The notes: generated by a model not told the origin, from the letters alone. Shown: positions 1-64,000, counted from the first letter of the stretch. The stretch is 64,000 nucleotides of DNA from an uncultured Acidobacteriota bacterium (GCA_963804995.1 CAWDSK010000001.1:288001-352000); one strand, 5' to 3'. Translations and numbers: made by a program.

Positions 1-137
1 ACAAGGCCGCCGCTCAGGCGTTGCTGAAACCCACGGCCGCGCTGATCGACCACTCCGTGCACAAAGGCATCCTGCACCCCAACACCGCGGCGCGCTACAA
101 GTCGCGCCTGACCCTCGCCTTTAACGCCTTAGCGTAA
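1..137 (+). CDS. rpsT: 30S ribosomal protein S20, 3' part (5' end outside window)
   Basis: Frame from nt 3 reads [44 protein letters not shown], the S20 C-terminal signature (KGxxHxNxAARxKSRL). Confidence 0.92.
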
Positions 138-277
138 CAAGAACCGGCCAACCTCAGCTATCAGCCGTCGGCAATCAGGGGTAGCGCAGCCGCTGGCCCC
201 AAGCGAACGCGTCATGATAGGGGCGGGGCTTGCCTGCCCTAGCCCGCAATTCTCACCACGGGCAAGCGAACCGAAGT

Positions 278-392
278 TTGGAGTGCGGCGACTCGTCGCC
301 GCTTTCCAACGCCGCGACTCGTCGCGGCGAATCACTCAGCGCTGACGAGTCAGCGCTAGAAAAAGCGGGAGCAAGCTCCCGCACTCCGAAAT
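278..392. repeat. TTGGAGTGCGGC-type palindromic (REP-like) repeat
   Basis: TTTGGAGTGCGGCGACTCGTCGCCGC ... GCGGGAGCAAGCTCCCGCACTCCGAAA; same family as 12351-12432 and 14212-14293. Confidence 0.7.
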
Positions 393-497
393 TTGCCTCC
401 GCGCGCCCGGACAAGCGGTTCGATCGTGGCGGGCGCGGAAACCATCAGAAAGGGCCTTTAACGACGGGGGTTAAACCCCGCCCTTCCAAAGCCGTGA

Positions 498-2417
<1,920 letters not shown>

Positions 2418-2431
2418 TGAGAATTGCGGGC

Positions 2432-2505
2432 TAGGGCACCGCTTGCCGTACCCTCTTCATTTTTGCCACGTGACCGAAGCAAGAGGGTACAAGCCATACC
2501 GCTAC
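2432..2505. repeat. REP doublet (GTAG family, degenerate)
   Basis: Inverted GGGTACGGCAAGCCGTACCC-type hairpins with spacer CGTGACCGAAGCAAGAGGGTAC shared with 39221-39295. Confidence 0.75.
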
Positions 2506-2658
2506 AACCAGGGCAGCAAGGCCGCTGGTCCATTGTCAGAAGCAAGGTGTTACGCGATACCAGGCATCACCCTCCTTCGGCCCCAAAAATGCCCTTATGT
2601 CACTTGGATGGGTGAAAATGGGCACTTTGTCCGTGCCCGGCGCGAAGGGAGTGAGAAA

Positions 2659-3423
2659 ATGCGCAGCCATTTGGGTTGTACCGGCTCGGTGGTGTTAGGC
2701 GTCCTCTCAGAGGAAACGCAAAAGCGGCTGGAGCAGGCTGAGGCGAGTTGGCTGGAATACTCGCCCAATCCCGCCGCGCTTGAGGTCCGCCATGTCCAGC
2801 CGGACAACATTCCTCCCATGCGCGAGATTGCCGGCGAGCTATTGGAATTCCTGTGTTGTCTTACAGATGCAGAGCGCGCCCAACTTCCAGGGGGGTCTTT
2901 TTTTTACCGGGATGAGCCCACGGGTCAGTTCATCCGCATGAAGGCTGCGACGGGTGGTCTCTTGACCGTCACCTGGGCGCGACCCGATTACTCGCACTCG
3001 GAGTGGCAACAGTTCCGCAACCAGCCGGTGACCCTGGTCTTTGAGCCTTTCCAGAAGCTGAACGGCATGGTGAGTTTCGAAGGCAGCCCAACCTCTGCGG
3101 ATGACCTGCGGAGAGTTTTGGAAGCAACCGCAGGCCAGTACTCACAGGGGGACTACGAAATCGTTTCATCCATTGATCGCGTGCAGATCACGCTTCGCAA
3201 CGTCAACGCCGACGTGCTGAGCTTGGTCAATGCGCTTCGGTATTCGGACAAGAAGGGCACGCTGACGGGCGAAATCAACGTCAGTTCCTTCCGCGCCGGC
3301 GACCTGGAAGACTATTGCCGGTTTGTGTTTCGTTATGAGGAGACTTGGATCGCACGGCCCGCCCTTTGGTCGGACTCCCCGGATCCGCGCCCCACACCCG
3401 AACCGGTGGCGCGAGCGGCGTAA
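2659..3423 (+). CDS. Hypothetical protein
   Basis: Long ORF with globular-protein composition; ATG 2659 follows GAAGGGAG. The upstream extension runs through a REP and is ignored. Confidence 0.7.
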   Translation: MRSHLGCTGSVVLGVLSEETQKRLEQAEASWLEYSPNPAALEVRHVQPDNIPPMREIAGELLEFLCCLTDAERAQLPGGSFFYRDEPTGQFIRMKAATGGLLTVTWARPDYSHSEWQQFRNQPVTLVFEPFQKLNGMVSFEGSPTSADDLRRVLEATAGQYSQGDYEIVSSIDRVQITLRNVNADVLSLVNALRYSDKKGTLTGEINVSSFRAGDLEDYCRFVFRYEETWIARPALWSDSPDPRPTPEPVARAA

Positions 3424-3470
3424 GAAGAGCAGTTTTCAATTTCCGATTCACCCCCAAGGAGCTCCAAATC

Positions 3471-4655
3471 ATGGATTATGGATTTACTGAGTATCAAGCT
3501 GCCATTCGCGACCTGTCGCGCGAGATTGCCGAAAAAGAAATCCGCCCTGTCTCGGCGGAATACGATCGCGAGGCCAAATTCCCCTGGCCCATCGTCAAGA
3601 TCCTGGCGGAGACGGACCTCTTCCGTGTCTACATTGACAACGAGTTCGGCGGGATCAGCGACGGCTCACCCATCATGAATATGGTGATCGTCACCGAGGA
3701 GCTCTCCAAGGCCTGTGGCGGCATTGCGCTCAGCTTTGCGGGTACGGCGCTCGGCACCCTGCCCATAATTCTTTCCGGCAACGAAGAGCAGAAGAAGCGC
3801 TGGCTGCCCGATATCGCCGCCGGCAAAAAGCTGGCTGCCTTCGCGCTCACGGAGCCGCAAGCGGGTTCTGACGCGGGCGCCGTGCGCACCACCGCCCTCC
3901 GCGATGGTGACCACTACGTGTTGAACGGCACCAAGCAGTGGATCACCAACGGCGGCGAGGCGGAGATTTACTCGGTCATCGCTTTGACGAACCCCACCAA
4001 GGGGCCGCGCGGAGCCTCCTGCATCGTGGTTGAGAAAGGCACGCCCGGCTTCACGTTCGGGAAGAAGGAAGACAAGCTGGGCATTCGCGCCTCCGCCACG
4101 CGCGAACTGGTTTTCCAGGATTGCCGCGTGCCTGTTGAAAATTGTCTGGGCCGCGAGGGTACGGGTTTCATCACCGCTATGAAGACGTTTGACGTTTCGC
4201 GTCCCGGCGTGGGCGCGCAGGCGCTGGGCATCGCGCAGGGTGCGTTCGACCTGGCGCTCGAATATGCCTGCACGCGCCGCCAATTCGGTTCCCCCGTCGG
4301 GTCATTCCAGGGACTGCGCTTCAAGATCGCCGACATGGCGACCAAGATCGAAGCCGCGCGCGCCCTCGTTTACGCCACGGCGCGGTACATCGACACCAAG
4401 CCCAAGGAGCGGCCCACCCTCTACTCCGCCATGTCAAAGTGCTTTGCCAGTGATGTGGCCATGGAAGTCACCATCGACGCCCTCCAGATTTTTGGCGGCT
4501 ACGGCTACATGCATGACTATCCCATCGAGAAATACATGCGCGACGCCAAGATCACCCAGATTTACGAAGGCACCAATGAGATCCAGCGGGAAGAGATGTC
4601 AAAGACGCTGATCAGCAACTTCCACTCCAAGCGTCCTGCCGTGCGCGCGGCATAG
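3471..4655 (+). CDS. Acyl-CoA dehydrogenase
   Basis: FALTEPQAGSDA, LNGTKQWITNG, QIFGGYGYMHDYPIEKYMRDAKITQIYEGT; AAGGAG RBS before ATG 3471. Confidence 0.95.
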   Translation: MDYGFTEYQAAIRDLSREIAEKEIRPVSAEYDREAKFPWPIVKILAETDLFRVYIDNEFGGISDGSPIMNMVIVTEELSKACGGIALSFAGTALGTLPIILSGNEEQKKRWLPDIAAGKKLAAFALTEPQAGSDAGAVRTTALRDGDHYVLNGTKQWITNGGEAEIYSVIALTNPTKGPRGASCIVVEKGTPGFTFGKKEDKLGIRASATRELVFQDCRVPVENCLGREGTGFITAMKTFDVSRPGVGAQALGIAQGAFDLALEYACTRRQFGSPVGSFQGLRFKIADMATKIEAARALVYATARYIDTKPKERPTLYSAMSKCFASDVAMEVTIDALQIFGGYGYMHDYPIEKYMRDAKITQIYEGTNEIQREEMSKTLISNFHSKRPAVRAA

Positions 4656-4680
4656 GGCCGATTTTTCATCGCAAGTTTTG

Positions 4681-4710
4681 AAGGGCGGGGCAGAATCCCC
4701 GCCCTTTCGC
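4681..4710 (+). terminator. Probable intrinsic terminator
   Basis: AAGGGCGGGG-CAGAAT-CCCCGCCCTTT hairpin just after the acyl-CoA dehydrogenase stop. Confidence 0.55.
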
Positions 4711-4989
4711 TTGACAACACCCCCATAGCCCTCACAACCCCTTAACACCCCTTCAAGAACATGATAACCCATGTATATTCAATGGGTTGGGTGGGTAGCT
4801 CTTTTTCGAATTTGTTTTTATTGTGTAGCGGCGGGTTTACCCCGCCATTTTGTCGGGCCGGATGGCATTGGGCCGGGGACGTAGGGGGTGCCCCGTTGGG
4901 GCTGGAAGGTAGCGGCGAGTTGCTGTGGCGCTACACGGGGAACTCCAAGCGACCCCAATCAGCGGGCCTTTGTGTCCTTTTCGGGAGGC

Positions 4990-5360
4990 ATCCTGGCGGA
5001 GTACTATTCGGGCGGCACGATCTTCGACCACCCCGACCAGATCGGCTCGATGAGCACTTCCAGCGACTACACCGGGAACACCTTGAACGAGAAACTGTTT
5101 TATCCCTTTGGGGAACTGTGGACGGGCGCGGCGATTCCAAACTTCAACACGCACCAGACCTTCGCTCACTTGCCGGACTACGATCCGGAAACCGACCAGT
5201 ACAACACGCTGAACCGTCACTACAGCCCCAGCGGGCGCTGGCTGAGCCCAGACCCCGGGGGAGTGAAAATCGTCAAACTCGACGACCCCCAAACCTGGAA
5301 CATGTATGCCTACGTCCGAAATAATCCCACCACCCTCACCGACCCCACGGGGCTTGCTGT
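4990..5360 (+). pseudogene. Orphan Rhs repeat-associated core fragment
   Basis: HPDQIGS, YPFGE, RHYSPSGRWLSPDP and NMYAYVRNNPTTLTDPTGL motifs; no N-terminal Rhs body and no recognisable toxin tip. Confidence 0.85.
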
Positions 5361-5399
5361 TGCCACGGGGGGTAATCCGAACTGTGAACCACAGGAGCA

Positions 5400-5822
5400 T
5401 TGGTTCTGTTCATACTGGGAATGGGGGCGATTATGGCTGTCGGCCAACAAAAGCCGCTGCCCAGTGTCACGAGTGCAAGTGTGCCGCTTTACCCTCGGAC
5501 TCCGCAGATGGCACACATCGAGGGAGTGGTCCGGCTTCGAATCTCAACGGACGGGAATCGAGTTGCATCCGTAGAGGTTCAAAGCGGCCAACCGATGCTG
5601 GCACATGCGGCGCAGGATAATGTCAAAACCTGGCAGTTCGAGCCACACACACCAACCACTTTTGAGACTACTTTCCGCTACAAGCTTTTGCCTGCAAAGT
5701 GCGACGCGGAATGCAACTGCAACAGCGTGGAAAAACCTTCGGTGTTGCTCCAACTGCCAAGCGACGTTGAAGTGAATGCGAAAGAGTTGATGGTCTGCGA
5801 TTCGGCTTCCAACAGCAGGTAG
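5400..5822 (+). CDS. TonB C-terminal-like domain protein with signal peptide
   Basis: PLYPRTPQMAHIEGVVRLRISTDG...GQPMLAHAAQDNVKTWQFEP resembles TonB-C. Start uncertain; the stop is the TAG of a REP GTAG. Confidence 0.7.
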   Translation: MVLFILGMGAIMAVGQQKPLPSVTSASVPLYPRTPQMAHIEGVVRLRISTDGNRVASVEVQSGQPMLAHAAQDNVKTWQFEPHTPTTFETTFRYKLLPAKCDAECNCNSVEKPSVLLQLPSDVEVNAKELMVCDSASNSR

Positions 5823-6008
5823 CGCAGAGTCTGGCCCTTTCAGACTCTGCGGCTCTTAATGTGATGAACATCCACTGTATTATTAACACACGGCTTAACC
5901 ACCAAACGTGGTGATCCAGTTCTCTTGGGGGACACAAGTGGTGATCGGGAGTCGCATCCAACAAACGAAGAGCCGCAGAGTCTCAAAGAGCGCGAGACTC
6001 TGCGCTAC
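5819..6008. repeat. 190-bp REP-bounded element, copy 1
   Basis: GTAGCGCAGAGTC...GACTCTGCGCTAC ends; colinear with 8919-9108. Confidence 0.85.
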
Positions 6009-6178
6009 GTGCTGATGCCCTGCTTGTCGACGAGGGCGGCAATACGCTTGCTCGACACCCCGCCGGCCAGCAAAGCCAGAACCTTGTTCTCGCTGAGCGG
6101 CTTCTCTTGGGCGGGCGGAGCTTGCGCCAGGCCGAGGCTGGCGGCAACCAGGATCGCGAGCAAACAAGCACGCTTCAT
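6005..6178 (-). pseudogene. Truncated secreted-protein gene (signal peptide plus start of a domain)
   Basis: MKRACLLAILVAASLGLAQAPPAQEKPLSENKVLALLAGGVSSKRIAALVDKQGIST*; GGAG RBS; stop supplied by the REP GTAG. Below the ORF track cut-off. Confidence 0.65.
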
Positions 6179-6622
6179 AGCTGTTATCTCCGGGCAGAGA
6201 TTCCTATTTCGGGTTCGCAGGTCGCCGCAAGAGTACGTCCACGCTGCGGTCCAGTCAATCCGATAGTGGGATTCGTAAGCAGGGAGCCAGACTTAGGGTG
6301 GACTTTGGTACGCCAGGGAAAGCCTGCGGAGTGCGGACCTGCTCTTAAGGTCTGCGGTTCTTCCCGGATTGACGACAACGAGCCGCGGACCTACCGAACA
6401 GGTCTGCTACGCTTCCTAAAATTAGAAGCACACCTCGGATGTCCGGAGTAAAATCCTTGGCAGCAAATGAGGAGACCCTACACTTTATACTTCGAAGTAG
6501 CGTAGAGCGGCCTTGATTCTCTCCCCATGTCTGGCGGTAGTGGGAGACTTTTAGTTTGATAGACTCAGCGGAAGCATTTCTTTGAAGCTTGACCCACTTT
6601 CGGAAGCGGTTGAGGAGGATGT

Positions 6623-8590
6623 ATGAAGGTCAGAGCGAGTGAGCCCTTAGTCCCAAGGAAGCCTAAAGAGAACCCAAGGCAGAGAGGAAGCGCGGCGACC
6701 CCCGCGGGCGACCGCGCTTTGGGCATGAATGCGCGCATCTGCCGGCGAGACTTTTTGAACTCGGCACTACTGGCTTCCGGGAGTGCATTGCTCAGTTCCG
6801 TAACTCCGCTTGAACTTCTGGCCCAGCAACCCTCCTGGGGAGGGTATACCGGGGAGGGAGATTACGCGGGCGCCAATGGCAATACGCTGGACACAGTGTT
6901 GGCTGCCCACGCGCTGCGGGACGGAGTTTTCGATTCTCCTCCCGCCTCGGTGGTGGACACGGGCGAAGTCTTCGACTTGGTGGTGGTGGGCGGTGGATTC
7001 AGCGGCTTGGCTGCGGGGTTGTTCTTCAACGACCAGGCGCCGGCCCAGCAAACTTGTTTAATCCTGGAAAACCATGCCATGTTCGGCGGCCAGGCGCGGC
7101 GGAATGAATTCCTGGTCGACGGCCACCGGCTGATCGTGCCGCAAGGTTCGAACAATTTTTCCACTCCCGCCCCGGGGCTGATGCGGGATTTCTATACCCG
7201 CATCGGGGTAGATGCCAGTGCGTTCGAAGACGACGCGCACCAGGAGTGGGGTGGCCCTGGCCCCGCCATGCCGTTGAGCTGGTGCGCCTATGATCACGTC
7301 GGGGCGTGTCCGTCGGTCCCGAATTTCGGCTTCTGGTTCGGGCCGAAGTTCGGGCAACAGCCGGGCAAGTGGGTGGTGGATCCCTGGAATAACCTGGAGC
7401 AGCTTCCGGTATCCCCGCAATTGCGTTCCGATTTCGCCAAGTATAAGAAGATGTGCATCGAGCACCAACAATCACCGCGGCATGAGACGGAAGAGGAGTT
7501 ACGCCGCCTCGATACGGTCGCGGCCGAGGTGATCGCGGAGCGGTATGGCCTCAGCCGGGAGTTTGTCCGCATGTACTTAGCTCCTCGAACGGCGACCGTC
7601 CATGGCCTTGGACCCGATGCGCTCACTGGTTATCGTTATCAGGAGATCTTTGGCGACAAAGACCCTCGCCATCTCAAAAGCTTCCCGGGTGGAAACACGG
7701 GTTTTACGCGGCATATCGTCAAGACCCTCATTCCCGATGCGATTTCCGGTCCTCGAACGCTCGAAGCGGTTTGCCGAAACCGCATCAATTTTGCCACGCT
7801 CGATCGTCCGAGCAATAAGGTGCGCATCCGCCTGCGGTCAACGGCCGTGCGGGTTGAGCATGAAGGGGACCCGGAAAAATCCTCCTTCGTCCGGGTGATG
7901 TACACGCGCGACGGCAAGGTCTATCGCTTGAAGGCCCGCGCGGTGATCATGGCGGGGGGCGGCTGGATCACCAAACATGTGGTGCGGGACCTGCCTTCCC
8001 CGCATCGCGCCGCCTACGACCAATTCAACTATACGGCGACCTTGGTGGCCAACGTGGCCGTACGCAACTGGCGCTTTCTTTATAAATTGGGGCTTTGCGG
8101 AGGACGCTGGTTCGAGGGGTTCGGCTTTTGGACCGAAGTGCGCACCGTCGCCAAGTTTGGGGCGGATTCGCCGACGATCGGACCGGATTCACCTACGGTC
8201 CTGAGCCTCATCGTGCCTTACTATTACCCGGGCCTGCCCATGCCCGAACAATGCAGCAAAGGACGTGCGGAGATGCTCTCCACGTCGTTTCGCGATTTCG
8301 AGCGAAAGATCCGTGAGCAGTTTACCGATATGTTTTCAGTGTCCGGATTTGACGCCCGACGGGACATAGCCGGCATTATCCTGAACCGCTGGGGACATCA
8401 TTTTATTACTCTCCCACTCGGAATGACCTGGGGAGAAAACGGCAAACCCGCGCCGCGTGAAATTCTGCGCCGCGCCCCCTTTGGCCGGATTGCCTTTGCC
8501 AACACCGACTTGCAAGGACATTCGGGGCACAATTATGCGACTGAAGAGGCGCATCGTGCGGTGGGCCAGGTCCTCTCACTGCCAGGGTGA
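6623..8590 (+). CDS. Tat-exported FAD-dependent oxidoreductase, spermidine dehydrogenase (SpdH)-like
   Basis: LGMNARICRRDFLN twin-arginine motif, DLVVVGGGFSGLAA, LENHAMFGGQARRNEF, IILNRWGH, FGRIAFANTD. Confidence 0.8.
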   Translation: MKVRASEPLVPRKPKENPRQRGSAATPAGDRALGMNARICRRDFLNSALLASGSALLSSVTPLELLAQQPSWGGYTGEGDYAGANGNTLDTVLAAHALRDGVFDSPPASVVDTGEVFDLVVVGGGFSGLAAGLFFNDQAPAQQTCLILENHAMFGGQARRNEFLVDGHRLIVPQGSNNFSTPAPGLMRDFYTRIGVDASAFEDDAHQEWGGPGPAMPLSWCAYDHVGACPSVPNFGFWFGPKFGQQPGKWVVDPWNNLEQLPVSPQLRSDFAKYKKMCIEHQQSPRHETEEELRRLDTVAAEVIAERYGLSREFVRMYLAPRTATVHGLGPDALTGYRYQEIFGDKDPRHLKSFPGGNTGFTRHIVKTLIPDAISGPRTLEAVCRNRINFATLDRPSNKVRIRLRSTAVRVEHEGDPEKSSFVRVMYTRDGKVYRLKARAVIMAGGGWITKHVVRDLPSPHRAAYDQFNYTATLVANVAVRNWRFLYKLGLCGGRWFEGFGFWTEVRTVAKFGADSPTIGPDSPTVLSLIVPYYYPGLPMPEQCSKGRAEMLSTSFRDFERKIREQFTDMFSVSGFDARRDIAGIILNRWGHHFITLPLGMTWGENGKPAPREILRRAPFGRIAFANTDLQGHSGHNYATEEAHRAVGQVLSLPG

Positions 8591-8676
8591 TGGAAAACCG
8601 GGGACGTACCAGCTCACCGCGCACATCGTTCCGCGCCACGCTTGCTCTTCCTTTATCCCGGACGTAACATCTTGGC

Positions 8677-8922
8677 GTGAGGGCCCCGGCGAGATTTCCA
8701 ATTCGCACCGCATTCCTCTGCCTGCTTGGCGTGTTGCTATTTCTCGCGCCGGGCGGGGCGCGTGCCGACGAATTCAGCACAACCCTTCGTTACTCTGTCC
8801 GGATGTTTTCTTTTGGCACGCTCACGGTTGACACGCGCATGGGCAACTTCCAGGTGGAAGGCTGGGACGAGCCGCGCCTGGAGATCGAAGCCGAGAAAGT
8901 TGTGGAGGCGAACAGCCGGTAG
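8677..8922 (+). pseudogene. Truncated secreted protein, N-terminus resembling DUF4097 beta-strand proteins
   Basis: Signal peptide then GTLTVDTRMGNFQVEGWDEPRLEIEAEK; ends abruptly at the TAG of the REP GTAG. Confidence 0.6.
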
Positions 8923-9108
8923 CGCAGAGTGTACGCCTTTCACACTCTGCGGTTCTTACTCTGATAAACATACACTGTATTATTAACACACCACCTTGAC
9001 ACCTGATGTGGTCAGCCAGTTTCTCGGGAGATCATAATTGGTGATGGAAAGTCGCGCCGAAGAGACGAAAAGCCGCAGAGTCTCGGAAAGCACAAGACTC
9101 TGCGCTAC
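8919..9108. repeat. 190-bp REP-bounded element, copy 2
   Basis: GTAGCGCAGAGT...GACTCTGCGCTAC; shares CACTGTATTATTAACACAC with copy 1 at the same offset. Confidence 0.85.
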
Positions 9109-9255
9109 CCTGCTTTCATGGGCACAATGTAACAACAGATCTGTTGCTTATCAAGGGAAATTCGGCCGGACATTGATTGGGCGGGACGTGGACTTGCAGG
9201 GCAGGGTTCGCTGTCATGCCCGATACGCCAGCGGCAAGCGAAGGTCGGAAGAACA

Positions 9256-9365
9256 GTGGTTAGTGGCTAGTGGATAGTGGCGAGAAAGACAGGCAGAACG
9301 ACAGTGCCTAGTGGTTAGTGGCTAGTGGTTAGAAAGGCAGCCCGAAGGGCTGTGGTTCGTGGCCA
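9256..9365. repeat. Heptamer tandem repeats (TAGTGGN)
   Basis: GTGGTTAGTGGCTAGTGGATAGTGGC and CTAGTGGTTAGTGGCTAGTGGTTAG. Confidence 0.75.
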
Positions 9366-9730
9366 GGGGCTGGGGGCGGACAGCAAGGCAGCGTGGGCCT
9401 CTGCGGTGCTGGGGCCCATGACAAATCAAGCAGGTCAATCCGTCGGCTGACGGCCCCCCTCCGATTCCTGGGTTCGGCACAGATCGGACCGCAAATAGGA
9501 CCCGTTGAACCACGAGGCGTAATCACCCCGTCGCTTCCGCGCCGCAACAAGAACTTCCGCCCTTGGTGACGCGCAGGGCGGCTTGACCATACTTTTCTTT
9601 CACGACTTTTTGTCATTGGTGGGACATGTCCCAGAAGTTGCTCTCCGCGGGGCATAGCGCGCGAGGTCCCACTACTTTCCCCAACTTCATGCGTTTTTAC
9701 CCTGACGTTTTATCAACGGCTCCGACGCAC

Positions 9731-11301
9731 TTAGTTGCGCCCTTCCTGCACATAACCGTAAAGCAAGCCGGAGCTGACGCGACCAATCGAGACCTCCACA
9801 AGTTGATTGGCGGGAACTTCTGAGCCCGGCAGCACGACCTTCAGGTAATGGGTGGTAAGCGCCACGCGGGCGCCTGCTTCGACTTCGTCCAGCGTGACGG
9901 CAGCAACGCTTCTGCCCACTTGCGCGGCAAGAAAGGCCTCACGCTTGGCGGCGATGACGGCGCGGATTTCCTGACTGCGCTCACGCGCCACGCGGCCGTT
10001 CACTTGTGCCGTGGCTGCGGCCGCCGGAGTGCCCGGACGCGCCGAGTAAGGGAAGACGTGCAGATAGGTGTAAGGGAGCGATTCGATAAAGCGCAGGCTT
10101 TCGGCGTGATCCTGGTCGGTCTCACCGGGGAAGCCCACCATGACGTCCGCTCCAATCGCGGCGTGGGGAATCTGCTCGCGAATGGCCAGAATACGCTCAG
10201 CGTATTGGCGGGCCCAGTAGCGCCGGTTCATGCGCCGCAGAATCCGGTCGCACCCGCTTTGTAGCGGCACATGAAAATGCTGCGCCAAACGCGGCTCGCA
10301 AGCCACCAGGCGAATCAGCTTGGCACTCACGTCCATGGGCTCGATGGAGCTAATGCGGATACGCGCGATCGAGCTCTCACCGAGAATGCGCTCCAGGATT
10401 CCCAGGAAATTGATGCGCCGATCCAGGTCGCGCCCGTAGCTGCCCAGATTGATCCCGGAGAGGACCACTTCCTGGTAGCCCGCTCCTCGAGTTGTCGCAC
10501 CTCAGCCAAAAGCTTTTCCGGCTCGAGGCTGCGGCTCGGCCCACGCACGGAGGGGATCACGCAGAATGCGCAGCGAGCGTTGCATCCATCCTGAATCTTC
10601 AGCGTAGGCCGCGTGCGATCGTCCGGGAAGACGGGCGCGAAGTGAAATTCCTCCGAGATCTCGCCCACCAGAACCTGGGCGGGGGCGAAAATAATCGGGT
10701 CATCGGGCCATCGGGTCATCGGGCCATCAGGCGATCGGGTGGGAGGAATCGGGAGATCGGGTGATCGGGTGATCGGGTGATCGGCCGGTTGAGCAACCGG
10801 GCGCGCTGGCTCCTCACTCGTCACTTGGCACTCGTCACTGTTTCTTGGCTCCCGGATTTGTACAAGCGTAGAAGGGGCTTGCTTATAGAAGGTGCTGGCC
10901 GGCTGATCGTTCTTCTGCTGCTCTCCCGATCTCCCGATCTCCCGATCACCCGATTCTACCGGGCGTTCCGGGGCGAGTATCGTGCTCACCAGATGTTTGT
11001 GAGAGTTACCCACGACCCAAGCGACGCCTTCCAGACGAGCAATCTCCTCCGGAGCGCGTTGCGCGTAGCAGCCTGTCACCAGGATGCGGCACTGGGGATT
11101 GCGGCGATGGATGCGGCGCACGAACTGGCGGACTTCCGCGTCAGCCGTGGCCGTGACGGTGCAGGTGTTGAGGATGGCGACTTGGCTCTCCTCAATCGTG
11201 CTGACTTCTCGGAGCCCGGCCTCGAGCAGTTGCTGCTTCAAAGCGGCGCCATCGGCCTGGCTGGCGCGGCAGCCGAAATTGAGAATGTGAAAAGTAGCCA
11301 T
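9731..11301 (-). CDS. mtaB: tRNA t6A methylthiotransferase MtaB (one frameshift near 10480; large in-frame insertion)
   Basis: NFGCRASQAD, LNTCTVT, VTGCYAQ, LKIQDGCNARCAFCVIP (CxxxCxxC), HVPLQSG, VGFPGET, HVFPYSARPGT across two ORFs. Confidence 0.9.
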
Positions 11302-11508
11302 GCCCAGGGAGAGATTGTAGCTGAGATGCGCACCGGCCACCAACCAATTGGGGCCAATCAAGGGGGTGAGATCCCGCCAGAGTACAGTTGGAGGCCAAGC
11401 TTAAGCAGCGCTGAGATGAGGTAAGCAGGCACACCTCCACGCCTGTCTCCAGGTCTGTAGAGACACGTCCCACTTGCAACGGGACCCACAAGGTGTGAGT
11501 GGAAAAGA

Positions 11509-11808
11509 CTAAGCCGGGGTGGCAGCAGTCCGTCTCTGTTGGAAGCATTCCCGACAGTAGACCGGCCTGCCCTGAGTCGGTTTAAAGGGAACCGTCGTCT
11601 CCTTGCCGCACTGCGAGCATACGGTAGTGGTTTCGACGCGTTGGTAACCCTGACCGCTCAGCATCTGACTACGCTTGGACTTGCAGGGCTTGCACCGTTT
11701 GGGCTCGTTCTTAAAGCCCTTGTCGGCGAAGAAAAGTTGTTCACCCGAAGTAAACACAAATTCCGCGCCGCAATCGATACACTTGAGGACCCGATCCCGG
11801 TATTCCAT
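11509..11808 (-). CDS. Zinc-ribbon / CxxC-x17-CxxC domain protein
   Basis: CIDCGAEFVFTSGEQLFF...PKRCKPC and CSQCGKETTVPFKPTQGRPVYCRECF. Confidence 0.9.
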   Translation of the reverse strand: MEYRDRVLKCIDCGAEFVFTSGEQLFFADKGFKNEPKRCKPCKSKRSQMLSGQGYQRVETTTVCSQCGKETTVPFKPTQGRPVYCRECFQQRRTAATPA

Positions 11809-11907
11809 AGCTCGCTCCCTTGGTCGAACAGGTCCTCACCCGCCCCAGTCCCCGGCTGTGAGGATGGGCACGGGTTATTGCCATCCCCACTTAGGTTCAG
11901 CACACGT

Positions 11908-12105
11908 TCAGTCCTGTTCGTGTCTGGCCTTTTTTCGAGCCCGTTTACGAGCCAAGGCCGCCTTGACTCTTCGCTTCTCTCCAGGTTTCAGATAGAAGGA
12001 ATGCTTTTTTATCTCTTTAATAATGTCTTCCTGCTGAACCTTTCGCTTGAAGCGCCGCAGCGCGTTTTCCAAAGACTCTCCGTCCTGAAGTCTAACTTCA
12101 GCCAA
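11908..12105 (-). CDS. rpsU: 30S ribosomal protein S21
   Basis: VRLQDGESLENALRRFKRKV...FYLKPGEKRR. Confidence 0.95.
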   Translation of the reverse strand: MAEVRLQDGESLENALRRFKRKVQQEDIIKEIKKHSFYLKPGEKRRVKAALARKRARKKARHEQD

Positions 12106-12322
12106 CCTATCTACACCCCCATTTCAATTTAAAGTATGAAGACCAGCACCTGAGAAGCAGGTGGCTGAATTGTTACCTATCAACTTGTCTAAGTCAAGGG
12201 CATTTTGGGAGAAATTGTCCCTGGGCGGGAGAAGCCGTGAAAAAATAGCATTCTCACCGCAGAGACGCTGAGGCGCAGAGAAAAGGACCTTTATTTTCAT
12301 TTCTCTGCGCCTCAGCGTCTGC

Positions 12323-12522
12323 GCTATGAAAATGCATGTGCCAAAGGCACCTTGGAGTGCGGCGGCTCAACGCCGCCTTGAATTTACGCCGAGGACGATG
12401 ACGAAGGCGGCGTCGAGCCGCCGCACTCCAAGGTGCTTCGCACATTTTCATGTACAGTGGCGAGCCGAAGTCTCATGGGAATCTGCGGTGAAAATTGCAT
12501 TTTTTCACACCTTCGGACGCCC
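12323..12522 (+). repeat. 200-bp nested palindromic repeat, inverted partner of 14122-14321
   Basis: Reverse complement of 14122-14321 with only one difference found by eye. Confidence 0.9.
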
Positions 12523-12632
12523 GTGCCACTTCAAAATGTGTCACCACCCCCCCGAGCGGGTTCTTGACCCTGTGGAACGCTTGTGTTACGGTCAGCATCC
12601 GAATTCATAACGCGCCCTCACCCGGCGGTCAA

Positions 12633-13262
12633 ATGGCCGAAATCCTCAAGCTGGAAAACGATTCTCTCGATTACGTTTTGGAATACACGGTCCAGCTCAT
12701 CCTGCGCGGAAAGGTGGTGGCTGTTCCCACGGATACCTTCTACGGTTTGAGCGCTGACCCTTTCAACCTGGCAGCCGTGAGTGAAATCTTTCGCATCAAG
12801 CGCCGCACCTCGGACCGGCCCCTGCCCCTGCTGGTAGATTCCATCGACCAGGCCGTGGATCTTGCCAATGATCCCCCCAAGTTGTTTTTCACGCTGGCAC
12901 AGAAATTCTGGCCGGGCCCTCTCACGCTGATTGTTCCTGCCTCACGACAAATTCCGCTCAAAGTAACTGCGAATACGGGCAAGGTCGGATTGCGCTGGCC
13001 CCTGGCGCCCTTTGCTGTCGCCCTGGTCGCCGCGGCGGGCTGCCCTCTGACCGGTACCAGCGCCAACGTCTCCGACATGCCCGCCTGCTCAACTGCTGAT
13101 GAGGTTGACTGCCAAATCGGCAACGTTGTGCCGCTCATCCTGGATGGAGGCTTGACCCGCGGCGGATTGGCTTCGACGGTTGTCGAATTGACGGGTGAAA
13201 CCGGCCACATCGTTCGGCATGGCGGCATTCTGGAGTCAGAGTTAAAGGAGTTTCTCGGCTGA
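12633..13262 (+). CDS. tsaC: Threonylcarbamoyl-AMP synthase (Sua5/YrdC family)
   Basis: VVAVPTDTFYGL, IKRR, FWPGPLTL, PLTGTSANVS, ASTVV. Confidence 0.92.
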   Translation: MAEILKLENDSLDYVLEYTVQLILRGKVVAVPTDTFYGLSADPFNLAAVSEIFRIKRRTSDRPLPLLVDSIDQAVDLANDPPKLFFTLAQKFWPGPLTLIVPASRQIPLKVTANTGKVGLRWPLAPFAVALVAAAGCPLTGTSANVSDMPACSTADEVDCQIGNVVPLILDGGLTRGGLASTVVELTGETGHIVRHGGILESELKEFLG

Positions 13263-13291
13263 TTTCTCGTCGCATCCGTTACGGATTTCTC

Positions 13292-13867
13292 GTGGCAGCA
13301 TTGCTCGGGCTCGCGGCTTGCGCCTGGGCGGAGTGGTCCCTTTACACGGCAATCCGCGCGCAGGCTGGAAGCGATGAGGCACAACCCGCCGACGCGCTGG
13401 TGATCTTTGGCGCTGCGGAATATAACGGCGCACCCTCACCCGTCCTCAAGGCTCGTCTCAACCACGCCCTGGAACTCGAAAACCGCAACTTGGCGCCGGT
13501 GGTCATCACCACCGGCGGGAGTGGAGGCGATCCGCACTTCACCGAAGGCGGAGTGGCCCGCGACTACCTGATCCAACAAGGCGTGGCCGAAGCGAAAATC
13601 CTATCCGAGACGCGCAGTGATACGACCTATGAAAGCGTGAAGGCCGTCGCGCAAATCCTGCGCCAGCGCGGCGCTCACACTTGCATCGCCGTCAGCGACG
13701 GCTTTCACCTCTATCGCATCAAGCTGATGTTCGCCGCCCTGGGAATCACGACGTACGGCTCTCCCGCCCCCGAGAGTCCCATCGAGGACGACCCCACGCT
13801 GCGCACACTCTACTCCCTCCGCGAGATGGTGGTCAGTTCACTTTGGCATGTGGGGTTGAGGCTGTGA
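13292..13867 (+). CDS. YdcF/DUF218 family protein
   Basis: ADALVIFGAA, LKARL, TTGG, SDTTYES, VSDGFHLYR, LRE motifs. Confidence 0.85.
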   Translation: MAALLGLAACAWAEWSLYTAIRAQAGSDEAQPADALVIFGAAEYNGAPSPVLKARLNHALELENRNLAPVVITTGGSGGDPHFTEGGVARDYLIQQGVAEAKILSETRSDTTYESVKAVAQILRQRGAHTCIAVSDGFHLYRIKLMFAALGITTYGSPAPESPIEDDPTLRTLYSLREMVVSSLWHVGLRL

Positions 13868-13880
13868 AACGGGGCTAGGA

Positions 13881-14020
13881 ATTGTCGATTGCCGATGGAC
13901 GATTTTCGATTGGCAAACCAAGACGAAAGAGCAGATTTACTGGGCTCGGGGCACGGGACACGGGGTACGGGATTCGTCAATCGACAATCGAAAATCGTCA
14001 ATTGTCAATCATCAATCAGC
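13881..14020. repeat. Inverted heptamer arrays (GATTGNC / AATCGNC, GGGCACG)
   Basis: TTGTCGATTGCCGATGGACGATTTTCGATTG ... CAATCGACAATCGAAAATCGTCAATTGTCAATC. Confidence 0.7.
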
Positions 14021-14038
14021 CTCGCGCTTTGCGCTTGC

Positions 14039-14534
14039 TAGAGCGGTTTTGATTTAAGTGCTTACATGTCCTGTGGGGCTAGCCGCGAGGACGTTGTTGC
14101 CGCGCGAAGATTTCGTGCCAGGGGCGTCCGAAGGTGTGAAAAAATGCAATTTTCACCGCAGATTCCCATGAGACTTCGGCTCGCCACTGTACATGAAAAT
14201 GTGCGAAGCACCTTGGAGTGCGGCGGCTCGACGCCGCCTTCGTCATCGTCCTCGGCGTAAATTCAAGGCGGCGTTGAGCCGCCGCACTCCAAGGTGCCTT
14301 TGGCACATTCATTTTCATAGCAGAGACGCTGAGACGCAGAGAAATGCCTCTTTGTTTTCAGACCTCTGCACCTTCGCGCCTCTGCGGTGAAAGTTATGCG
14401 GGGATTTTTTCACACCTTCTCCCCCCCCGTGCCCGAGCACGGCCGGGACCCCGATGCATCGGGGCTGGCTGGCCGTGGCACGTCTCTGGTTGCGGCTTCG
14501 CCACGTTGTATACACTTAAATCAAAGACGCTCTA
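14039..14534. mobile_element. MITE-like element with 28-bp terminal inverted repeats beginning TA (IS630-like ends), holding nested repeats
   Basis: TAGAGCGGTTTTGATTTAAGTGCTTACA (14039-14066) versus inverse of 14507-14534, TAGAGCGTCTTTGATTTAAGTGTATACA; 24/28 match. Confidence 0.7.
14122..14321 (-). repeat. 200-bp nested palindromic repeat, inverted partner of 12323-12522
   Basis: Reverse complement of 12323-12522. Confidence 0.9.
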
Positions 14535-14559
14535 AGGTCGTGGATTCTTCCGAAGCAAT

Positions 14560-15270
14560 AAGCGCACAAGTAACCCCTCATCCGGCCTCCTACGTCAGCC
14601 ACCTTCTTCCGCCACGGCGAATCTGCGACCCCTGGGGAGAAGGCTATTATCCTATGATGATTCCGGCCGGGAGAGGGTTATCCCGTAGCGCCGACCGGCC
14701 GAATTGTAGGACCGCTCTCTGCGCATGTCGAAGCGGCAAGATACATTGATTAACAGCCCTCTCCGGGGGGAGAGGGTGGACCGCAGCCGGCGTTTTCATC
14801 AGCCGGGGCGGGACGGGTGAGGGGTCACTTGCAGGGTTGGAGCGCAAGAAGAACAAAGAGAAAGCCCAACGCTCAACCCTCCGACCCTGAAGGGGTCGCA
14901 TTAGCCTCGGCCGCGGGATGCAGGTGTCAGGTGACGCCACCCGGAATCGACCCTTTCAGGGCGGACGTTGCCTGGGACCCGCTTTCCGGTAGGTCGCGCT
15001 ACGCTTGCTTCCTATGCCTCAAGCGCACAAGTAACCCCTCATCCGTCCTCCTACGTCAGCCACCTTCTCCCCTGGGGAGAAGGCTATTATCTAATGATGA
15101 TTCCGGCCGGGAGAGGGTTATACCGTTGCGCCGATCGGCCGAATTGCAGAACCGCTCTCTGCGCATGCCGAAGCGCCAAGTTACATTGATTAACAGCCCT
15201 CTCCGGGGGGAGAGGGTGGACCGCAGCCGGCGTTTTCATCAGCCGGGGCGGGACGGGTGAGGGGTCACTC
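14560..15270 (+). repeat. Two direct copies of a roughly 250-270 bp unit (about 14560-14830 and 15021-15270), each ending in a CCCTCTCC/GGAGAGGG palindrome
   Basis: Both start AAGCGCACAAGTAACCCCTCATCCG and end CAGCCGGGGCGGGACGGGTGAGGGGTCACT. Confidence 0.85.
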
Positions 15271-15377
15271 GCGGGTTTGGGGCGTATGAAGATTCTACGA
15301 GTTAGAAACTTAAAACCCCTAAGCCCTGCCCTTCCGCCACCCCCCTAAGAACATCGAAGCTTAGTGAGAAAGCCAGG

Positions 15378-16715
15378 TCACGGCCGCGAAATTTTGCCCA
15401 GCACCACGGCCCGGCGCGCGCCGGTCACAGAAGGCAGATTTCCGGGCAGGCCGTGCATGGTGCGGTCAGCGAGGACGGCGAAGGCGATGGCTTCCTTCGC
15501 ATCCACGGGCAGGCCGAAGGCATCGGAAAGCTGCACGCGCAGGCGGGGAAGCAGTTGGCCGAGGCGACTGACCAGCAGGTGATTGTGCGCTCCGCCGCCC
15601 GAAATGATGAGGCGGTGGATGGAGATTTTCCCAAGCACGAAGCGGTCCAGCGCGTCGGCGATCGTACGGGCGGTTAACTCCGTGGCGGTGCGGAGTAAAT
15701 CTTCCGGCCGCGCACCGCGCCGCTTGAGGAAGTATTGCTTGAGGAAGTGCTGGCCGAATTGTTCGCGCCCCGCACTCTTGGGCGGCTGCTGGGCAAAGAA
15801 GGGCAGGCGCAGCATCTCCGCCAACAGGGGTTCGAGCACTCGCCCTCGCCCTGCCCATCGTCCCCCGGCATCATAAGTCTTTTCACCCTTTGTGAAATAC
15901 CGGACGAGTCCATCGATAAGCATATTTCCGGGCCCCGTGTCGAAGCCAAAAACCTGTTCGGGCCTGGCGCCGGCGGGAATCACGGTGAAGTTGGCGATGC
16001 CGCCGATGTTGAGCGCCACCATCCCGCGCCGCGCGTCATGCAATAGGATGTAATCGACCAGCGGCACCAGCGGCGCGCCTTGCCCTCCCGCGGCCACGTC
16101 GGCGGTGCGAAAATCCGCCACCACCTGCGCGCCGGTGCGCTCCGCGATGACCGCCGCCTCACCAATTTGCAGCGTGTTGCGCATCAGGGAGAGGAACTCC
16201 GTAGCCTTGAACCGCTCCTGCACCATGGGCACGGACATCATGCTGAAGCCGACTCCATGCCTTTTGCTTCGCACCAGGTTCCGTGCCAGCCGGGTGGCCA
16301 CGGCTTTCAGCTCCACCTTGTGCTCTCTGGCAAATGCCATATAGCGCCGAGACATGGTGTATGAGGGCGCGCCACGGTGGAAAATCGTCTGGCCGTGTGA
16401 GCCGATGGCGAAAAGTTTCTTGGGTTGTACGTTCGCTTCGAGACAGAGCAGGAGGGCGGCCTCAGCGAAGGTGACGCCCAGAAAGGTATTGAGCTGGCTG
16501 ATTTCCTCGGCCGTGGTTGAATCTCCGCTGGCTACCGCGAGCAGCCTCTCGCGCGTCCAGTCGGGATAAGGATAGGTTTCAAAAGCCAGTAGGCGCACGC
16601 GCGGCTCGGTCGCCGGCCCTGAGATGCGCACCAGCGCCGCGTCGACGCCGTCCATCGACGTGCCGGAAAGCAATCCCACCACCAAGCGAGACCCGCGCGA
16701 CTGTTGTTCAGGCAA
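15378..16715 (-). CDS. anmK: Anhydro-N-acetylmuramic acid kinase (with in-frame insertion)
   Basis: GLLSGTSMDGVD, IGSHGQTIFH, DFRTADVAAGGQGAPL, LNIGGIAN, FDTGPGN, PKSAGRE, KEAIAFA. Confidence 0.95.
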   Translation of the reverse strand: MPEQQSRGSRLVVGLLSGTSMDGVDAALVRISGPATEPRVRLLAFETYPYPDWTRERLLAVASGDSTTAEEISQLNTFLGVTFAEAALLLCLEANVQPKKLFAIGSHGQTIFHRGAPSYTMSRRYMAFAREHKVELKAVATRLARNLVRSKRHGVGFSMMSVPMVQERFKATEFLSLMRNTLQIGEAAVIAERTGAQVVADFRTADVAAGGQGAPLVPLVDYILLHDARRGMVALNIGGIANFTVIPAGARPEQVFGFDTGPGNMLIDGLVRYFTKGEKTYDAGGRWAGRGRVLEPLLAEMLRLPFFAQQPPKSAGREQFGQHFLKQYFLKRRGARPEDLLRTATELTARTIADALDRFVLGKISIHRLIISGGGAHNHLLVSRLGQLLPRLRVQLSDAFGLPVDAKEAIAFAVLADRTMHGLPGNLPSVTGARRAVVLGKISRP

Positions 16716-16831
16716 TCTTCAGCTCCTCTGTAAGGTTCAGGCTCGATACTCCACTCATAAATTCGGCCCCAGGCGAATGCTAACCTAGCGTGGCGCTGGG
16801 CCGCAACCGAAGAAGGATTTCACCCAAGAAG

Positions 16832-16962
<131 letters not shown>

Positions 16963-16998
16963 TTTTCTTCGAGGTGTTACAAGAACTTCAGATTTCGA

Positions 16999-18259
16999 TC
17001 ATCGACCGGCGGAACTGAACTCCTCGAACCGCCGGACCAGCCGCTGCCAGTCGGTTTTGGAGAACTGACCACGCGCAGGACGCATTCCCATCTTGACGGC
17101 GTGAATCCGCTTGAGTGTTTGGTCCCAGCGCTCGCGCGGGAGCTTGCCGGATTCGAGCGCCGCTTCGATTCCCCGTTCCATCTCTTGCCACGACTCCTCT
17201 TTTTCAACCAGAAGCAGGTCGCATCCGGCGTTGACGGCCTGAGCCGCGGCACGGCCCAAATCCAGAACCCCTCTCACGGTCGGAGATTCTAGCTCCGGCG
17301 CGATGACCACTCCCCGGTAGCGGAGCTTGGTGCGGAGCAATCCTTCCACAACTTGCTTCGAGAGCGCCGCCGCGAGCGGGTAATCAAAGTCGTAGGCCTT
17401 GTACGCGGCGGTGCTCATCATGACCATGGGAAGCCGCTCCAACAGTTCGCGATAGGGAACCAGGTCGTAGGCCCAAAGCCCGGCCATCGACCGCCCGCTG
17501 ACCGGCAACTCGCTGCGGGGGGCGGGGTGAGAGGAGCTAGTGTGGTGTCCCGTGTAAGAGTTGACAATGGGTAGAACCCCCTCACCCGTCTGGCCTCGGC
17601 TGATGAGAACGCCTCGGCCAGCCACCCTCTCCCCCAAAGGGGCGAGGGCAAGAACATTAACTCTCCCCTCGCCCCTTTGGGGGAGAGGGGTTGGGGGGTG
17701 AGGGGGTCGGCCAGCCTTGTCAAATACTAACCGGGACACCACGCTGGCCAGCCCCGGGAAATGCTTCGCGCACGCCAGAATCTTGTGCCGTTCAAGACCT
17801 TCGACAAAAAACCATCCGCACTGAGCCACTTGCCTGGGATCCTCGCTGAAGGTGTGTGCGCTATGGGTTTCTTCCAATGTCAGGTCGAGCCCGGGCGCGA
17901 AGATGGTATTAAATCCGAGCAGCTTAAGTGCCTCACCGATCAGTTCGCCTGCTTGACGAGCAGCACGCTGACCCCTCGCTCCGATTTCGCGCGGCGAGGG
18001 CAGCGGAGGCAGCAAAGCGGAGAGCGGATTTGCACCGCCGCCCCCGGGATCAATGGCCAGGAACGGTGCGACCGGTAGGCTGGCAGAGATTCGATTGAGC
18101 AAATCGCGGAGTGCATCCGGCGAGTCAGGGAGTGGCCCCGCAATCAAAATGCCACCCGGAGCGAGAGTCTGAAGATGCCGCTCGAGAGGAACTCCAGCGC
18201 GGTCCGGCAAGCCGCAACATCAGCAGGTCGCCCGTAGGGTTCTGGGGTGGCGAATTCAT
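16999..18259 (-). CDS. Glycoside hydrolase family 3 N-terminal domain protein (NagZ-like, degenerate; frameshift near 18185)
   Basis: [52 protein letters not shown] 18259 overlaps the mutS stop; lies next to anmK. Confidence 0.75.
17575..17706. repeat. CCCTCTCCC-family palindromic repeat inside the GH3 coding frame
   Basis: CCCCCTCACCCG...CCCTCTCCCCCAAAGGGGCGAGGG...CCCTCGCCCCTTTGGGGGAGAGGG...GGGTGAGGGGG; homologous to intergenic 44231-44400. Confidence 0.88.
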
Positions 18260-20874
18260 GATTGAATCTGTTTTTTCAATTCCGCCAGAAGGTTCAATGC
18301 GTCAAGCGGCTTCAGGTTGTCGAGGTCCGCATTCTCGATCGCCTTCACCACCTCGGCGTTGAGCGGCGTGAAGATGGTGAGCTGCACCGGGCCGGTTTCA
18401 GGCGCGTCTTTGTGGGCGGCCAATCGTTCGCTCAGACTGTGCTCACTCTGCTCGTGGCGCGTCAGGATTTCGCGCGCCCGCTCGATGACCGTGTTAGGCA
18501 GGCCGGCCAGACGCGCCACTTCAATCCCATAACTCTTATCTGCGCTGCCCGGCTCGACTTTGCGCAGGAAAATGATATTCGATCCCGATTCCTTTACCGA
18601 CACGTGATAGTTCTTGACGCCGGGAAGCAACTCCGCCAGCTCCGTCAACTCGTGGTAGTGCGTCGCGAAAAGCGTTTTGGCGCGCGTGTGCGTCAGCAGG
18701 TACTCGACCACCGCCCAGGCAATCGAGAGGCCGTCAAAAGTCGCTGTGCCGCGCCCCACTTCGTCGAGCAGCACCAGGCTGCGTGGCGTGGCGGTATTTA
18801 AAATAGTGGCCGCCTCCGTCATCTCCACCATAAAAGTCGAGCGGCCGCGCGCCAGGTTGTCAGAGGCGCCGATGCGCGTGAAGATGCGGTCAAAGATGGG
18901 AAGCTTGGCGCGCGCGGCGGGCACAAAGCTGCCCATCTGCGCCATCAGTGCGATCTGCGCGGCCTGGCGCAAGTAGGTTGATTTGCCGCCCATGTTCGGC
19001 CCGGTAACGATCAGCAGCAGGTCGGCCTTGCCATTCATGTAAAGGTCGTTGGGAATGAACTTGCCGGCTTGGCCTTCCTCGACGATGCGCTCGATGACCG
19101 GGTGGCGCCCGTGCTGGATAACCAATTCGCCGTCGTCAGAAAATTCCGGGCGGCGGTATTCGCGCTCCGCGGCGAGGTGCGCGAAGCAGGCGAGCACGTC
19201 AAGCTCCGCCAGCACCGCGGCGGTCTGGCGAATGCGTGTTGCTTCTTGGGCCACCTGGCGGCGAACGTTGGCGAAGAGATCGCGTTCCAGCGCGTGGCTG
19301 CGCTCCTCCGCATCCAGGATTTTGGCTTCCAGCTCCTTCAGCTCCGGCGTCGTGAAGCGCTCTGCGTTGACCAGCGTCTGCTTGCGTTCGTAATCGGCGG
19401 GCGCCAGGTGCAGATTGGCTTTGGAGATTTCGATGTAATAGCCGAAGACGTTGTTGAAGCGCACCTTCAGCGAAGCAATGCCGGAGCGCTCACGCTCCCG
19501 GATTTCGATCTGGGCAAGCAAGCGCTTGGAGTTCTGACTGAGGTCGCGCAGTTCGTCGAGCTCGGCGTGGAAGCCCGGGCGAATCAAGCCGCCTTCGTTC
19601 AGGACCACGGGGGGCTCAGGATGAATCGACTTTTCCAGCAGCTCATAGACATCCGTCAACTCATCGAATTGCGAGTGCAGCACACCGATGCGAGGCGCCT
19701 GGAAATGCGTAAGGTAAGTTCGCAGGATGGGCAGCGGGCGGAGCGATTGCTTGAGTGCCAGGAGGTCTCGGGCGTTGGCGGTCTCGAGCGTGATCTTGCT
19801 GAGCAGTCGCTCCAGGTCTTGAATCGCGCCCAGCACGCGCCGCAACTCTTCGCGCGCAATGGTATTCTTCGCCAGCTCTTCCACCGCATCCAGGCGCGCG
19901 TTGAGCTCAGCCCGGTCAAGAGAAGGCCGCAGCATCCAGGCCTTGAGTTTGCGCGCTCCGAGCGACGTGGCGCAATCGTCGAGAACCCCGAGCAGTGTGG
20001 AAGCGCGCGATTCACCAAACGCCGGCTCCACCAGTTCCAGGTTGCGCAACGTGGCGGGATCAAGCAGCAGCGAGTCCTGCTGTTGATAGAAGCGGATGCC
20101 ATCCAGATGCGCCAGCGAGCCACGCTGCGTTTCACGCACGTAATGGAGAATGGCGCCCGCGGCAGCAACAGCCAGCGGATGGCCCTCCAACCCGTAGCCT
20201 GCCAGTGTCGCTACGCGGAAATGATCACGCAGCAGACGCGCGCCGTACTCCTCGGCGAACACCCATTCATCGAGCGGTGTTTGCGTGACGATGGAACTTG
20301 CTCCCGCGCGGCTCTCGAGCGGACTCGAAGCGCCTGAAGCGAGCAGCAGTTCGCTTGGCCGCATGCGATCAAGCTCATCTTCGAGGCGTGTCGTGGATTC
20401 TGCGCCGCTAAACTCTGTGGCGCGAAAGTCTCCGGTTGAGAGGTCCACCAGCGCCAGTCCTGCAGCACCGTCGCGCCGCAGCACGGCAGCCAGATAGTTG
20501 TTTTCACGCGGCTCGAGGACTTGCGAATCGATTAACGTCCCGGGCGTCACTACACGCGTCACTTCGCGCTTCACCAGCTTCTTCGCCACGCGCGGGTCTT
20601 CCATCTGATCGCAAATGGCCACGCGAAATCCACGCCGAATGAGCTTGGCGATGTAACCCTCGGCGGCGTGATAAGGCACTCCGCACATGGGGATCGCCAC
20701 GCCCTTTTCCTTGTTGCGGGAAGTGAGCGTGATTTGCAATTCCTTCGCAGCCACCACAGCGTCTTCAAAAAACAGTTCGTAGAAATCGCCCAGGCGGAAG
20801 AACAGCAGAGCGCTGGGGTGGCGCTGCTTGATGGCGCTGTATTGCCGCATGAGCGGTGTGGAGAATTCTTCCAT
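18256..20874 (-). CDS. mutS: DNA mismatch repair protein MutS
   Basis: [60 protein letters not shown]. Confidence 0.98.
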
Positions 20875-21367
20875 GGGTGTGGGGGACTTGCGCGTTCATT
20901 ATAGCCTGCTGGGTGAAGGAACTCGCAAGGGGGTTTTGGGGTAGTGGGGTTTTTGGTGGGACTACGGTCGCTACGCCCCTCGTGGCGCAATATCTGGGAC
21001 AAGGAATTTCCATAAACGGTAATTTTGTCTCTGGGTGACTAGAGGGTGAACTGGGACAAAGGGCACCGGTTTGGGGGTAAAATCGGACTTTTTAGCCCTC
21101 ACAGCAGCGGCGAATTGTCGGTTCAGTCGCCCCGGGGCGGTCGGGCTTTATGGCAGATATATCGGACAAAATGTCCTTGAATGGGTAGTAACCTGCCTTC
21201 AGAGACTTCTCCCGCTGGAGCGCCCATGCATTATCTATTATGGCTATGTATGGTTTTACCCATGGTGCACGCCTGGGCTCGGGTGGGGATTGCTGAAATA
21301 ATCACCGCAGCGCAAGCGGACCTAAACCAACAGTTCCTCGCGACACTTGCTCGCTGCGATTGTAGTC

Positions 21368-22012
21368 TCACTTCCAGCGAGCACTGTGTTCCTCCAATGC
21401 AATCCGGACGAGCTGGCTGCGGGTTCGCACGCCGGTTTTCTGGAAGAGTTGCTGCAGGGCAGCTTTCACCGAGCTCTCCGAGACATTGAGCCGCGCCCCA
21501 ATTTCCTTATTGCTCAGGCCCTCAAACACACCTTGCAACACTTGGCTCTCCCGTTCGGTGAAGGGCCGCGCCGGACCCGGTTTCCCTGGACGCTTGGCGG
21601 CCTCGACCAGCGCCTGGATGGAGCTCTCATCCAGCCAGGTCCCGCCCGCCATGACCTTGCGAATGGCCTGGGTGAGGACCAGCGGCGAACTGTGTTTGAG
21701 GAAGATTCCGCTGACGCCCAGACCGAGGGCCTGCACGGATTCCGCCTCACTCATCCCCGCCGTGACCATGAGGAATCGCCCCAAAAAGCCGCACTGCCGG
21801 GCCTGGATAATGAACTCAAAGCCGCGCTCCTTGCCGAGATCATAGTCCAGCAAGACGAGATCAATGGGTTTCTGGCGCAGGATATTGGTGGCTTCACCGA
21901 CCGATGCGCAACAAGCGGCCATCTCAAAATCTGGCTCACCCTCCAACAGCCGGCTGAGCCCCTCGCGGAAGAGAGCGTGATCGTCCAGCAAAAGGATCCT
22001 GATTTTATCCAT
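21368..22012 (-). CDS. NarL/FixJ-family response regulator
   Basis: ILLLDDHALFREG receiver domain; TERESQVL...GLSNKEIG LuxR-type HTH. Confidence 0.93.
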   Translation of the reverse strand: MDKIRILLLDDHALFREGLSRLLEGEPDFEMAACCASVGEATNILRQKPIDLVLLDYDLGKERGFEFIIQARQCGFLGRFLMVTAGMSEAESVQALGLGVSGIFLKHSSPLVLTQAIRKVMAGGTWLDESSIQALVEAAKRPGKPGPARPFTERESQVLQGVFEGLSNKEIGARLNVSESSVKAALQQLFQKTGVRTRSQLVRIALEEHSARWK

Positions 22013-23426
22013 GCGTTTCTGGTGCTTCCTCCTCGTCCCCTAAGTCCGCGAAAGGCAGGAGGTCAATTGCGAAGCAGCAACCCGCGGATTCCGGTTCGTA
22101 GCGGAGGTCACCCTTGAATGTCCTCACCAAAGCCCGCGAGAGGTACAACCCCAGTCCTGTGGCTTCCGCCCCTTGCTGAAACGGCTGAAAAAGACGGTCA
22201 GGGTTGGGAACGCCGCGGCCCGTATCGCGGACCCGCACCACCACCCATCCATCTTCCACGCACGCACTGACGGTCAACTCCATCCGCTCCTGGTCCCGCA
22301 TGGCGCGCTGGCTGTTCTTGGTGAGGTTCAGAAGCGCTTGTAAAAGATTATGGCGGTCTGCCCATACCCGGGGCAAGTCTTTGGGAACGTCCCAGTTGAC
22401 CCGCACGCCCGACTCTCGCAAGGGAAGCTCGGTGACGATGCGCAACTCGTCCAGGACGGAGCCCACGTCCACACTCGCCAGATCCTCCCTCCCCACACTC
22501 TGTCCAAGTTCCAGCGTGGCGATTCTTCCCAGCCCTTCCACCAGGTCTCCGAGAGCCCGGAAGTCCTCACCCTGTATCAGCTCGCGCTTACGAGACAGGT
22601 TTTCGTAAACCACAGAAATGGCGCCGCAGACGTTGCGGATTTCGTGCGATACGGCCCCTACGGCCAGGCGCGACGCAATCAGAAGGTGATGGAGGCTGGA
22701 TTCCTCCTGGTCGCGAAGATCCTCGGAGCCATCCACCAGCATCGCCGCCAGCCTGGGCCCGGCGCTGGTGGTGTAAGTGGAAAACCAAACGTCCGCGAGA
22801 AACACATCCCCATTCTGGCGCCGGCCACTGCATTGCATCGCGGTGCGGAAGGTGGGCGTGGATTCGTCGGCGGGAGGGACCCTGGCCAAGGGGGGGAGAA
22901 ATTCCTGGATGAATTCGCCCGGCAGGGTCCCACGCTCAAAGCCCAGCAAGCGATGCGCAGCCTGATTGGCCATCAAAATCTTGCCGGCAGAATCCACCGT
23001 CAGAATAGCGGCAGGGCTGCTTTCGATGAGAGCCTGCAATTGCTGCTCAGCGTCGCGCCGCAGCATGGCCTCCTGCTCGACTTCCTGGACGTGCTGCGCG
23101 GTCAGTCGCCGGTTTCGGGCGGATTCGTAAGCGAAGAGCCCCGCGCCGAAATAGGCGGCGAACATGAAAAGATCGCGCGGCACTCCGGCGGCGGGCTCCC
23201 AGGGAAAGGGATCGAACAATTCCGCCAGAAAAGTACAGAGGCCTCCCACCAACGCCACCTGCCAGCGCGGCAGGCAACTTCCCACAATCAGCATCGGGAA
23301 AAGATAGAGAAAGCCGAAAGAGACGTTCAGATCGACGCGCCAATCGATCAGGGCCACGATCAAGATCAAGGTCGTGGCGACCAGAAGAAGCTTGGTGCGG
23401 CTTAACCGTAGAAAGAACGAAAGCAT
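22005..23426 (-). CDS. Membrane PAS-domain sensor histidine kinase
   Basis: Four hydrophobic helices, PAS (ESSPAAILTVD), H-box SHEIRN, DTGRG, GLGL. Confidence 0.9.
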   Translation of the reverse strand: MLSFFLRLSRTKLLLVATTLILIVALIDWRVDLNVSFGFLYLFPMLIVGSCLPRWQVALVGGLCTFLAELFDPFPWEPAAGVPRDLFMFAAYFGAGLFAYESARNRRLTAQHVQEVEQEAMLRRDAEQQLQALIESSPAAILTVDSAGKILMANQAAHRLLGFERGTLPGEFIQEFLPPLARVPPADESTPTFRTAMQCSGRRQNGDVFLADVWFSTYTTSAGPRLAAMLVDGSEDLRDQEESSLHHLLIASRLAVGAVSHEIRNVCGAISVVYENLSRKRELIQGEDFRALGDLVEGLGRIATLELGQSVGREDLASVDVGSVLDELRIVTELPLRESGVRVNWDVPKDLPRVWADRHNLLQALLNLTKNSQRAMRDQERMELTVSACVEDGWVVVRVRDTGRGVPNPDRLFQPFQQGAEATGLGLYLSRALVRTFKGDLRYEPESAGCCFAIDLLPFADLGDEEEAPETHG

Positions 23427-23704
23427 TTCGCCTTCACCCGCAGGATGCCTGACTACGCTTTGGTGCGAAACCGACCCACCGCTGTTGGCAATTCTATCAA
23501 AACACAAGGCAACCGCAGCAGTGATGGCCAAAAGATAGGCTCGGGCCAGCCGAAAGATAGTGTCCAGGAGATAGGCCGGGATGCCCGGAAGATAACTGGA
23601 ACACCACCGGGCCGGGCCTTACCCTTGTAGGTTGGCTCCATAGCAACGCCGCCTCGGGCAATCACTCCGGCGGGGGCCGGTAACCATCCCGGCGCCCCCC
23701 GGTA

Positions 23705-23812
23705 ACCACCCCGTCGCTCGGCGCGCCACCCCTCCTAAATCAGGAGGGGAGTTCCGCTATAAGACTCCCCTCCTCAGATGAGGAGGGGTGGTGCGCTGAG
23801 CGTCGGGGTGGT
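23705..23812. repeat. Palindromic repeat (CCCCTCCT/AGGAGGGG family)
   Basis: ACCACCCCG...CCCCTCCTAAATCAGGAGGGG...CCCCTCCTCAGATGAGGAGGGG...CGGGGTGGT. Confidence 0.75.
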
Positions 23813-23898
23813 GCTGATATGAGGATGCTGGCCAAAGGAAGGAAGATGTTCTGCAGGTGCACGACCGGGAAACATCTGTGAACCCAGGAGACTGATCC

Positions 23899-25046
23899 AT
23901 GAAACACTACTGCTATTCCATCGCTACGCTGGCCGTGGTGGCTGCGCTCACTCTCCTGTTGTCAGCATGCAGCAGCAGCAAGGCTGATCCCAGAACCGAA
24001 GCGCCCCCGCCCGTGCAAGTAGAGCCTGAACAGGATGGCGGGGCGTTCCGCGTCGATCATCCTGAGCAGTTTCCTTTGGCCACGGCGGGCCAGCACGAGG
24101 CCGCCCCGGAGTTGAACGTAACCGGCAGCGTCAGCCCCGACGTTTCAAGGAACATCCCGGTGGTTTCGCTTGCCTCCGGGCGCGTCGTGGATATTCACGC
24201 CCGCCTGGGCGACACCGTGACCAAGGGGCAGCTCCTGATGCGCGTGCAGAGCCAGGACATTTCACAGGCGTTTTCCGATTACCGGCAGGCGCTTGCGGAC
24301 GCGACGTTGGCGGGCTCGCAACTCACTCGCGCCAAACTCCTGTACGAACACGGCGCTATCGCGCTGAACGATCTGCAAGTGGCGGAGGACGCTGATGCCA
24401 AGGCGAAGGTCACCGTTGAAACCGCGCTGGATCACCTGCATGTCCTTGGGGCAGACCCCCATAACCCTTCGACGATTGTCGACGTCCGCGCTCCAGCCTC
24501 CGGCGTGATCACCGACCAGCAAGTAACTGCTGCCGCCGGTACGCAAGGCCTGGCTTCCCCGAATGCGTTCACCATCTCCGACCTCTCCCACGTCTGGATT
24601 CTGTGCGACGTGTACGAGAACGACCTCCCCTTTGTTCGTCTCGGCGAGTATGCGGACATTCATTTGAACGCTTACCCGGACCAGGTTCTAAGGGCCGGAT
24701 CGGCAATATCGGCGCCATACTCGATCCCAATCTCCGCACGGCGAAGGTCCGCCTGGAAGTTCAGAATCCCGGCATGTTGCGACTCGGCATGTTTGCCACC
24801 GCGACCTTCTATGGCCCCAGGAAAGAAGCCCACGCCACGGTTCCGGCGACCGCGGTGCTGCACTTGCACGACCGCAACTGGGTTTACGTACCGATGGGAG
24901 GCGGCCGCTTCCGGCGCGTGGAAGTGGTGGCCGGCAAGATGCTTCCCGGCAACCCGAGCGACAAGCAGGAGATCATCTCGGGCCTTGCGCCGGGTCAGCA
25001 GGTGGTGGCGAAGGCCCTGGACCTTCAGTCCACGGTGGAGCAGTAA
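23899..25046 (+). CDS. RND efflux periplasmic adaptor subunit, lipoprotein (frameshift near 24690)
   Basis: LSAC lipobox, LGDTVTKGQLL, RAPASGVI, DLSHVWI; continues in second frame with LDPNLRTAKVR, VPATAV. Confidence 0.88.
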
Positions 25047-28000
25047 ATGATACGCCGCCTCGTCGACTACGCCCTGAACAACCGCCTGCTGGTGCTCGCC
25101 TTTGCGTTCCTGCTGTTCATCTGGGGCATCGTTTCGTTCCACCGGCTTCCCATCGAGGCCTATCCGGACGTGGCGAACAACTATGTGGAGATCATTACCC
25201 AGTGGCCGGGAATCTCCGCCGAACAGATCGAGCAGCAAGTAACGATTCCCCTGGAAACCGCGATGAACGGCATCCCGCACGTGGTGCATTTGCGGTCCTT
25301 CTCCCTGTTCGGGCTCTCCGACCTGAAGTTGCTTTTTGATGACGAATCGGAGAATTCCTGGAATCGCGAGAGCGTTCTGGAGCGGCTTTCCCAAGTCACT
25401 TTACCGCCGGGCGTGACACCCCAAATGGGCACCGACTGGAGCCCGGTCGGCCAAATCTACTTCTTCACCCTGCACAGCACCAATCCTCAGTATGACGTCA
25501 TGGACTTGAAGTCGCTCGAAGACTGGGTGGTGGAGAAAAACCTCAAGGCCGTTCCCGACATCGTGGACGTTGCCAGCTTCGGCGGCCCTACGCGCGAGTA
25601 TCAGGTTCGCATCGATCCCAATAAGCTGATTGATTACGGGCTGAGCCTTGCCCAGGTGGAGCAACAGCTTACCAACAACAATGTCAATGCCGGGCGGAAG
25701 CTTCTTCGAGGCGGGTCTGCAACAGATCAATATTCGCGAGGTGGGGCTGGTCAGGAACGTGCCCGACATCGAAAACACGGTCCTCATGACCAAGGCCGGC
25801 ACTCCGCTGCGGGTGAGGGATATCGCGGTGGTCGAGCAAGGCCCGAAGATCCGCCTCGGCCAGTTCGGCCGGGCGATTCACCGTGAGGACGGAAAGATCA
25901 TCGACAACGATGATGTCGTTTCAGCATGGGTCCCCATGCGGAAAGGCGCCGACACACAAACCGCGCTCGAGGGCCTGGAAGCAAAAGTGAAAGAGTTGAA
26001 CGATCGCATTCTGCCTCCGGGCGTGAAGATCGTTCCGTTTATCGACCGGAGCGATCTTATCCACTTCACAACCCACACCGTACTGCACAATCTGGCGGAG
26101 GGCATGGTCCTGGTCGTCATCGTGCTGTTTCTCTTCCTGGGGAATGCCCGGGGCGCGCTCATCGTTGCCCTCACCATTCCTTTTTCCCTGTTGTTCGCGT
26201 CGATCTGTCTGGACCTCAAGCATATTCCCGCCAATCTGCTGTCGCTGGGCGCGTTGGATTTCGGCATGGTGGTGGACGGCGCCGTGGTGATGATTGAAAA
26301 CATCGTTCGCCACTTGAACCGGCGCGAGGCAGGGGACATCGAGGAACGAATTCGTGCCGCCGCTCACGAGGTTCAGCGGCCGGTCTTCTACGCGATCGCC
26401 ATCATCATCACGGCTTACATTCCCATTTTCACCTTGCAGCGCGTGGAGGGCCGCCTGTTCAAACCCATGGCCTGGACCGTGGCGTTCGCGCTGCTGGGGG
26501 CGCTGCTCTTCTCCATTATGGTGGCGCCAGTGCTGGCAAGTTTCTTTTTCCGGAAAGGCGCGCGCGAATGGCGCAACCCTCTGGTGAAGCTTCCTGACCG
26601 ACCGCTACCGCATCGCCGTGCGCTGGGCCATTCGGCGGCGTGCGCTGACGGTCGGACTGGCGGGCCTGAGCCTGGTCGCCGCGATTTATCTGGCAGTCGG
26701 TGGGATGATTGGCTCGGAGTTTCTCCCTCACTTGGATGAGGGCGCGCTCTGGGTACGTGGCACTCTGGCGCCCAGCACCGGGCCGAGCGAGGGTATCCGG
26801 GTGGCGAATCAGACTCGCGTGTTGCTGGCCTCCTTCCCCGAGGTTACGGAGACTACCAGCCAGGTGGGCCGGCCGGACGACGGAACGGATACGACGGGCT
26901 TCTTTAATACGGAATACTTCGTCGGCCTAAAACCCAAAGAACAATGGCGCCCGGTATTTCACCAGAACAAAGATGAGTTGATCGCCGCCATGAATCGCCA
27001 ACTGGAAAAAATCCCCGGCGTCGTCTGGGGTTTTTCTCAGCCCATTGAAGACAATATGGAAGAGGCGGTCAGCGGCGTGAAGGGAGAGCTCGCCACCAAG
27101 GTCTTCGGCGACGATCTGAAGGTTCTGGAGGAAAAGGCCGATCAGATCGTCAGCATCATGCGCACCGTCAGGGGAATCGAGGATCTTGGGGTTTTCCGGG
27201 TTCTGGGCCAACCCAACAGAATTGACAGTGGATCGTCCCCAAGCCGCACGCTATCAAATCAATGTTGCGGATGTGCAGGATGCCATCCAGACGGCCGTTG
27301 GAGGCAATGCTCTAACCCAGGTTCTCCAAGGCGAGCAGCGCTACGACCTGGTGATGCGGTATCTCCCCCAGTACCGTAATACCCGGGAAGCACTGGAGAA
27401 TATTCGCTTGTTGTCACCCACCGGCGAACGAGTCTCGCTTAAGCAGCTCTGCAAAATTGAAGAACGCGACGGTGCTTCCGAAATCTATCGCGAAGGGAAC
27501 GAGCGCTATGTCGCCATCAAGTACAGCGTGCGCGGCCGCGATTTGGGCGGCGCCGTTGAGGAAGCGATTAAGAAGGTCAACGCGCAACTGCAACTGCCGC
27601 GGGGATATCACCTCGACTGGGAGGGTGAATACGAGAGCGAACAACGCGCCGAAGCGCGCCTTCTCTTCATCGTGCCCCTTACGGTCCTGCTGATTTTCAT
27701 CATCCTCTACACCATGTTCAAATCGTTCAAGTGGGCGCTGCTGGTCCTCGTCAATGTCATGATGGCGCGCCTCGGTGGTCTGCTGGCCCTGTTGGTTACC
27801 GGCACCAACTTCAGTGTTTCCTCGGGCATTGGATTCCTGGCGCTGTTCGGTGTGTCGGTTCAGACCGGCGTGATCATGCTGGAGTATATCAACCAACGCC
27901 GGGCAAGAGGCCACTCCATCGAGGACTCCGCGGTGGAGGGCGCGGTCCTGAGACTCCGCCCCATCATGATGACCATGTTGGTGGCGACGCTCGGATTGCT

Positions 28001-28196
28001 GCCCGCCGCCATGTCGCACGCCATCGGCTCCGACTCCCAGCGGCCCTTCGCGATCGTCATCGTGGGCGGTCTGATTTCGGACCTGGTCATGAGTATCTTT
28101 CTGCTGCCCACTCTGTATGTCTGGATAGCTGGGGACCGCGATGTGCTCCCCGCTCCCGATGGCCAGCACTTTGAACAAGCCCCGAGTGAGGGATAA
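25047..28196 (+). CDS. CusA/CzcA-family heavy-metal RND efflux permease (frameshifts near 25695, 26590, 27215)
   Basis: LPIEAYPDV, ANLLSLGALDFGMVVDGAVV, EGRLFKPMA, EFLPHLDEG, RLRPIMMT, SQRPFAIVIVGG across four abutting ORFs. Confidence 0.9.
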
Positions 28197-28207
28197 GGAA
28201 GGGTAGG

Positions 28208-28504
28208 ATGCCGAGAAGCTTCCGTGAGAAACGGAGCTGGCCTCGCGATGGGGGCACAGACCGGGCAGTCGCGGCAGCCGTTGTCCTGGCCGTCACCATC
28301 GTATTTCTGCTGATTGGGTTTACTGGCCCCTCGGTTGACTTGAGCCTCCCAGGACCCACGGGATGGCTCTACATTGGCGTCGTCATTGTCGCTGCCACCG
28401 TCGCCCTCCTCCGGCTCTTCCGCCTCGATGACAAACCAAAGAGGGGAAACCCCTCCGGATTAAGAACTGGGATCTCAAGGTCGAAACGAATCCTGCTTAG
28501 GTAA
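28208..28504 (+). CDS. Small hypothetical membrane protein
   Basis: Two hydrophobic segments; purine-rich RBS right after the RND gene. Confidence 0.5.
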   Translation: MPRSFREKRSWPRDGGTDRAVAAAVVLAVTIVFLLIGFTGPSVDLSLPGPTGWLYIGVVIVAATVALLRLFRLDDKPKRGNPSGLRTGISRSKRILLR

Positions 28505-28623
28505 GTCTCCGTGGGCGGGCGCAGACTCCCGGTCTTGGGGCTGCGCCGGCGGTGGGCAATTTTGCATTTTGACTTTTTCTTGTGCCCCTGACGCGCGGCG
28601 CTACATGCTCGCCTCTGGCTTTC

Positions 28624-30885
28624 TCAGAGCTTCCATACTACTTCCCAAGACGGTGAGCTGGGGGTTACGAGCAGCATTTCACCCTGCGGACGGGTTTGTG
28701 CGCCGATGATTTTCGCGAAGCGCCAGCCGCTTCCCAGCGTCGCGGGTAATTGCACACTCGCCGGAACTGGTCCGGTTCCACGACTGAACTTCAAACGCCA
28801 ACCCGCGTGGCCATCGAGCGGTTCGAGATTCAAATCAATCCGGCCGAAGCGTGTGGGGGACTGAACAAGGCTCATAGGTTCGCCGCCCGCCAGCTCGAAA
28901 TCACCAATTCCTGCGAGCAGGCGCAGATCCTGACCGTCTTCGAGGGCCAGCATGTGGCGCAAGTAGAGCACGCACTCCGCGCTCGCCCAGTTGTGGGGCA
29001 TGTCGCCGACGTAATCCGCCGTCAGGCTGCCGCGCACGGGCTGCTCCTCACGCCAGCAATAGAGCGGTGAGGCGTGGTTCAGAAATCCCGTAAAGGTTGA
29101 CCGCGCCCAGTCCGTAAGGCCAGCCCATAAATAGACATGGGCCACGAAACCCGCGTTGTAATTCCAAACGCCTCCGTGGGGCAGCCAACCGGTTTCCGCG
29201 GGAATGTCTTCCTGGGTGCAAGCCTGCATCAAGCGGATGTGGCCTTCGACAACCGGATCGTTCTTTTCAAACACCAGGCCCGGATAGATGGCGTGGGATA
29301 ACGCCCATTGCGCCGTCTGCGGCCGGATGCGGTCCCATTCATTCGGCATTGTCCACAGAGGGTCGCCGTCGAGCAACATGGGCATATACTCGAACCCGTC
29401 GGGATGGCGGCGCATCTCCTTGCGAGCCGCGGCAAGGAGAGCCGAGTGCAGTTCGCCATAAAATTGCTTGGCGCCCGCGGGATCAGGGAGACCCAGCCGG
29501 TCCGTTGCTTCGGTGACAGCTTTCAATCCCGCCAAGACCCAGATGGTGTTGGTGAATTCGGAATGGATGTCGTCCAGCCCGCCGTCACCCGCACCCGGCG
29601 CCAGCAGCCCATAGCGGCCGTTCGCGCTGCCGTCGGTTTTGGCTTCATCGCGCCGCGCTTCGACAAATTTAATGGCGCGCGCCAAGCTGGGCTGCATGGA
29701 GCGGAAATACCTCCAGTCCTGGCTGAGCTCCGCCTGCCGCACCATCGTGAACATGGCGATGCCGGTGTCTTTCCACATGCCATGCCCGGCGCTCGCGAAC
29801 ACGCCACCGCTCGCCTCCTGATGCTGCCAGGTCGCTTCCAGTCCCTGCTGCGCGGCTGCGTCGTAACCGAGGTACCGGGCAGCTTCCAGAATGAAATTGC
29901 CATCCACAATCCAGAGGCCGCGATAAACCGTGGGCCCCACCTGAAAGGTTAGCTTTCCGGATTTCTCTTCGCGGGCCTGCTGGATGTTCTGCGCGCAGGC
30001 CACCAGGAAATCCCCGTGCGGACCGGGAAATTTGAGCGAGACTTTTCCCTCAAAGGCTTTCCAGTTCTGCCAGTACTCGCGCGCCTCTGCCAGTAATTGG
30101 GCAGGACGGGCAAGGCCGTCCTTCAGCTTCTCCACCCCCTGACCTTCCTGGGGAAAGCGCAGGAAGCAACGGAACGGGTGGCCCGCGGAAATGGCGGCGG
30201 CTTTCATCCGGTAGGTTAATTGCACCCCGCCGAGCAGGGGGCGCGATAAAGACATATCGCTTAGCATAAACGGCGGCGCTTTCTCATTGTCCAGACGCAG
30301 GACGGAGAGTTCCTCGGTGCGCTGGAATTTCACCTCACGTTTGGTTTTCAGAATCACCTGCGGAACTGCCGCCACCTTGTGCGCGCTGCGGGCTTCAACC
30401 TCCAGAATCACATTATCGACGCGGCCTTCACCTTCGCGCCGCGTAGCGAAGGTGGTGATGTGCAAAAAAGCTTCCGGCCGGTCGAGGCGCGTGTGCACGA
30501 TGGGAACCCCGGGAGCGTCCAGGCGCTGCCCGCCCACCTGGTTGTCTTCCATCCCCTGAAGGGAGAACTCCACCACTTCCGGAAAGTAGGCCCAGCCGCT
30601 GCCGTCTTGGCCCCCGTGGCCACAACGCAGCTCGCCACGCTGGCCAATCAGGCTCTTGAAATGATCGTCGGGAAAGCAGAAAGCCGTTTGCCAGGCGAGG
30701 GGCGAGTAGCGAAAGTCGATGGCGGTCGAGGGGGTCTGATCCTCCGGGCTGGCAGCCTCGCGCCCTGTCTCCTTCGCGCCTACGCTTGATGCGCTGCCAA
30801 GGATCGGCGAGGCACCCGCCATGGCCGCCGTCCCCAATCCCACCGTTGCGTCGCGGAGAAACTTGCGCCGGGTCGATTCGCTCAC
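28624..30885 (-). CDS. Tat-exported six-hairpin glycosidase-like protein
   Basis: TRRKFLR signal; VGPTVYRGLWIVDG and GDMPHNWASAE motifs typical of (alpha/alpha)6 glycosidase-like proteins. Confidence 0.7.
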   Translation of the reverse strand: MSESTRRKFLRDATVGLGTAAMAGASPILGSASSVGAKETGREAASPEDQTPSTAIDFRYSPLAWQTAFCFPDDHFKSLIGQRGELRCGHGGQDGSGWAYFPEVVEFSLQGMEDNQVGGQRLDAPGVPIVHTRLDRPEAFLHITTFATRREGEGRVDNVILEVEARSAHKVAAVPQVILKTKREVKFQRTEELSVLRLDNEKAPPFMLSDMSLSRPLLGGVQLTYRMKAAAISAGHPFRCFLRFPQEGQGVEKLKDGLARPAQLLAEAREYWQNWKAFEGKVSLKFPGPHGDFLVACAQNIQQAREEKSGKLTFQVGPTVYRGLWIVDGNFILEAARYLGYDAAAQQGLEATWQHQEASGGVFASAGHGMWKDTGIAMFTMVRQAELSQDWRYFRSMQPSLARAIKFVEARRDEAKTDGSANGRYGLLAPGAGDGGLDDIHSEFTNTIWVLAGLKAVTEATDRLGLPDPAGAKQFYGELHSALLAAARKEMRRHPDGFEYMPMLLDGDPLWTMPNEWDRIRPQTAQWALSHAIYPGLVFEKNDPVVEGHIRLMQACTQEDIPAETGWLPHGGVWNYNAGFVAHVYLWAGLTDWARSTFTGFLNHASPLYCWREEQPVRGSLTADYVGDMPHNWASAECVLYLRHMLALEDGQDLRLLAGIGDFELAGGEPMSLVQSPTRFGRIDLNLEPLDGHAGWRLKFSRGTGPVPASVQLPATLGSGWRFAKIIGAQTRPQGEMLLVTPSSPSWEVVWKL

Positions 30886-30987
30886 GTGTCACTCTCCTCA
30901 GAGACCGGAGTTTGGAATAATCAGCTACGGTTCGGCCGATAACATACTCCCTGGCAGTGGAGAACACAATTGGCAGTATGCGCAGTG

Positions 30988-31059
30988 GGGATGGGGCTTG
31001 CCCTACCCTTGTCATTTGGCCGAAATGTGGAACGAGGGGGCGGCAAGCCGTCCCCCTAC
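30988..31059. repeat. Degenerate REP doublet (GTAG family)
   Basis: GGGATGGGGCTTGCCCTACCCT ... GGGGCGGCAAGCCGTCCCCCTAC. Confidence 0.55.
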
Positions 31060-31138
31060 TAATGATCGGGAGATGCCATCAGCGCCTGGGTGGTCTCCGC
31101 CCTTTCTTTCTCCCCTCAGTGGCGGTAGGCTGTAGCCC

Positions 31139-31897
31139 ATGGCACGCAGTGGATCTGAAAAAATCCGTTTAGACCGGCTCGTCTTCGAGCGTGGACTGAC
31201 GGATTCCCGTGAAAAGGCGCAGGGCCTGATTCTGGCCGGGCAGATCCTGGTGGACGATCAGAAAGAAGAGAAGTGCGGAACCCTGGTTGACCCGCAGGCT
31301 TCGCTGCGCCTGCTGGCCGATGCGCCCAAATATGTGAGCCGTGGTGGACTGAAGCTGGAAGGTGCGCTCGAGCACTTTCGCATTGATCCGGACGGGAGAA
31401 TATGCCTCGACATCGGGTCTTCCACCGGGGGCTTTACCGACTGTCTGCTGCAACATGGTGCAGGCAAAGTTTTCGCTGTGGATGCGGGCACAAATCAGCT
31501 TGACTGGAAACTCCGGCGCGACCCCCGGGTAGTTGTTCTCGAAAAAACCAACGCGCGCTTCCTGGCCTTCGACCGGATCAAAGCGCATGTGGAACTCGTT
31601 ACGATTGACGTGTCCTTCATATCCGCAACCCTGATTCTGCCCGCGGTCCCCGCGCTGCTCGCCGCCCCTGCGGACCTGCTGGTGCTGGTCAAGCCTCAGT
31701 TCGAAGTAGGCAAAGGGTTGGTGGGAAAAGGTGGAATCGTGCGTGACCCGGCGCTGCACCAGGAGGCAGTCGCCAAAGTTTCACGCAAAGTCCTGGAGAT
31801 CGGGTTCAGCAAGCTGTCGTCTGTCGAGAGTCCGCTGCCGGGCGCGGAGGGAAATCTCGAGTTTTTCTTGCATGCCATCTGGCAGAAAGGCCATTAG
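31139..31897 (+). CDS. tlyA: TlyA-family rRNA methyltransferase
   Basis: RLDRLV, YVSRGGLKL, LDIGSSTGGFTD, DVSFIS, LVKPQFE. Confidence 0.95.
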   Translation: MARSGSEKIRLDRLVFERGLTDSREKAQGLILAGQILVDDQKEEKCGTLVDPQASLRLLADAPKYVSRGGLKLEGALEHFRIDPDGRICLDIGSSTGGFTDCLLQHGAGKVFAVDAGTNQLDWKLRRDPRVVVLEKTNARFLAFDRIKAHVELVTIDVSFISATLILPAVPALLAAPADLLVLVKPQFEVGKGLVGKGGIVRDPALHQEAVAKVSRKVLEIGFSKLSSVESPLPGAEGNLEFFLHAIWQKGH

Positions 31898-31983
31898 AAT
31901 AGTTGCCCCCTCTGCCCGCCGGGGGCACTCCAACTTCCGATGCGCCACCAGTTAACGGGCGCTCGTAAAGGTCAAGAACCGCC

Positions 31984-32847
31984 ATGCCCATCACCCGGGT
32001 AGGAATCATTTCGAAACCCAAGAAGACGGAAATCCGCGAGATTGTGCCCCCGCTGCTCGAGTGGCTCGGCGAGCGCAACATCGAAGCCTTTATTGATAAG
32101 GAAACCGGCGCCATCATGCAGACTTCGGAGCGCTGCCTGACCCGCAACGAAATGCCGGGGCAGGTGGACCTGCTGATTGTGCTGGGAGGAGACGGCACGC
32201 TCCTGGCGACAGCACGCGCTCTGAACCGAAAGCCGGTGCCCATCCTGGCCGTGAATCTGGGAGGACTGGGGTTCCTTACGGAGGTCACACGCGAGGAACT
32301 CTTTCCCACCTTGGAAATGTTCCTCGAGTGCACGCACTGCACCGACCGTCGCGTACAGATTGAAGGTGAGCTGGTCCGCGCCGACGAAGTTATTACATCC
32401 TTCCTGGCGTTGAACGATGTGGTGCTCAATAAAGGAGCTATCGCGCGGATTCTGGATTTCGAAGTGCGCGTGGATGGACAACTCGTTTCAACTTATAAAT
32501 CCGACGGCTTGATCGTGTCTACGCCCACCGGGTCAACCGGCTATTCGCTTTCGGCCGGCGGCCCCATCCTCACGCCCAACGTCGAGGCCTTCCTTATCAC
32601 ACCGATCTGCGCTCACACACTCACCCACCGCCCCCTGGTGATTCCCGATACCGTCAAGATTGAAATCGCTGTGAAGAGTCAGCGCGAAGCTGCCTACCTG
32701 ACCGTCGACGGGCAGGTGGGCATCGCCGCGCACAGTGAAGATTTGGTCAGGCTGAGAAAGGCATCCTCATTCGTGGAGTTGGTGCAGTCACCTTCCAAGC
32801 AGTACTTTGAGATTCTGCGGCAGAAATTGAAGTGGGGGGAGCGGTAG
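31984..32847 (+). CDS. nadK: NAD+ kinase
   Basis: LGGDGT, NLGGLGFL, ALND, DGLIVSTPTGSTGYSLSAGGP. Confidence 0.95.
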   Translation: MPITRVGIISKPKKTEIREIVPPLLEWLGERNIEAFIDKETGAIMQTSERCLTRNEMPGQVDLLIVLGGDGTLLATARALNRKPVPILAVNLGGLGFLTEVTREELFPTLEMFLECTHCTDRRVQIEGELVRADEVITSFLALNDVVLNKGAIARILDFEVRVDGQLVSTYKSDGLIVSTPTGSTGYSLSAGGPILTPNVEAFLITPICAHTLTHRPLVIPDTVKIEIAVKSQREAAYLTVDGQVGIAAHSEDLVRLRKASSFVELVQSPSKQYFEILRQKLKWGER

Positions 32848-32970
32848 AGCAGTAGGCAGTAAGCAGAAGGCAGCGAGCGCTTTGTGCAAGTCCCGACAGA
32901 GTCGGGATAGGCAGTCGTAGCGCCGGACGTTAGGCCGGCACGTGCCGACTTTCAGTTGAAGCTGCGAAGG

Positions 32971-33042
32971 AACCCCTCCCCCGGCCCGCCCCGGCTGATG
33001 AAAGCGCCGGTCGCGGTCCACCCTCTCCCCTCGGAGAGGGCT
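32971..33042 (-). repeat. CCCTCTCCC-family repeat
   Basis: Inverse of the unit at 15196-15268 (CCCCGGCTGATGAAA...CCACCCTCTCCCC..GGAGAGGG). Confidence 0.8.
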
Positions 33043-33111
33043 AATACTCGTTGTGTCGTGGCAGCGCTTGGACAAGTCTTCGTGCTTAATCGTGAATCCT
33101 AAATCCTAGCT

Positions 33112-34365
33112 CTACCCCTCCGCCCGCATCAAATCTTCCACGCTTTCGCGGGGGCGAATCAAATCTGCTTCCCCACCATGCACCAGGACTTCAGCGGGAC
33201 GGGGCCGCGTGTTGTAGTTGGACGAGAGCGCGAATCCATAGGCGCCGGCCGTCAGTACAGCCAGCAGATCACCGGGCTGGACGTTTGCCATGTCGCGGTC
33301 CTGGGCGAGGAAGTCACCACTTTCGCAAAGCGGTCCCACCACGTCCGCCTGCAACCTTTCGGCAGGCCGATCGAGTGCCGGAACGATCTCGTGGTAAGAA
33401 CCGTAAAGAGTCGGCCGTATCAGATCATTCATGCCGGCGTCGATGACCACGAAATTCTTGCGCTGATTCCGCTTCACGTAAAGCACGCGCGTTATCAAGG
33501 CGCCGGCATTGCCCACCAGCGCGCGCCCGGGTTCCAGAATCAGTTTCAGCGAAGTCCCGCGCAGTCGCTCCTCCAAACCTTCGGCCAGGCGATTGACGTT
33601 GAGCGGCTCTTCTTGCGCGTAACGAATGCCATACCCGCCGCCCAGATCCAGCCACGTGGCAGGGTAGCCAGCCTGCTCCAATCCGCGCGCCACGCTGAGG
33701 ATTTCTTCCAGCGCTTCCCAGAAGGGTTCGACCTCCAGGATCTGCGAGCCGATGTGACACGCCACACCATGGACCTTCAGATGCGGCGACTCGGCGGCAC
33801 GGCGGTAAAGCTCCGGCGCTTCCTCTTTCGGCACGCCGAACTTATGGATGATCTGGCCGGTGGAAATTTTCGGGTGCGTATGAGCTTCTACATCCGGATT
33901 CACGCGAATCGATATGCGGGCTGTGCGCTGGAGAGAACGCGCGCGGCTCTCAATGACCGCGAGTTCGCCCGCTGATTCCACGTTGAACATCAGGATGCCT
34001 GCCTGGAGTGCGGCATCAATCTCATCCTGCGTTTTCCCTACGCCGGAGAAAACGATAGTGTCCGGCGAAGCCCCCGCCCGCAGGGCGCGTGCCAGTTCTC
34101 CGCTGGAAACAACGTCGAAGCCCGCACCGGCCTGCCGCAGCAAACCCAGGATGCGAAGATTGGAATTGGCTTTGACCGAGTAGCAGATCAGGTGGGGAAG
34201 GCGCGCCAGGCTGCCGCGCAGGCGTTCAAAATTCCTGGTGATTGCGCCCTGACTGTAAACGTACGTGGGTGTGCCGAAGCGCTCCGCAATCGTTCGGAGG
34301 GTCATCCCTTCGCAGAAAAGTTCGCGCTCGCGGTACGGGAAGCAATCAGGGCTGGATGGTTCCAT
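33112..34365 (-). CDS. lysA: Diaminopimelate decarboxylase
   Basis: YSVKANSN, HIGSQ, DLGGG, EPGR, GPLCESGD, GAYG...SNYN. Confidence 0.96.
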   Translation of the reverse strand: MEPSSPDCFPYRERELFCEGMTLRTIAERFGTPTYVYSQGAITRNFERLRGSLARLPHLICYSVKANSNLRILGLLRQAGAGFDVVSSGELARALRAGASPDTIVFSGVGKTQDEIDAALQAGILMFNVESAGELAVIESRARSLQRTARISIRVNPDVEAHTHPKISTGQIIHKFGVPKEEAPELYRRAAESPHLKVHGVACHIGSQILEVEPFWEALEEILSVARGLEQAGYPATWLDLGGGYGIRYAQEEPLNVNRLAEGLEERLRGTSLKLILEPGRALVGNAGALITRVLYVKRNQRKNFVVIDAGMNDLIRPTLYGSYHEIVPALDRPAERLQADVVGPLCESGDFLAQDRDMANVQPGDLLAVLTAGAYGFALSSNYNTRPRPAEVLVHGGEADLIRPRESVEDLMRAEG

Positions 34366-34489
34366 GCTCTCTCATTCTTCGGAGATGTTGGTACTTGTTG
34401 TGCCGACCTTGAGGTCGGCATGTGTCCCGACAGGTCGGGACGCTACAACATCAACCACAACCTCGACACCGCGTCCACACTATTCCCGC

Positions 34490-36244
34490 TCAGTGCACTT
34501 TCAACAACACCATGGTCTGATCATCACGCGGCGGGCGCCCCGCCTCAAACAGGCGGAGTTCTTCAAACGTCCGGTCGACGATTTCCTTGGGAGACCGGTG
34601 AGCATTCAGGCGCAGCACATTTTCCAGTCGCCGCGCGCCGAACTCATCCAGCTTGGGGTTGGTGGCTTCACTGACGCCGTCAGAAAAAAAGGCCAACAGA
34701 TCTCCCGACTCAAGATTCACCGCCGTGGGCAGGTACTCCGTGTGTTCGAGCAGTCCCAAGGGCACCCCCTCGGCGCGAATCGGCCGGCACTGGCCTTTCC
34801 GAACCAGGATGGGAAGGGGCATGCCGGCATTGGCCAGGCTCAAGGCCTTCGTCCGAGGTTCCCAGAGGGCGTAGGTCAGGGTCAGAAAGTGGCCTTCAAT
34901 CTTGCGCTCCAGAAGCATAAGGTTCAGCTTCTTCATCATGTCCGGGGGCAGAAGTTTTTGCGGAGCAAGACTGCGCAGGGTGCCGCTGGCCATGGCGCCG
35001 TAAAGCGCCGCGGGAGCACCCTTGCCGCTGACGTCGCCGACCGCGATCACATGCCGGTCCTTTCCATAGGCAAGGAAATCGTAGAGGTCGCCTCCCAGCT
35101 CACGCGCCGGCTCAAACCTTATGGCCACTTCCAGACCGGGAATGGTGGGCGCCGTTCCCGGCATCATGAGCATCTGGATTCCCTGCGCGCGTTGCAGATC
35201 ACGCTCCAGGCGCTCTTCACTGCGCGCCACTCGCTCATACAACCGGGCATTCTCAATGGCGATGGCGATCTGGGGCGCCAGCGTTGACAGGATGCGCACG
35301 TGGTCTTCATTGAAATAATTGGGTTGAGGGCTTTCCAGATCGATAACGCCAATCACCCGATCGCGATAGATTAAGGGCAAGGTCATCTCCGAACGAGTGT
35401 CCGGATTCGTCGCGATGTACCGCGGATCTTTGGAAACTTCAGGCACCACCACCGGCTGGCGCAGGTCCCCCGCCGCCCCTACGATGCCATGGCCAAAGGG
35501 GACCGTGCACTTCTCGGCCATGCGCTCGTCCTGCTTCAAGGAGATGACGGCATTGTAGGTCTGCGCCTGGTCATCAGCCAGGAATATGCCGAAGCGGTGG
35601 TAATCCACCAGCCGCTTGGTGAGAGTGCCAATCTTGCGGAGCAGCTCGTTCAACACCAGAACGGAACTGAGCTCGCGACTGATTTCGTTCAGCAACTGCA
35701 GGGTTCGGGCCTGGCGCAGGGTGCGACGGTAGAGCCGGGCATTTTCGATCGCCATGGCCATACGGCTGGCCAGGAGTTCCAGCAGGTTGACGTGCGAATC
35801 ATTGAAGAAGTCCGGCCGCGGAGCTTCCAGGTCGATGACCCCAATCAGGCGTCCTTTGAAAAGCAGGGGGACCGCCAACTCAGAGTGAATCGAAGGCAGC
35901 GAGGCGATATAAGTGGGATCCTTCTGAACATCGTTGACCAGCACCGAGCGCCGGGTTTCGGCGGCCCGGCCTACGATGCCCGCTCCGACTTTGATGCGCA
36001 GCCGACGGACCACTTCCTCAGGGTGGCCAATGCTGAAACGCACGCGCAGCTCTTGCGTCTTCTCATTCAGGAGTAAGATGGCAAAGACTTCGTAGTCAAT
36101 GGCGCGCTTGACGATTTCCGCGATGCGGCTCATCAGCTCGTCGAGATCGAGCGTGGAGCTGATTCGCTCGTTGACTTCCAGCATCAACGTCAGCAACTCC
36201 GTCAGCTCGAGAGGCCGTGATGTGAACCGCGTGGTTTCCGCCAT
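34490..36244 (-). CDS. Double-GAF PP2C/SpoIIE (RsbU-like) phosphatase
   Basis: Two GAF repeats (SELAVPL, SEMTLPL); LGGDLYD, GDVSGKG, NAG, SDG, DDQT. Confidence 0.92.
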   Translation of the reverse strand: MAETTRFTSRPLELTELLTLMLEVNERISSTLDLDELMSRIAEIVKRAIDYEVFAILLLNEKTQELRVRFSIGHPEEVVRRLRIKVGAGIVGRAAETRRSVLVNDVQKDPTYIASLPSIHSELAVPLLFKGRLIGVIDLEAPRPDFFNDSHVNLLELLASRMAMAIENARLYRRTLRQARTLQLLNEISRELSSVLVLNELLRKIGTLTKRLVDYHRFGIFLADDQAQTYNAVISLKQDERMAEKCTVPFGHGIVGAAGDLRQPVVVPEVSKDPRYIATNPDTRSEMTLPLIYRDRVIGVIDLESPQPNYFNEDHVRILSTLAPQIAIAIENARLYERVARSEERLERDLQRAQGIQMLMMPGTAPTIPGLEVAIRFEPARELGGDLYDFLAYGKDRHVIAVGDVSGKGAPAALYGAMASGTLRSLAPQKLLPPDMMKKLNLMLLERKIEGHFLTLTYALWEPRTKALSLANAGMPLPILVRKGQCRPIRAEGVPLGLLEHTEYLPTAVNLESGDLLAFFSDGVSEATNPKLDEFGARRLENVLRLNAHRSPKEIVDRTFEELRLFEAGRPPRDDQTMVLLKVH

Positions 36245-36580
36245 GAGTCCTTGCCGTGCTTGCCGGGCCGGTTCGGGGTGCTGCCGTCCTCGCACCGCGC
36301 GCCGCCGCTCCGGGATTCAACTGGTTGCTGAAATTCCGACTGCCGAAGCCACAGCCCGCGACCACTTGCCGGCAAGCGTTCCCAGGAGAGGTATTTCAGG
36401 TGACCAGTAAAATTCTCATTTTACCATAGGGGTCCTCTTCCGCCTGGTTCCGGACGACGATCTCTGGGAAGCGGGACCTTCGCGTTGACACAGGCTCCCT
36501 CTGGGAGGCGATCACCCATCAACGTAGGGCAGTCATTTCAAGACGACTGCGCCGCGCCGCCTCCGATATAATGAACGGCG

Positions 36581-37303
36581 ATGCTTATTCTGGCTCTTGA
36601 TACAACCAGCGAGAAGGGTGGCGTGGGAATCTTCCAAGACGCGGAGTGCCTGGCGTCGGCTCCGAATGAAGGTCCTGCCAACCGTTACTCGATCTCGCTG
36701 TTTGAATTGGCCGAGCAGGCGCTGGCCGGGGCCCACCTCGAACTCCACGAAATCGAATTGTTTGCGGTGGCCAATGGGCCAGGATCGTTCACCGGAATCC
36801 GAGTCGGCCTAGCAGCTGCTCGCGCTTGGGGTAAGGCTTTCGCGAGGCCGGTGCGCGGTGTCTCGGTGCTCGAAACCTTAGTGACCAAATCCAATCTGAC
36901 GTCGACATGGGCCTTTCCCATTCTGGACGCGCGGCGGGGAGAGTTTTACTTGGGCGCCTTCCACAAAACTTCTCAGGAAGTTTCGGGTGCATCTGGGCGG
37001 AAGTATGAGCCGGTGGATGCAGGCTGGGTTCTCCGGCCGGAACTCGTGACCCCGCTTGTGGAGAAGCTCCTGGGAAACGGGGAGCGCGCAACGTGCCTGG
37101 TGCGCGCGCATGATGAGTCCGCTCTGGCATTACGGGAGAACCTGCCAGCCTCGCTTGACTGGCAAAGAATCGAAGGCACACTCGTGGATTCCGTCGCCTC
37201 CCTGGCTCTTCACGGACTGCTCACGAGCAGCCCCTGCTCAGATCCCAAACTCGATGCTTATTACATCCGCCGGCCGGATGCTGAAATCAACTGGAAGGGG
37301 TGA
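36581..37303 (+). CDS. tsaB: t6A biosynthesis protein TsaB
   Basis: ILALDT, GPGSFTGIRVG, DARRGEFY, YIR. Confidence 0.93.
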   Translation: MLILALDTTSEKGGVGIFQDAECLASAPNEGPANRYSISLFELAEQALAGAHLELHEIELFAVANGPGSFTGIRVGLAAARAWGKAFARPVRGVSVLETLVTKSNLTSTWAFPILDARRGEFYLGAFHKTSQEVSGASGRKYEPVDAGWVLRPELVTPLVEKLLGNGERATCLVRAHDESALALRENLPASLDWQRIEGTLVDSVASLALHGLLTSSPCSDPKLDAYYIRRPDAEINWKG

Positions 37304-37437
37304 GGTGGGAAGCAGGGAGTAGGGAGTGGGGAATCGGGAATAGGGACGCAATTTCCTACTCCCTATTCACCGGGCCGCCGGTTAGAGGTTCCGAATTCTT
37401 GATTTCAGATTCCGAACATGAAGATCCGCTTCCGAAC

Positions 37438-37908
37438 ATGAAGATTCGCGCCTTCGCTCGCGATGATGTGGCGGCCGTCCAGGCTATTCAAATAAAGTGC
37501 CCGCCTGCCGCCCAGTGGCATATGGAGGATTACCTGCGCTTGGCTGACGATCCCTATGGCATGGTGCTCGTGGCCGAACTCGCGACCGTGAACGCGCCCG
37601 AGGTCGTGGGCTTCTCAGCGTTTTACCGTGTCATCGAGGAGGCCGAACTTCGCAACCTCGCCGTCGGACCCACCTGCCAGCGGCAGGGGATTGCTCGCGC
37701 GTTGCTTGAAGAAGGAACCCACAAGCTGCGGGAGACCGGCGTGCAGCGAATTTTCCTGGAGGTCCGCGCCTCGAACCATCCCGCCCTTGAACTGTATACC
37801 TCCTTGCGGTTCAAGTTGCTTTCCACCCGCAAGGACTATTATCAGAATCCGGTCGAGGACGCGCTGGTCATGGCGCTCGATATCACCTCTGGAAAGCGCG
37901 ATGCTTAG
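37438..37908 (+). CDS. rimI: RimI-family GNAT acetyltransferase
   Basis: NLAV, QRQGIA, FLEVRASN, RKDYYQNPVEDALVM; follows tsaB. Confidence 0.9.
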   Translation: MKIRAFARDDVAAVQAIQIKCPPAAQWHMEDYLRLADDPYGMVLVAELATVNAPEVVGFSAFYRVIEEAELRNLAVGPTCQRQGIARALLEEGTHKLRETGVQRIFLEVRASNHPALELYTSLRFKLLSTRKDYYQNPVEDALVMALDITSGKRDA

Positions 37909-38073
37909 CCCTCTCCGAGGGGAGCGGGTGGACCGCCGCCGGCGTTTTCATCAGCCGGGGCGGGACGGGTGAGGGGTCACTTAAGAGTTGGGGCGTTTAG
38001 AAATTCAAAAACTGTTGGCCGCGCCCTTCCCGCAGCCCCCAAGACCCTTTAAGCGTGGTGAGAAATCCAGGTA
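37907..38073 (+). repeat. CCCTCTCC-family repeat followed by a GTGGTGAGAAATCCAGG end motif
   Basis: Homologous to 15196-15377. Confidence 0.78.
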
Positions 38074-38211
38074 AGCGGTTCAGGGCAGGCTGCCCGCTCA
38101 CCCCATCGCATACCGCCAATTTATTTTTGCTCCCCAAACAGAGGGCTTGCGAGGCGGGCGTCACCCTCCTATACTTTCGCCACTATTCTGGAATTTAGTT
38201 GAGGAGGAAAT

Positions 38212-39105
38212 ATGACTCTTATTTCACGACGCGATGCAGGAAAGATTTTGTTAACCGGATGTGCCGGCGCGCTGGTATCCGCCCAAGGGTTGCTCAGCGC
38301 TGCCCGGATCAATTCGGTGGTTCGCGGGGTGCAGATCGGCGCCCAAAGCTATTCGTTTCGCGACCGTCCTCTCAACGCGTGCATCGAAGCTTTCCGCACG
38401 GTGGGCCTCGGCGAGTGCGAACTCTATGAAGGGCACGTGGCGCCCCCCCACACGAAAGGCGCGGACCTGGAAAAGTGGCGCCTCGAGACTCCACCCAGCT
38501 ACTATAAAGAAATCCGCAAGAAGTTTGATGATGCCGGGGTTCTGATTTACGCGTACAACTTTAGTTTTCGCAAGACTTTCACGGATGAGGAGATCGAGCG
38601 CGGTTTTCAGGCCGCCCAAGCCATGGGCGTTAAGTACATCACCGCTTCTTCCAACGTCAGCGTAGCTCCGCGGGTTGACAAGTACGCCCAGCAATACAAA
38701 ATCATGGTGGGGTTCCACGGGCACGACCAGACCTCTGACCCGGATGAGTTCTCGACTCCGGACACCTTTGCGCGCGCCATGCAGGGTGCATCGCGTTACA
38801 TTGGCATCAACCTTGATATCGGCCATTTCACCGCCGCGGGCGGGGACGCTGTCGCCTTCCTTCGTGAGCACCACGAAAAGATCGTCACGCTGCACATCAA
38901 AGACCGGAAGAAGAATCACGGTGCGAACCTCCCGTTGGGCGAGGGCGATACCCCCATTGTGGAAGTGCTCCACCAGTTGCGCGATAATCACTGGAAGATT
39001 CCCGCCAACATCGAGTACGAATACGGCAACGAAATCAAAGGCCTCGACACCATCGCGGAAGTCAAGAAGTGCTACGAGTATTGTCGGAAGGCGCTGGAGA
39101 GTTAG
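38212..39105 (+). CDS. Sugar phosphate isomerase/epimerase (xylose-isomerase-like TIM barrel), probable Tat substrate
   Basis: ISRRDAG, GAQSYSFR, LDIGH, HIKD, IEYE. Confidence 0.85.
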   Translation: MTLISRRDAGKILLTGCAGALVSAQGLLSAARINSVVRGVQIGAQSYSFRDRPLNACIEAFRTVGLGECELYEGHVAPPHTKGADLEKWRLETPPSYYKEIRKKFDDAGVLIYAYNFSFRKTFTDEEIERGFQAAQAMGVKYITASSNVSVAPRVDKYAQQYKIMVGFHGHDQTSDPDEFSTPDTFARAMQGASRYIGINLDIGHFTAAGGDAVAFLREHHEKIVTLHIKDRKKNHGANLPLGEGDTPIVEVLHQLRDNHWKIPANIEYEYGNEIKGLDTIAEVKKCYEYCRKALES

Positions 39106-39313
39106 CTGGAATTTCTCGGGGCGGAGGGAATGGGCGGGCTATTGCCTTTCCCTCCCCGCGGTGCTTGCGTGGGGCAACACCTAAGTTGGGGAATTGCCTT
39201 GCGGCTCTGTCTCCCTGGCCGTAGGGGTACGGCTTGCCGTGCCCTCTGCATTTTTTATCGCGTGACCGAAGCAAGAGGGTACGGCAAGCCGTACCCTGGA
39301 GTTTTTACATTTA

Positions 39314-40693
39314 TTATGCATCAGCGGCGTGGGTGAGGGCGCGGTCGGTGAGTTGGAAGCCCAGAGATTGGGGACATTCCGGGTGGTCGACCATTTCTTG
39401 GCGCAGCAGGGTGACGAGGTCGAGGCAGGAAGGGCGGTGGGCCTTGCGTCGCCACCGGGGCAGAGCCTGATAGGCCGTGCCACGCTCGGTGCCGAAGGCT
39501 TGGAGAGAAGCCAGGAGCAGCGCGCTGTAGGCGGCCACGACCAGGGCAGGTTGCTTGGGCACGGCGTTAACGTTCCATAACTGGGCTTGTCCGACACCCA
39601 GCGTCTCCTTCTCGTCGCGGTGGTTGACTTCGATCTGCCAGCGGTCGAAGTAGATTTGCAGCAACTGAGGGGCAGAGTGCCGCAGGTCGGTGGTCAGCAG
39701 GTAGGCCGGTTGACGGTAGTAGAGTCTGGAGCTCTTCCGTTTGCGATAGGGGGTAGGAGCCACGACGAAGAGCCGCAGGGGGATCTGGCCGGCGCCCCGA
39801 CGCCAGTAGACTTGCGACACCTCTTTATAACGGAGGCGGCGGCGCTTGCCTCCGTAGAAGAGCTTGGTTTGCTGCCAGAGGTGGGACTCGTCCTGCCGGA
39901 CCTGTTCGGGGGTAAAGGTGGAGAGGGCGTAAAAGCGGCGAGAAGGCTGGGGAGCGCGAAAGCCGAGGCGCGCATCCTTGCGGGCGCGGGCGATCAACTC
40001 GGTGCGATCGCGGGGGGCGCGCAGACAGGTGCGGTTGCAGAAGCTGCCATCCAGAGCCAGCACCAGCAGCTTGGCCCCACCCCCGGCCGCATCCAGCGCC
40101 TGGCGCAAGGGGGCCACGCTCTGCACAAAACGCTGCGAGAGGTTGTGGAGCTTGCGCATCCTTTTATATTCCTGCCAGGCTTCCTCTTTCGCCTTGCGGG
40201 AGGGCTTTTTCAGCGGCGCCGCCTCTTCAAAGCGCACGGGCAGAGCGCGGCAGCTGGCGGGGGCGTGCCGATGCAGGGGCAGCAGCAGGGAAGCTTGCAG
40301 AAAGCGCACGCCGCGCAGGAGGTTGACATGAAAGGGGGGCGAGAGGGGATCGCGGTGATAACGCGCCTGGGGAATGGCGCGGCCGGTCTTGCGCAGGCGG
40401 GTGTCGTCGACGGCCACGCCCACCAGGCGGCCGGGACAATAGGGCAAGGCGCGGCGCCAGACGCCGGCAAACAACGTCTGCGGTTCCCAGTGACAACGCG
40501 AGTGGAGAAAGTATTCGCTCGACCAACTGCGCTGCTGGCGGCCCTGGGTCCAGAGGATACGCGAAAGACAGCGTCGACCCACGCAGACCAAGGCGCCCAG
40601 GGCCTGGCGCACGGCGCGCTGCAGGGTGCGCTGCTGGGGAAAAGTGGGGGCCCAGTCCGCCACGATCTCCGACCAGGCGGCGAACAGAGTCAT
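39314..40693 (-). CDS. DDE transposase (IS4 superfamily)
   Basis: VAVDDT, LALDGSF, YFDRWQIEVNHRDEK (Y-x2-R-x3-E-x6-K). Confidence 0.92.
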   Translation of the reverse strand: MTLFAAWSEIVADWAPTFPQQRTLQRAVRQALGALVCVGRRCLSRILWTQGRQQRSWSSEYFLHSRCHWEPQTLFAGVWRRALPYCPGRLVGVAVDDTRLRKTGRAIPQARYHRDPLSPPFHVNLLRGVRFLQASLLLPLHRHAPASCRALPVRFEEAAPLKKPSRKAKEEAWQEYKRMRKLHNLSQRFVQSVAPLRQALDAAGGGAKLLVLALDGSFCNRTCLRAPRDRTELIARARKDARLGFRAPQPSRRFYALSTFTPEQVRQDESHLWQQTKLFYGGKRRRLRYKEVSQVYWRRGAGQIPLRLFVVAPTPYRKRKSSRLYYRQPAYLLTTDLRHSAPQLLQIYFDRWQIEVNHRDEKETLGVGQAQLWNVNAVPKQPALVVAAYSALLLASLQAFGTERGTAYQALPRWRRKAHRPSCLDLVTLLRQEMVDHPECPQSLGFQLTDRALTHAADA

Positions 40694-41025
40694 CGGGCCT
40701 CCGGACGTAAGCCGAAAGTGTTCTTCCCGGTACGCAGGAAGCGATCGCCGCGGGCGACTTTTTTGGTCAGCGAAGAGACCAGGCTCTCGCGATCGACGGT
40801 GACGTGGAAGGCGGCGCGGAGGCGCGCCAGGAGTTCGGAAATGTGCAAGGGGGTACGGGCCTTCTTGAGTATGTCGTACGCCATGTCCACTTGGGACAGA
40901 CCTGTGCGGCGCGGCCTCGGGGCGGGGGCTGGGGAACCGCCGCGGAGACGGCGAACCGCCCGCAACTGGGCATCCAGTGAGGCCTCGAATATCGAAAGAA
41001 TGGAATCCTTGAGATCGTCAGGCAA
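40690..41025 (-). CDS. IS-encoded small winged-helix (HARE-HTH-like) protein
   Basis: SQVDMAYDILKKARTPLHISELL...FLRTGKNTFGL; GGAGG RBS; ATGA overlap with the transposase start. Confidence 0.75.
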   Translation of the reverse strand: MPDDLKDSILSIFEASLDAQLRAVRRLRGGSPAPAPRPRRTGLSQVDMAYDILKKARTPLHISELLARLRAAFHVTVDRESLVSSLTKKVARGDRFLRTGKNTFGLRPEAR

Positions 41026-41255
41026 GTTAACCTCCGGAGCCAGGACTCAGGAGGAAGGTAACGGAAATCAGGGAGGTCTGTCAATAGAAATCTTACTTTG
41101 CCAGACCTAAATGTAGAAACTCCAGGGTACGGCAAGCCGTACCCCTACATCCGAGTATTGAGTGTGAGGGGTCGCATCTGAACATTTGCGAGACCTGCTG
41201 GCCGTGGGACCACGCCAGCAGAATCCTGGCTAAAATCTCGTGAAGAAGGTGCACG

Positions 41256-41654
41256 ATGAAACGACCAGTATTGGCCATTATATGTGCACTCCTGATGGGG
41301 AGTCTAACGTCAGGGCAAAATCCCACCGGTAAACCAGAGCTCAAGGAATTTCTCTACTTAATCCAACTCACCCGGCCTGACATGTTGCGCAGCGGCCCCA
41401 CCCCGGAGGAGTCGACAGCAGTCCAGAATCACGCCAACTACCTGAAGGACCTCACCGCCAAGGGGACAGTTATCCTGGCGGGTCGGACCCTCAACAATGA
41501 CGAGACCACCTTCGGGATTATTGTTTTCCGGGCAGCCTCGGAGGAAGCTGCACGCGAGATCATGAACGGTGACCCCGCGGTCCAGAAAAAAGTTTTCCGC
41601 GCCGCCCTATACCCCTTCAGCGTCGTCTTTATGGAGGCGGGAAAGGAACCGTAA
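41256..41654 (+). CDS. YciI-family protein with signal peptide
   Basis: HANYLKDL...ILAGRT...GIIVF...AREIMNGDPAV. Confidence 0.8.
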   Translation: MKRPVLAIICALLMGSLTSGQNPTGKPELKEFLYLIQLTRPDMLRSGPTPEESTAVQNHANYLKDLTAKGTVILAGRTLNNDETTFGIIVFRAASEEAAREIMNGDPAVQKKVFRAALYPFSVVFMEAGKEP

Positions 41655-41744
41655 ACGTCTGTTGGGAAGAGAAAAGAATCGGCCCGCTCGCTCCGTGAAA
41701 TGATCCCACCTTGAACGGTCCTCGACATCCATGGACCTCTGCAC

Positions 41745-41773
41745 TTGACCCGGAAGCTGATTTCCGTTAGCTT
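41745..41773 (+). promoter_or_regulatory. Putative sigma70 promoter of lutA
   Basis: TTGACC-17 nt-TAGCTT, 17 nt upstream of the ATG. Confidence 0.45.
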
Positions 41774-41790
41774 TGCTGGTTTAAAAGGTC

Positions 41791-42525
41791 ATGGGAAAAC
41801 CGCGTGTAGCTCTTTTCATCACCTGCCTAGCAGACCAGTTTCTGCCTAACGTTGGTGAGTGCGTAGTAAAAGTCCTCCGGCGCCTGGACGTCGATGTCAC
41901 CTTCAACCCTGCGCAGACGTGTTGCGGCCAGCCGGCGTTCAACACCGGCTTTCGGGACGAGGCTCGCAGTGTGGCCATGCGGGTGTTGGACCTTTTTGAC
42001 GACGCCGACTATATCGTGGCGCCTTCGGGGTCCTGCACGTCGATGGTGCGGGTCTTCTACCCCGAACTCTTTGCGGATGACCCCGCGCGCCTGAGCAAGT
42101 GCGCGCAACTGCGGGAACGCTTCTTCGAATTCTCGGAATTCCTGGTGGAGGTCTTGAAGGTCGAAGACGTGGGGGCGAGTTTTAGGCACCGCGTGACATA
42201 CCACGATTCCTGCCACCTGCTGCGCGAACTTGGAGTCGGTGAAGCGCCGCGCAAGCTGCTCCGGAAAGTGCAGGGCATCGATTTTGTGGAGATGCAGGAT
42301 CAGAAACTCTGCTGCGGTTTCGGGGGCACATTCTCCGTGAAATTTCCCGAAGTCTCCGTGCCCATGGGCGAGGACAAAGTCCGCGCCGCTTCGGAGACCG
42401 GAGCCGAATACCTGGTGGCGGCTGACGGCGGATGCCTGATGCACATTTCAGGCCTGATTCATCGGCAAGGACTGCCGCTCAAGACCCTGCATTTGGCGGA
42501 GGTTTTGGCGGAGGAGGAGGGGTAG
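41791..42525 (+). CDS. lutA: Lactate utilisation protein A (CCG-domain Fe-S)
   Basis: LFITC, QTCCGQPAFNTG, SGSC, TYHDSCH, CCGFGGTF. Confidence 0.9.
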   Translation: MGKPRVALFITCLADQFLPNVGECVVKVLRRLDVDVTFNPAQTCCGQPAFNTGFRDEARSVAMRVLDLFDDADYIVAPSGSCTSMVRVFYPELFADDPARLSKCAQLRERFFEFSEFLVEVLKVEDVGASFRHRVTYHDSCHLLRELGVGEAPRKLLRKVQGIDFVEMQDQKLCCGFGGTFSVKFPEVSVPMGEDKVRAASETGAEYLVAADGGCLMHISGLIHRQGLPLKTLHLAEVLAEEEG

Positions 42526-42537
42526 CGGTGGATAACT

Positions 42538-42690
42538 GGGAGATCGGGCCATCGAGCCATCGGGTCATCGGGCCATTTAACAAATGCAAATCGCCAATTT
42601 GCCCAATGACCGTTTGGCTAAATGGCTTCATGCCCCGGTCGCCCGAAGATCCGATTACTCAATGGCCCGATGGCCCGATGACCCGATGAC
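42538..42690. repeat. Inverted octamer arrays (CATCGGGY / RCCCGATG)
   Basis: GATCGGGCCATCGAGCCATCGGGTCATCGGGCCAT ... GGCCCGATGGCCCGATGACCCGATGAC; same family as inside mtaB. Confidence 0.8.
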
Positions 42691-44119
42691 TCAATTCATT
42701 GGCGTTCACAGCAACGAGATTCACCAGGGCGCTAAGCAGACCCTTGGCAATCAGCGCCTGCTCGACGCCTATCAGGCTTCGACCCTACGATTGTTATCGC
42801 ACCGGGGCCAGGCCATGGCCGAGGTTCCCGGATTCGAACGCCTGCGTGACCGGGCGCGTGAGGTGAAGCGCCAGACCATCGAGCACCTTGATTACTATCT
42901 CGCCCAGTTCGCCGACAAAGTTGAACAAAACGGCGCCAAGGTGCATTGGGCCTCCACGGCCGAAGAGGTGTGCAGGATTGTCGTCGATATCGCCCGCCAA
43001 TCCGGGGTGCAGGAAGTGGTGAAAGCCAAGAGCATGGTCGCGGAGGAAGTTGAGCTGAACCATGCCCTGGAGGCCAGCGGGATTCGCGGGGTTGAAACCG
43101 ACCTCGGCGAGTTCATCATCCAGTTGGCCGGCGACCGACCCGCGCACATCGTGGCCCCCGCCATCCACAAGACGCGCGAGGACGTTTCCGCGCTGTTCGT
43201 GAAACACATTCACTCGGAGCCCACCCTCGTACCCGAGGAACTGACCGCCATTGCCCGCCGGGCCCTGCGCGAAATGTTCCAGAAAGCTGGGATGGGCGTG
43301 AGCGGCGCAAATTTCGCGGTGGCTGAAACCGGAACCGTGGTTCTGCTCGAGAACGAAGGCAACATTCGCATGTGCTCGACCGTGCCGCGAGTCTACGTGG
43401 CGCTGGTGGGAATTGAAAAGCTCATTCCCTGCCTGGCAGATTTGGGCGTTTTCCTGCGGTTGCTCGGCCGCTCCGCCACCGGCCAAAGGCTCACTACGTA
43501 CACCTCCTTGCTGACCGGACCACGCCGTCCGGGCGAAGATGGTCCGGAAGAGATGCACGTGGTGTTGGTAGACAATGGCCGCACCAAGGCACTTGCCGAT
43601 CCCAAGATGCGTGAGATGCTCTATTGCATCCGCTGCGGGGCGTGCCTGAATACCTGCCCCGTTTACCGCAAGATCGGCGGACACGCCTATGGATGGGTTT
43701 ACAGCGGCCCCATCGGGGCGCTGGTCACGCCGGAATTTACCAGCATCGGCCAGGCGCGCGAATTGCCCTTTGCCTCATCCCTGTGCGGAGCGTGCCGCGA
43801 AGTCTGCCCGGTGAGAATCAACATTCCCGACCTGCTACTCCACCTGCGCGGTGAGGCCCAGCGACTCGCTCCCAAGCACACGGAGTCGCTGATGTCGGAG
43901 CGGCTCATGTTCCGGTTGTGGGCCTGGGCGATGCGGCATCCGAGCTTGTACGCGCTGGGTTCGCGGCTGGCCCGTTGGGGGCAGGTCCTGGTGGCGCGCC
44001 AAGGCTGGATTCGAAAGATTCCGATGTTCCCTGCTTCCCAGTGGACCAAAGGCCGTGACTTCCCCGCGCTTGCACCCATGGCCTTTCGCGACCGTTGGAA
44101 AAAACTTCAAGGCGAGTAA
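42686..44119 (+). CDS. lutB: Lactate utilisation protein B (Fe-S)
   Basis: KAKSMVAEE, ETDLGEFIIQ, ENEGN, CIRCGACLNTCPVY, SSLCGACREVCPV. Confidence 0.92.
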   Translation: MTQFIGVHSNEIHQGAKQTLGNQRLLDAYQASTLRLLSHRGQAMAEVPGFERLRDRAREVKRQTIEHLDYYLAQFADKVEQNGAKVHWASTAEEVCRIVVDIARQSGVQEVVKAKSMVAEEVELNHALEASGIRGVETDLGEFIIQLAGDRPAHIVAPAIHKTREDVSALFVKHIHSEPTLVPEELTAIARRALREMFQKAGMGVSGANFAVAETGTVVLLENEGNIRMCSTVPRVYVALVGIEKLIPCLADLGVFLRLLGRSATGQRLTTYTSLLTGPRRPGEDGPEEMHVVLVDNGRTKALADPKMREMLYCIRCGACLNTCPVYRKIGGHAYGWVYSGPIGALVTPEFTSIGQARELPFASSLCGACREVCPVRINIPDLLLHLRGEAQRLAPKHTESLMSERLMFRLWAWAMRHPSLYALGSRLARWGQVLVARQGWIRKIPMFPASQWTKGRDFPALAPMAFRDRWKKLQGE

Positions 44120-44230
44120 AGAAAGCAGGTAGTGCGGTGCGCCGGAGCCGCATATGAAAACGGAAAGGCAAATGGCAAAAGGTAAAAGTTTAAAGCCGTT
44201 GATGGCGGTGGCAACTCGCCGGACGCTAAA

Positions 44231-44400
44231 ACCCCCTCACCCCCCGGCCCCTCTCCCCCAAAGGGGCGAGGGGGGAGTTAATTTGACTTACTCAGATGAG
44301 AGAGGGAGAGTGATTTGAATTCATAACCCTCGCCCCTTTGGGGGAGAGGGTGGACCGCTACCGGCGTTTTCATCAGCCGGGGCGGGACGGGTGAGGGGGT
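44231..44400. repeat. CCCTCTCCC-family palindromic doublet
   Basis: ACCCCCTCACCC...CCCTCTCCCCCAAAGGGGCGAGGG...CCCTCGCCCCTTTGGGGGAGAGGG...GGGTGAGGGGGT. Confidence 0.85.
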
Positions 44401-44571
44401 CGACTAGGAACAAATTGAGAAGTGGGAAGCGCGCGGTGGCCTCCGACCGCAACCAAACTACGCCGTTACGCAGCCCCCGACCTGTCAGTACCCCTCATAT
44501 GAATACCATCCAAAAATGCGGCTCTGCGCTACCGTCTTCGCGAAGATCTTACCCTTCCATCGAGGTGCATC

Positions 44572-47277
44572 ATGTCCCGCTTTGATTTGATCCGAAAATG
44601 TGTTTTGGCTGCAGTTCTCATGGCAATGTCTGCTACGTGGCTCATCCAACCGGCTCGCGCCACGGACGGCCCGCAACCTCCCGCCAACTTGCGGTGCGAA
44701 TATCTGAAAAACCCATTGGGAATCGACGTGCGTCGGCCACGCTTCGCCTGGGTGCTCGCCCACACCCAGCGCGCGCAAAAGCAGGCCGATTACCAGATTC
44801 TGATTGCTTCGAGCCTGGAGCTCCTCAACCAGGACAAAGCTGACCAGTGGGACAGCGGCAAGACCGCCTCCGATGACTCCACGCAAGTCGTCTACAAAGG
44901 GAAGGCCCTGGAGAGCAACCGTTCCTATTACTGGAAAGTCCGCTACTGGGATCTTGAGGGCAATGCCAGCGAGTACAGCCACCCGGCAAGTTTCGATGTG
45001 GGGCTGCTTTCCGCGGAGGATTGGAAGGGGCAATGGATTGGCGGAGCGAATCAACTGCGCACGGAAATCCGGCTGCCGGAGGCCGTCAAGCGGGCGCGGG
45101 CGTACATTTCGGGCCTGGGCTACTACGAACTCAGAATCAACGGCAGGAAAGTGGGAAACAATGTTCTCGATCCCGGCTGGACAACTTTTGACAAGCGCGC
45201 GCTGTACGTCACCTACAACGTCACTTCCCAGCTACATGCCGGCGCGAACGCCATGGGCGTGATGTTGGGAGAAGGCTGGTATAAGTCCCGGGGCTTGCTG
45301 TTGCAGTTGAACATTGAGCTCGCGAGCGGCAAGCAGGTGAGCGTCACCAGCGGCCCTGCTTGGAAAGTCCAGAATGGCCCCATTACGAGCGACGGCGTTT
45401 GGGATGGGGAAGTCTACGACGCGCGGCTGGAAACCACGGGCTGGGATATGCCGGGGTTCGACGATTCCCGTTGGGCAGCGGCTCAGGCGGTAAAGGCGCC
45501 CGGCGGCGTGCTCTCCGCCCAGATGATGCCGCCCATCCGCGTCGTCGATTCTATCGTGCCCGTGGCCATGACCAATCCGCGGCCCGGTACGTATATCTAC
45601 GACCTGGGCCAGAACTTCAGCGGTTGGGCGGAACTTCACGTGCACGGTCCGCGCGGCACGGAAGTCCACTTGCGTTTTGCCGAGCTGCTTTACGACGATG
45701 GCACCATCAATCGCGAGAACCTGGGGCTCGCCAAATCGCGCGACATTTATATTCTGCGCGGGGAAGGCGAAGAAACCTTCCATCCGCGTTTCACCTACCA
45801 CGGCTTCCGCTACGTGGAGGTCACCGGCTTTCCCGGAACGCCGAGCCTCGATTCTCTGCGCGGCCGCGTCGTGCATACGGCGGTGGAGTCTACCGGAAGC
45901 TTCATGGCTTCCAAACCTATATTGAACCAGATTCATAAGATCATCCGCTGGTCGGACTTGACCAATCTGCACAGTGTTCCTACCGACTGCGACCAACGCG
46001 ACGAACGCCAGGGCTGGATGGGCGACGCCCAGACCAGCGCCGAAGGCATGACCCTAAACTTCGACATGGCGGCGTTTTACACCAACTTCCTGCGCGACAT
46101 CCACGACGTGCAGGGAGCGGACGGCACCGTCACCGACACCGTTCCCTTTCGCTACGGACAGCGGCCCGCCGATCCTGCCTGGGGCACGGCTTACCCGGTT
46201 ATCGCCTGGACTTTGTATGAGAAGTATGGCGACCGCCGAATTCTGGAAGAAAACTATGACGGGCTGAAGAAGTACGTGGAGTTTCTCCGCACCCGCGCAC
46301 CCGACAACGTTTTGCGCTACAGCTATTATGGCGATTGGGTGGCCATCGAGAAAACCCCCGGCGAGCTGGTCTCTGACTTTTACTATTATTACGACACGCT
46401 GCTGCTTTCCAAAATGGCCGGGGTGCTGGGCAATTCCGCCGACGTGGACACTTACACGCAGCTTGCCACACAGATCAAGGACGCTTTCAATCACGCGTTC
46501 TTTGACGCCAAGGCTAACAATTACGCGAACGGAACCCAGACGGCCAACGCCCTGCCGCTCTTCCTGAACATGGTCCCCCGTGAGCAGCGCGGCGCGGTGG
46601 AGGGGAATCTCGTCAACAATATCGTATACGGCCACGATACACACCTGACGACAGGCTTCATCGGCCTCCGTTACGTCTTCCCGGTACTCAGCGGCTCCGG
46701 CAACCCTGAGGTAGAGAACGCCACCGGCAACTCCGATTTGGCTTACGATCTCCTCACGCAGACGACCTATCCGAGTTGGGGTTACATGCTGGCGAAAGGC
46801 GCCACGACGCTTTGGGAAATCTGGCAGAATAAATCCGGCCCCGCCATGAATTCCCATAACCACCACATGATGGGAAGCGTCGATGCCTGGCTTTATGAGG
46901 GCCTGGGAGGGATCAATGCGGAGGCGGAGAATCCGGGCTACCGGCACTTCCGGATTGAGCCGCAAGTCGTGCGCGACTTAACCTCGCTGAGCGCGACCGT
47001 CGGCACGCTGCGCGGAGACATCACCTCCTCCTGGACCCACGCGCCGGGCGCCGTGACGCTGGATGTGGATATTCCCGTCAACAGCGCGGCCACCGTGTCG
47101 ATTCCCAGGGATGTTGAGATGACGGGAGTTGTGGTTCGGGAAGGAGACCAGGTGGTCTGGGAAAAGGGCCAATTCGTGGCTGGCCGTCCCGGCATCAGCA
47201 GTGCAAAAGACCAGCGCGGCCGCGTCATCTTCGAAGTGGGCTCGGGACACTACGCGTTCAGATTGACCGGGGAATGA
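44572..47277 (+). CDS. Alpha-L-rhamnosidase (GH78)
   Basis: NLRCEYLKNPLGID, DLGQNFSGW, FTYHGFRYVE, PTDCDQRDERQGWMGD, GATTLWE, NSHNH. Confidence 0.93.
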   Translation: MSRFDLIRKCVLAAVLMAMSATWLIQPARATDGPQPPANLRCEYLKNPLGIDVRRPRFAWVLAHTQRAQKQADYQILIASSLELLNQDKADQWDSGKTASDDSTQVVYKGKALESNRSYYWKVRYWDLEGNASEYSHPASFDVGLLSAEDWKGQWIGGANQLRTEIRLPEAVKRARAYISGLGYYELRINGRKVGNNVLDPGWTTFDKRALYVTYNVTSQLHAGANAMGVMLGEGWYKSRGLLLQLNIELASGKQVSVTSGPAWKVQNGPITSDGVWDGEVYDARLETTGWDMPGFDDSRWAAAQAVKAPGGVLSAQMMPPIRVVDSIVPVAMTNPRPGTYIYDLGQNFSGWAELHVHGPRGTEVHLRFAELLYDDGTINRENLGLAKSRDIYILRGEGEETFHPRFTYHGFRYVEVTGFPGTPSLDSLRGRVVHTAVESTGSFMASKPILNQIHKIIRWSDLTNLHSVPTDCDQRDERQGWMGDAQTSAEGMTLNFDMAAFYTNFLRDIHDVQGADGTVTDTVPFRYGQRPADPAWGTAYPVIAWTLYEKYGDRRILEENYDGLKKYVEFLRTRAPDNVLRYSYYGDWVAIEKTPGELVSDFYYYYDTLLLSKMAGVLGNSADVDTYTQLATQIKDAFNHAFFDAKANNYANGTQTANALPLFLNMVPREQRGAVEGNLVNNIVYGHDTHLTTGFIGLRYVFPVLSGSGNPEVENATGNSDLAYDLLTQTTYPSWGYMLAKGATTLWEIWQNKSGPAMNSHNHHMMGSVDAWLYEGLGGINAEAENPGYRHFRIEPQVVRDLTSLSATVGTLRGDITSSWTHAPGAVTLDVDIPVNSAATVSIPRDVEMTGVVVREGDQVVWEKGQFVAGRPGISSAKDQRGRVIFEVGSGHYAFRLTGE

Positions 47278-47853
47278 GCAAGTGCGATGCGGGCCTGTTT
47301 CGTACCGCGGTGCCCCGGTTTTGTGATTCCGCGGCTTTTCCTTCGGCTGTGGCACAGCCACTCCTGGCTGTGTCGCTAAGTTCGAACCTCCAGCCGCAGC
47401 CACAGGTAGGAGGAGTGCTTCCGTGAGCGGCTGCGCCACGCCTGCTTCTTTACGCCGATACCTTCGCTCAATTGGCACACGAAGAACCGCGGACCTCAAC
47501 GGCGGAGGTCCGCGCTACGCTGGGCATTCCGCATTTCGGACAATTCCACGCACCTTTTTTACGATTTGGGCTACCGGTAGCCCATTTGCATATATCTCTC
47601 TTGACAACAGCTCGCCCCATGCTAGCCTATTAAGTGGAGAATTGTTTCGTGCTGACACTACCCGCCACCGTGGAATGCCCAACGCCGCCGCGAAAATCGC
47701 ACCCCCTCGTCCCATGGCGCGGCTTACTTGAAAATGCGCTGCCGGGATTCCCGCTTCCTGCCTTCGCGGGAAGGACAAGCGTGAGATCCGTGCCCATTTC
47801 CCCGGCGCAGCGGGCCAAAAAACGGTTGGATATGACACGGATTGCGGTATCCT

Positions 47854-48112
47854 TCTGACGATGTTGATGATAATAAAGGAAGTTAGCGGAAATACTGATG
47901 ATCTACAGAAAAAGTCAACGCATTGAAACTAAGCCACTTGCTTGATTGACTGGCTCGGGTGCGCCACCGAATAATTTCAATCAGGATAGTCTAACGATGT
48001 GTATGAAAACAAAGGGGAGCAGCAGTGACAAATTGGCAAGTCTAACGATGTTGATGAAAACACACAAGTTAACCTACTTTTCTAACGATGTTTATGAAAA
48101 GAAAGGGAGTTA
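47854..48112 (+). repeat. Cluster of four AT-rich direct repeats with TCTAACGATGT..ATGAAAA core
   Basis: Copies start at 47854, 47990, 48041 and 48081. Confidence 0.75.
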
Positions 48113-48375
48113 TCAGGAATGGCGAGGTGTTTTGGAGAGAATTCTGGACTCGGGCTTGGGGGGGCGAGAAGCGGCGCTAGTTGCCCGGTGCGGCCACCAA
48201 AAAGGCGTGGCGACTTCGCCGGATGGAGAATGAAAATGCCGTACGGAAAATGCCAAACTGAGCCAGTGCCCAATGAGAAACCCGGTTGACAGCCGCGGAG
48301 GAACAGTTGAAAGTAGAAGTTCAGTACCCACCACGGCTTGATTTCAACTTTTGATCTGGACGGGAGTCCTGGAAC

Positions 48376-49323
48376 ATGAAGCTGGTAACTTATGAATCCG
48401 CTAAACAATCTCGCGTGGGAGTAGTCGAAGGCGAGTTCGTTGTTGATATTGCAGCAGCGTACGGAACGGTCGCGAAGGGAAGAATCGCCGACGCCAAATT
48501 GGCCGCGGCGGCAAAAGTGCTGCGGGCGCTGGGCCGGCCGCCTCAGGACATGATGGAACTCCTCGGGTTAGGTGAGAGATACCGGAAGGCGCTGGGGGTG
48601 ATCACCGCGGCGGCGGCGGCGCGCGGCAAAGGCCCGAAAGGCCTGCTAACGCCGATGCGCTCTGCCAAATTGCGAGCCCCCATTTCGAAGCCCAACAAGA
48701 TTACTTGCATCGGGCTTAACTACGCCGACCACGCTCGCGAGCAAGGTAAGGAGCCCCCAGAGAAGCCGATCTTCTTCCTAAAATCCCACAACACCATCAG
48801 CGGTCCTGGCGACCCCATCAAGCTTCCGCCCAACTCCGACCAGAACGATTACGAAGCGGAATTCGCGGTGGTGATCGGCAAGCGCGGCCATCGCATTCCG
48901 GAGTCAGAGGCCCACAAGTACATTGCCGGCTATACGATCTTGACTGACGTGACGGCACGCGACATGCAGTACGGCGACAGACAATGGTTCCGCGGCAAGA
49001 GTTGCGACACCTTTGGGCCTACCGGCCCGTGGATCGTGACGGCGGACCAAATCCCTGACCCCGATAATCTCCGCATCTCGCTGACGCTCAACGGCGCGAC
49101 CATGCAGGACTCGAACACCCACAACCTGATCTTCAAGGTTCCCTTTCTGATCAGTTATCTCTCGCAATCCCTCACCTGGGAAGTGGGCGATATACTCTCC
49201 ACCGGTACGCCGGCCGGCGTGGGCGTCTATCGTAAGCCTCCCGTCTTTCTGAAACCCGGCGACACGGTCAGCGTCACCGTCGAAGGTATTGGGACGCTTA
49301 CGAACCCGGTGGTCGGACCGTAA
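48376..49323 (+). CDS. Fumarylacetoacetate hydrolase family protein
   Basis: KITCIGLNYADH, DYEAE, DVTARD, GKSCDTFGPTGP, GDILSTGTPAGVG. Confidence 0.93.
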   Translation: MKLVTYESAKQSRVGVVEGEFVVDIAAAYGTVAKGRIADAKLAAAAKVLRALGRPPQDMMELLGLGERYRKALGVITAAAAARGKGPKGLLTPMRSAKLRAPISKPNKITCIGLNYADHAREQGKEPPEKPIFFLKSHNTISGPGDPIKLPPNSDQNDYEAEFAVVIGKRGHRIPESEAHKYIAGYTILTDVTARDMQYGDRQWFRGKSCDTFGPTGPWIVTADQIPDPDNLRISLTLNGATMQDSNTHNLIFKVPFLISYLSQSLTWEVGDILSTGTPAGVGVYRKPPVFLKPGDTVSVTVEGIGTLTNPVVGP

Positions 49324-49435
49324 AGGAGATTCCTCACCACCAGAAGGTCCGCGGTTCGTCCTCAAATGACAACAAAAAGCCGTGGGCCTCAAGAACAGGT
49401 CCACGCGACGAATGAGTGTAGTACGAGGCTGCATC

Positions 49436-50996
49436 ATGCAACTGCCCGAATTCAAGAATGAACCCTTAAGCGATTTCAAAGGCAATCCTCAGCATCGCCG
49501 CGGGATGGAAGACGCCTTGCAAGAGGTCGCGAAGGAACTGGGCCGTGAATACGATTTGGTCATCGGCGGCGGGCACATCAAGACTCAGGACAAACTGATT
49601 TCCTCGAATCCCAGCCACCCCGACCAGGTCGTCGGCATGTTTTCAAAGGCCGATGCTTCGCTCGCCGACCGTGCCATTCGCACCGCTGATGAAGCGTTCA
49701 AGACCTGGAAGAGGGTACGAGCGGAGAAGCGGGTCGAGTTGTTATTGAACACCAGCCGGATCCTGCGCGAGCGCAAGTACTACTACGAGGCCTGGTTGGT
49801 GTATGAGGTGGGAAAGACCTGGGCCGAGGCTGACGCTGACGTCGCTGAGGCCATAGATTTCGCCGAGTTTTACAGCCGGGAGATGTTGCGCCTGGCCATT
49901 CCCCACCCGCTCACGCCGGTCCCTGGTGAGAAGAATTATCTGAGCTATATTCCCCTGGGTGTGGGCATTGTGATTCCGCCCTGGAACTTTCCCCTGGCAA
50001 TTTTGGCGGGAATGACCCTGGCGTCCATCGTGGCGGGAAATACGGTGGTGATGAAGCCCTCCAGCGACTCACCCACCATCGCCTACAAGTTTTTCGGGGT
50101 CCTCGAGGCAGGCGGGCCTGCCTGCGGGTGTCGTGAATTTCCTGCCCTGCCCGGGGGGAACGGTGGGGGAAGTTCTGGTTCGCCATCCCCGCACGCGCTA
50201 CGTGGCCTTCACCGGATCAAAGGAAGTCGGACTGCGCATCAATGAGCAGGCGGCGCGGACGGCGCCCGGGCAAATCTGGGTGAAGCGCGTGATCGCGGAA
50301 ATGGGCGGCAAGGATTCGATCGTGGTGGCGAGCGATGCCGATCTTGAGGCGGCCGTGGAAGGAGTGGTGGCCTCCGCGTTCGGTTATCAGGGCCAGAAGT
50401 GCTCTGCCTGTTCCCGCGCCATTGTGGTGGAGGGGGTCTATGAGGCATTCCTCGCGAAACTCAAGCGACGCGTGGAGCAAATCTCCGTCGGCCCCGCTGA
50501 GCGCCCGGAAAATTACATGGGCCCGGTCATCAACGCCAAGGCGAAACAATCCATCCTGGAATACATTGCGATCGGAACAGAGGAAGGTCGTCTGATCACC
50601 GGGGGCAAGGAGGTTGCTGGGGGAGGGCATTTCGTTCAGCCGACCGTCATCGCGGATGTGCCGCCCACCGCCCGCATCGCGCAGGAAGAGATTTTTGGTC
50701 CAGTACTGGCGGTGATCCGCGCTGCAAACTTCGAGGAAGCCCTGGCCATCGCCAATAACACCGAGTATGGACTGACGGGCGCAGTGTACTCCCAGGACCG
50801 GCGGAAACTCGAGAAGGCTGCGGAAGAATTCTTCGTGGGAAACCTTTATTTCAATCGCAAATGCACAGGCGCCCTGGTGGGCGGGCATCCCTTCGGGGGA
50901 TTCAACATGTCAGGGACTGATTCCAAAGCCGGTGGAGCGGATTATTTGCTGCTCTTCTCCCAAGCCAAGGCAGTTGCCGAAAAGCTTACCACTTAA
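49436..50996 (+). CDS. pruA: 1-pyrroline-5-carboxylate (glutamate semialdehyde) dehydrogenase (frameshift near 50110)
   Basis: [49 protein letters not shown]. Confidence 0.9.
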
Positions 50997-51172
50997 ATCG
51001 ATTACTGTTCAGTTAATGAAGTGTATGGAAAATACCCTTGACGAGGTTTTTAATCATATGGTTATCTTCTCAGCTTGCTTTCTCGCGCCGTTTTCGTATA
51101 ATTGGCACGCTGGAAATGGTACAGTTCCAACCAAATTTCTGGAAACCACCTTTTTTCAGGTTTTGAAGCGAC

Positions 51173-52015
51173 ATGATGACAAATCACCCGCCGGATGTTG
51201 TCGAACAGGTCAGCCCGCAAGCGCGCATCCAAGCGGAGCTCATGAGGCTTGAATCGCAAAAAAGGGAATTCTGGATCATCGTGGCCTTTGCAGCGATGGT
51301 TCTTATCCTGGGAGTTCTATCCTTCTTCTTCCCCCACACCTTTTGGTACCGGAACAGCCTGAACATCAGTATTTCCCCTCAAGTCCTTTTCGTGATCATG
51401 GTCGCCATGGTGCTGGCGGCACTGTTTTATGTCCGGCGCGACATGGAGATCAAAGGGCTCCGGCTTGCGAATCTACAACAAATCCTCGCCTCACAGGAGG
51501 ACCAGGCCGCGAGCATGATCGACGCGGTGACGAATGTCTTCACGCGAGGCTTCCTGCATGACCTCCTCCAGGGTGAAATCTCCCGGGCCGAACGCACCAA
51601 CCGCTCGCTGGCGCTGCTGATGTGTGACCTGAACAACTTCAAGCAGGTGAACGACCGGTATGGCCACCTGATGGGCGACTATGTCCTCTCGCAGATCGCC
51701 ACGATTTTGAAGTCCTGCGTGCGCGGCTCCGACTACGTTATCCGGTATGGGGGTGACGAATTTCTGGTTGTGCTTCCCGAAACCGACGAACATGGTGGTG
51801 AGATCGTCCGGCAACGCGTCCACCGCAAGGTCATGGAATGGGACCAGAATAACCGTGTAGGGGATCTGCCGATTTCCCTCAGCCTGGGCCTGTACCTCCA
51901 CATCGCTGGCCAAACCGCAGAGAAGGATGTGGCGGAAGCCGACGCCCGCATGTATGCGGACAAGCAGGCCACTAAACACGGCGCCAAGCTGACCGACGCC
52001 TCAACCGTCCAGTAA
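51173..52015 (+). CDS. Membrane-anchored diguanylate cyclase
   Basis: Two TM helices; DLNNFKQVNDRYGH; RGSD I-site; GGDEF. Confidence 0.93.
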   Translation: MMTNHPPDVVEQVSPQARIQAELMRLESQKREFWIIVAFAAMVLILGVLSFFFPHTFWYRNSLNISISPQVLFVIMVAMVLAALFYVRRDMEIKGLRLANLQQILASQEDQAASMIDAVTNVFTRGFLHDLLQGEISRAERTNRSLALLMCDLNNFKQVNDRYGHLMGDYVLSQIATILKSCVRGSDYVIRYGGDEFLVVLPETDEHGGEIVRQRVHRKVMEWDQNNRVGDLPISLSLGLYLHIAGQTAEKDVAEADARMYADKQATKHGAKLTDASTVQ

Positions 52016-52144
52016 GGCCGCCTCTCTTCCGCTCGGAACTTTCATCAAGGCCTGCGCACGCATCACCCCCACGGCGCGCTTGCCGCGTTTGTCCTCCATG
52101 GCCAGTCTAATGCGGTGTTACAATCTTTTCAGACGGATCCCTTC

Positions 52145-53560
52145 ATGCGTCATCGACCTGACCTATACGCCCGGTGGTCCCTCGAAGTGCGTCGCGCGGA
52201 GTTCTTCCGCCCTGGGCAACGAGTGGGGGTGGCGGTTTCAGGTGGCCCTGATTCCGTCTTGTTGCTGCATTTCATGAAGATTCTGGCGGGCGAACTAGGA
52301 CTCACGCTCGCGGTTGTACACTTCAATCATCGCCTGCGCGGGGCAGAGTCGGACGGCGATGAAGCTTTGGTGCGCGGTTTCGCAGAGACTCTGCAACTCG
52401 AATACCTGCGCGGCGAGGCGGATGTGGGGCGCGTGGCGCGCGAACGCCGCCGCAACCTGGAAGCCGTGGCGCGGGAACTGCGCTACCGGTATTTCTTTAC
52501 TCTGGTTGATCAGGGGCGGCTCGACCGTGTGGCCACTGCACACACAGCCAACGATCAGGCAGAAACCGTGCTGCTGCGCCTGCTGCGAGGCACGGGAACG
52601 CGGGGACTGGGGGGCATCTATCCGGTGCTCGAGGGTAAAGTCGTTCGCCCCTTTCTTAACCTGACGCGCGCCGAAGTGATGGAAGAGATTGCGGCCCGCC
52701 ATCTCGAGTACCGCGTGGATTCCTCGAACCTCAACCCCCGATTCCAGCGCAACAAAGTGCGGGGAGAGCTCCTGCCATTCCTAGCCAGAGAATTCAATCC
52801 AGAAATTGTTCTCTTACTCAAGCAGCTTGCTGACCGGGCACGCGACGACGAAGCCTGCCTGGAGCGTCAGGCGCATGACCGGGCCCATCCCTGGAGGGTG
52901 CGCGAAGGCCTGGAAGAACGCCTCCCCATTCGCCCTCTTCTGGAATTTCCCGTGGCCCTGGCGCGGCGAGTATTACGACAGATGTTGCAATCCGTGCGTG
53001 GCTCGCTCCACGGGCTGACGCACGGGCATGTGGAGGCGCTGCGGCGCTTTGCCGCGGAAGCGCAGAGCGGGAAGAGCCTATCCCTGCCGGGTGGTGTGGT
53101 GGCTCGTAAGGAATTTGCCTGGCTGGTTCTGGCGCCCAGTCCCCCTGTGGCAGAACATCCGGGCTTTTCTTACGCCGTGGTAATTCCCGGGGTATTAACT
53201 GTTCCGGAGTTGAGTTGTAAATATAACTTCAAAATTCTTAACCGGGATGACCTTGCCCGGGCGTATAATCAACAGATGCTCGCTGGGCTTGACCCGCAAA
53301 AGTTGCCGGGGAAGCTTCTCTTGCGCAACTGGCGGGCTGGCGACACTTTCTGTCCTTTGGGAAGCCGCCGGGATCGCAAACTGAAGGAGCTTTTTCGCGA
53401 GCGGAAGATCCCGGAAGTTCAACGCAAAGTTTGGCCCGTCCTGTCAAACGAAAGCCAAATTTTCTGGGTCCGAGGATTCCCACCGGGGAGTCTCGTTGCC
53501 GCAACTGAGCAGACCGGCCGGGTGCTAATAGTGGAAGAGGAACCGATCCTGTTACCTTAG
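52145..53560 (+). CDS. tilS: tRNA(Ile)-lysidine synthetase
   Basis: VAVSGGPDS, HFNHRLRG, RELRY, TAHTANDQAET, RPFL, RNKVR. Confidence 0.95.
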   Translation: MRHRPDLYARWSLEVRRAEFFRPGQRVGVAVSGGPDSVLLLHFMKILAGELGLTLAVVHFNHRLRGAESDGDEALVRGFAETLQLEYLRGEADVGRVARERRRNLEAVARELRYRYFFTLVDQGRLDRVATAHTANDQAETVLLRLLRGTGTRGLGGIYPVLEGKVVRPFLNLTRAEVMEEIAARHLEYRVDSSNLNPRFQRNKVRGELLPFLAREFNPEIVLLLKQLADRARDDEACLERQAHDRAHPWRVREGLEERLPIRPLLEFPVALARRVLRQMLQSVRGSLHGLTHGHVEALRRFAAEAQSGKSLSLPGGVVARKEFAWLVLAPSPPVAEHPGFSYAVVIPGVLTVPELSCKYNFKILNRDDLARAYNQQMLAGLDPQKLPGKLLLRNWRAGDTFCPLGSRRDRKLKELFRERKIPEVQRKVWPVLSNESQIFWVRGFPPGSLVAATEQTGRVLIVEEEPILLP

Positions 53561-53580
53561 GCTGTCCGAGGACCACTGAG

Positions 53581-54159
53581 ATGAAGAAGCGTTCCCAATC
53601 CGCACCCAAGAAGCGTCGCAGCGTGCGAGGGCCAGCCGTACCCAGCGGGAAGGTTCGGGGCGTCATTAGCGAGACCGAAATCCGTCGGCGCGTGCGCGAG
53701 ATGGCCAAACAGATCAATCGGGACTACCAGGGAAAGACCCTTTACGCGGTGGGGGTCCTGGAGGATTGCTTCCTGTTTATGGCTGACTTGGTTCGGGCCC
53801 TAACGGTCCCGGTGGTTTGCTATTTCGTGCGTTCGCAAGTGCGCGATAGCGAGTCGGGATTGGTGGCCATGCGGGAGATCATGTACATCCCTCCCGTAGA
53901 CGCCACGGGCAAAGACATCCTGCTGGTAAACGGGATCCTGGATTCCGGGGTGACGCTCGATCATCTGTGCCGGTCCTTGTTGGTGCAACAGCCGGCCTCG
54001 CTGCGGACCGCCACGCTGCTCGACAAGGCGGAAGACCGAAAAGTGGATGTACCGCTCGATTACGTAGGTTTCAAAGTTTCGGGTAAATTCCTGGTTGGCT
54101 ACGGTCTGGGCTACGAGGGGCAGTATCGAAACCTGCCTTACCTTGCCCGGATAGTTTGA
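53581..54159 (+). CDS. hpt: Hypoxanthine phosphoribosyltransferase-like protein (degenerate PRPP motif)
   Basis: FMADLVRAL, ILLVNGILDSGVTL, LLDK, FLVGYGL; canonical tilS-hpt-ftsH position. Confidence 0.8.
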   Translation: MKKRSQSAPKKRRSVRGPAVPSGKVRGVISETEIRRRVREMAKQINRDYQGKTLYAVGVLEDCFLFMADLVRALTVPVVCYFVRSQVRDSESGLVAMREIMYIPPVDATGKDILLVNGILDSGVTLDHLCRSLLVQQPASLRTATLLDKAEDRKVDVPLDYVGFKVSGKFLVGYGLGYEGQYRNLPYLARIV

Positions 54160-54263
54160 GGAAGACGTCGCTATCCAGGTGGCCTTGGCGAGCATCTAAT
54201 TAGTGGGGGCAGGGCCCGAGGGGAAAACACCGGCATTGGGGTGGGGTTGGAGGAGGGCAGTCC

Positions 54264-56166
54264 GTGAACTCGGCAGTGAAGAATATAATCTTTTGGGTTG
54301 TGATGGCGGTCGCCGCGCTGCTGATCTGGGCGGTCGTGAAGTCGAATACCGGAGAAAGGGTCCGGGACCTTACCTACACAGAGTTCATGACCGAAGTGAA
54401 CAAGGACAATGTCCGCGATGTCACCATCGTAGGAACTGACGTCACGGGCACCTTCAAGAAAGATAGCTCCCACTTCAAGACTACAATTCCCTCCAATTAC
54501 CCCGATCTCTACAAGTCCCTCCAGGACAAGAACGTCAACGTCATCATCAAGGACAATTCCGGATCCACCTGGGTGACCTGGGTCGGCAATGGCTTGCCGC
54601 TGCTCCTCATTCTGGGATTGTGGATTTTCATCATGCGCCAGATGCAGTCCGGGGGGAACAAGGCGCTTTCCTTCGGCAAGAGCCGGGCCCGGCTGCTCTC
54701 GAGTCCAACAGAAGAAAGTCACCTTTAAAGACGTGGCCGGCGTGGAAGAAGCCAAGGAAGAATTGCAGGAAATCATTGAATTTCTTCGAGAGCCGCAGAA
54801 GTTCCAGAAGCTGGGCGGGCGCATTCCCAAAGGTGTGTTGCTGGTGGGCCCTCCGGGAACCGGCAAGACGCTGCTGGCGCGCGCCATCGCCGGCGAGGCC
54901 AACGTTCCGTTCTTCTCGATATCCGGTTCCGACTTCGTTGAGATGTTCGTGGGCGTGGGCGCCTCCCGTGTCCGCGACTTGTTTGAGCAGGGCAAGAAGA
55001 ACGCGCCCTGCATCATCTTCATCGATGAAATTGACGCCGTGGGCCGTCATCGCGGCGCCGGTCTGGGAGGCGGGCACGACGAGCGGGAGCAGACACTTAA
55101 CCAGTTGCTGGTGGAAATGGACGGGTTCGAATCAAACGAAGGCGTCATCCTGATTGCCGCTACCAACCGCCCCGACGTTCTGGACCCGGCGCTGCTGCGC
55201 CCTGGCCGCTTTGACCGTCGCGTGGTGGTTCCACGACCCGATGTGGGTGGGCGGGAAGCGATTTTGAAAGTCCATACCAAGAAGATCCCCTTGGCGGAGG
55301 ATGTTGACATCTCCGTTCTGGCGCGCGGCACGCCGGGCTTTTCGGGCGCCGACCTCGCCAACCTGGTGAACGAAGGGGCGTTGTTTGCGGCGCGGCAAAA
55401 TCGCAAGACCGTCATGATGATGGACTTCGAAACCTCCAAGGACAAAGTCCTGATGGGCGCCGAGCGCAAGTCCATGATCCTCTCCGAGGAGGAGAAGAAG
55501 AATACTGCCTACCACGAAGCCGGGCACGCGCTCGTCGCCTCCGTCGTTCCCTTCGCCGACCCCCTGCACAAGGTCACCATCATTCCGCGCGGCATGGCCC
55601 TGGGTGTCACCATGCAGTTGCCCCTTGACGACAAACACACCTACACGCGCGACTATCTTGAATCGCAACTCGCCATCATGATGGGAGGGCGCGCCGCCGA
55701 GGAGATTTTCCTGAACCACATCACCACCGGGGCGGGCAACGACATCGAACAAGCCACTGAGGTCGCCCGCCGCATGGTTTGCGAGTGGGGTATGTCGGAC
55801 CTGGGGCCCTTGGCATACGGCAAGAACCAGCAGGAAATCTTTCTGGGACGGGACCTTGCCACGCAGCGCGACTTCAGCGAGGACACGGCGATCAAGATCG
55901 ACCAGGAAGTGAAGAAATTCGTTACCGTTGCATACCAGCGGGCGCACGATGTCCTTACCACGAGTCGCGAAGCTTTGGTGCGCATTTCGGAAGCGTTGCT
56001 GGAGCGTGAGGTTCTGGACGCGAGTGAAGTGAAACTCCTGATCGACGGTAAGCCCTTGAAGGAATTTGTTCGGCGCGAAGCACCCCAACCTGAGACCACC
56101 CAGGTCCTTAAACCCCAACCGGCCCAGCCCGGCATGCCGCCCCGCGAGCGGCCCCAACCGGCGTAG
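54264..56166 (+). CDS. ftsH: ATP-dependent zinc metalloprotease FtsH (frameshift near 54700)
   Basis: Two TM segments, [26 protein letters not shown]. Confidence 0.96.
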
Positions 56167-56442
56167 GCGCTGGTCCGAAATCCAAGACCTGATGGAGCGG
56201 GCCGGGTGCATCATTCTGCGCGGCTGCGGCCCAGCAAATGCTCCACTCGCACCGTGATGATCGTTACGAAGATCGCACTCGCTGATCCCCAGGCAGTGTC
56301 CACAAACTCCATCTTCCGGTTCTGACCTGTCAAAAGAGGGCTGATACAATCCTCGCATTGCTTTTCCTGCGCATTTCCAACTCTGCCGAACTATACTTTT
56401 GGCTCTTCGGCTGACGGCAACCGCACACCCGGAAGGAGGCAC

Positions 56443-57159
56443 ATGAGTCCCTTTGTGGCAGAATTGGTTGGCACTGCGCTGCTGGTTTTGTTGGGTGATG
56501 GAGTGGTCGCGGCAGTTGTCCTGAACAAGAGCAAGGCACAGAACTCCGGTTGGATGGTCATCACCACGGGATGGGCATTGGCGGTAGCGATGGCCGTGTA
56601 CGCCGTGGGTCGTATTAGCGGAGCACACCTGAATCCGGCTATCACCCTGGGCCTTGCGGGGATTGGGAAGTTCCCCTGGAGCGCTGTGCCCCGCTACCTG
56701 GTAGCGCAATTCCTGGGAGCCTTCTTGGGCTCGGTCATCGTATGGCTCGCGTATTTGGCGCATTGGCCCGTGACGGACGACCCGAGTGCAAAGCTCGGAG
56801 TTTTTTCCACCGCGCCGGCCATCCGCCACCTGCCCATGAATCTGGTCACTGAAACTATCGCGACCTTCGTGCTGATGTTCGGAGTGCTCGCCATCCTCGC
56901 GAATGCCGGCCCCCTTCAAAGTGGGTTGTCACCCTTGCTGGTGGGATTTCTGGTGTGGTCGATCGGGCTTTCGCTCGGAGCACCCACGGGCTATGCCATG
57001 AATCCCGCGCGCGACCTGGGGCCGCGCCTCGCCCACGCCCTGCTGCCCATCCCCGGCAAGCGTGATTCCGATTGGGGCTACTCTTGGGTCCCCATCGCCG
57101 GCCCGGTCATCGGCGGCTTCCTTGGCGCAATTACCTATGCGGGTTTATTCGGGTTTTGA
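56443..57159 (+). CDS. glpF: MIP-family glycerol uptake facilitator
   Basis: SGAHLNPA and GYAMNPARDLGPR (aquaglyceroporin type). Confidence 0.9.
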   Translation: MSPFVAELVGTALLVLLGDGVVAAVVLNKSKAQNSGWMVITTGWALAVAMAVYAVGRISGAHLNPAITLGLAGIGKFPWSAVPRYLVAQFLGAFLGSVIVWLAYLAHWPVTDDPSAKLGVFSTAPAIRHLPMNLVTETIATFVLMFGVLAILANAGPLQSGLSPLLVGFLVWSIGLSLGAPTGYAMNPARDLGPRLAHALLPIPGKRDSDWGYSWVPIAGPVIGGFLGAITYAGLFGF

Positions 57160-57174
57160 TCTGTAACTGCGAAT

Positions 57175-58197
57175 ATGAAACGTCGCCGTGAATTTGAAAT
57201 TGAAATCGCTGGCCGTAGGATTCACCTGGGGCAACGCACGCTCATCCTGGGCGTGCTCAACGTCACTCCGGATTCCTTCTCGGACGGTGGTTTGTACCTT
57301 GACCCTGTCCGTGCCATCCAGCAAGGAGTGGAACTGGTTCGACAGGGAGCAGACTGGATTGATATGGGCGGCGAGTCCACGCGGCCCGGGTCACACCCTA
57401 TTACTGCCGAAGAAGAACTGCAACGCGTGCTGCCGGTCATCCGCGGGCTGCGGCGGAAGTTGCCGTCTGTCCCCATCTCCATCGACACCACCAAAGCCGA
57501 GGTTGCCGAGCAGGCTCTCCGCGCCGGGGCTGGGATTGTAAATGATGTAAGTGGATTACGCTTTGACCCGCGACTGGCTGAAGTGGTGCGGCGCTACCGA
57601 GCCCTTCTCATTCTGATGCACCTGCGCGGCCGCCCGGAAACCATGCAGCAGAAACCCTTCGCTCGTAACATCTGGCGATCGCTCCGGAGCGGCTTTGAGA
57701 CTTCCATCCGCCGAGCGCTTACCGCAGGAGTGCACCAATCGAAGATCATCCTTGACCCCGGTCTGGGCTTCGGCAAGTCACGACGGCAGAACTATGAAAT
57801 CCTTGCAGGGCTCGAAAGACTCCAGGCCTATCACCTTCCCATCCTCGTGGGCAGCTCGCGCAAATCCTTCGTGCAAGCGGTCGTGGCGGGCCAAGGGTTC
57901 GAATCTTCGCGCAGGAGGGGGGCCGCAGCGAGCCGTGCGCTCCTCGAAACCCTGCCTGGCGAGCAGAGGCCCATCACTACCTGGCCGATGGCGCCAGCTC
58001 ACCCCGCCAAATCGAGGGTAGCCCGCGACGCGCAATGGCAAAAGAATGTCGCCCTACTGATCGGCGATGCCGCGGCCGTGGTGGCAGCAATCCTGGGTGG
58101 CGCGCACATCGTGCGTGTTCATGAACCGGCTGCTGTCCTTCCTGCCGTACGTATTGCCGATGCCCTGCTTGCCATTCTCGCGGGTAGCGGGCTGTGA
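57175..58197 (+). CDS. folP: Dihydropteroate synthase (with C-terminal in-frame insertion)
   Basis: LNVTPDSFSDGG, GGESTRPG, SIDT, DPGLGFGK, SRKSF, IVRVH. Confidence 0.95.
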   Translation: MKRRREFEIEIAGRRIHLGQRTLILGVLNVTPDSFSDGGLYLDPVRAIQQGVELVRQGADWIDMGGESTRPGSHPITAEEELQRVLPVIRGLRRKLPSVPISIDTTKAEVAEQALRAGAGIVNDVSGLRFDPRLAEVVRRYRALLILMHLRGRPETMQQKPFARNIWRSLRSGFETSIRRALTAGVHQSKIILDPGLGFGKSRRQNYEILAGLERLQAYHLPILVGSSRKSFVQAVVAGQGFESSRRRGAAASRALLETLPGEQRPITTWPMAPAHPAKSRVARDAQWQKNVALLIGDAAAVVAAILGGAHIVRVHEPAAVLPAVRIADALLAILAGSGL

Positions 58198-58469
58198 ACA
58201 ACATTTCCGGAAAAATATTCGCCCTCGCATTTGAAATTGAATTGATGTATAGTCAAGTGCGGCTGGGTAACCAAGTAGACACCGCAGCTTGACGCACCAC
58301 CCTGGCATTGCCGAGTCCTGGAAGTTCCCCGCGAATCATTCGCCTCTGCGATGCGACAACTGCTAACTAGCCAAGCTAGTTTTCTATTTCAGTCGTAAAG
58401 GCGCCGTAGAATCGATCCAAACCCCGCTCAATTCGTACCGCCACCAACTGCCGTGGGCAGGAGACTCAC

Positions 58470-60116
58470 GTGAAGGGTTTGCGTATGATTCCCACTCTCA
58501 GTTCTCCGCATGAAACTGAGGCCGCGTTTCCGCCCCTCGGCAAGAAGATCAAGGCCTTGCTGGTCTGGCCGCGGATCCCCAACTCGTTCTGGACATTTAC
58601 AGGGATGTTGGAGCTGCTTCCGGAAAAGGCCGTCATGCCGCCCCTGGGGCTAATCACGTTGGCGGCCCTATGTCCGGACTCGTGGACCCTTAGGCTGATT
58701 GACCAATCCATCGAGGAGTTGACGGACGACGACATTCTCTGGGCTGACCTCGTCATGGTAGGCGCCATGAGTGTTCAGCAAGCGGGGCAGCACGAAGTTC
58801 TGGCCCGCGCCCGCCGATTGGGCCGCCGCACGATCGTGGGGGGGCCATACGCAAGCGGCGAACCGGCCCGCATGCTCGCCATCGCGGACCACGTAGTAGT
58901 GGGAGAACCCGATGAGGTGTTTCACGAGATCGCCCGGGATCTTGAGGAGGGCACGGCACGGCGCCTCTATGAAATCGCTGAGAAGCCGGACGTAACCAAG
59001 ACCCCGCTGCCCAGGTTCGAACTGCTGAAGCTACACAGTTATGCCTCCATGGCGATTCAATTCTCCCGGGGATGCCCATTTCAATGTGAATTCTGCGACA
59101 TCATTATTCTCTATGGGCGAAAACCTCGAACCAAGGATCCTAAGCAAGTCTTGGCGGAGTTGGACAAACTCCTGAGCCTGGGATGGAAGAAGCAGGTGTT
59201 CATTGTCGATGATAATTTCATCGGCAACCACAAGCACGCCCTCGGCCTCTGCGTTGAACTCAAGAAATGGCAGCAGGCGCGTGGCTTCCCCATGATGTTT
59301 TACACCGAGGCATCGATGGACTTGGCCCGGCAATCGGCCCTCATCGAAGCGATGGTGAAAGCAAACTTCCTCTACGTCTTCCTGGGCATTGAAAGCCCCT
59401 CGAAAGAGTCCCTGAAGGAAACCAAGAAGCTCCAGAACCTGGCGATGGATCCCATCAGTTGTGTGGAGCTCTTACATAAGAAAGGCCTGTGGGTGACCGG
59501 CGGCTTTATCGTGGGGTTCGATTCGGATACAGCAGATATTTTCGAGCAGCAGATTGAGTTCATTGAGCGCACCGCCATTCCCTGGGCTTTGCTGAATCCC
59601 CTGCATGCGATGCCGCGCACGGCCCTCTACGAACGCATGCAAAGGGAAGGACGGTTGCTCGAGTCACCGCACAGCAGCGGCGACGGTACACCTCCCAATT
59701 TCCGCACGACCCTGGACACCACGGTCCTGATGCGAGGAATTTGTAAGACAGTCACAGCGATTTACGAGCCGAAGAGGTTTTTCGAACGCGCCTTGCGGTC
59801 CATGGAAAGTTGGGAAACCACGAAGTCCCAACATCCCGCCCAGCAGCCGACGATGGGTGGGATTCTTCAAATCATGGCTCGCTCAATCTGGAGGCAGGGG
59901 CTCCGGTCCTCCTACCGAAAGGTTTATTGGAAATACCTTGCGAAGATCCTTACCCGTTATGCAACGAATCGCCCCAAGCTGTGGATGGCCGCTACCATCA
60001 TGATTTCCGGCCACCACTTTATTCCTTATGCCACCGAAGTGGTGGCGAAGATTGAACGGGAATCGCTGGGCAGCACGCCTGCGCAAGAGTTGATCGCCGT
60101 TCCAGCTGAAGACTAA
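58470..60116 (+). CDS. B12-binding radical SAM protein (DUF4070-type tail)
   Basis: MPPLGLITLAA, GGPYAS, SRGCPFQCEFCDI, VDDNFIGN, GFIVGFDSD. Confidence 0.88.
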   Translation: MKGLRMIPTLSSPHETEAAFPPLGKKIKALLVWPRIPNSFWTFTGMLELLPEKAVMPPLGLITLAALCPDSWTLRLIDQSIEELTDDDILWADLVMVGAMSVQQAGQHEVLARARRLGRRTIVGGPYASGEPARMLAIADHVVVGEPDEVFHEIARDLEEGTARRLYEIAEKPDVTKTPLPRFELLKLHSYASMAIQFSRGCPFQCEFCDIIILYGRKPRTKDPKQVLAELDKLLSLGWKKQVFIVDDNFIGNHKHALGLCVELKKWQQARGFPMMFYTEASMDLARQSALIEAMVKANFLYVFLGIESPSKESLKETKKLQNLAMDPISCVELLHKKGLWVTGGFIVGFDSDTADIFEQQIEFIERTAIPWALLNPLHAMPRTALYERMQREGRLLESPHSSGDGTPPNFRTTLDTTVLMRGICKTVTAIYEPKRFFERALRSMESWETTKSQHPAQQPTMGGILQIMARSIWRQGLRSSYRKVYWKYLAKILTRYATNRPKLWMAATIMISGHHFIPYATEVVAKIERESLGSTPAQELIAVPAED

Positions 60117-60468
60117 AGTCAGCCCAACTCATTTGCACGTCCCTTTAGGCGAGCTATTTGTCCCCGCCAGCCGCCCTCTCCTATTTCAGAGAATCGTCGC
60201 CACAAGTTGAAAGAACACCAGCACAAACCTCACAAGAATCGAGAGCGCGGGGCTGGCGAACTACGGTCCGCTTGATCGCTATGCCAATAGGGTTACACTC
60301 CTCATAACGGCGTTGAACATCGCGCGCCAAGGAGCTGAAGAACCAACCGGTGCGCCGACGAGAGCAAAAATTCGATTTACTTTATTGTCTTTTCGTTGCA
60401 CCCTAACGTCATTTCACAAAGTATTTTGTTCTGGTAGTTTGCGGAGCTTAGCCCGAAAGGAGTCACCC

Positions 60469-61257
60469 ATGCCGCGGGCCATTTCCAGCGGGAACGCCAT
60501 CGCTTACGACGATGTGGGGAAGGGCGAACCGGCATTATTCTTCCTGCCCGGCTGGTGTGCGAGTCGCACCGTTTTTGAGGACCTCATCCCCAATCTCTCG
60601 AAGCAACACCGTTGCCTGGCGCTCGACTGGCGGGGTCACGGGGAGTTGAGCCTGCCGCCTCTCGACTTTGATCAGCGCGCTCTGGTCGATGACGCCATGG
60701 CGGTGCTGGCGGCCAGCGGTGTACATACCGTAATTCCGGTGGCATTCTCGCACGCCGGCTGGGTGGCAATGGAAATGCGGCGCCGGCTGCGCATCAGGGT
60801 TCCCGTGTTGGTTCTTCTCGAGTGGTTGATTCTGGAACCGCCCGCGCCCTTTCTGGGTGCGCTCGAGGGCATGCAATCGCCGGAGCGATGGCGCGAGACC
60901 GTGGACCAGACCTTTTCGCTCTGGCTCGCGGGCACAGATAACCCGAGACTAACGCGCTTTGTGCGCGAAGGCATGGGCGCACACGCTTTCGAGATGTGGT
61001 CGCGGGCGGCGCGCGCCATCAGTTCCGCCTATGCCGAAGCCGGCAACCCACTGAAGGCGTTGTCACAGTTGGCCCCATCCCCGCCGGTTTTACACCTCTA
61101 TGCCACGCCGGAAGACCCAGAGTTCCTTGCCGCCCAACAAGCATTCGCTTCCCACTATCCTTGGTTCCGCGTGCAAAAGCTTCCAGGCCACAGCCACTTC
61201 CCCATGTTTGAATGCCCGGAGGCCATAGCCTCGGCCATCGAGCGATTTGTGTCTTGA
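60469..61257 (+). CDS. Alpha/beta-hydrolase-fold protein resembling Hod/Qdo/AqdC cofactor-independent dioxygenases
   Basis: LPGWC, DWRGHG, PVAFSHAGW, LLEWL, PERWRE, YPWF, HSHFP; AAGGAG RBS before ATG 60469. Confidence 0.8.
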   Translation: MPRAISSGNAIAYDDVGKGEPALFFLPGWCASRTVFEDLIPNLSKQHRCLALDWRGHGELSLPPLDFDQRALVDDAMAVLAASGVHTVIPVAFSHAGWVAMEMRRRLRIRVPVLVLLEWLILEPPAPFLGALEGMQSPERWRETVDQTFSLWLAGTDNPRLTRFVREGMGAHAFEMWSRAARAISSAYAEAGNPLKALSQLAPSPPVLHLYATPEDPEFLAAQQAFASHYPWFRVQKLPGHSHFPMFECPEAIASAIERFVS

Positions 61258-61474
61258 GAATGAACCCGGCGGGGCACTCCTGCACGAGACCTCTCGCTCG
61301 CGGCCTCACCCTGCCAGAATCTCTCTACTGACCGGGGTCTCAATACCTTGGTATAATGGCCGCCCACGTGGTGCCCGCTTGTCGATGGGCCGCTACGGAA
61401 GTGGCGGCGGCCTGTCTGATGACTTGCCGCGAATGATTGCCGATCAACCGAGGAAGGCAGAGTTAATCCCCGAA

Positions 61475-62106
61475 ATGACGACCAAGCTGTCACGACACGA
61501 TCTCGAACGGTTAGCCGCAGACACAATCCGCGCAGGAATTACCCTCCAGGAGGTGCTACTCGCGGACGAGGGTTTCGTCCGGTTGCTCGTCAACGTGGGT
61601 CAGGCCTTTGCCTCTGCCTTGCGCCGCGGCAACAAAATTCTACTGTTTGGGAACGGGGGTAGCGCCGCCGACGCCCAGCACATTGCCGCAGAGTTCGTGG
61701 GCCGATATCTCATGGAGCGCCGCCCCCTGCCGGCCATCGCTCTGACGACCGACACCTCCGCGCTCACGGCCATCGGCAACGATTACGCCTTTGAGGATGT
61801 TTTCTCACGGCCTATCGAGGCGCTAGGGAGAAAGGGAGACATCGCCGTCGGCTTCTCCACTAGCGGCAAATCCCCCAACGTCCTAAAGGCGATGGCGGTC
61901 GCGAAGAAAAAAGGGTTGCTGACCGTGGGGCTATGCGGCAAGCCTGGCAGCGCTCTGAGAAGCTTGCTGATTACTGCTTCTGTGTTCCCTCGGAAGCGAC
62001 GCCTCGCGTCCAGGAAGCCCATGCCCTTATCGGGCATATCCTCTGTGATTTTAGTGAGAAGCTACTCGCAGGCCACACCGTGAAAAGGAAACGCCAGAAC
62101 AAATAA
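61475..62106 (+). CDS. gmhA: D-sedoheptulose 7-phosphate isomerase (frameshift near 61955)
   Basis: GNGGSAADAQHIAAE, GNDY, STSGKS; alternative frame continues TPRVQEAHALIGHILC to TAA 62106. Confidence 0.9.
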
Positions 62107-62957
62107 TGCCTTCAACAAAACCACATGACGTGCAAAATCCCAAGGGAGTGTTAATCGAGCGGCTCCATCCCGGCACTTCGGCCCGGCGCGCCAAAGTTGT
62201 ACTCTTTGATTTTGACGGTACAATTTCGCTCATCCGGGCAGGTTGGGTCGATGTGATGGTTCCGATGATGGTCGAGATCCTCGCCGACCTCAACACCGGA
62301 GAGAGCGAGGCGGAGCTTTCAACGCTCATCGAGGAATTTGTCGCGCGACTGACCGGCGAGCAGACAATCTACCAGATGATGGAGCTGGCGCGCCAGGTGG
62401 AGGTGCGGGGCGGAAGGCCTCTCGAACCTCTCGCCTACAAGAAGATGTATCACGATCGCCTTATGAAAAAGATTGCGCACCGGCGTGAGGAACTCCGTTC
62501 CGGGGAGGCCGACACCGAGAAGTATCTTGTGCCGGGCACCCGCGCGCTGCTCGAGTCGCTGAAGGGGCGAGGGTTGAAGCTCTATTGCGCGAGCGGCACC
62601 GACGAGGTCTACACGTTGGAGGAGGCTGGATTGCTCCGGGTGCGGGATTATTTTGACGGCGGGGTCTACGGCGCGCAGGATGACTACCAGAACTTCTCCA
62701 AAGAGATATTGATTCAGAGAATCATTCAAAGATCGGAATGTGGCGGGGATGAGCTTCTGGGGTTCGGCGACGGTTACGTGGAGATCAAGAACGTCAAGGA
62801 CGCGGGCGGAGTGGCCGTGGGTGTGGCGACCGCCGAGCCCGAATGCCGCGTGGTGGATGAATGGAAACGCCAGCGGCTGGTGAAAGTCGGGGCAGATTTC
62901 ATCGTTCCGAATTTCCTCGCTCACGAACAGCTTCTCGAAGCATTATTCCCGGAGTAA
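62106..62957 (+). CDS. HAD-superfamily hydrolase
   Basis: LFDFDGTIS, ASGT, FGDG. Confidence 0.88.
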   Translation: MPSTKPHDVQNPKGVLIERLHPGTSARRAKVVLFDFDGTISLIRAGWVDVMVPMMVEILADLNTGESEAELSTLIEEFVARLTGEQTIYQMMELARQVEVRGGRPLEPLAYKKMYHDRLMKKIAHRREELRSGEADTEKYLVPGTRALLESLKGRGLKLYCASGTDEVYTLEEAGLLRVRDYFDGGVYGAQDDYQNFSKEILIQRIIQRSECGGDELLGFGDGYVEIKNVKDAGGVAVGVATAEPECRVVDEWKRQRLVKVGADFIVPNFLAHEQLLEALFPE

Positions 62958-62968
62958 ATGGTAAGCCT

Positions 62969-63937
62969 ATGAAATCCCAATATGAAATATTCGACCGCAC
63001 CCGGCTGCGGATCAAGCCTCTCGGTGAGCGCAAACACGACATGGACCTCGCGTATGTCCTGAGGCTGGACGAGCCGGCTCCGGAATACTCCCACCCTCAG
63101 TTGCGGGACGTCGCGGAGCGGATTGTTGCCGCAAAGAAGCGAGGCGCCGCGCGCATCCTGATGATGGGAGCGCACGTCATCAAGACCGGAGTGAGCCGCC
63201 ACGTGATTGACCTCCTCGAGCGTGGCGACCTGACCCACATTGCCATGAATGGCGCGGGAGCGATTCACGATTACGAACTGGCGCGAATCGGTGCTTCCAC
63301 GGAAAGCGTGGCCCGCTACATCCGCAGCGGTGAGTTTGGCCTCTGGCGCGAGACGGGCGAGTTGAACGACATTATCGGCGAGGCCGCGCGCCTCTCCTTG
63401 GGCCTGGGCGAAAACCTGGGGCGGTGGATCGAGGGCAGCAACTTCCCCCACAAGGATGTGAGTATTTTCGCGGCAGCTTACCGGCGATCCATTCCCGCGA
63501 CGGTGCATGTGGGCATCGGCTACGACATCATTCACGAGCATCCAAACTGCGACGGCTCGGCGCTGGGCGCAGCGAGCTATCACGACTTCCTGATTTTCAC
63601 GCGCACTGTGGAGAGCTTGGAAGGTGGCATCATGCTGAACTTCGGCTCCGCCATTATGGGCCCGGAGGTGTATCTGAAAGCTCTCGCCATGGTCCGGAAC
63701 GTGGCGCACCAGGAAGGTCGCGAAATCCGCCACTTCACGACCGCGGTGTTTGATCTCGTGCCGATTCAGGGCGACGTCCATCACGAACTGCCCAAGAGCG
63801 ATCCGGGGTACTACTTCCGCCCGCATAAGACGATCCTGGTGCGGACAGTGGCTGACGGTGGAGAGAGTTTTTACTTTTCAGGAGACCATCGGGCGACCTT
63901 TCCGGCTTTGCGGCGCGCCCTTCTGGAGCTGGACTAA
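62969..63937 (+). CDS. Conserved hypothetical protein, deoxyhypusine-synthase-like fold
   Basis: MMGAHVIK, AMNGAGAIHD, TVHVGIGYDIIH, GSAIMGPEVYLKAL. Confidence 0.7.
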   Translation: MKSQYEIFDRTRLRIKPLGERKHDMDLAYVLRLDEPAPEYSHPQLRDVAERIVAAKKRGAARILMMGAHVIKTGVSRHVIDLLERGDLTHIAMNGAGAIHDYELARIGASTESVARYIRSGEFGLWRETGELNDIIGEAARLSLGLGENLGRWIEGSNFPHKDVSIFAAAYRRSIPATVHVGIGYDIIHEHPNCDGSALGAASYHDFLIFTRTVESLEGGIMLNFGSAIMGPEVYLKALAMVRNVAHQEGREIRHFTTAVFDLVPIQGDVHHELPKSDPGYYFRPHKTILVRTVADGGESFYFSGDHRATFPALRRALLELD

Positions 63938-63938
63938 C

Positions 63939-64000
63939 ATGACTACGGCTGAGATTCTGGCGGGCTTCCCCAAACTTGCCGCGCTGGTGGTGGGTGACAT
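63939..64000 (+). CDS. PfkB/HldE-kinase-like protein, 5' end only
   Basis: MTTAEILAGFPKLAALVVGD; in an operon with gmhA and the HAD gene. Confidence 0.55.
   Translation, partial: MTTAEILAGFPKLAALVVGD

Follow-up and report, generated by a model that had tools for sequence, protein, structure and literature searches.

The locus described here raises the question of how an insertion sequence (IS) comes to lie between two complete copies of the same hairpin, and whether the hairpin itself determines the length of the duplication that flanks the element. In the window, by which we mean the whole stretch of 64,000 nucleotides that was analysed from an uncultured Acidobacteriota genome, a DDE-type IS of 1,830 bp with two genes on the minus strand occupies positions 39296 to 41125. 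The 18-bp palindrome GGTACGGCAAGCCGTACC adjoins one end of the element and an exact direct repeat of it adjoins the other, as a first-pass annotation made from the sequence had recorded.

The insertion and its restored target

Both ends of the element read CTGGAG, and the terminal inverted repeats (IRs) reported in the first-pass annotation were found to be 18 bp rather than 17 bp long, with 17 of 18 positions matching (Table 1). Removal of the IS together with one copy of the palindrome restores a GTAG doublet, as had been proposed, and this doublet matches an intact sibling on contig C3. The sibling originally put forward for comparison, at positions 2432 to 2505, is likewise uninterrupted; it is, however, degenerate, with the GTAG start missing and damage to the second hairpin. 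The GTAG doublet is dispersed through genomes of the same genus, and an independent relative of the IS (locus L015) adjoins the same hairpin in the opposite orientation. A group II intron was seen beside one sibling doublet. No orthologous empty site was found among 40 relatives, nor in four runs, in which the joints across the IS derive from other doublets. Creation of the palindrome by the insertion itself was considered and rejected, since near-copies of every target occur elsewhere and the doublet is dispersed in relatives.

Table 1. Features of the IS and its flanks, in window coordinates
Feature	Position	Strand	Basis or remark
Hairpin 1 of the REP-like GTAG doublet of the host (unduplicated)	39221-39247	+	Inverted relative to 39274-39296; doublet scattered through many genomes of the same genus
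Target duplication, copy 1: 18-bp hairpin, the second hairpin of the doublet	39278-39295	.	Direct repeat; edge set by six other copies
Right terminal inverted repeat (IRR), 18 bp	39296-39313	-	17/18 vs IRL; end motif kept in relatives
DDE transposase, 459 aa; D96, D215, E355; Y348-R351-E355-K362	39314-40693	-	PF13546, NCBIfam, Tn5-like fold, residue counts in 77 rows
Helix plus winged-helix protein, 111 aa, probable autorepressor	40690-41025	-	ATGA-coupled to transposase; HARE-HTH below cut-off; fold
Putative promoter, with TTGACA at 41084-41079 and, 17 nt further downstream, a weak -10 box	41056-41084	-	TTGACA kept in most wHTH leaders; -10-like consensus
Putative wHTH operator: imperfect inverted repeat that spans the -35 box	41076-41106	.	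Co-occurrence with wHTH leaders
Left terminal inverted repeat (IRL), 18 bp	41108-41125	-	17/18 vs IRR
Target duplication, copy 2	41126-41143	.	Exact repeat of copy 1
End of the REP doublet, remainder CCTAC (GTAGG on the minus strand)	41144-41148	+	Sequence

Seven copies in seven different hairpins

The genome carries seven copies of the IS, of which the six further ones are 99.7 to 100% identical. All seven have common ends, with a C>T change at the first base of one copy. When their flanks were tabulated, every copy was found on a hairpin, and in each case the direct repeat comprised the whole hairpin, with seven different hairpins represented and duplications of 18, 21, 19, 23 (one mismatch), 22, 21 and 21 bp. 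The first-pass annotation had rightly cautioned that a palindromic target leaves the boundary between IR and duplication ambiguous, at any even length from 2 to 18 bp; because the six further copies share the same ends and have duplications of their own, the duplication in the window can be set at 18 bp.

A sister IS of 40% identity, which has an AbrB-type accessory gene (see below), showed whole-hairpin duplications in 8 of its 10 copies. Two sister-IS copies had swapped flanks that imply a single 7-bp non-palindromic duplication, which suggests that linear DNA is also usable as a target. IS copies in this genome lay outside long ORFs on both sides in 15 of 17 cases, and the targets were dispersed repeats with 3 to 86 near-copies each, many of them REP-like and of several families. 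Insertion of all copies into one REP consensus, a feature of REP-specific IS, was not observed among the seven copies, which occupied seven hairpins.

Target choice across the clade

To either side of relatives recovered from metagenomes, 100 of 110 scorable flanks had a perfect stem of at least 7 bp within 0 to 2 nt of the element end, compared with 33 of 11,000 mononucleotide shuffles; at junctions placed at random in this genome, such a stem is expected approximately 0.2% of the time. With metagenome and genome loci combined, a stem of at least 7 bp adjoined 223 of 252 scorable ends from 160 relative loci and no such hairpin was present at the other 29, although these counts are not independent because the loci are kin and derive partly from the same genomes.

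Duplications that match on both sides were analysed at 58 non-redundant sites, which remained after two duplicates were dropped. Lengths ranged from 17 to 32 bp, with 39 of the 58 falling between 19 and 22 bp. Outside this set, duplications were found at L189 (33 bp), L178, L199 and L207 (20 bp each), L187 (21 bp) and L186 (approximately 21 bp). The duplication was centred on a stem of at least 7 bp at 55 of the 58 sites, and its edge lay no more than 1 nt from the foot of the stem at 50, compared with a mean of 28.7 and a maximum of 39 when lengths were permuted (20,000 permutations). Length followed the hairpin (Spearman coefficient of 0.58 for all 58 sites; Pearson coefficient of 0.85 without L044, L141 and L086), and six of the eight duplications of at least 25 bp were on stems of 10 to 14 bp. 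The outliers were L086, cut 8 nt inside a 17-bp stem, L138, cut 4 nt outside its stem, and L044 and L141, which were off-centre; one or two mismatches occurred in 11 of the 58 duplications. The earlier proposal of cutting at the base of an extruded hairpin is thus supported in respect of the foot, with extrusion a step that the model below would add.

Both flanks were available for 63 genome loci, of which 33 had a matching duplication, and for 37 metagenome loci, of which 12 did. Most loci without one had different hairpins on the two sides, which may reflect collapsed assembly or recombination between copies. Element ends were not found for five outgroup loci of 29 to 40% identity (L002, L004, L007, L010 and L012). 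Overall, duplication of hairpins is almost certainly a clade-wide property.

Stem shape is only part of the rule, as GG near the cut is also favored. Of 217 unique flanks, 122 had G,G at positions +6/+7 from the cut, compared with 433 of 3,477 hairpins in the background, which was drawn from this genome alone; the distance of G,G from the cut was the same at offsets 0 and 1 and in every length class. Genome windows with GG...CC outnumber hairpins approximately 60-fold (308,225 versus 5,030), so GG alone cannot explain the choice of site.

REP-specific targeting, as proposed in the first-pass annotation, was not borne out. GTAG tags were present at 12 of the 58 sites, and within this genome at 7 of 15 sites versus 25% of its hairpins (p = 0.056). 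As there is no clear preference for GTAG-tagged REPs, the element targets hairpins rather than REPs as such; these are GC-rich hairpins of varied sequence, and REP-like repeats are their commonest source. Targeting of transcriptional terminators was also considered and rejected, with a T-rich tail found at only 3 of the 58 sites.

Family placement of the transposase

The transposase marginally exceeded the cut-off for PF13546 (DDE_5; 27.3 bits versus 27), and its best NCBIfam model was transpos_IS701_3 (NF049999; E value, 2e-38). No IS701 NCBIfam model was matched above its cut-off (scores/cut-offs of 132.5/170 for NF049999, 33.3/150 and 21.9/250), nor was any IS4 model (36.6/152, 34.9/250, 23.5/115 and 12/160), and neither an IS1182 nor an IS30 model was among the eight NCBIfam matches at an E value of ≤0.1. 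D96, D215, E355 and K362 were present in all 77 aligned homologues, R351 in 76 and Y348 in 67, so that the YREK motif (Y-2-R-3-E-6-K) is complete. The structural model (pLDDT of 96) gave Tn5 as its top five Foldseek matches (E values, 4e-11 to 3e-9; TM score, ∼0.53).

In the available part of PMC2266710, the YREK motif separates the IS4 from the IS701 family, and the element shares features with both. Like the IS10, IS50 and ISPepr1 subgroups of IS4 described there, it has the DDE triad with full YREK, 5′-CT ends, a Tn5/IS50-like fold and, in the sister IS, one inferred 7-bp duplication. Unlike IS4 members, its model scores of 12 to 37 bits lie below cut-offs of 115 to 250, and the duplications of 17 to 32 bp at the 58 sites are variable and two to four times longer than the 7 to 13 bp of that family. 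With the IS701 family, in which the same source lists ISSus1 of Solibacter, it shares its best profile match, NF049999, and the PF13546 domain. However, IS701 members as described there have a tyrosine-poor YREK motif, 4-bp duplications, a size of 1,400 to 1,550 bp and ends of ---YACT-Y--YR, whereas the present element retains the tyrosine, is 1,830 bp long, ends in CTGGAG, carries an accessory gene and belongs to a clade with duplications of 17 to 33 bp. Relatives without an accessory ORF were 1,473 and 1,518 bp long. The element therefore fails defining features of both families, although its active site is of the IS4 type.

The clade is large, with 6,836 of 8,000 scored candidates at an E value of ≤1e-20 and 447 clusters (50% identity) at ≤1e-30. 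Named genome matches were mostly from Acidobacteriota (among the best 80 of 288 and the best 80 of 358). Searches of viral contigs identified no loci with a single-protein query and one true relative with an alignment query, and the nearest annotated plasmid transposases were approximately 25% identical.

An exchangeable accessory slot

The stop codon of the 111-aa ORF overlaps the transposase start by ATGA, as first noted, and this junction was found in 110 of 134 loci of the same type. The HARE-HTH pattern ascribed to the protein did not reach the gathering cut-off (PF05066; E value, 0.0011; 19.8 versus 25.9 bits), and PF05066 was assigned to 38 to 61% of members in the nearest Atlas clusters. 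In its structural model, the protein has a 27-residue helix joined by a linker to a winged helix (wHTH), and the nearest folds were the N-domain of RNAP delta and Rok, with Z-alpha among the weak rows and no match at an E value of ≤0.001. Prediction of a homodimer returned a score of 0.05, which speaks neither for nor against a dimer.

The slot that separates the left IR from the transposase was typed in 199 loci, of which 145 held a wHTH gene, 16 a DUF6788 gene and 13 an AbrB-like gene; 15 had none of these and 10 were too short. The wHTH gene, whose co-occurrence inside the IRs had been singled out in the first-pass annotation, is therefore not absent from most relatives. All three DUF6788 proteins tested were over the Pfam cut-off, and the AbrB-like gene gave a weak match to MazE (E value, ∼0.07). 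A 304-aa DruA-like gene was present in five of the 25 remaining loci (PF14236 over cut-off in the two tested), and the leaders of L093 and L094 (77 and 115 nt) have no room for a gene; L052 is of the wHTH type. A quick tree of 59 of the 172 transposases, retained by an 80% redundancy filter, showed 11 label changes, with DUF6788 alone accounting for 6 among 7 rows. The same types of gene were found beyond the clade: two ISKra4 elements of this genome are headed by DUF6788, and all 9 of 9 copies of one of them have 9-bp duplications of the ordinary kind; a 46%-identical wHTH homologue heads an IS1634 transposase, also in this genome.

Upstream of the wHTH gene, TTGACA was identified in 69 of 79 non-redundant leaders, with a −10-like consensus 17 nt beyond it; a consensus promoter scan of the leader in the window found no promoter. 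In wHTH leaders the TTGACA sits inside one arm of an inverted repeat. Of 102 non-redundant wHTH leaders, 94 had this repeat over the −35 box, compared with 0 of 24 others (0 of 14 DUF6788 and 0 of 10 AbrB leaders) and 3 to 7% of shuffled leaders. The arms of the repeat were 20 to 22 nt apart in 84 of 99 cases, and both arms change together in the distant members L095, L184 and L189. AbrB leaders had a different palindrome of their own, perfect in 6 of the 10 listed.

That the inverted repeat over TTGACA accompanies the wHTH gene suggests an autorepressor, and the wHTH protein probably does repress its own promoter. The anatomy of the leader is that of a putative autorepressed promoter cassette, translationally coupled to the transposase. 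In such an arrangement, the wHTH protein would bind the inverted repeat at its own −35 box and repress the ATGA-coupled wHTH-transposase message, and promoter, operator and repressor would travel as one cassette that could be swapped for DUF6788, AbrB-like or DruA-like cassettes. Of the two roles first suggested for the protein, target selector or regulatory partner, the latter is thus favored.

A cruciform model and its alternatives

In DDE strand transfer, each 3′ end is joined to the 5′ boundary of the stretch that becomes duplicated, on opposite strands. For the present element, we propose that the palindrome would extrude as a cruciform and that a transposase dimer would join each 3′ end of the IS to an arm, either at its 5′ foot or 1 nt outside it. 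The two joinings would lie diagonally across the four-way junction, with the transposase also reading GG on the arms; the arms would then melt and gap repair would copy the entire hairpin to both sides. Diagonal bonds across an extruded junction would keep the cuts close in space for any arm length, and attack of this kind would explain why duplications vary in length yet are centred on the dyad and end at the foot of the stem. Stems of 7 to 9 bp with loops of 2 to 4 nt are short for stable cruciforms, which counts against the model, and we consider the cruciform geometry somewhat more probable than not. The explanation as a whole, that of an active IS of the IS4/IS701 superfamily, from a large clade found mostly in Acidobacteriota, that targets hairpins, joins at the cruciform foot and carries a swappable autorepressor cassette, appears on balance to be the likely one. 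A stronger formulation stands at about even chances, in which the Tn5-like transposase would be a cruciform-specific integrase of an undescribed IS group, with duplication length set by the target, a GG read-out and a plug-in repressor cassette of at least four unrelated folds shared with ISKra4 and IS1634.

Selection of REP or cruciform targets by the wHTH protein on behalf of the transposase would agree with the frequency of its gene inside the IRs, its ATGA coupling and the resemblance of its fold to structure- or minor-groove-binding winged helices (Rok and Z-alpha, both weak rows). However, element ends adjoined hairpins as often in DUF6788 (19 of 19), DruA-like (3 of 3) and ORF-less (4 of 4) relatives as in wHTH loci (192 of 221). 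Duplications of 20 to 22 bp were found at the DUF6788-type loci L051, L061, L178, L199 and L207 and one of 18 bp at the ORF-less L094, the AbrB-type sister IS duplicates hairpins too, a wHTH homologue heads an IS1634 element, and the putative operator specific to wHTH leaders lies on the promoter. As relatives with another gene or none still adjoin hairpins, the wHTH protein is very unlikely to be the selector. Hairpin targeting is very probably independent of the accessory gene, which, judging by these flanks, is neither needed for it nor confers it; the gene is dispensable for target choice across the clade, contrary to what had first been suggested. A preference of the transposase for a fixed stagger of approximately 20 bp on linear DNA with symmetric GG...CC, copying REP hairpins through a coincidence of length, is less credible still. 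It would accommodate the clustering of duplications at 19 to 22 bp and the strong GG bias, but not a spread of lengths between 17 and 32 bp, or 33 bp with L189 included, that follows the hairpin, nor the roughly 60-fold excess of GG...CC windows over hairpins.

Two further alternatives are unlikely, to a similar degree. A host factor that binds or nicks REP-like hairpins, such as a Y1 transposase, gyrase or a hairpin or junction nuclease, could recruit the transpososome or make the cut; the targets in this genome are dispersed repeats, the insertions lie largely outside long ORFs, and the genome has 14 Y1_Tnp matches as well as the group II intron beside a sibling doublet. Against this, the target sequences are mutually unrelated, GTAG tags are without clear enrichment, and the GG bias holds its position relative to the cut in many different hosts, a sign that the transposase is responsible. 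Alternatively, the target could be a hairpin on one strand, exposed on the lagging strand or in a transcription bubble, with the second end joined later at the mirror position. This would leave the same sequence signature, and short stems fold more readily in single-stranded DNA; the symmetry of the cuts about the dyad at 55 of 58 sites would, in contrast, follow directly if a DDE enzyme attacked a symmetric junction with both ends in concert, as the cruciform model would have it.

Relation to other hairpin-targeting elements

Hairpin targeting is known from other IS families, and the present clade resembles IS1630 and IS1272 in targeting stem-loops of variable sequence. IS1630 of Mycoplasma fermentans, an IS30 family member, is reported to duplicate variable inverted repeats (the title of Calcutt et al. 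1999, as cited in PMC3317919), with duplications given as 16 to 26 bp in the part of PMC3317919 at hand. It differs in transposase family, as the present transposase matched no IS30 model at an E value of ≤0.1, in the terminator-like T tails that follow so few targets of the present clade (3 of 58), and in the accessory cassette, none being described for IS1630 in that part of the article. For IS1272 and TnSha1 (IS1182 family), the accessible portions of PMC5678879 and PMC4923244 describe structure-dependent choice of stem-loops with unrelated sequences and a cruciform model. Insertion of IS1272 leads there to deletion or replacement of the hairpin, without a duplication, and duplication of a whole hairpin is drawn in PMC5678879 as a hypothetical pathway b; the present element, whose transposase matched no IS1182 model, would realise that pathway. 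ISPsy8, ISPa11, ISPpu9/10, ISRm22, IS1397 and IS621 also insert into repeated extragenic palindromes, but, according to the available text of PMC1525189, into one host REP consensus with duplications of 0 to 6 bp, whereas the present IS copies many unrelated hairpins whole.

A literature search that lay outside ISfinder, TnPedia and subscription reviews found neither a whole-hairpin duplication for an IS4/IS701-like element nor the present cassette. The present analysis adds the GG read-out, a cassette that is swapped four ways and its putative operator. The element offers a compact, single-enzyme test of structure-directed transposition, with a Tn5-fold enzyme and a stagger of 17 to 33 bp that varies with the hairpin, for a pathway that PMC5678879, in the part consulted, drew only as a possibility. 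With the hairpin copied to both sides, the REP or stem-loop is left intact on each flank, a niche of low harm in which hairpins are multiplied. If cruciforms are the substrate, the element would be a natural in vivo probe of short cruciform extrusion, and its insertion map would record short-cruciform sites in living cells.

Small genes that regulate transposition are known from other elements. In the accessible portions of the sources, an Arc repressor encoded by a small upstream gene limits transposition of IS605 (10.64898/2026.09.24.754181), and Orf121 of IS91, whose gene overlaps the start of tnpA, inhibits transposition and has no effect on target choice (PMC13181058). These have other folds and belong to other IS families, whereas four unrelated genes alternate in one slot of the present clade. 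The swappable cassette suggests autorepression as a testable function for small IS-linked genes of the winged-helix and AbrB-like types and perhaps DUF6788. The transposase frame is open upstream in the window copy, and a wHTH-transposase fusion made by programmed frameshifting was considered; it was rejected, as most relatives do not keep the A-run, with AAAAAA present at 4 of the 108 loci that were scored. The 23 longer forms were mostly single-member clusters, and the four that were inspected look like frameshift errors.

Sister IS and flanks of IS copies

Hairpin duplications of the kind made by the main IS also flank copies of the sister IS, a second element in the genome holding the window (G000). 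The upstream gene of this element is AbrB-like, and the element has a palindromic putative operator of its own. An A8 run lies at the gene overlap and may serve as a frameshift site. The copies at C1:277250 and C2:761832 had reciprocally exchanged flanks, one a 21-bp hairpin and the other a 7-bp non-palindromic repeat, attributable either to inter-copy recombination or to an assembly switch.

At three collected loci (L051, L108, and L050) and at C5:393730 of G000, a further IS-end motif was found directly past the duplicated hairpin. This arrangement suggests repeated insertion into a hairpin already duplicated. At L100 and L132, the two IS flanks were inverted copies of each other over at least 30 bp with no direct repeat, reflecting a rearrangement or an assembly artefact.

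Accessory genes and distant homologues

The DruA-family gene occurs in one sub-lineage, at the five loci listed below, for which left IS ends were not found. DUF6788 had 25 matches in G000 (e.g., L266 and L272) and leads each of two ISKra4-family elements there, which are flanked by ordinary duplications of ∼9 bp. A tandem pair of a DUF6788-led ISKra4-family element was observed on C2. At the IS1634-type locus carrying a wHTH homologue, TTGACA is surrounded by a related palindrome.

Single-copy distant homologues (35%) at L004 and L010, from two genomes of one genus, were 73% alike over 1.9 kb. Clear ends or a duplication were not found at either locus, and these homologues are possibly old or domesticated.

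Features of the accessory genes, sister IS, and window
Feature	Location	Strand	Size	Remarks
DruA-family gene (PF14236, Druantia)	L068:292-1206; L073:114-1028; L075; L077; L084		304 aa	Immediately upstream of transposase
wHTH homologue (46%)	L258:114-1519			Upstream of IS1634-family transposase
Sister IS	G000 C1:277250-279012 and 9 further copies		1,763 bp	Transposase 40% identical to that of main IS
Group II intron	Window 485-2419	Minus		Rfam RF02003 at 2254-2393, RF00029 at 498-595
ORF inside intron	Window 617-1927		436 aa	
Dispersed repeats	Window 17536-17742; 12298-12529; 14115-14484; 44127-44418		200-370 bp	

Other elements in the window

The sibling REP doublet (window 2432-2505) and the 5′ end of the group II intron are separated by ∼13 nt. 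Among the dispersed repeats, the one at 17536-17742 had ∼48 megablast matches in the genome.
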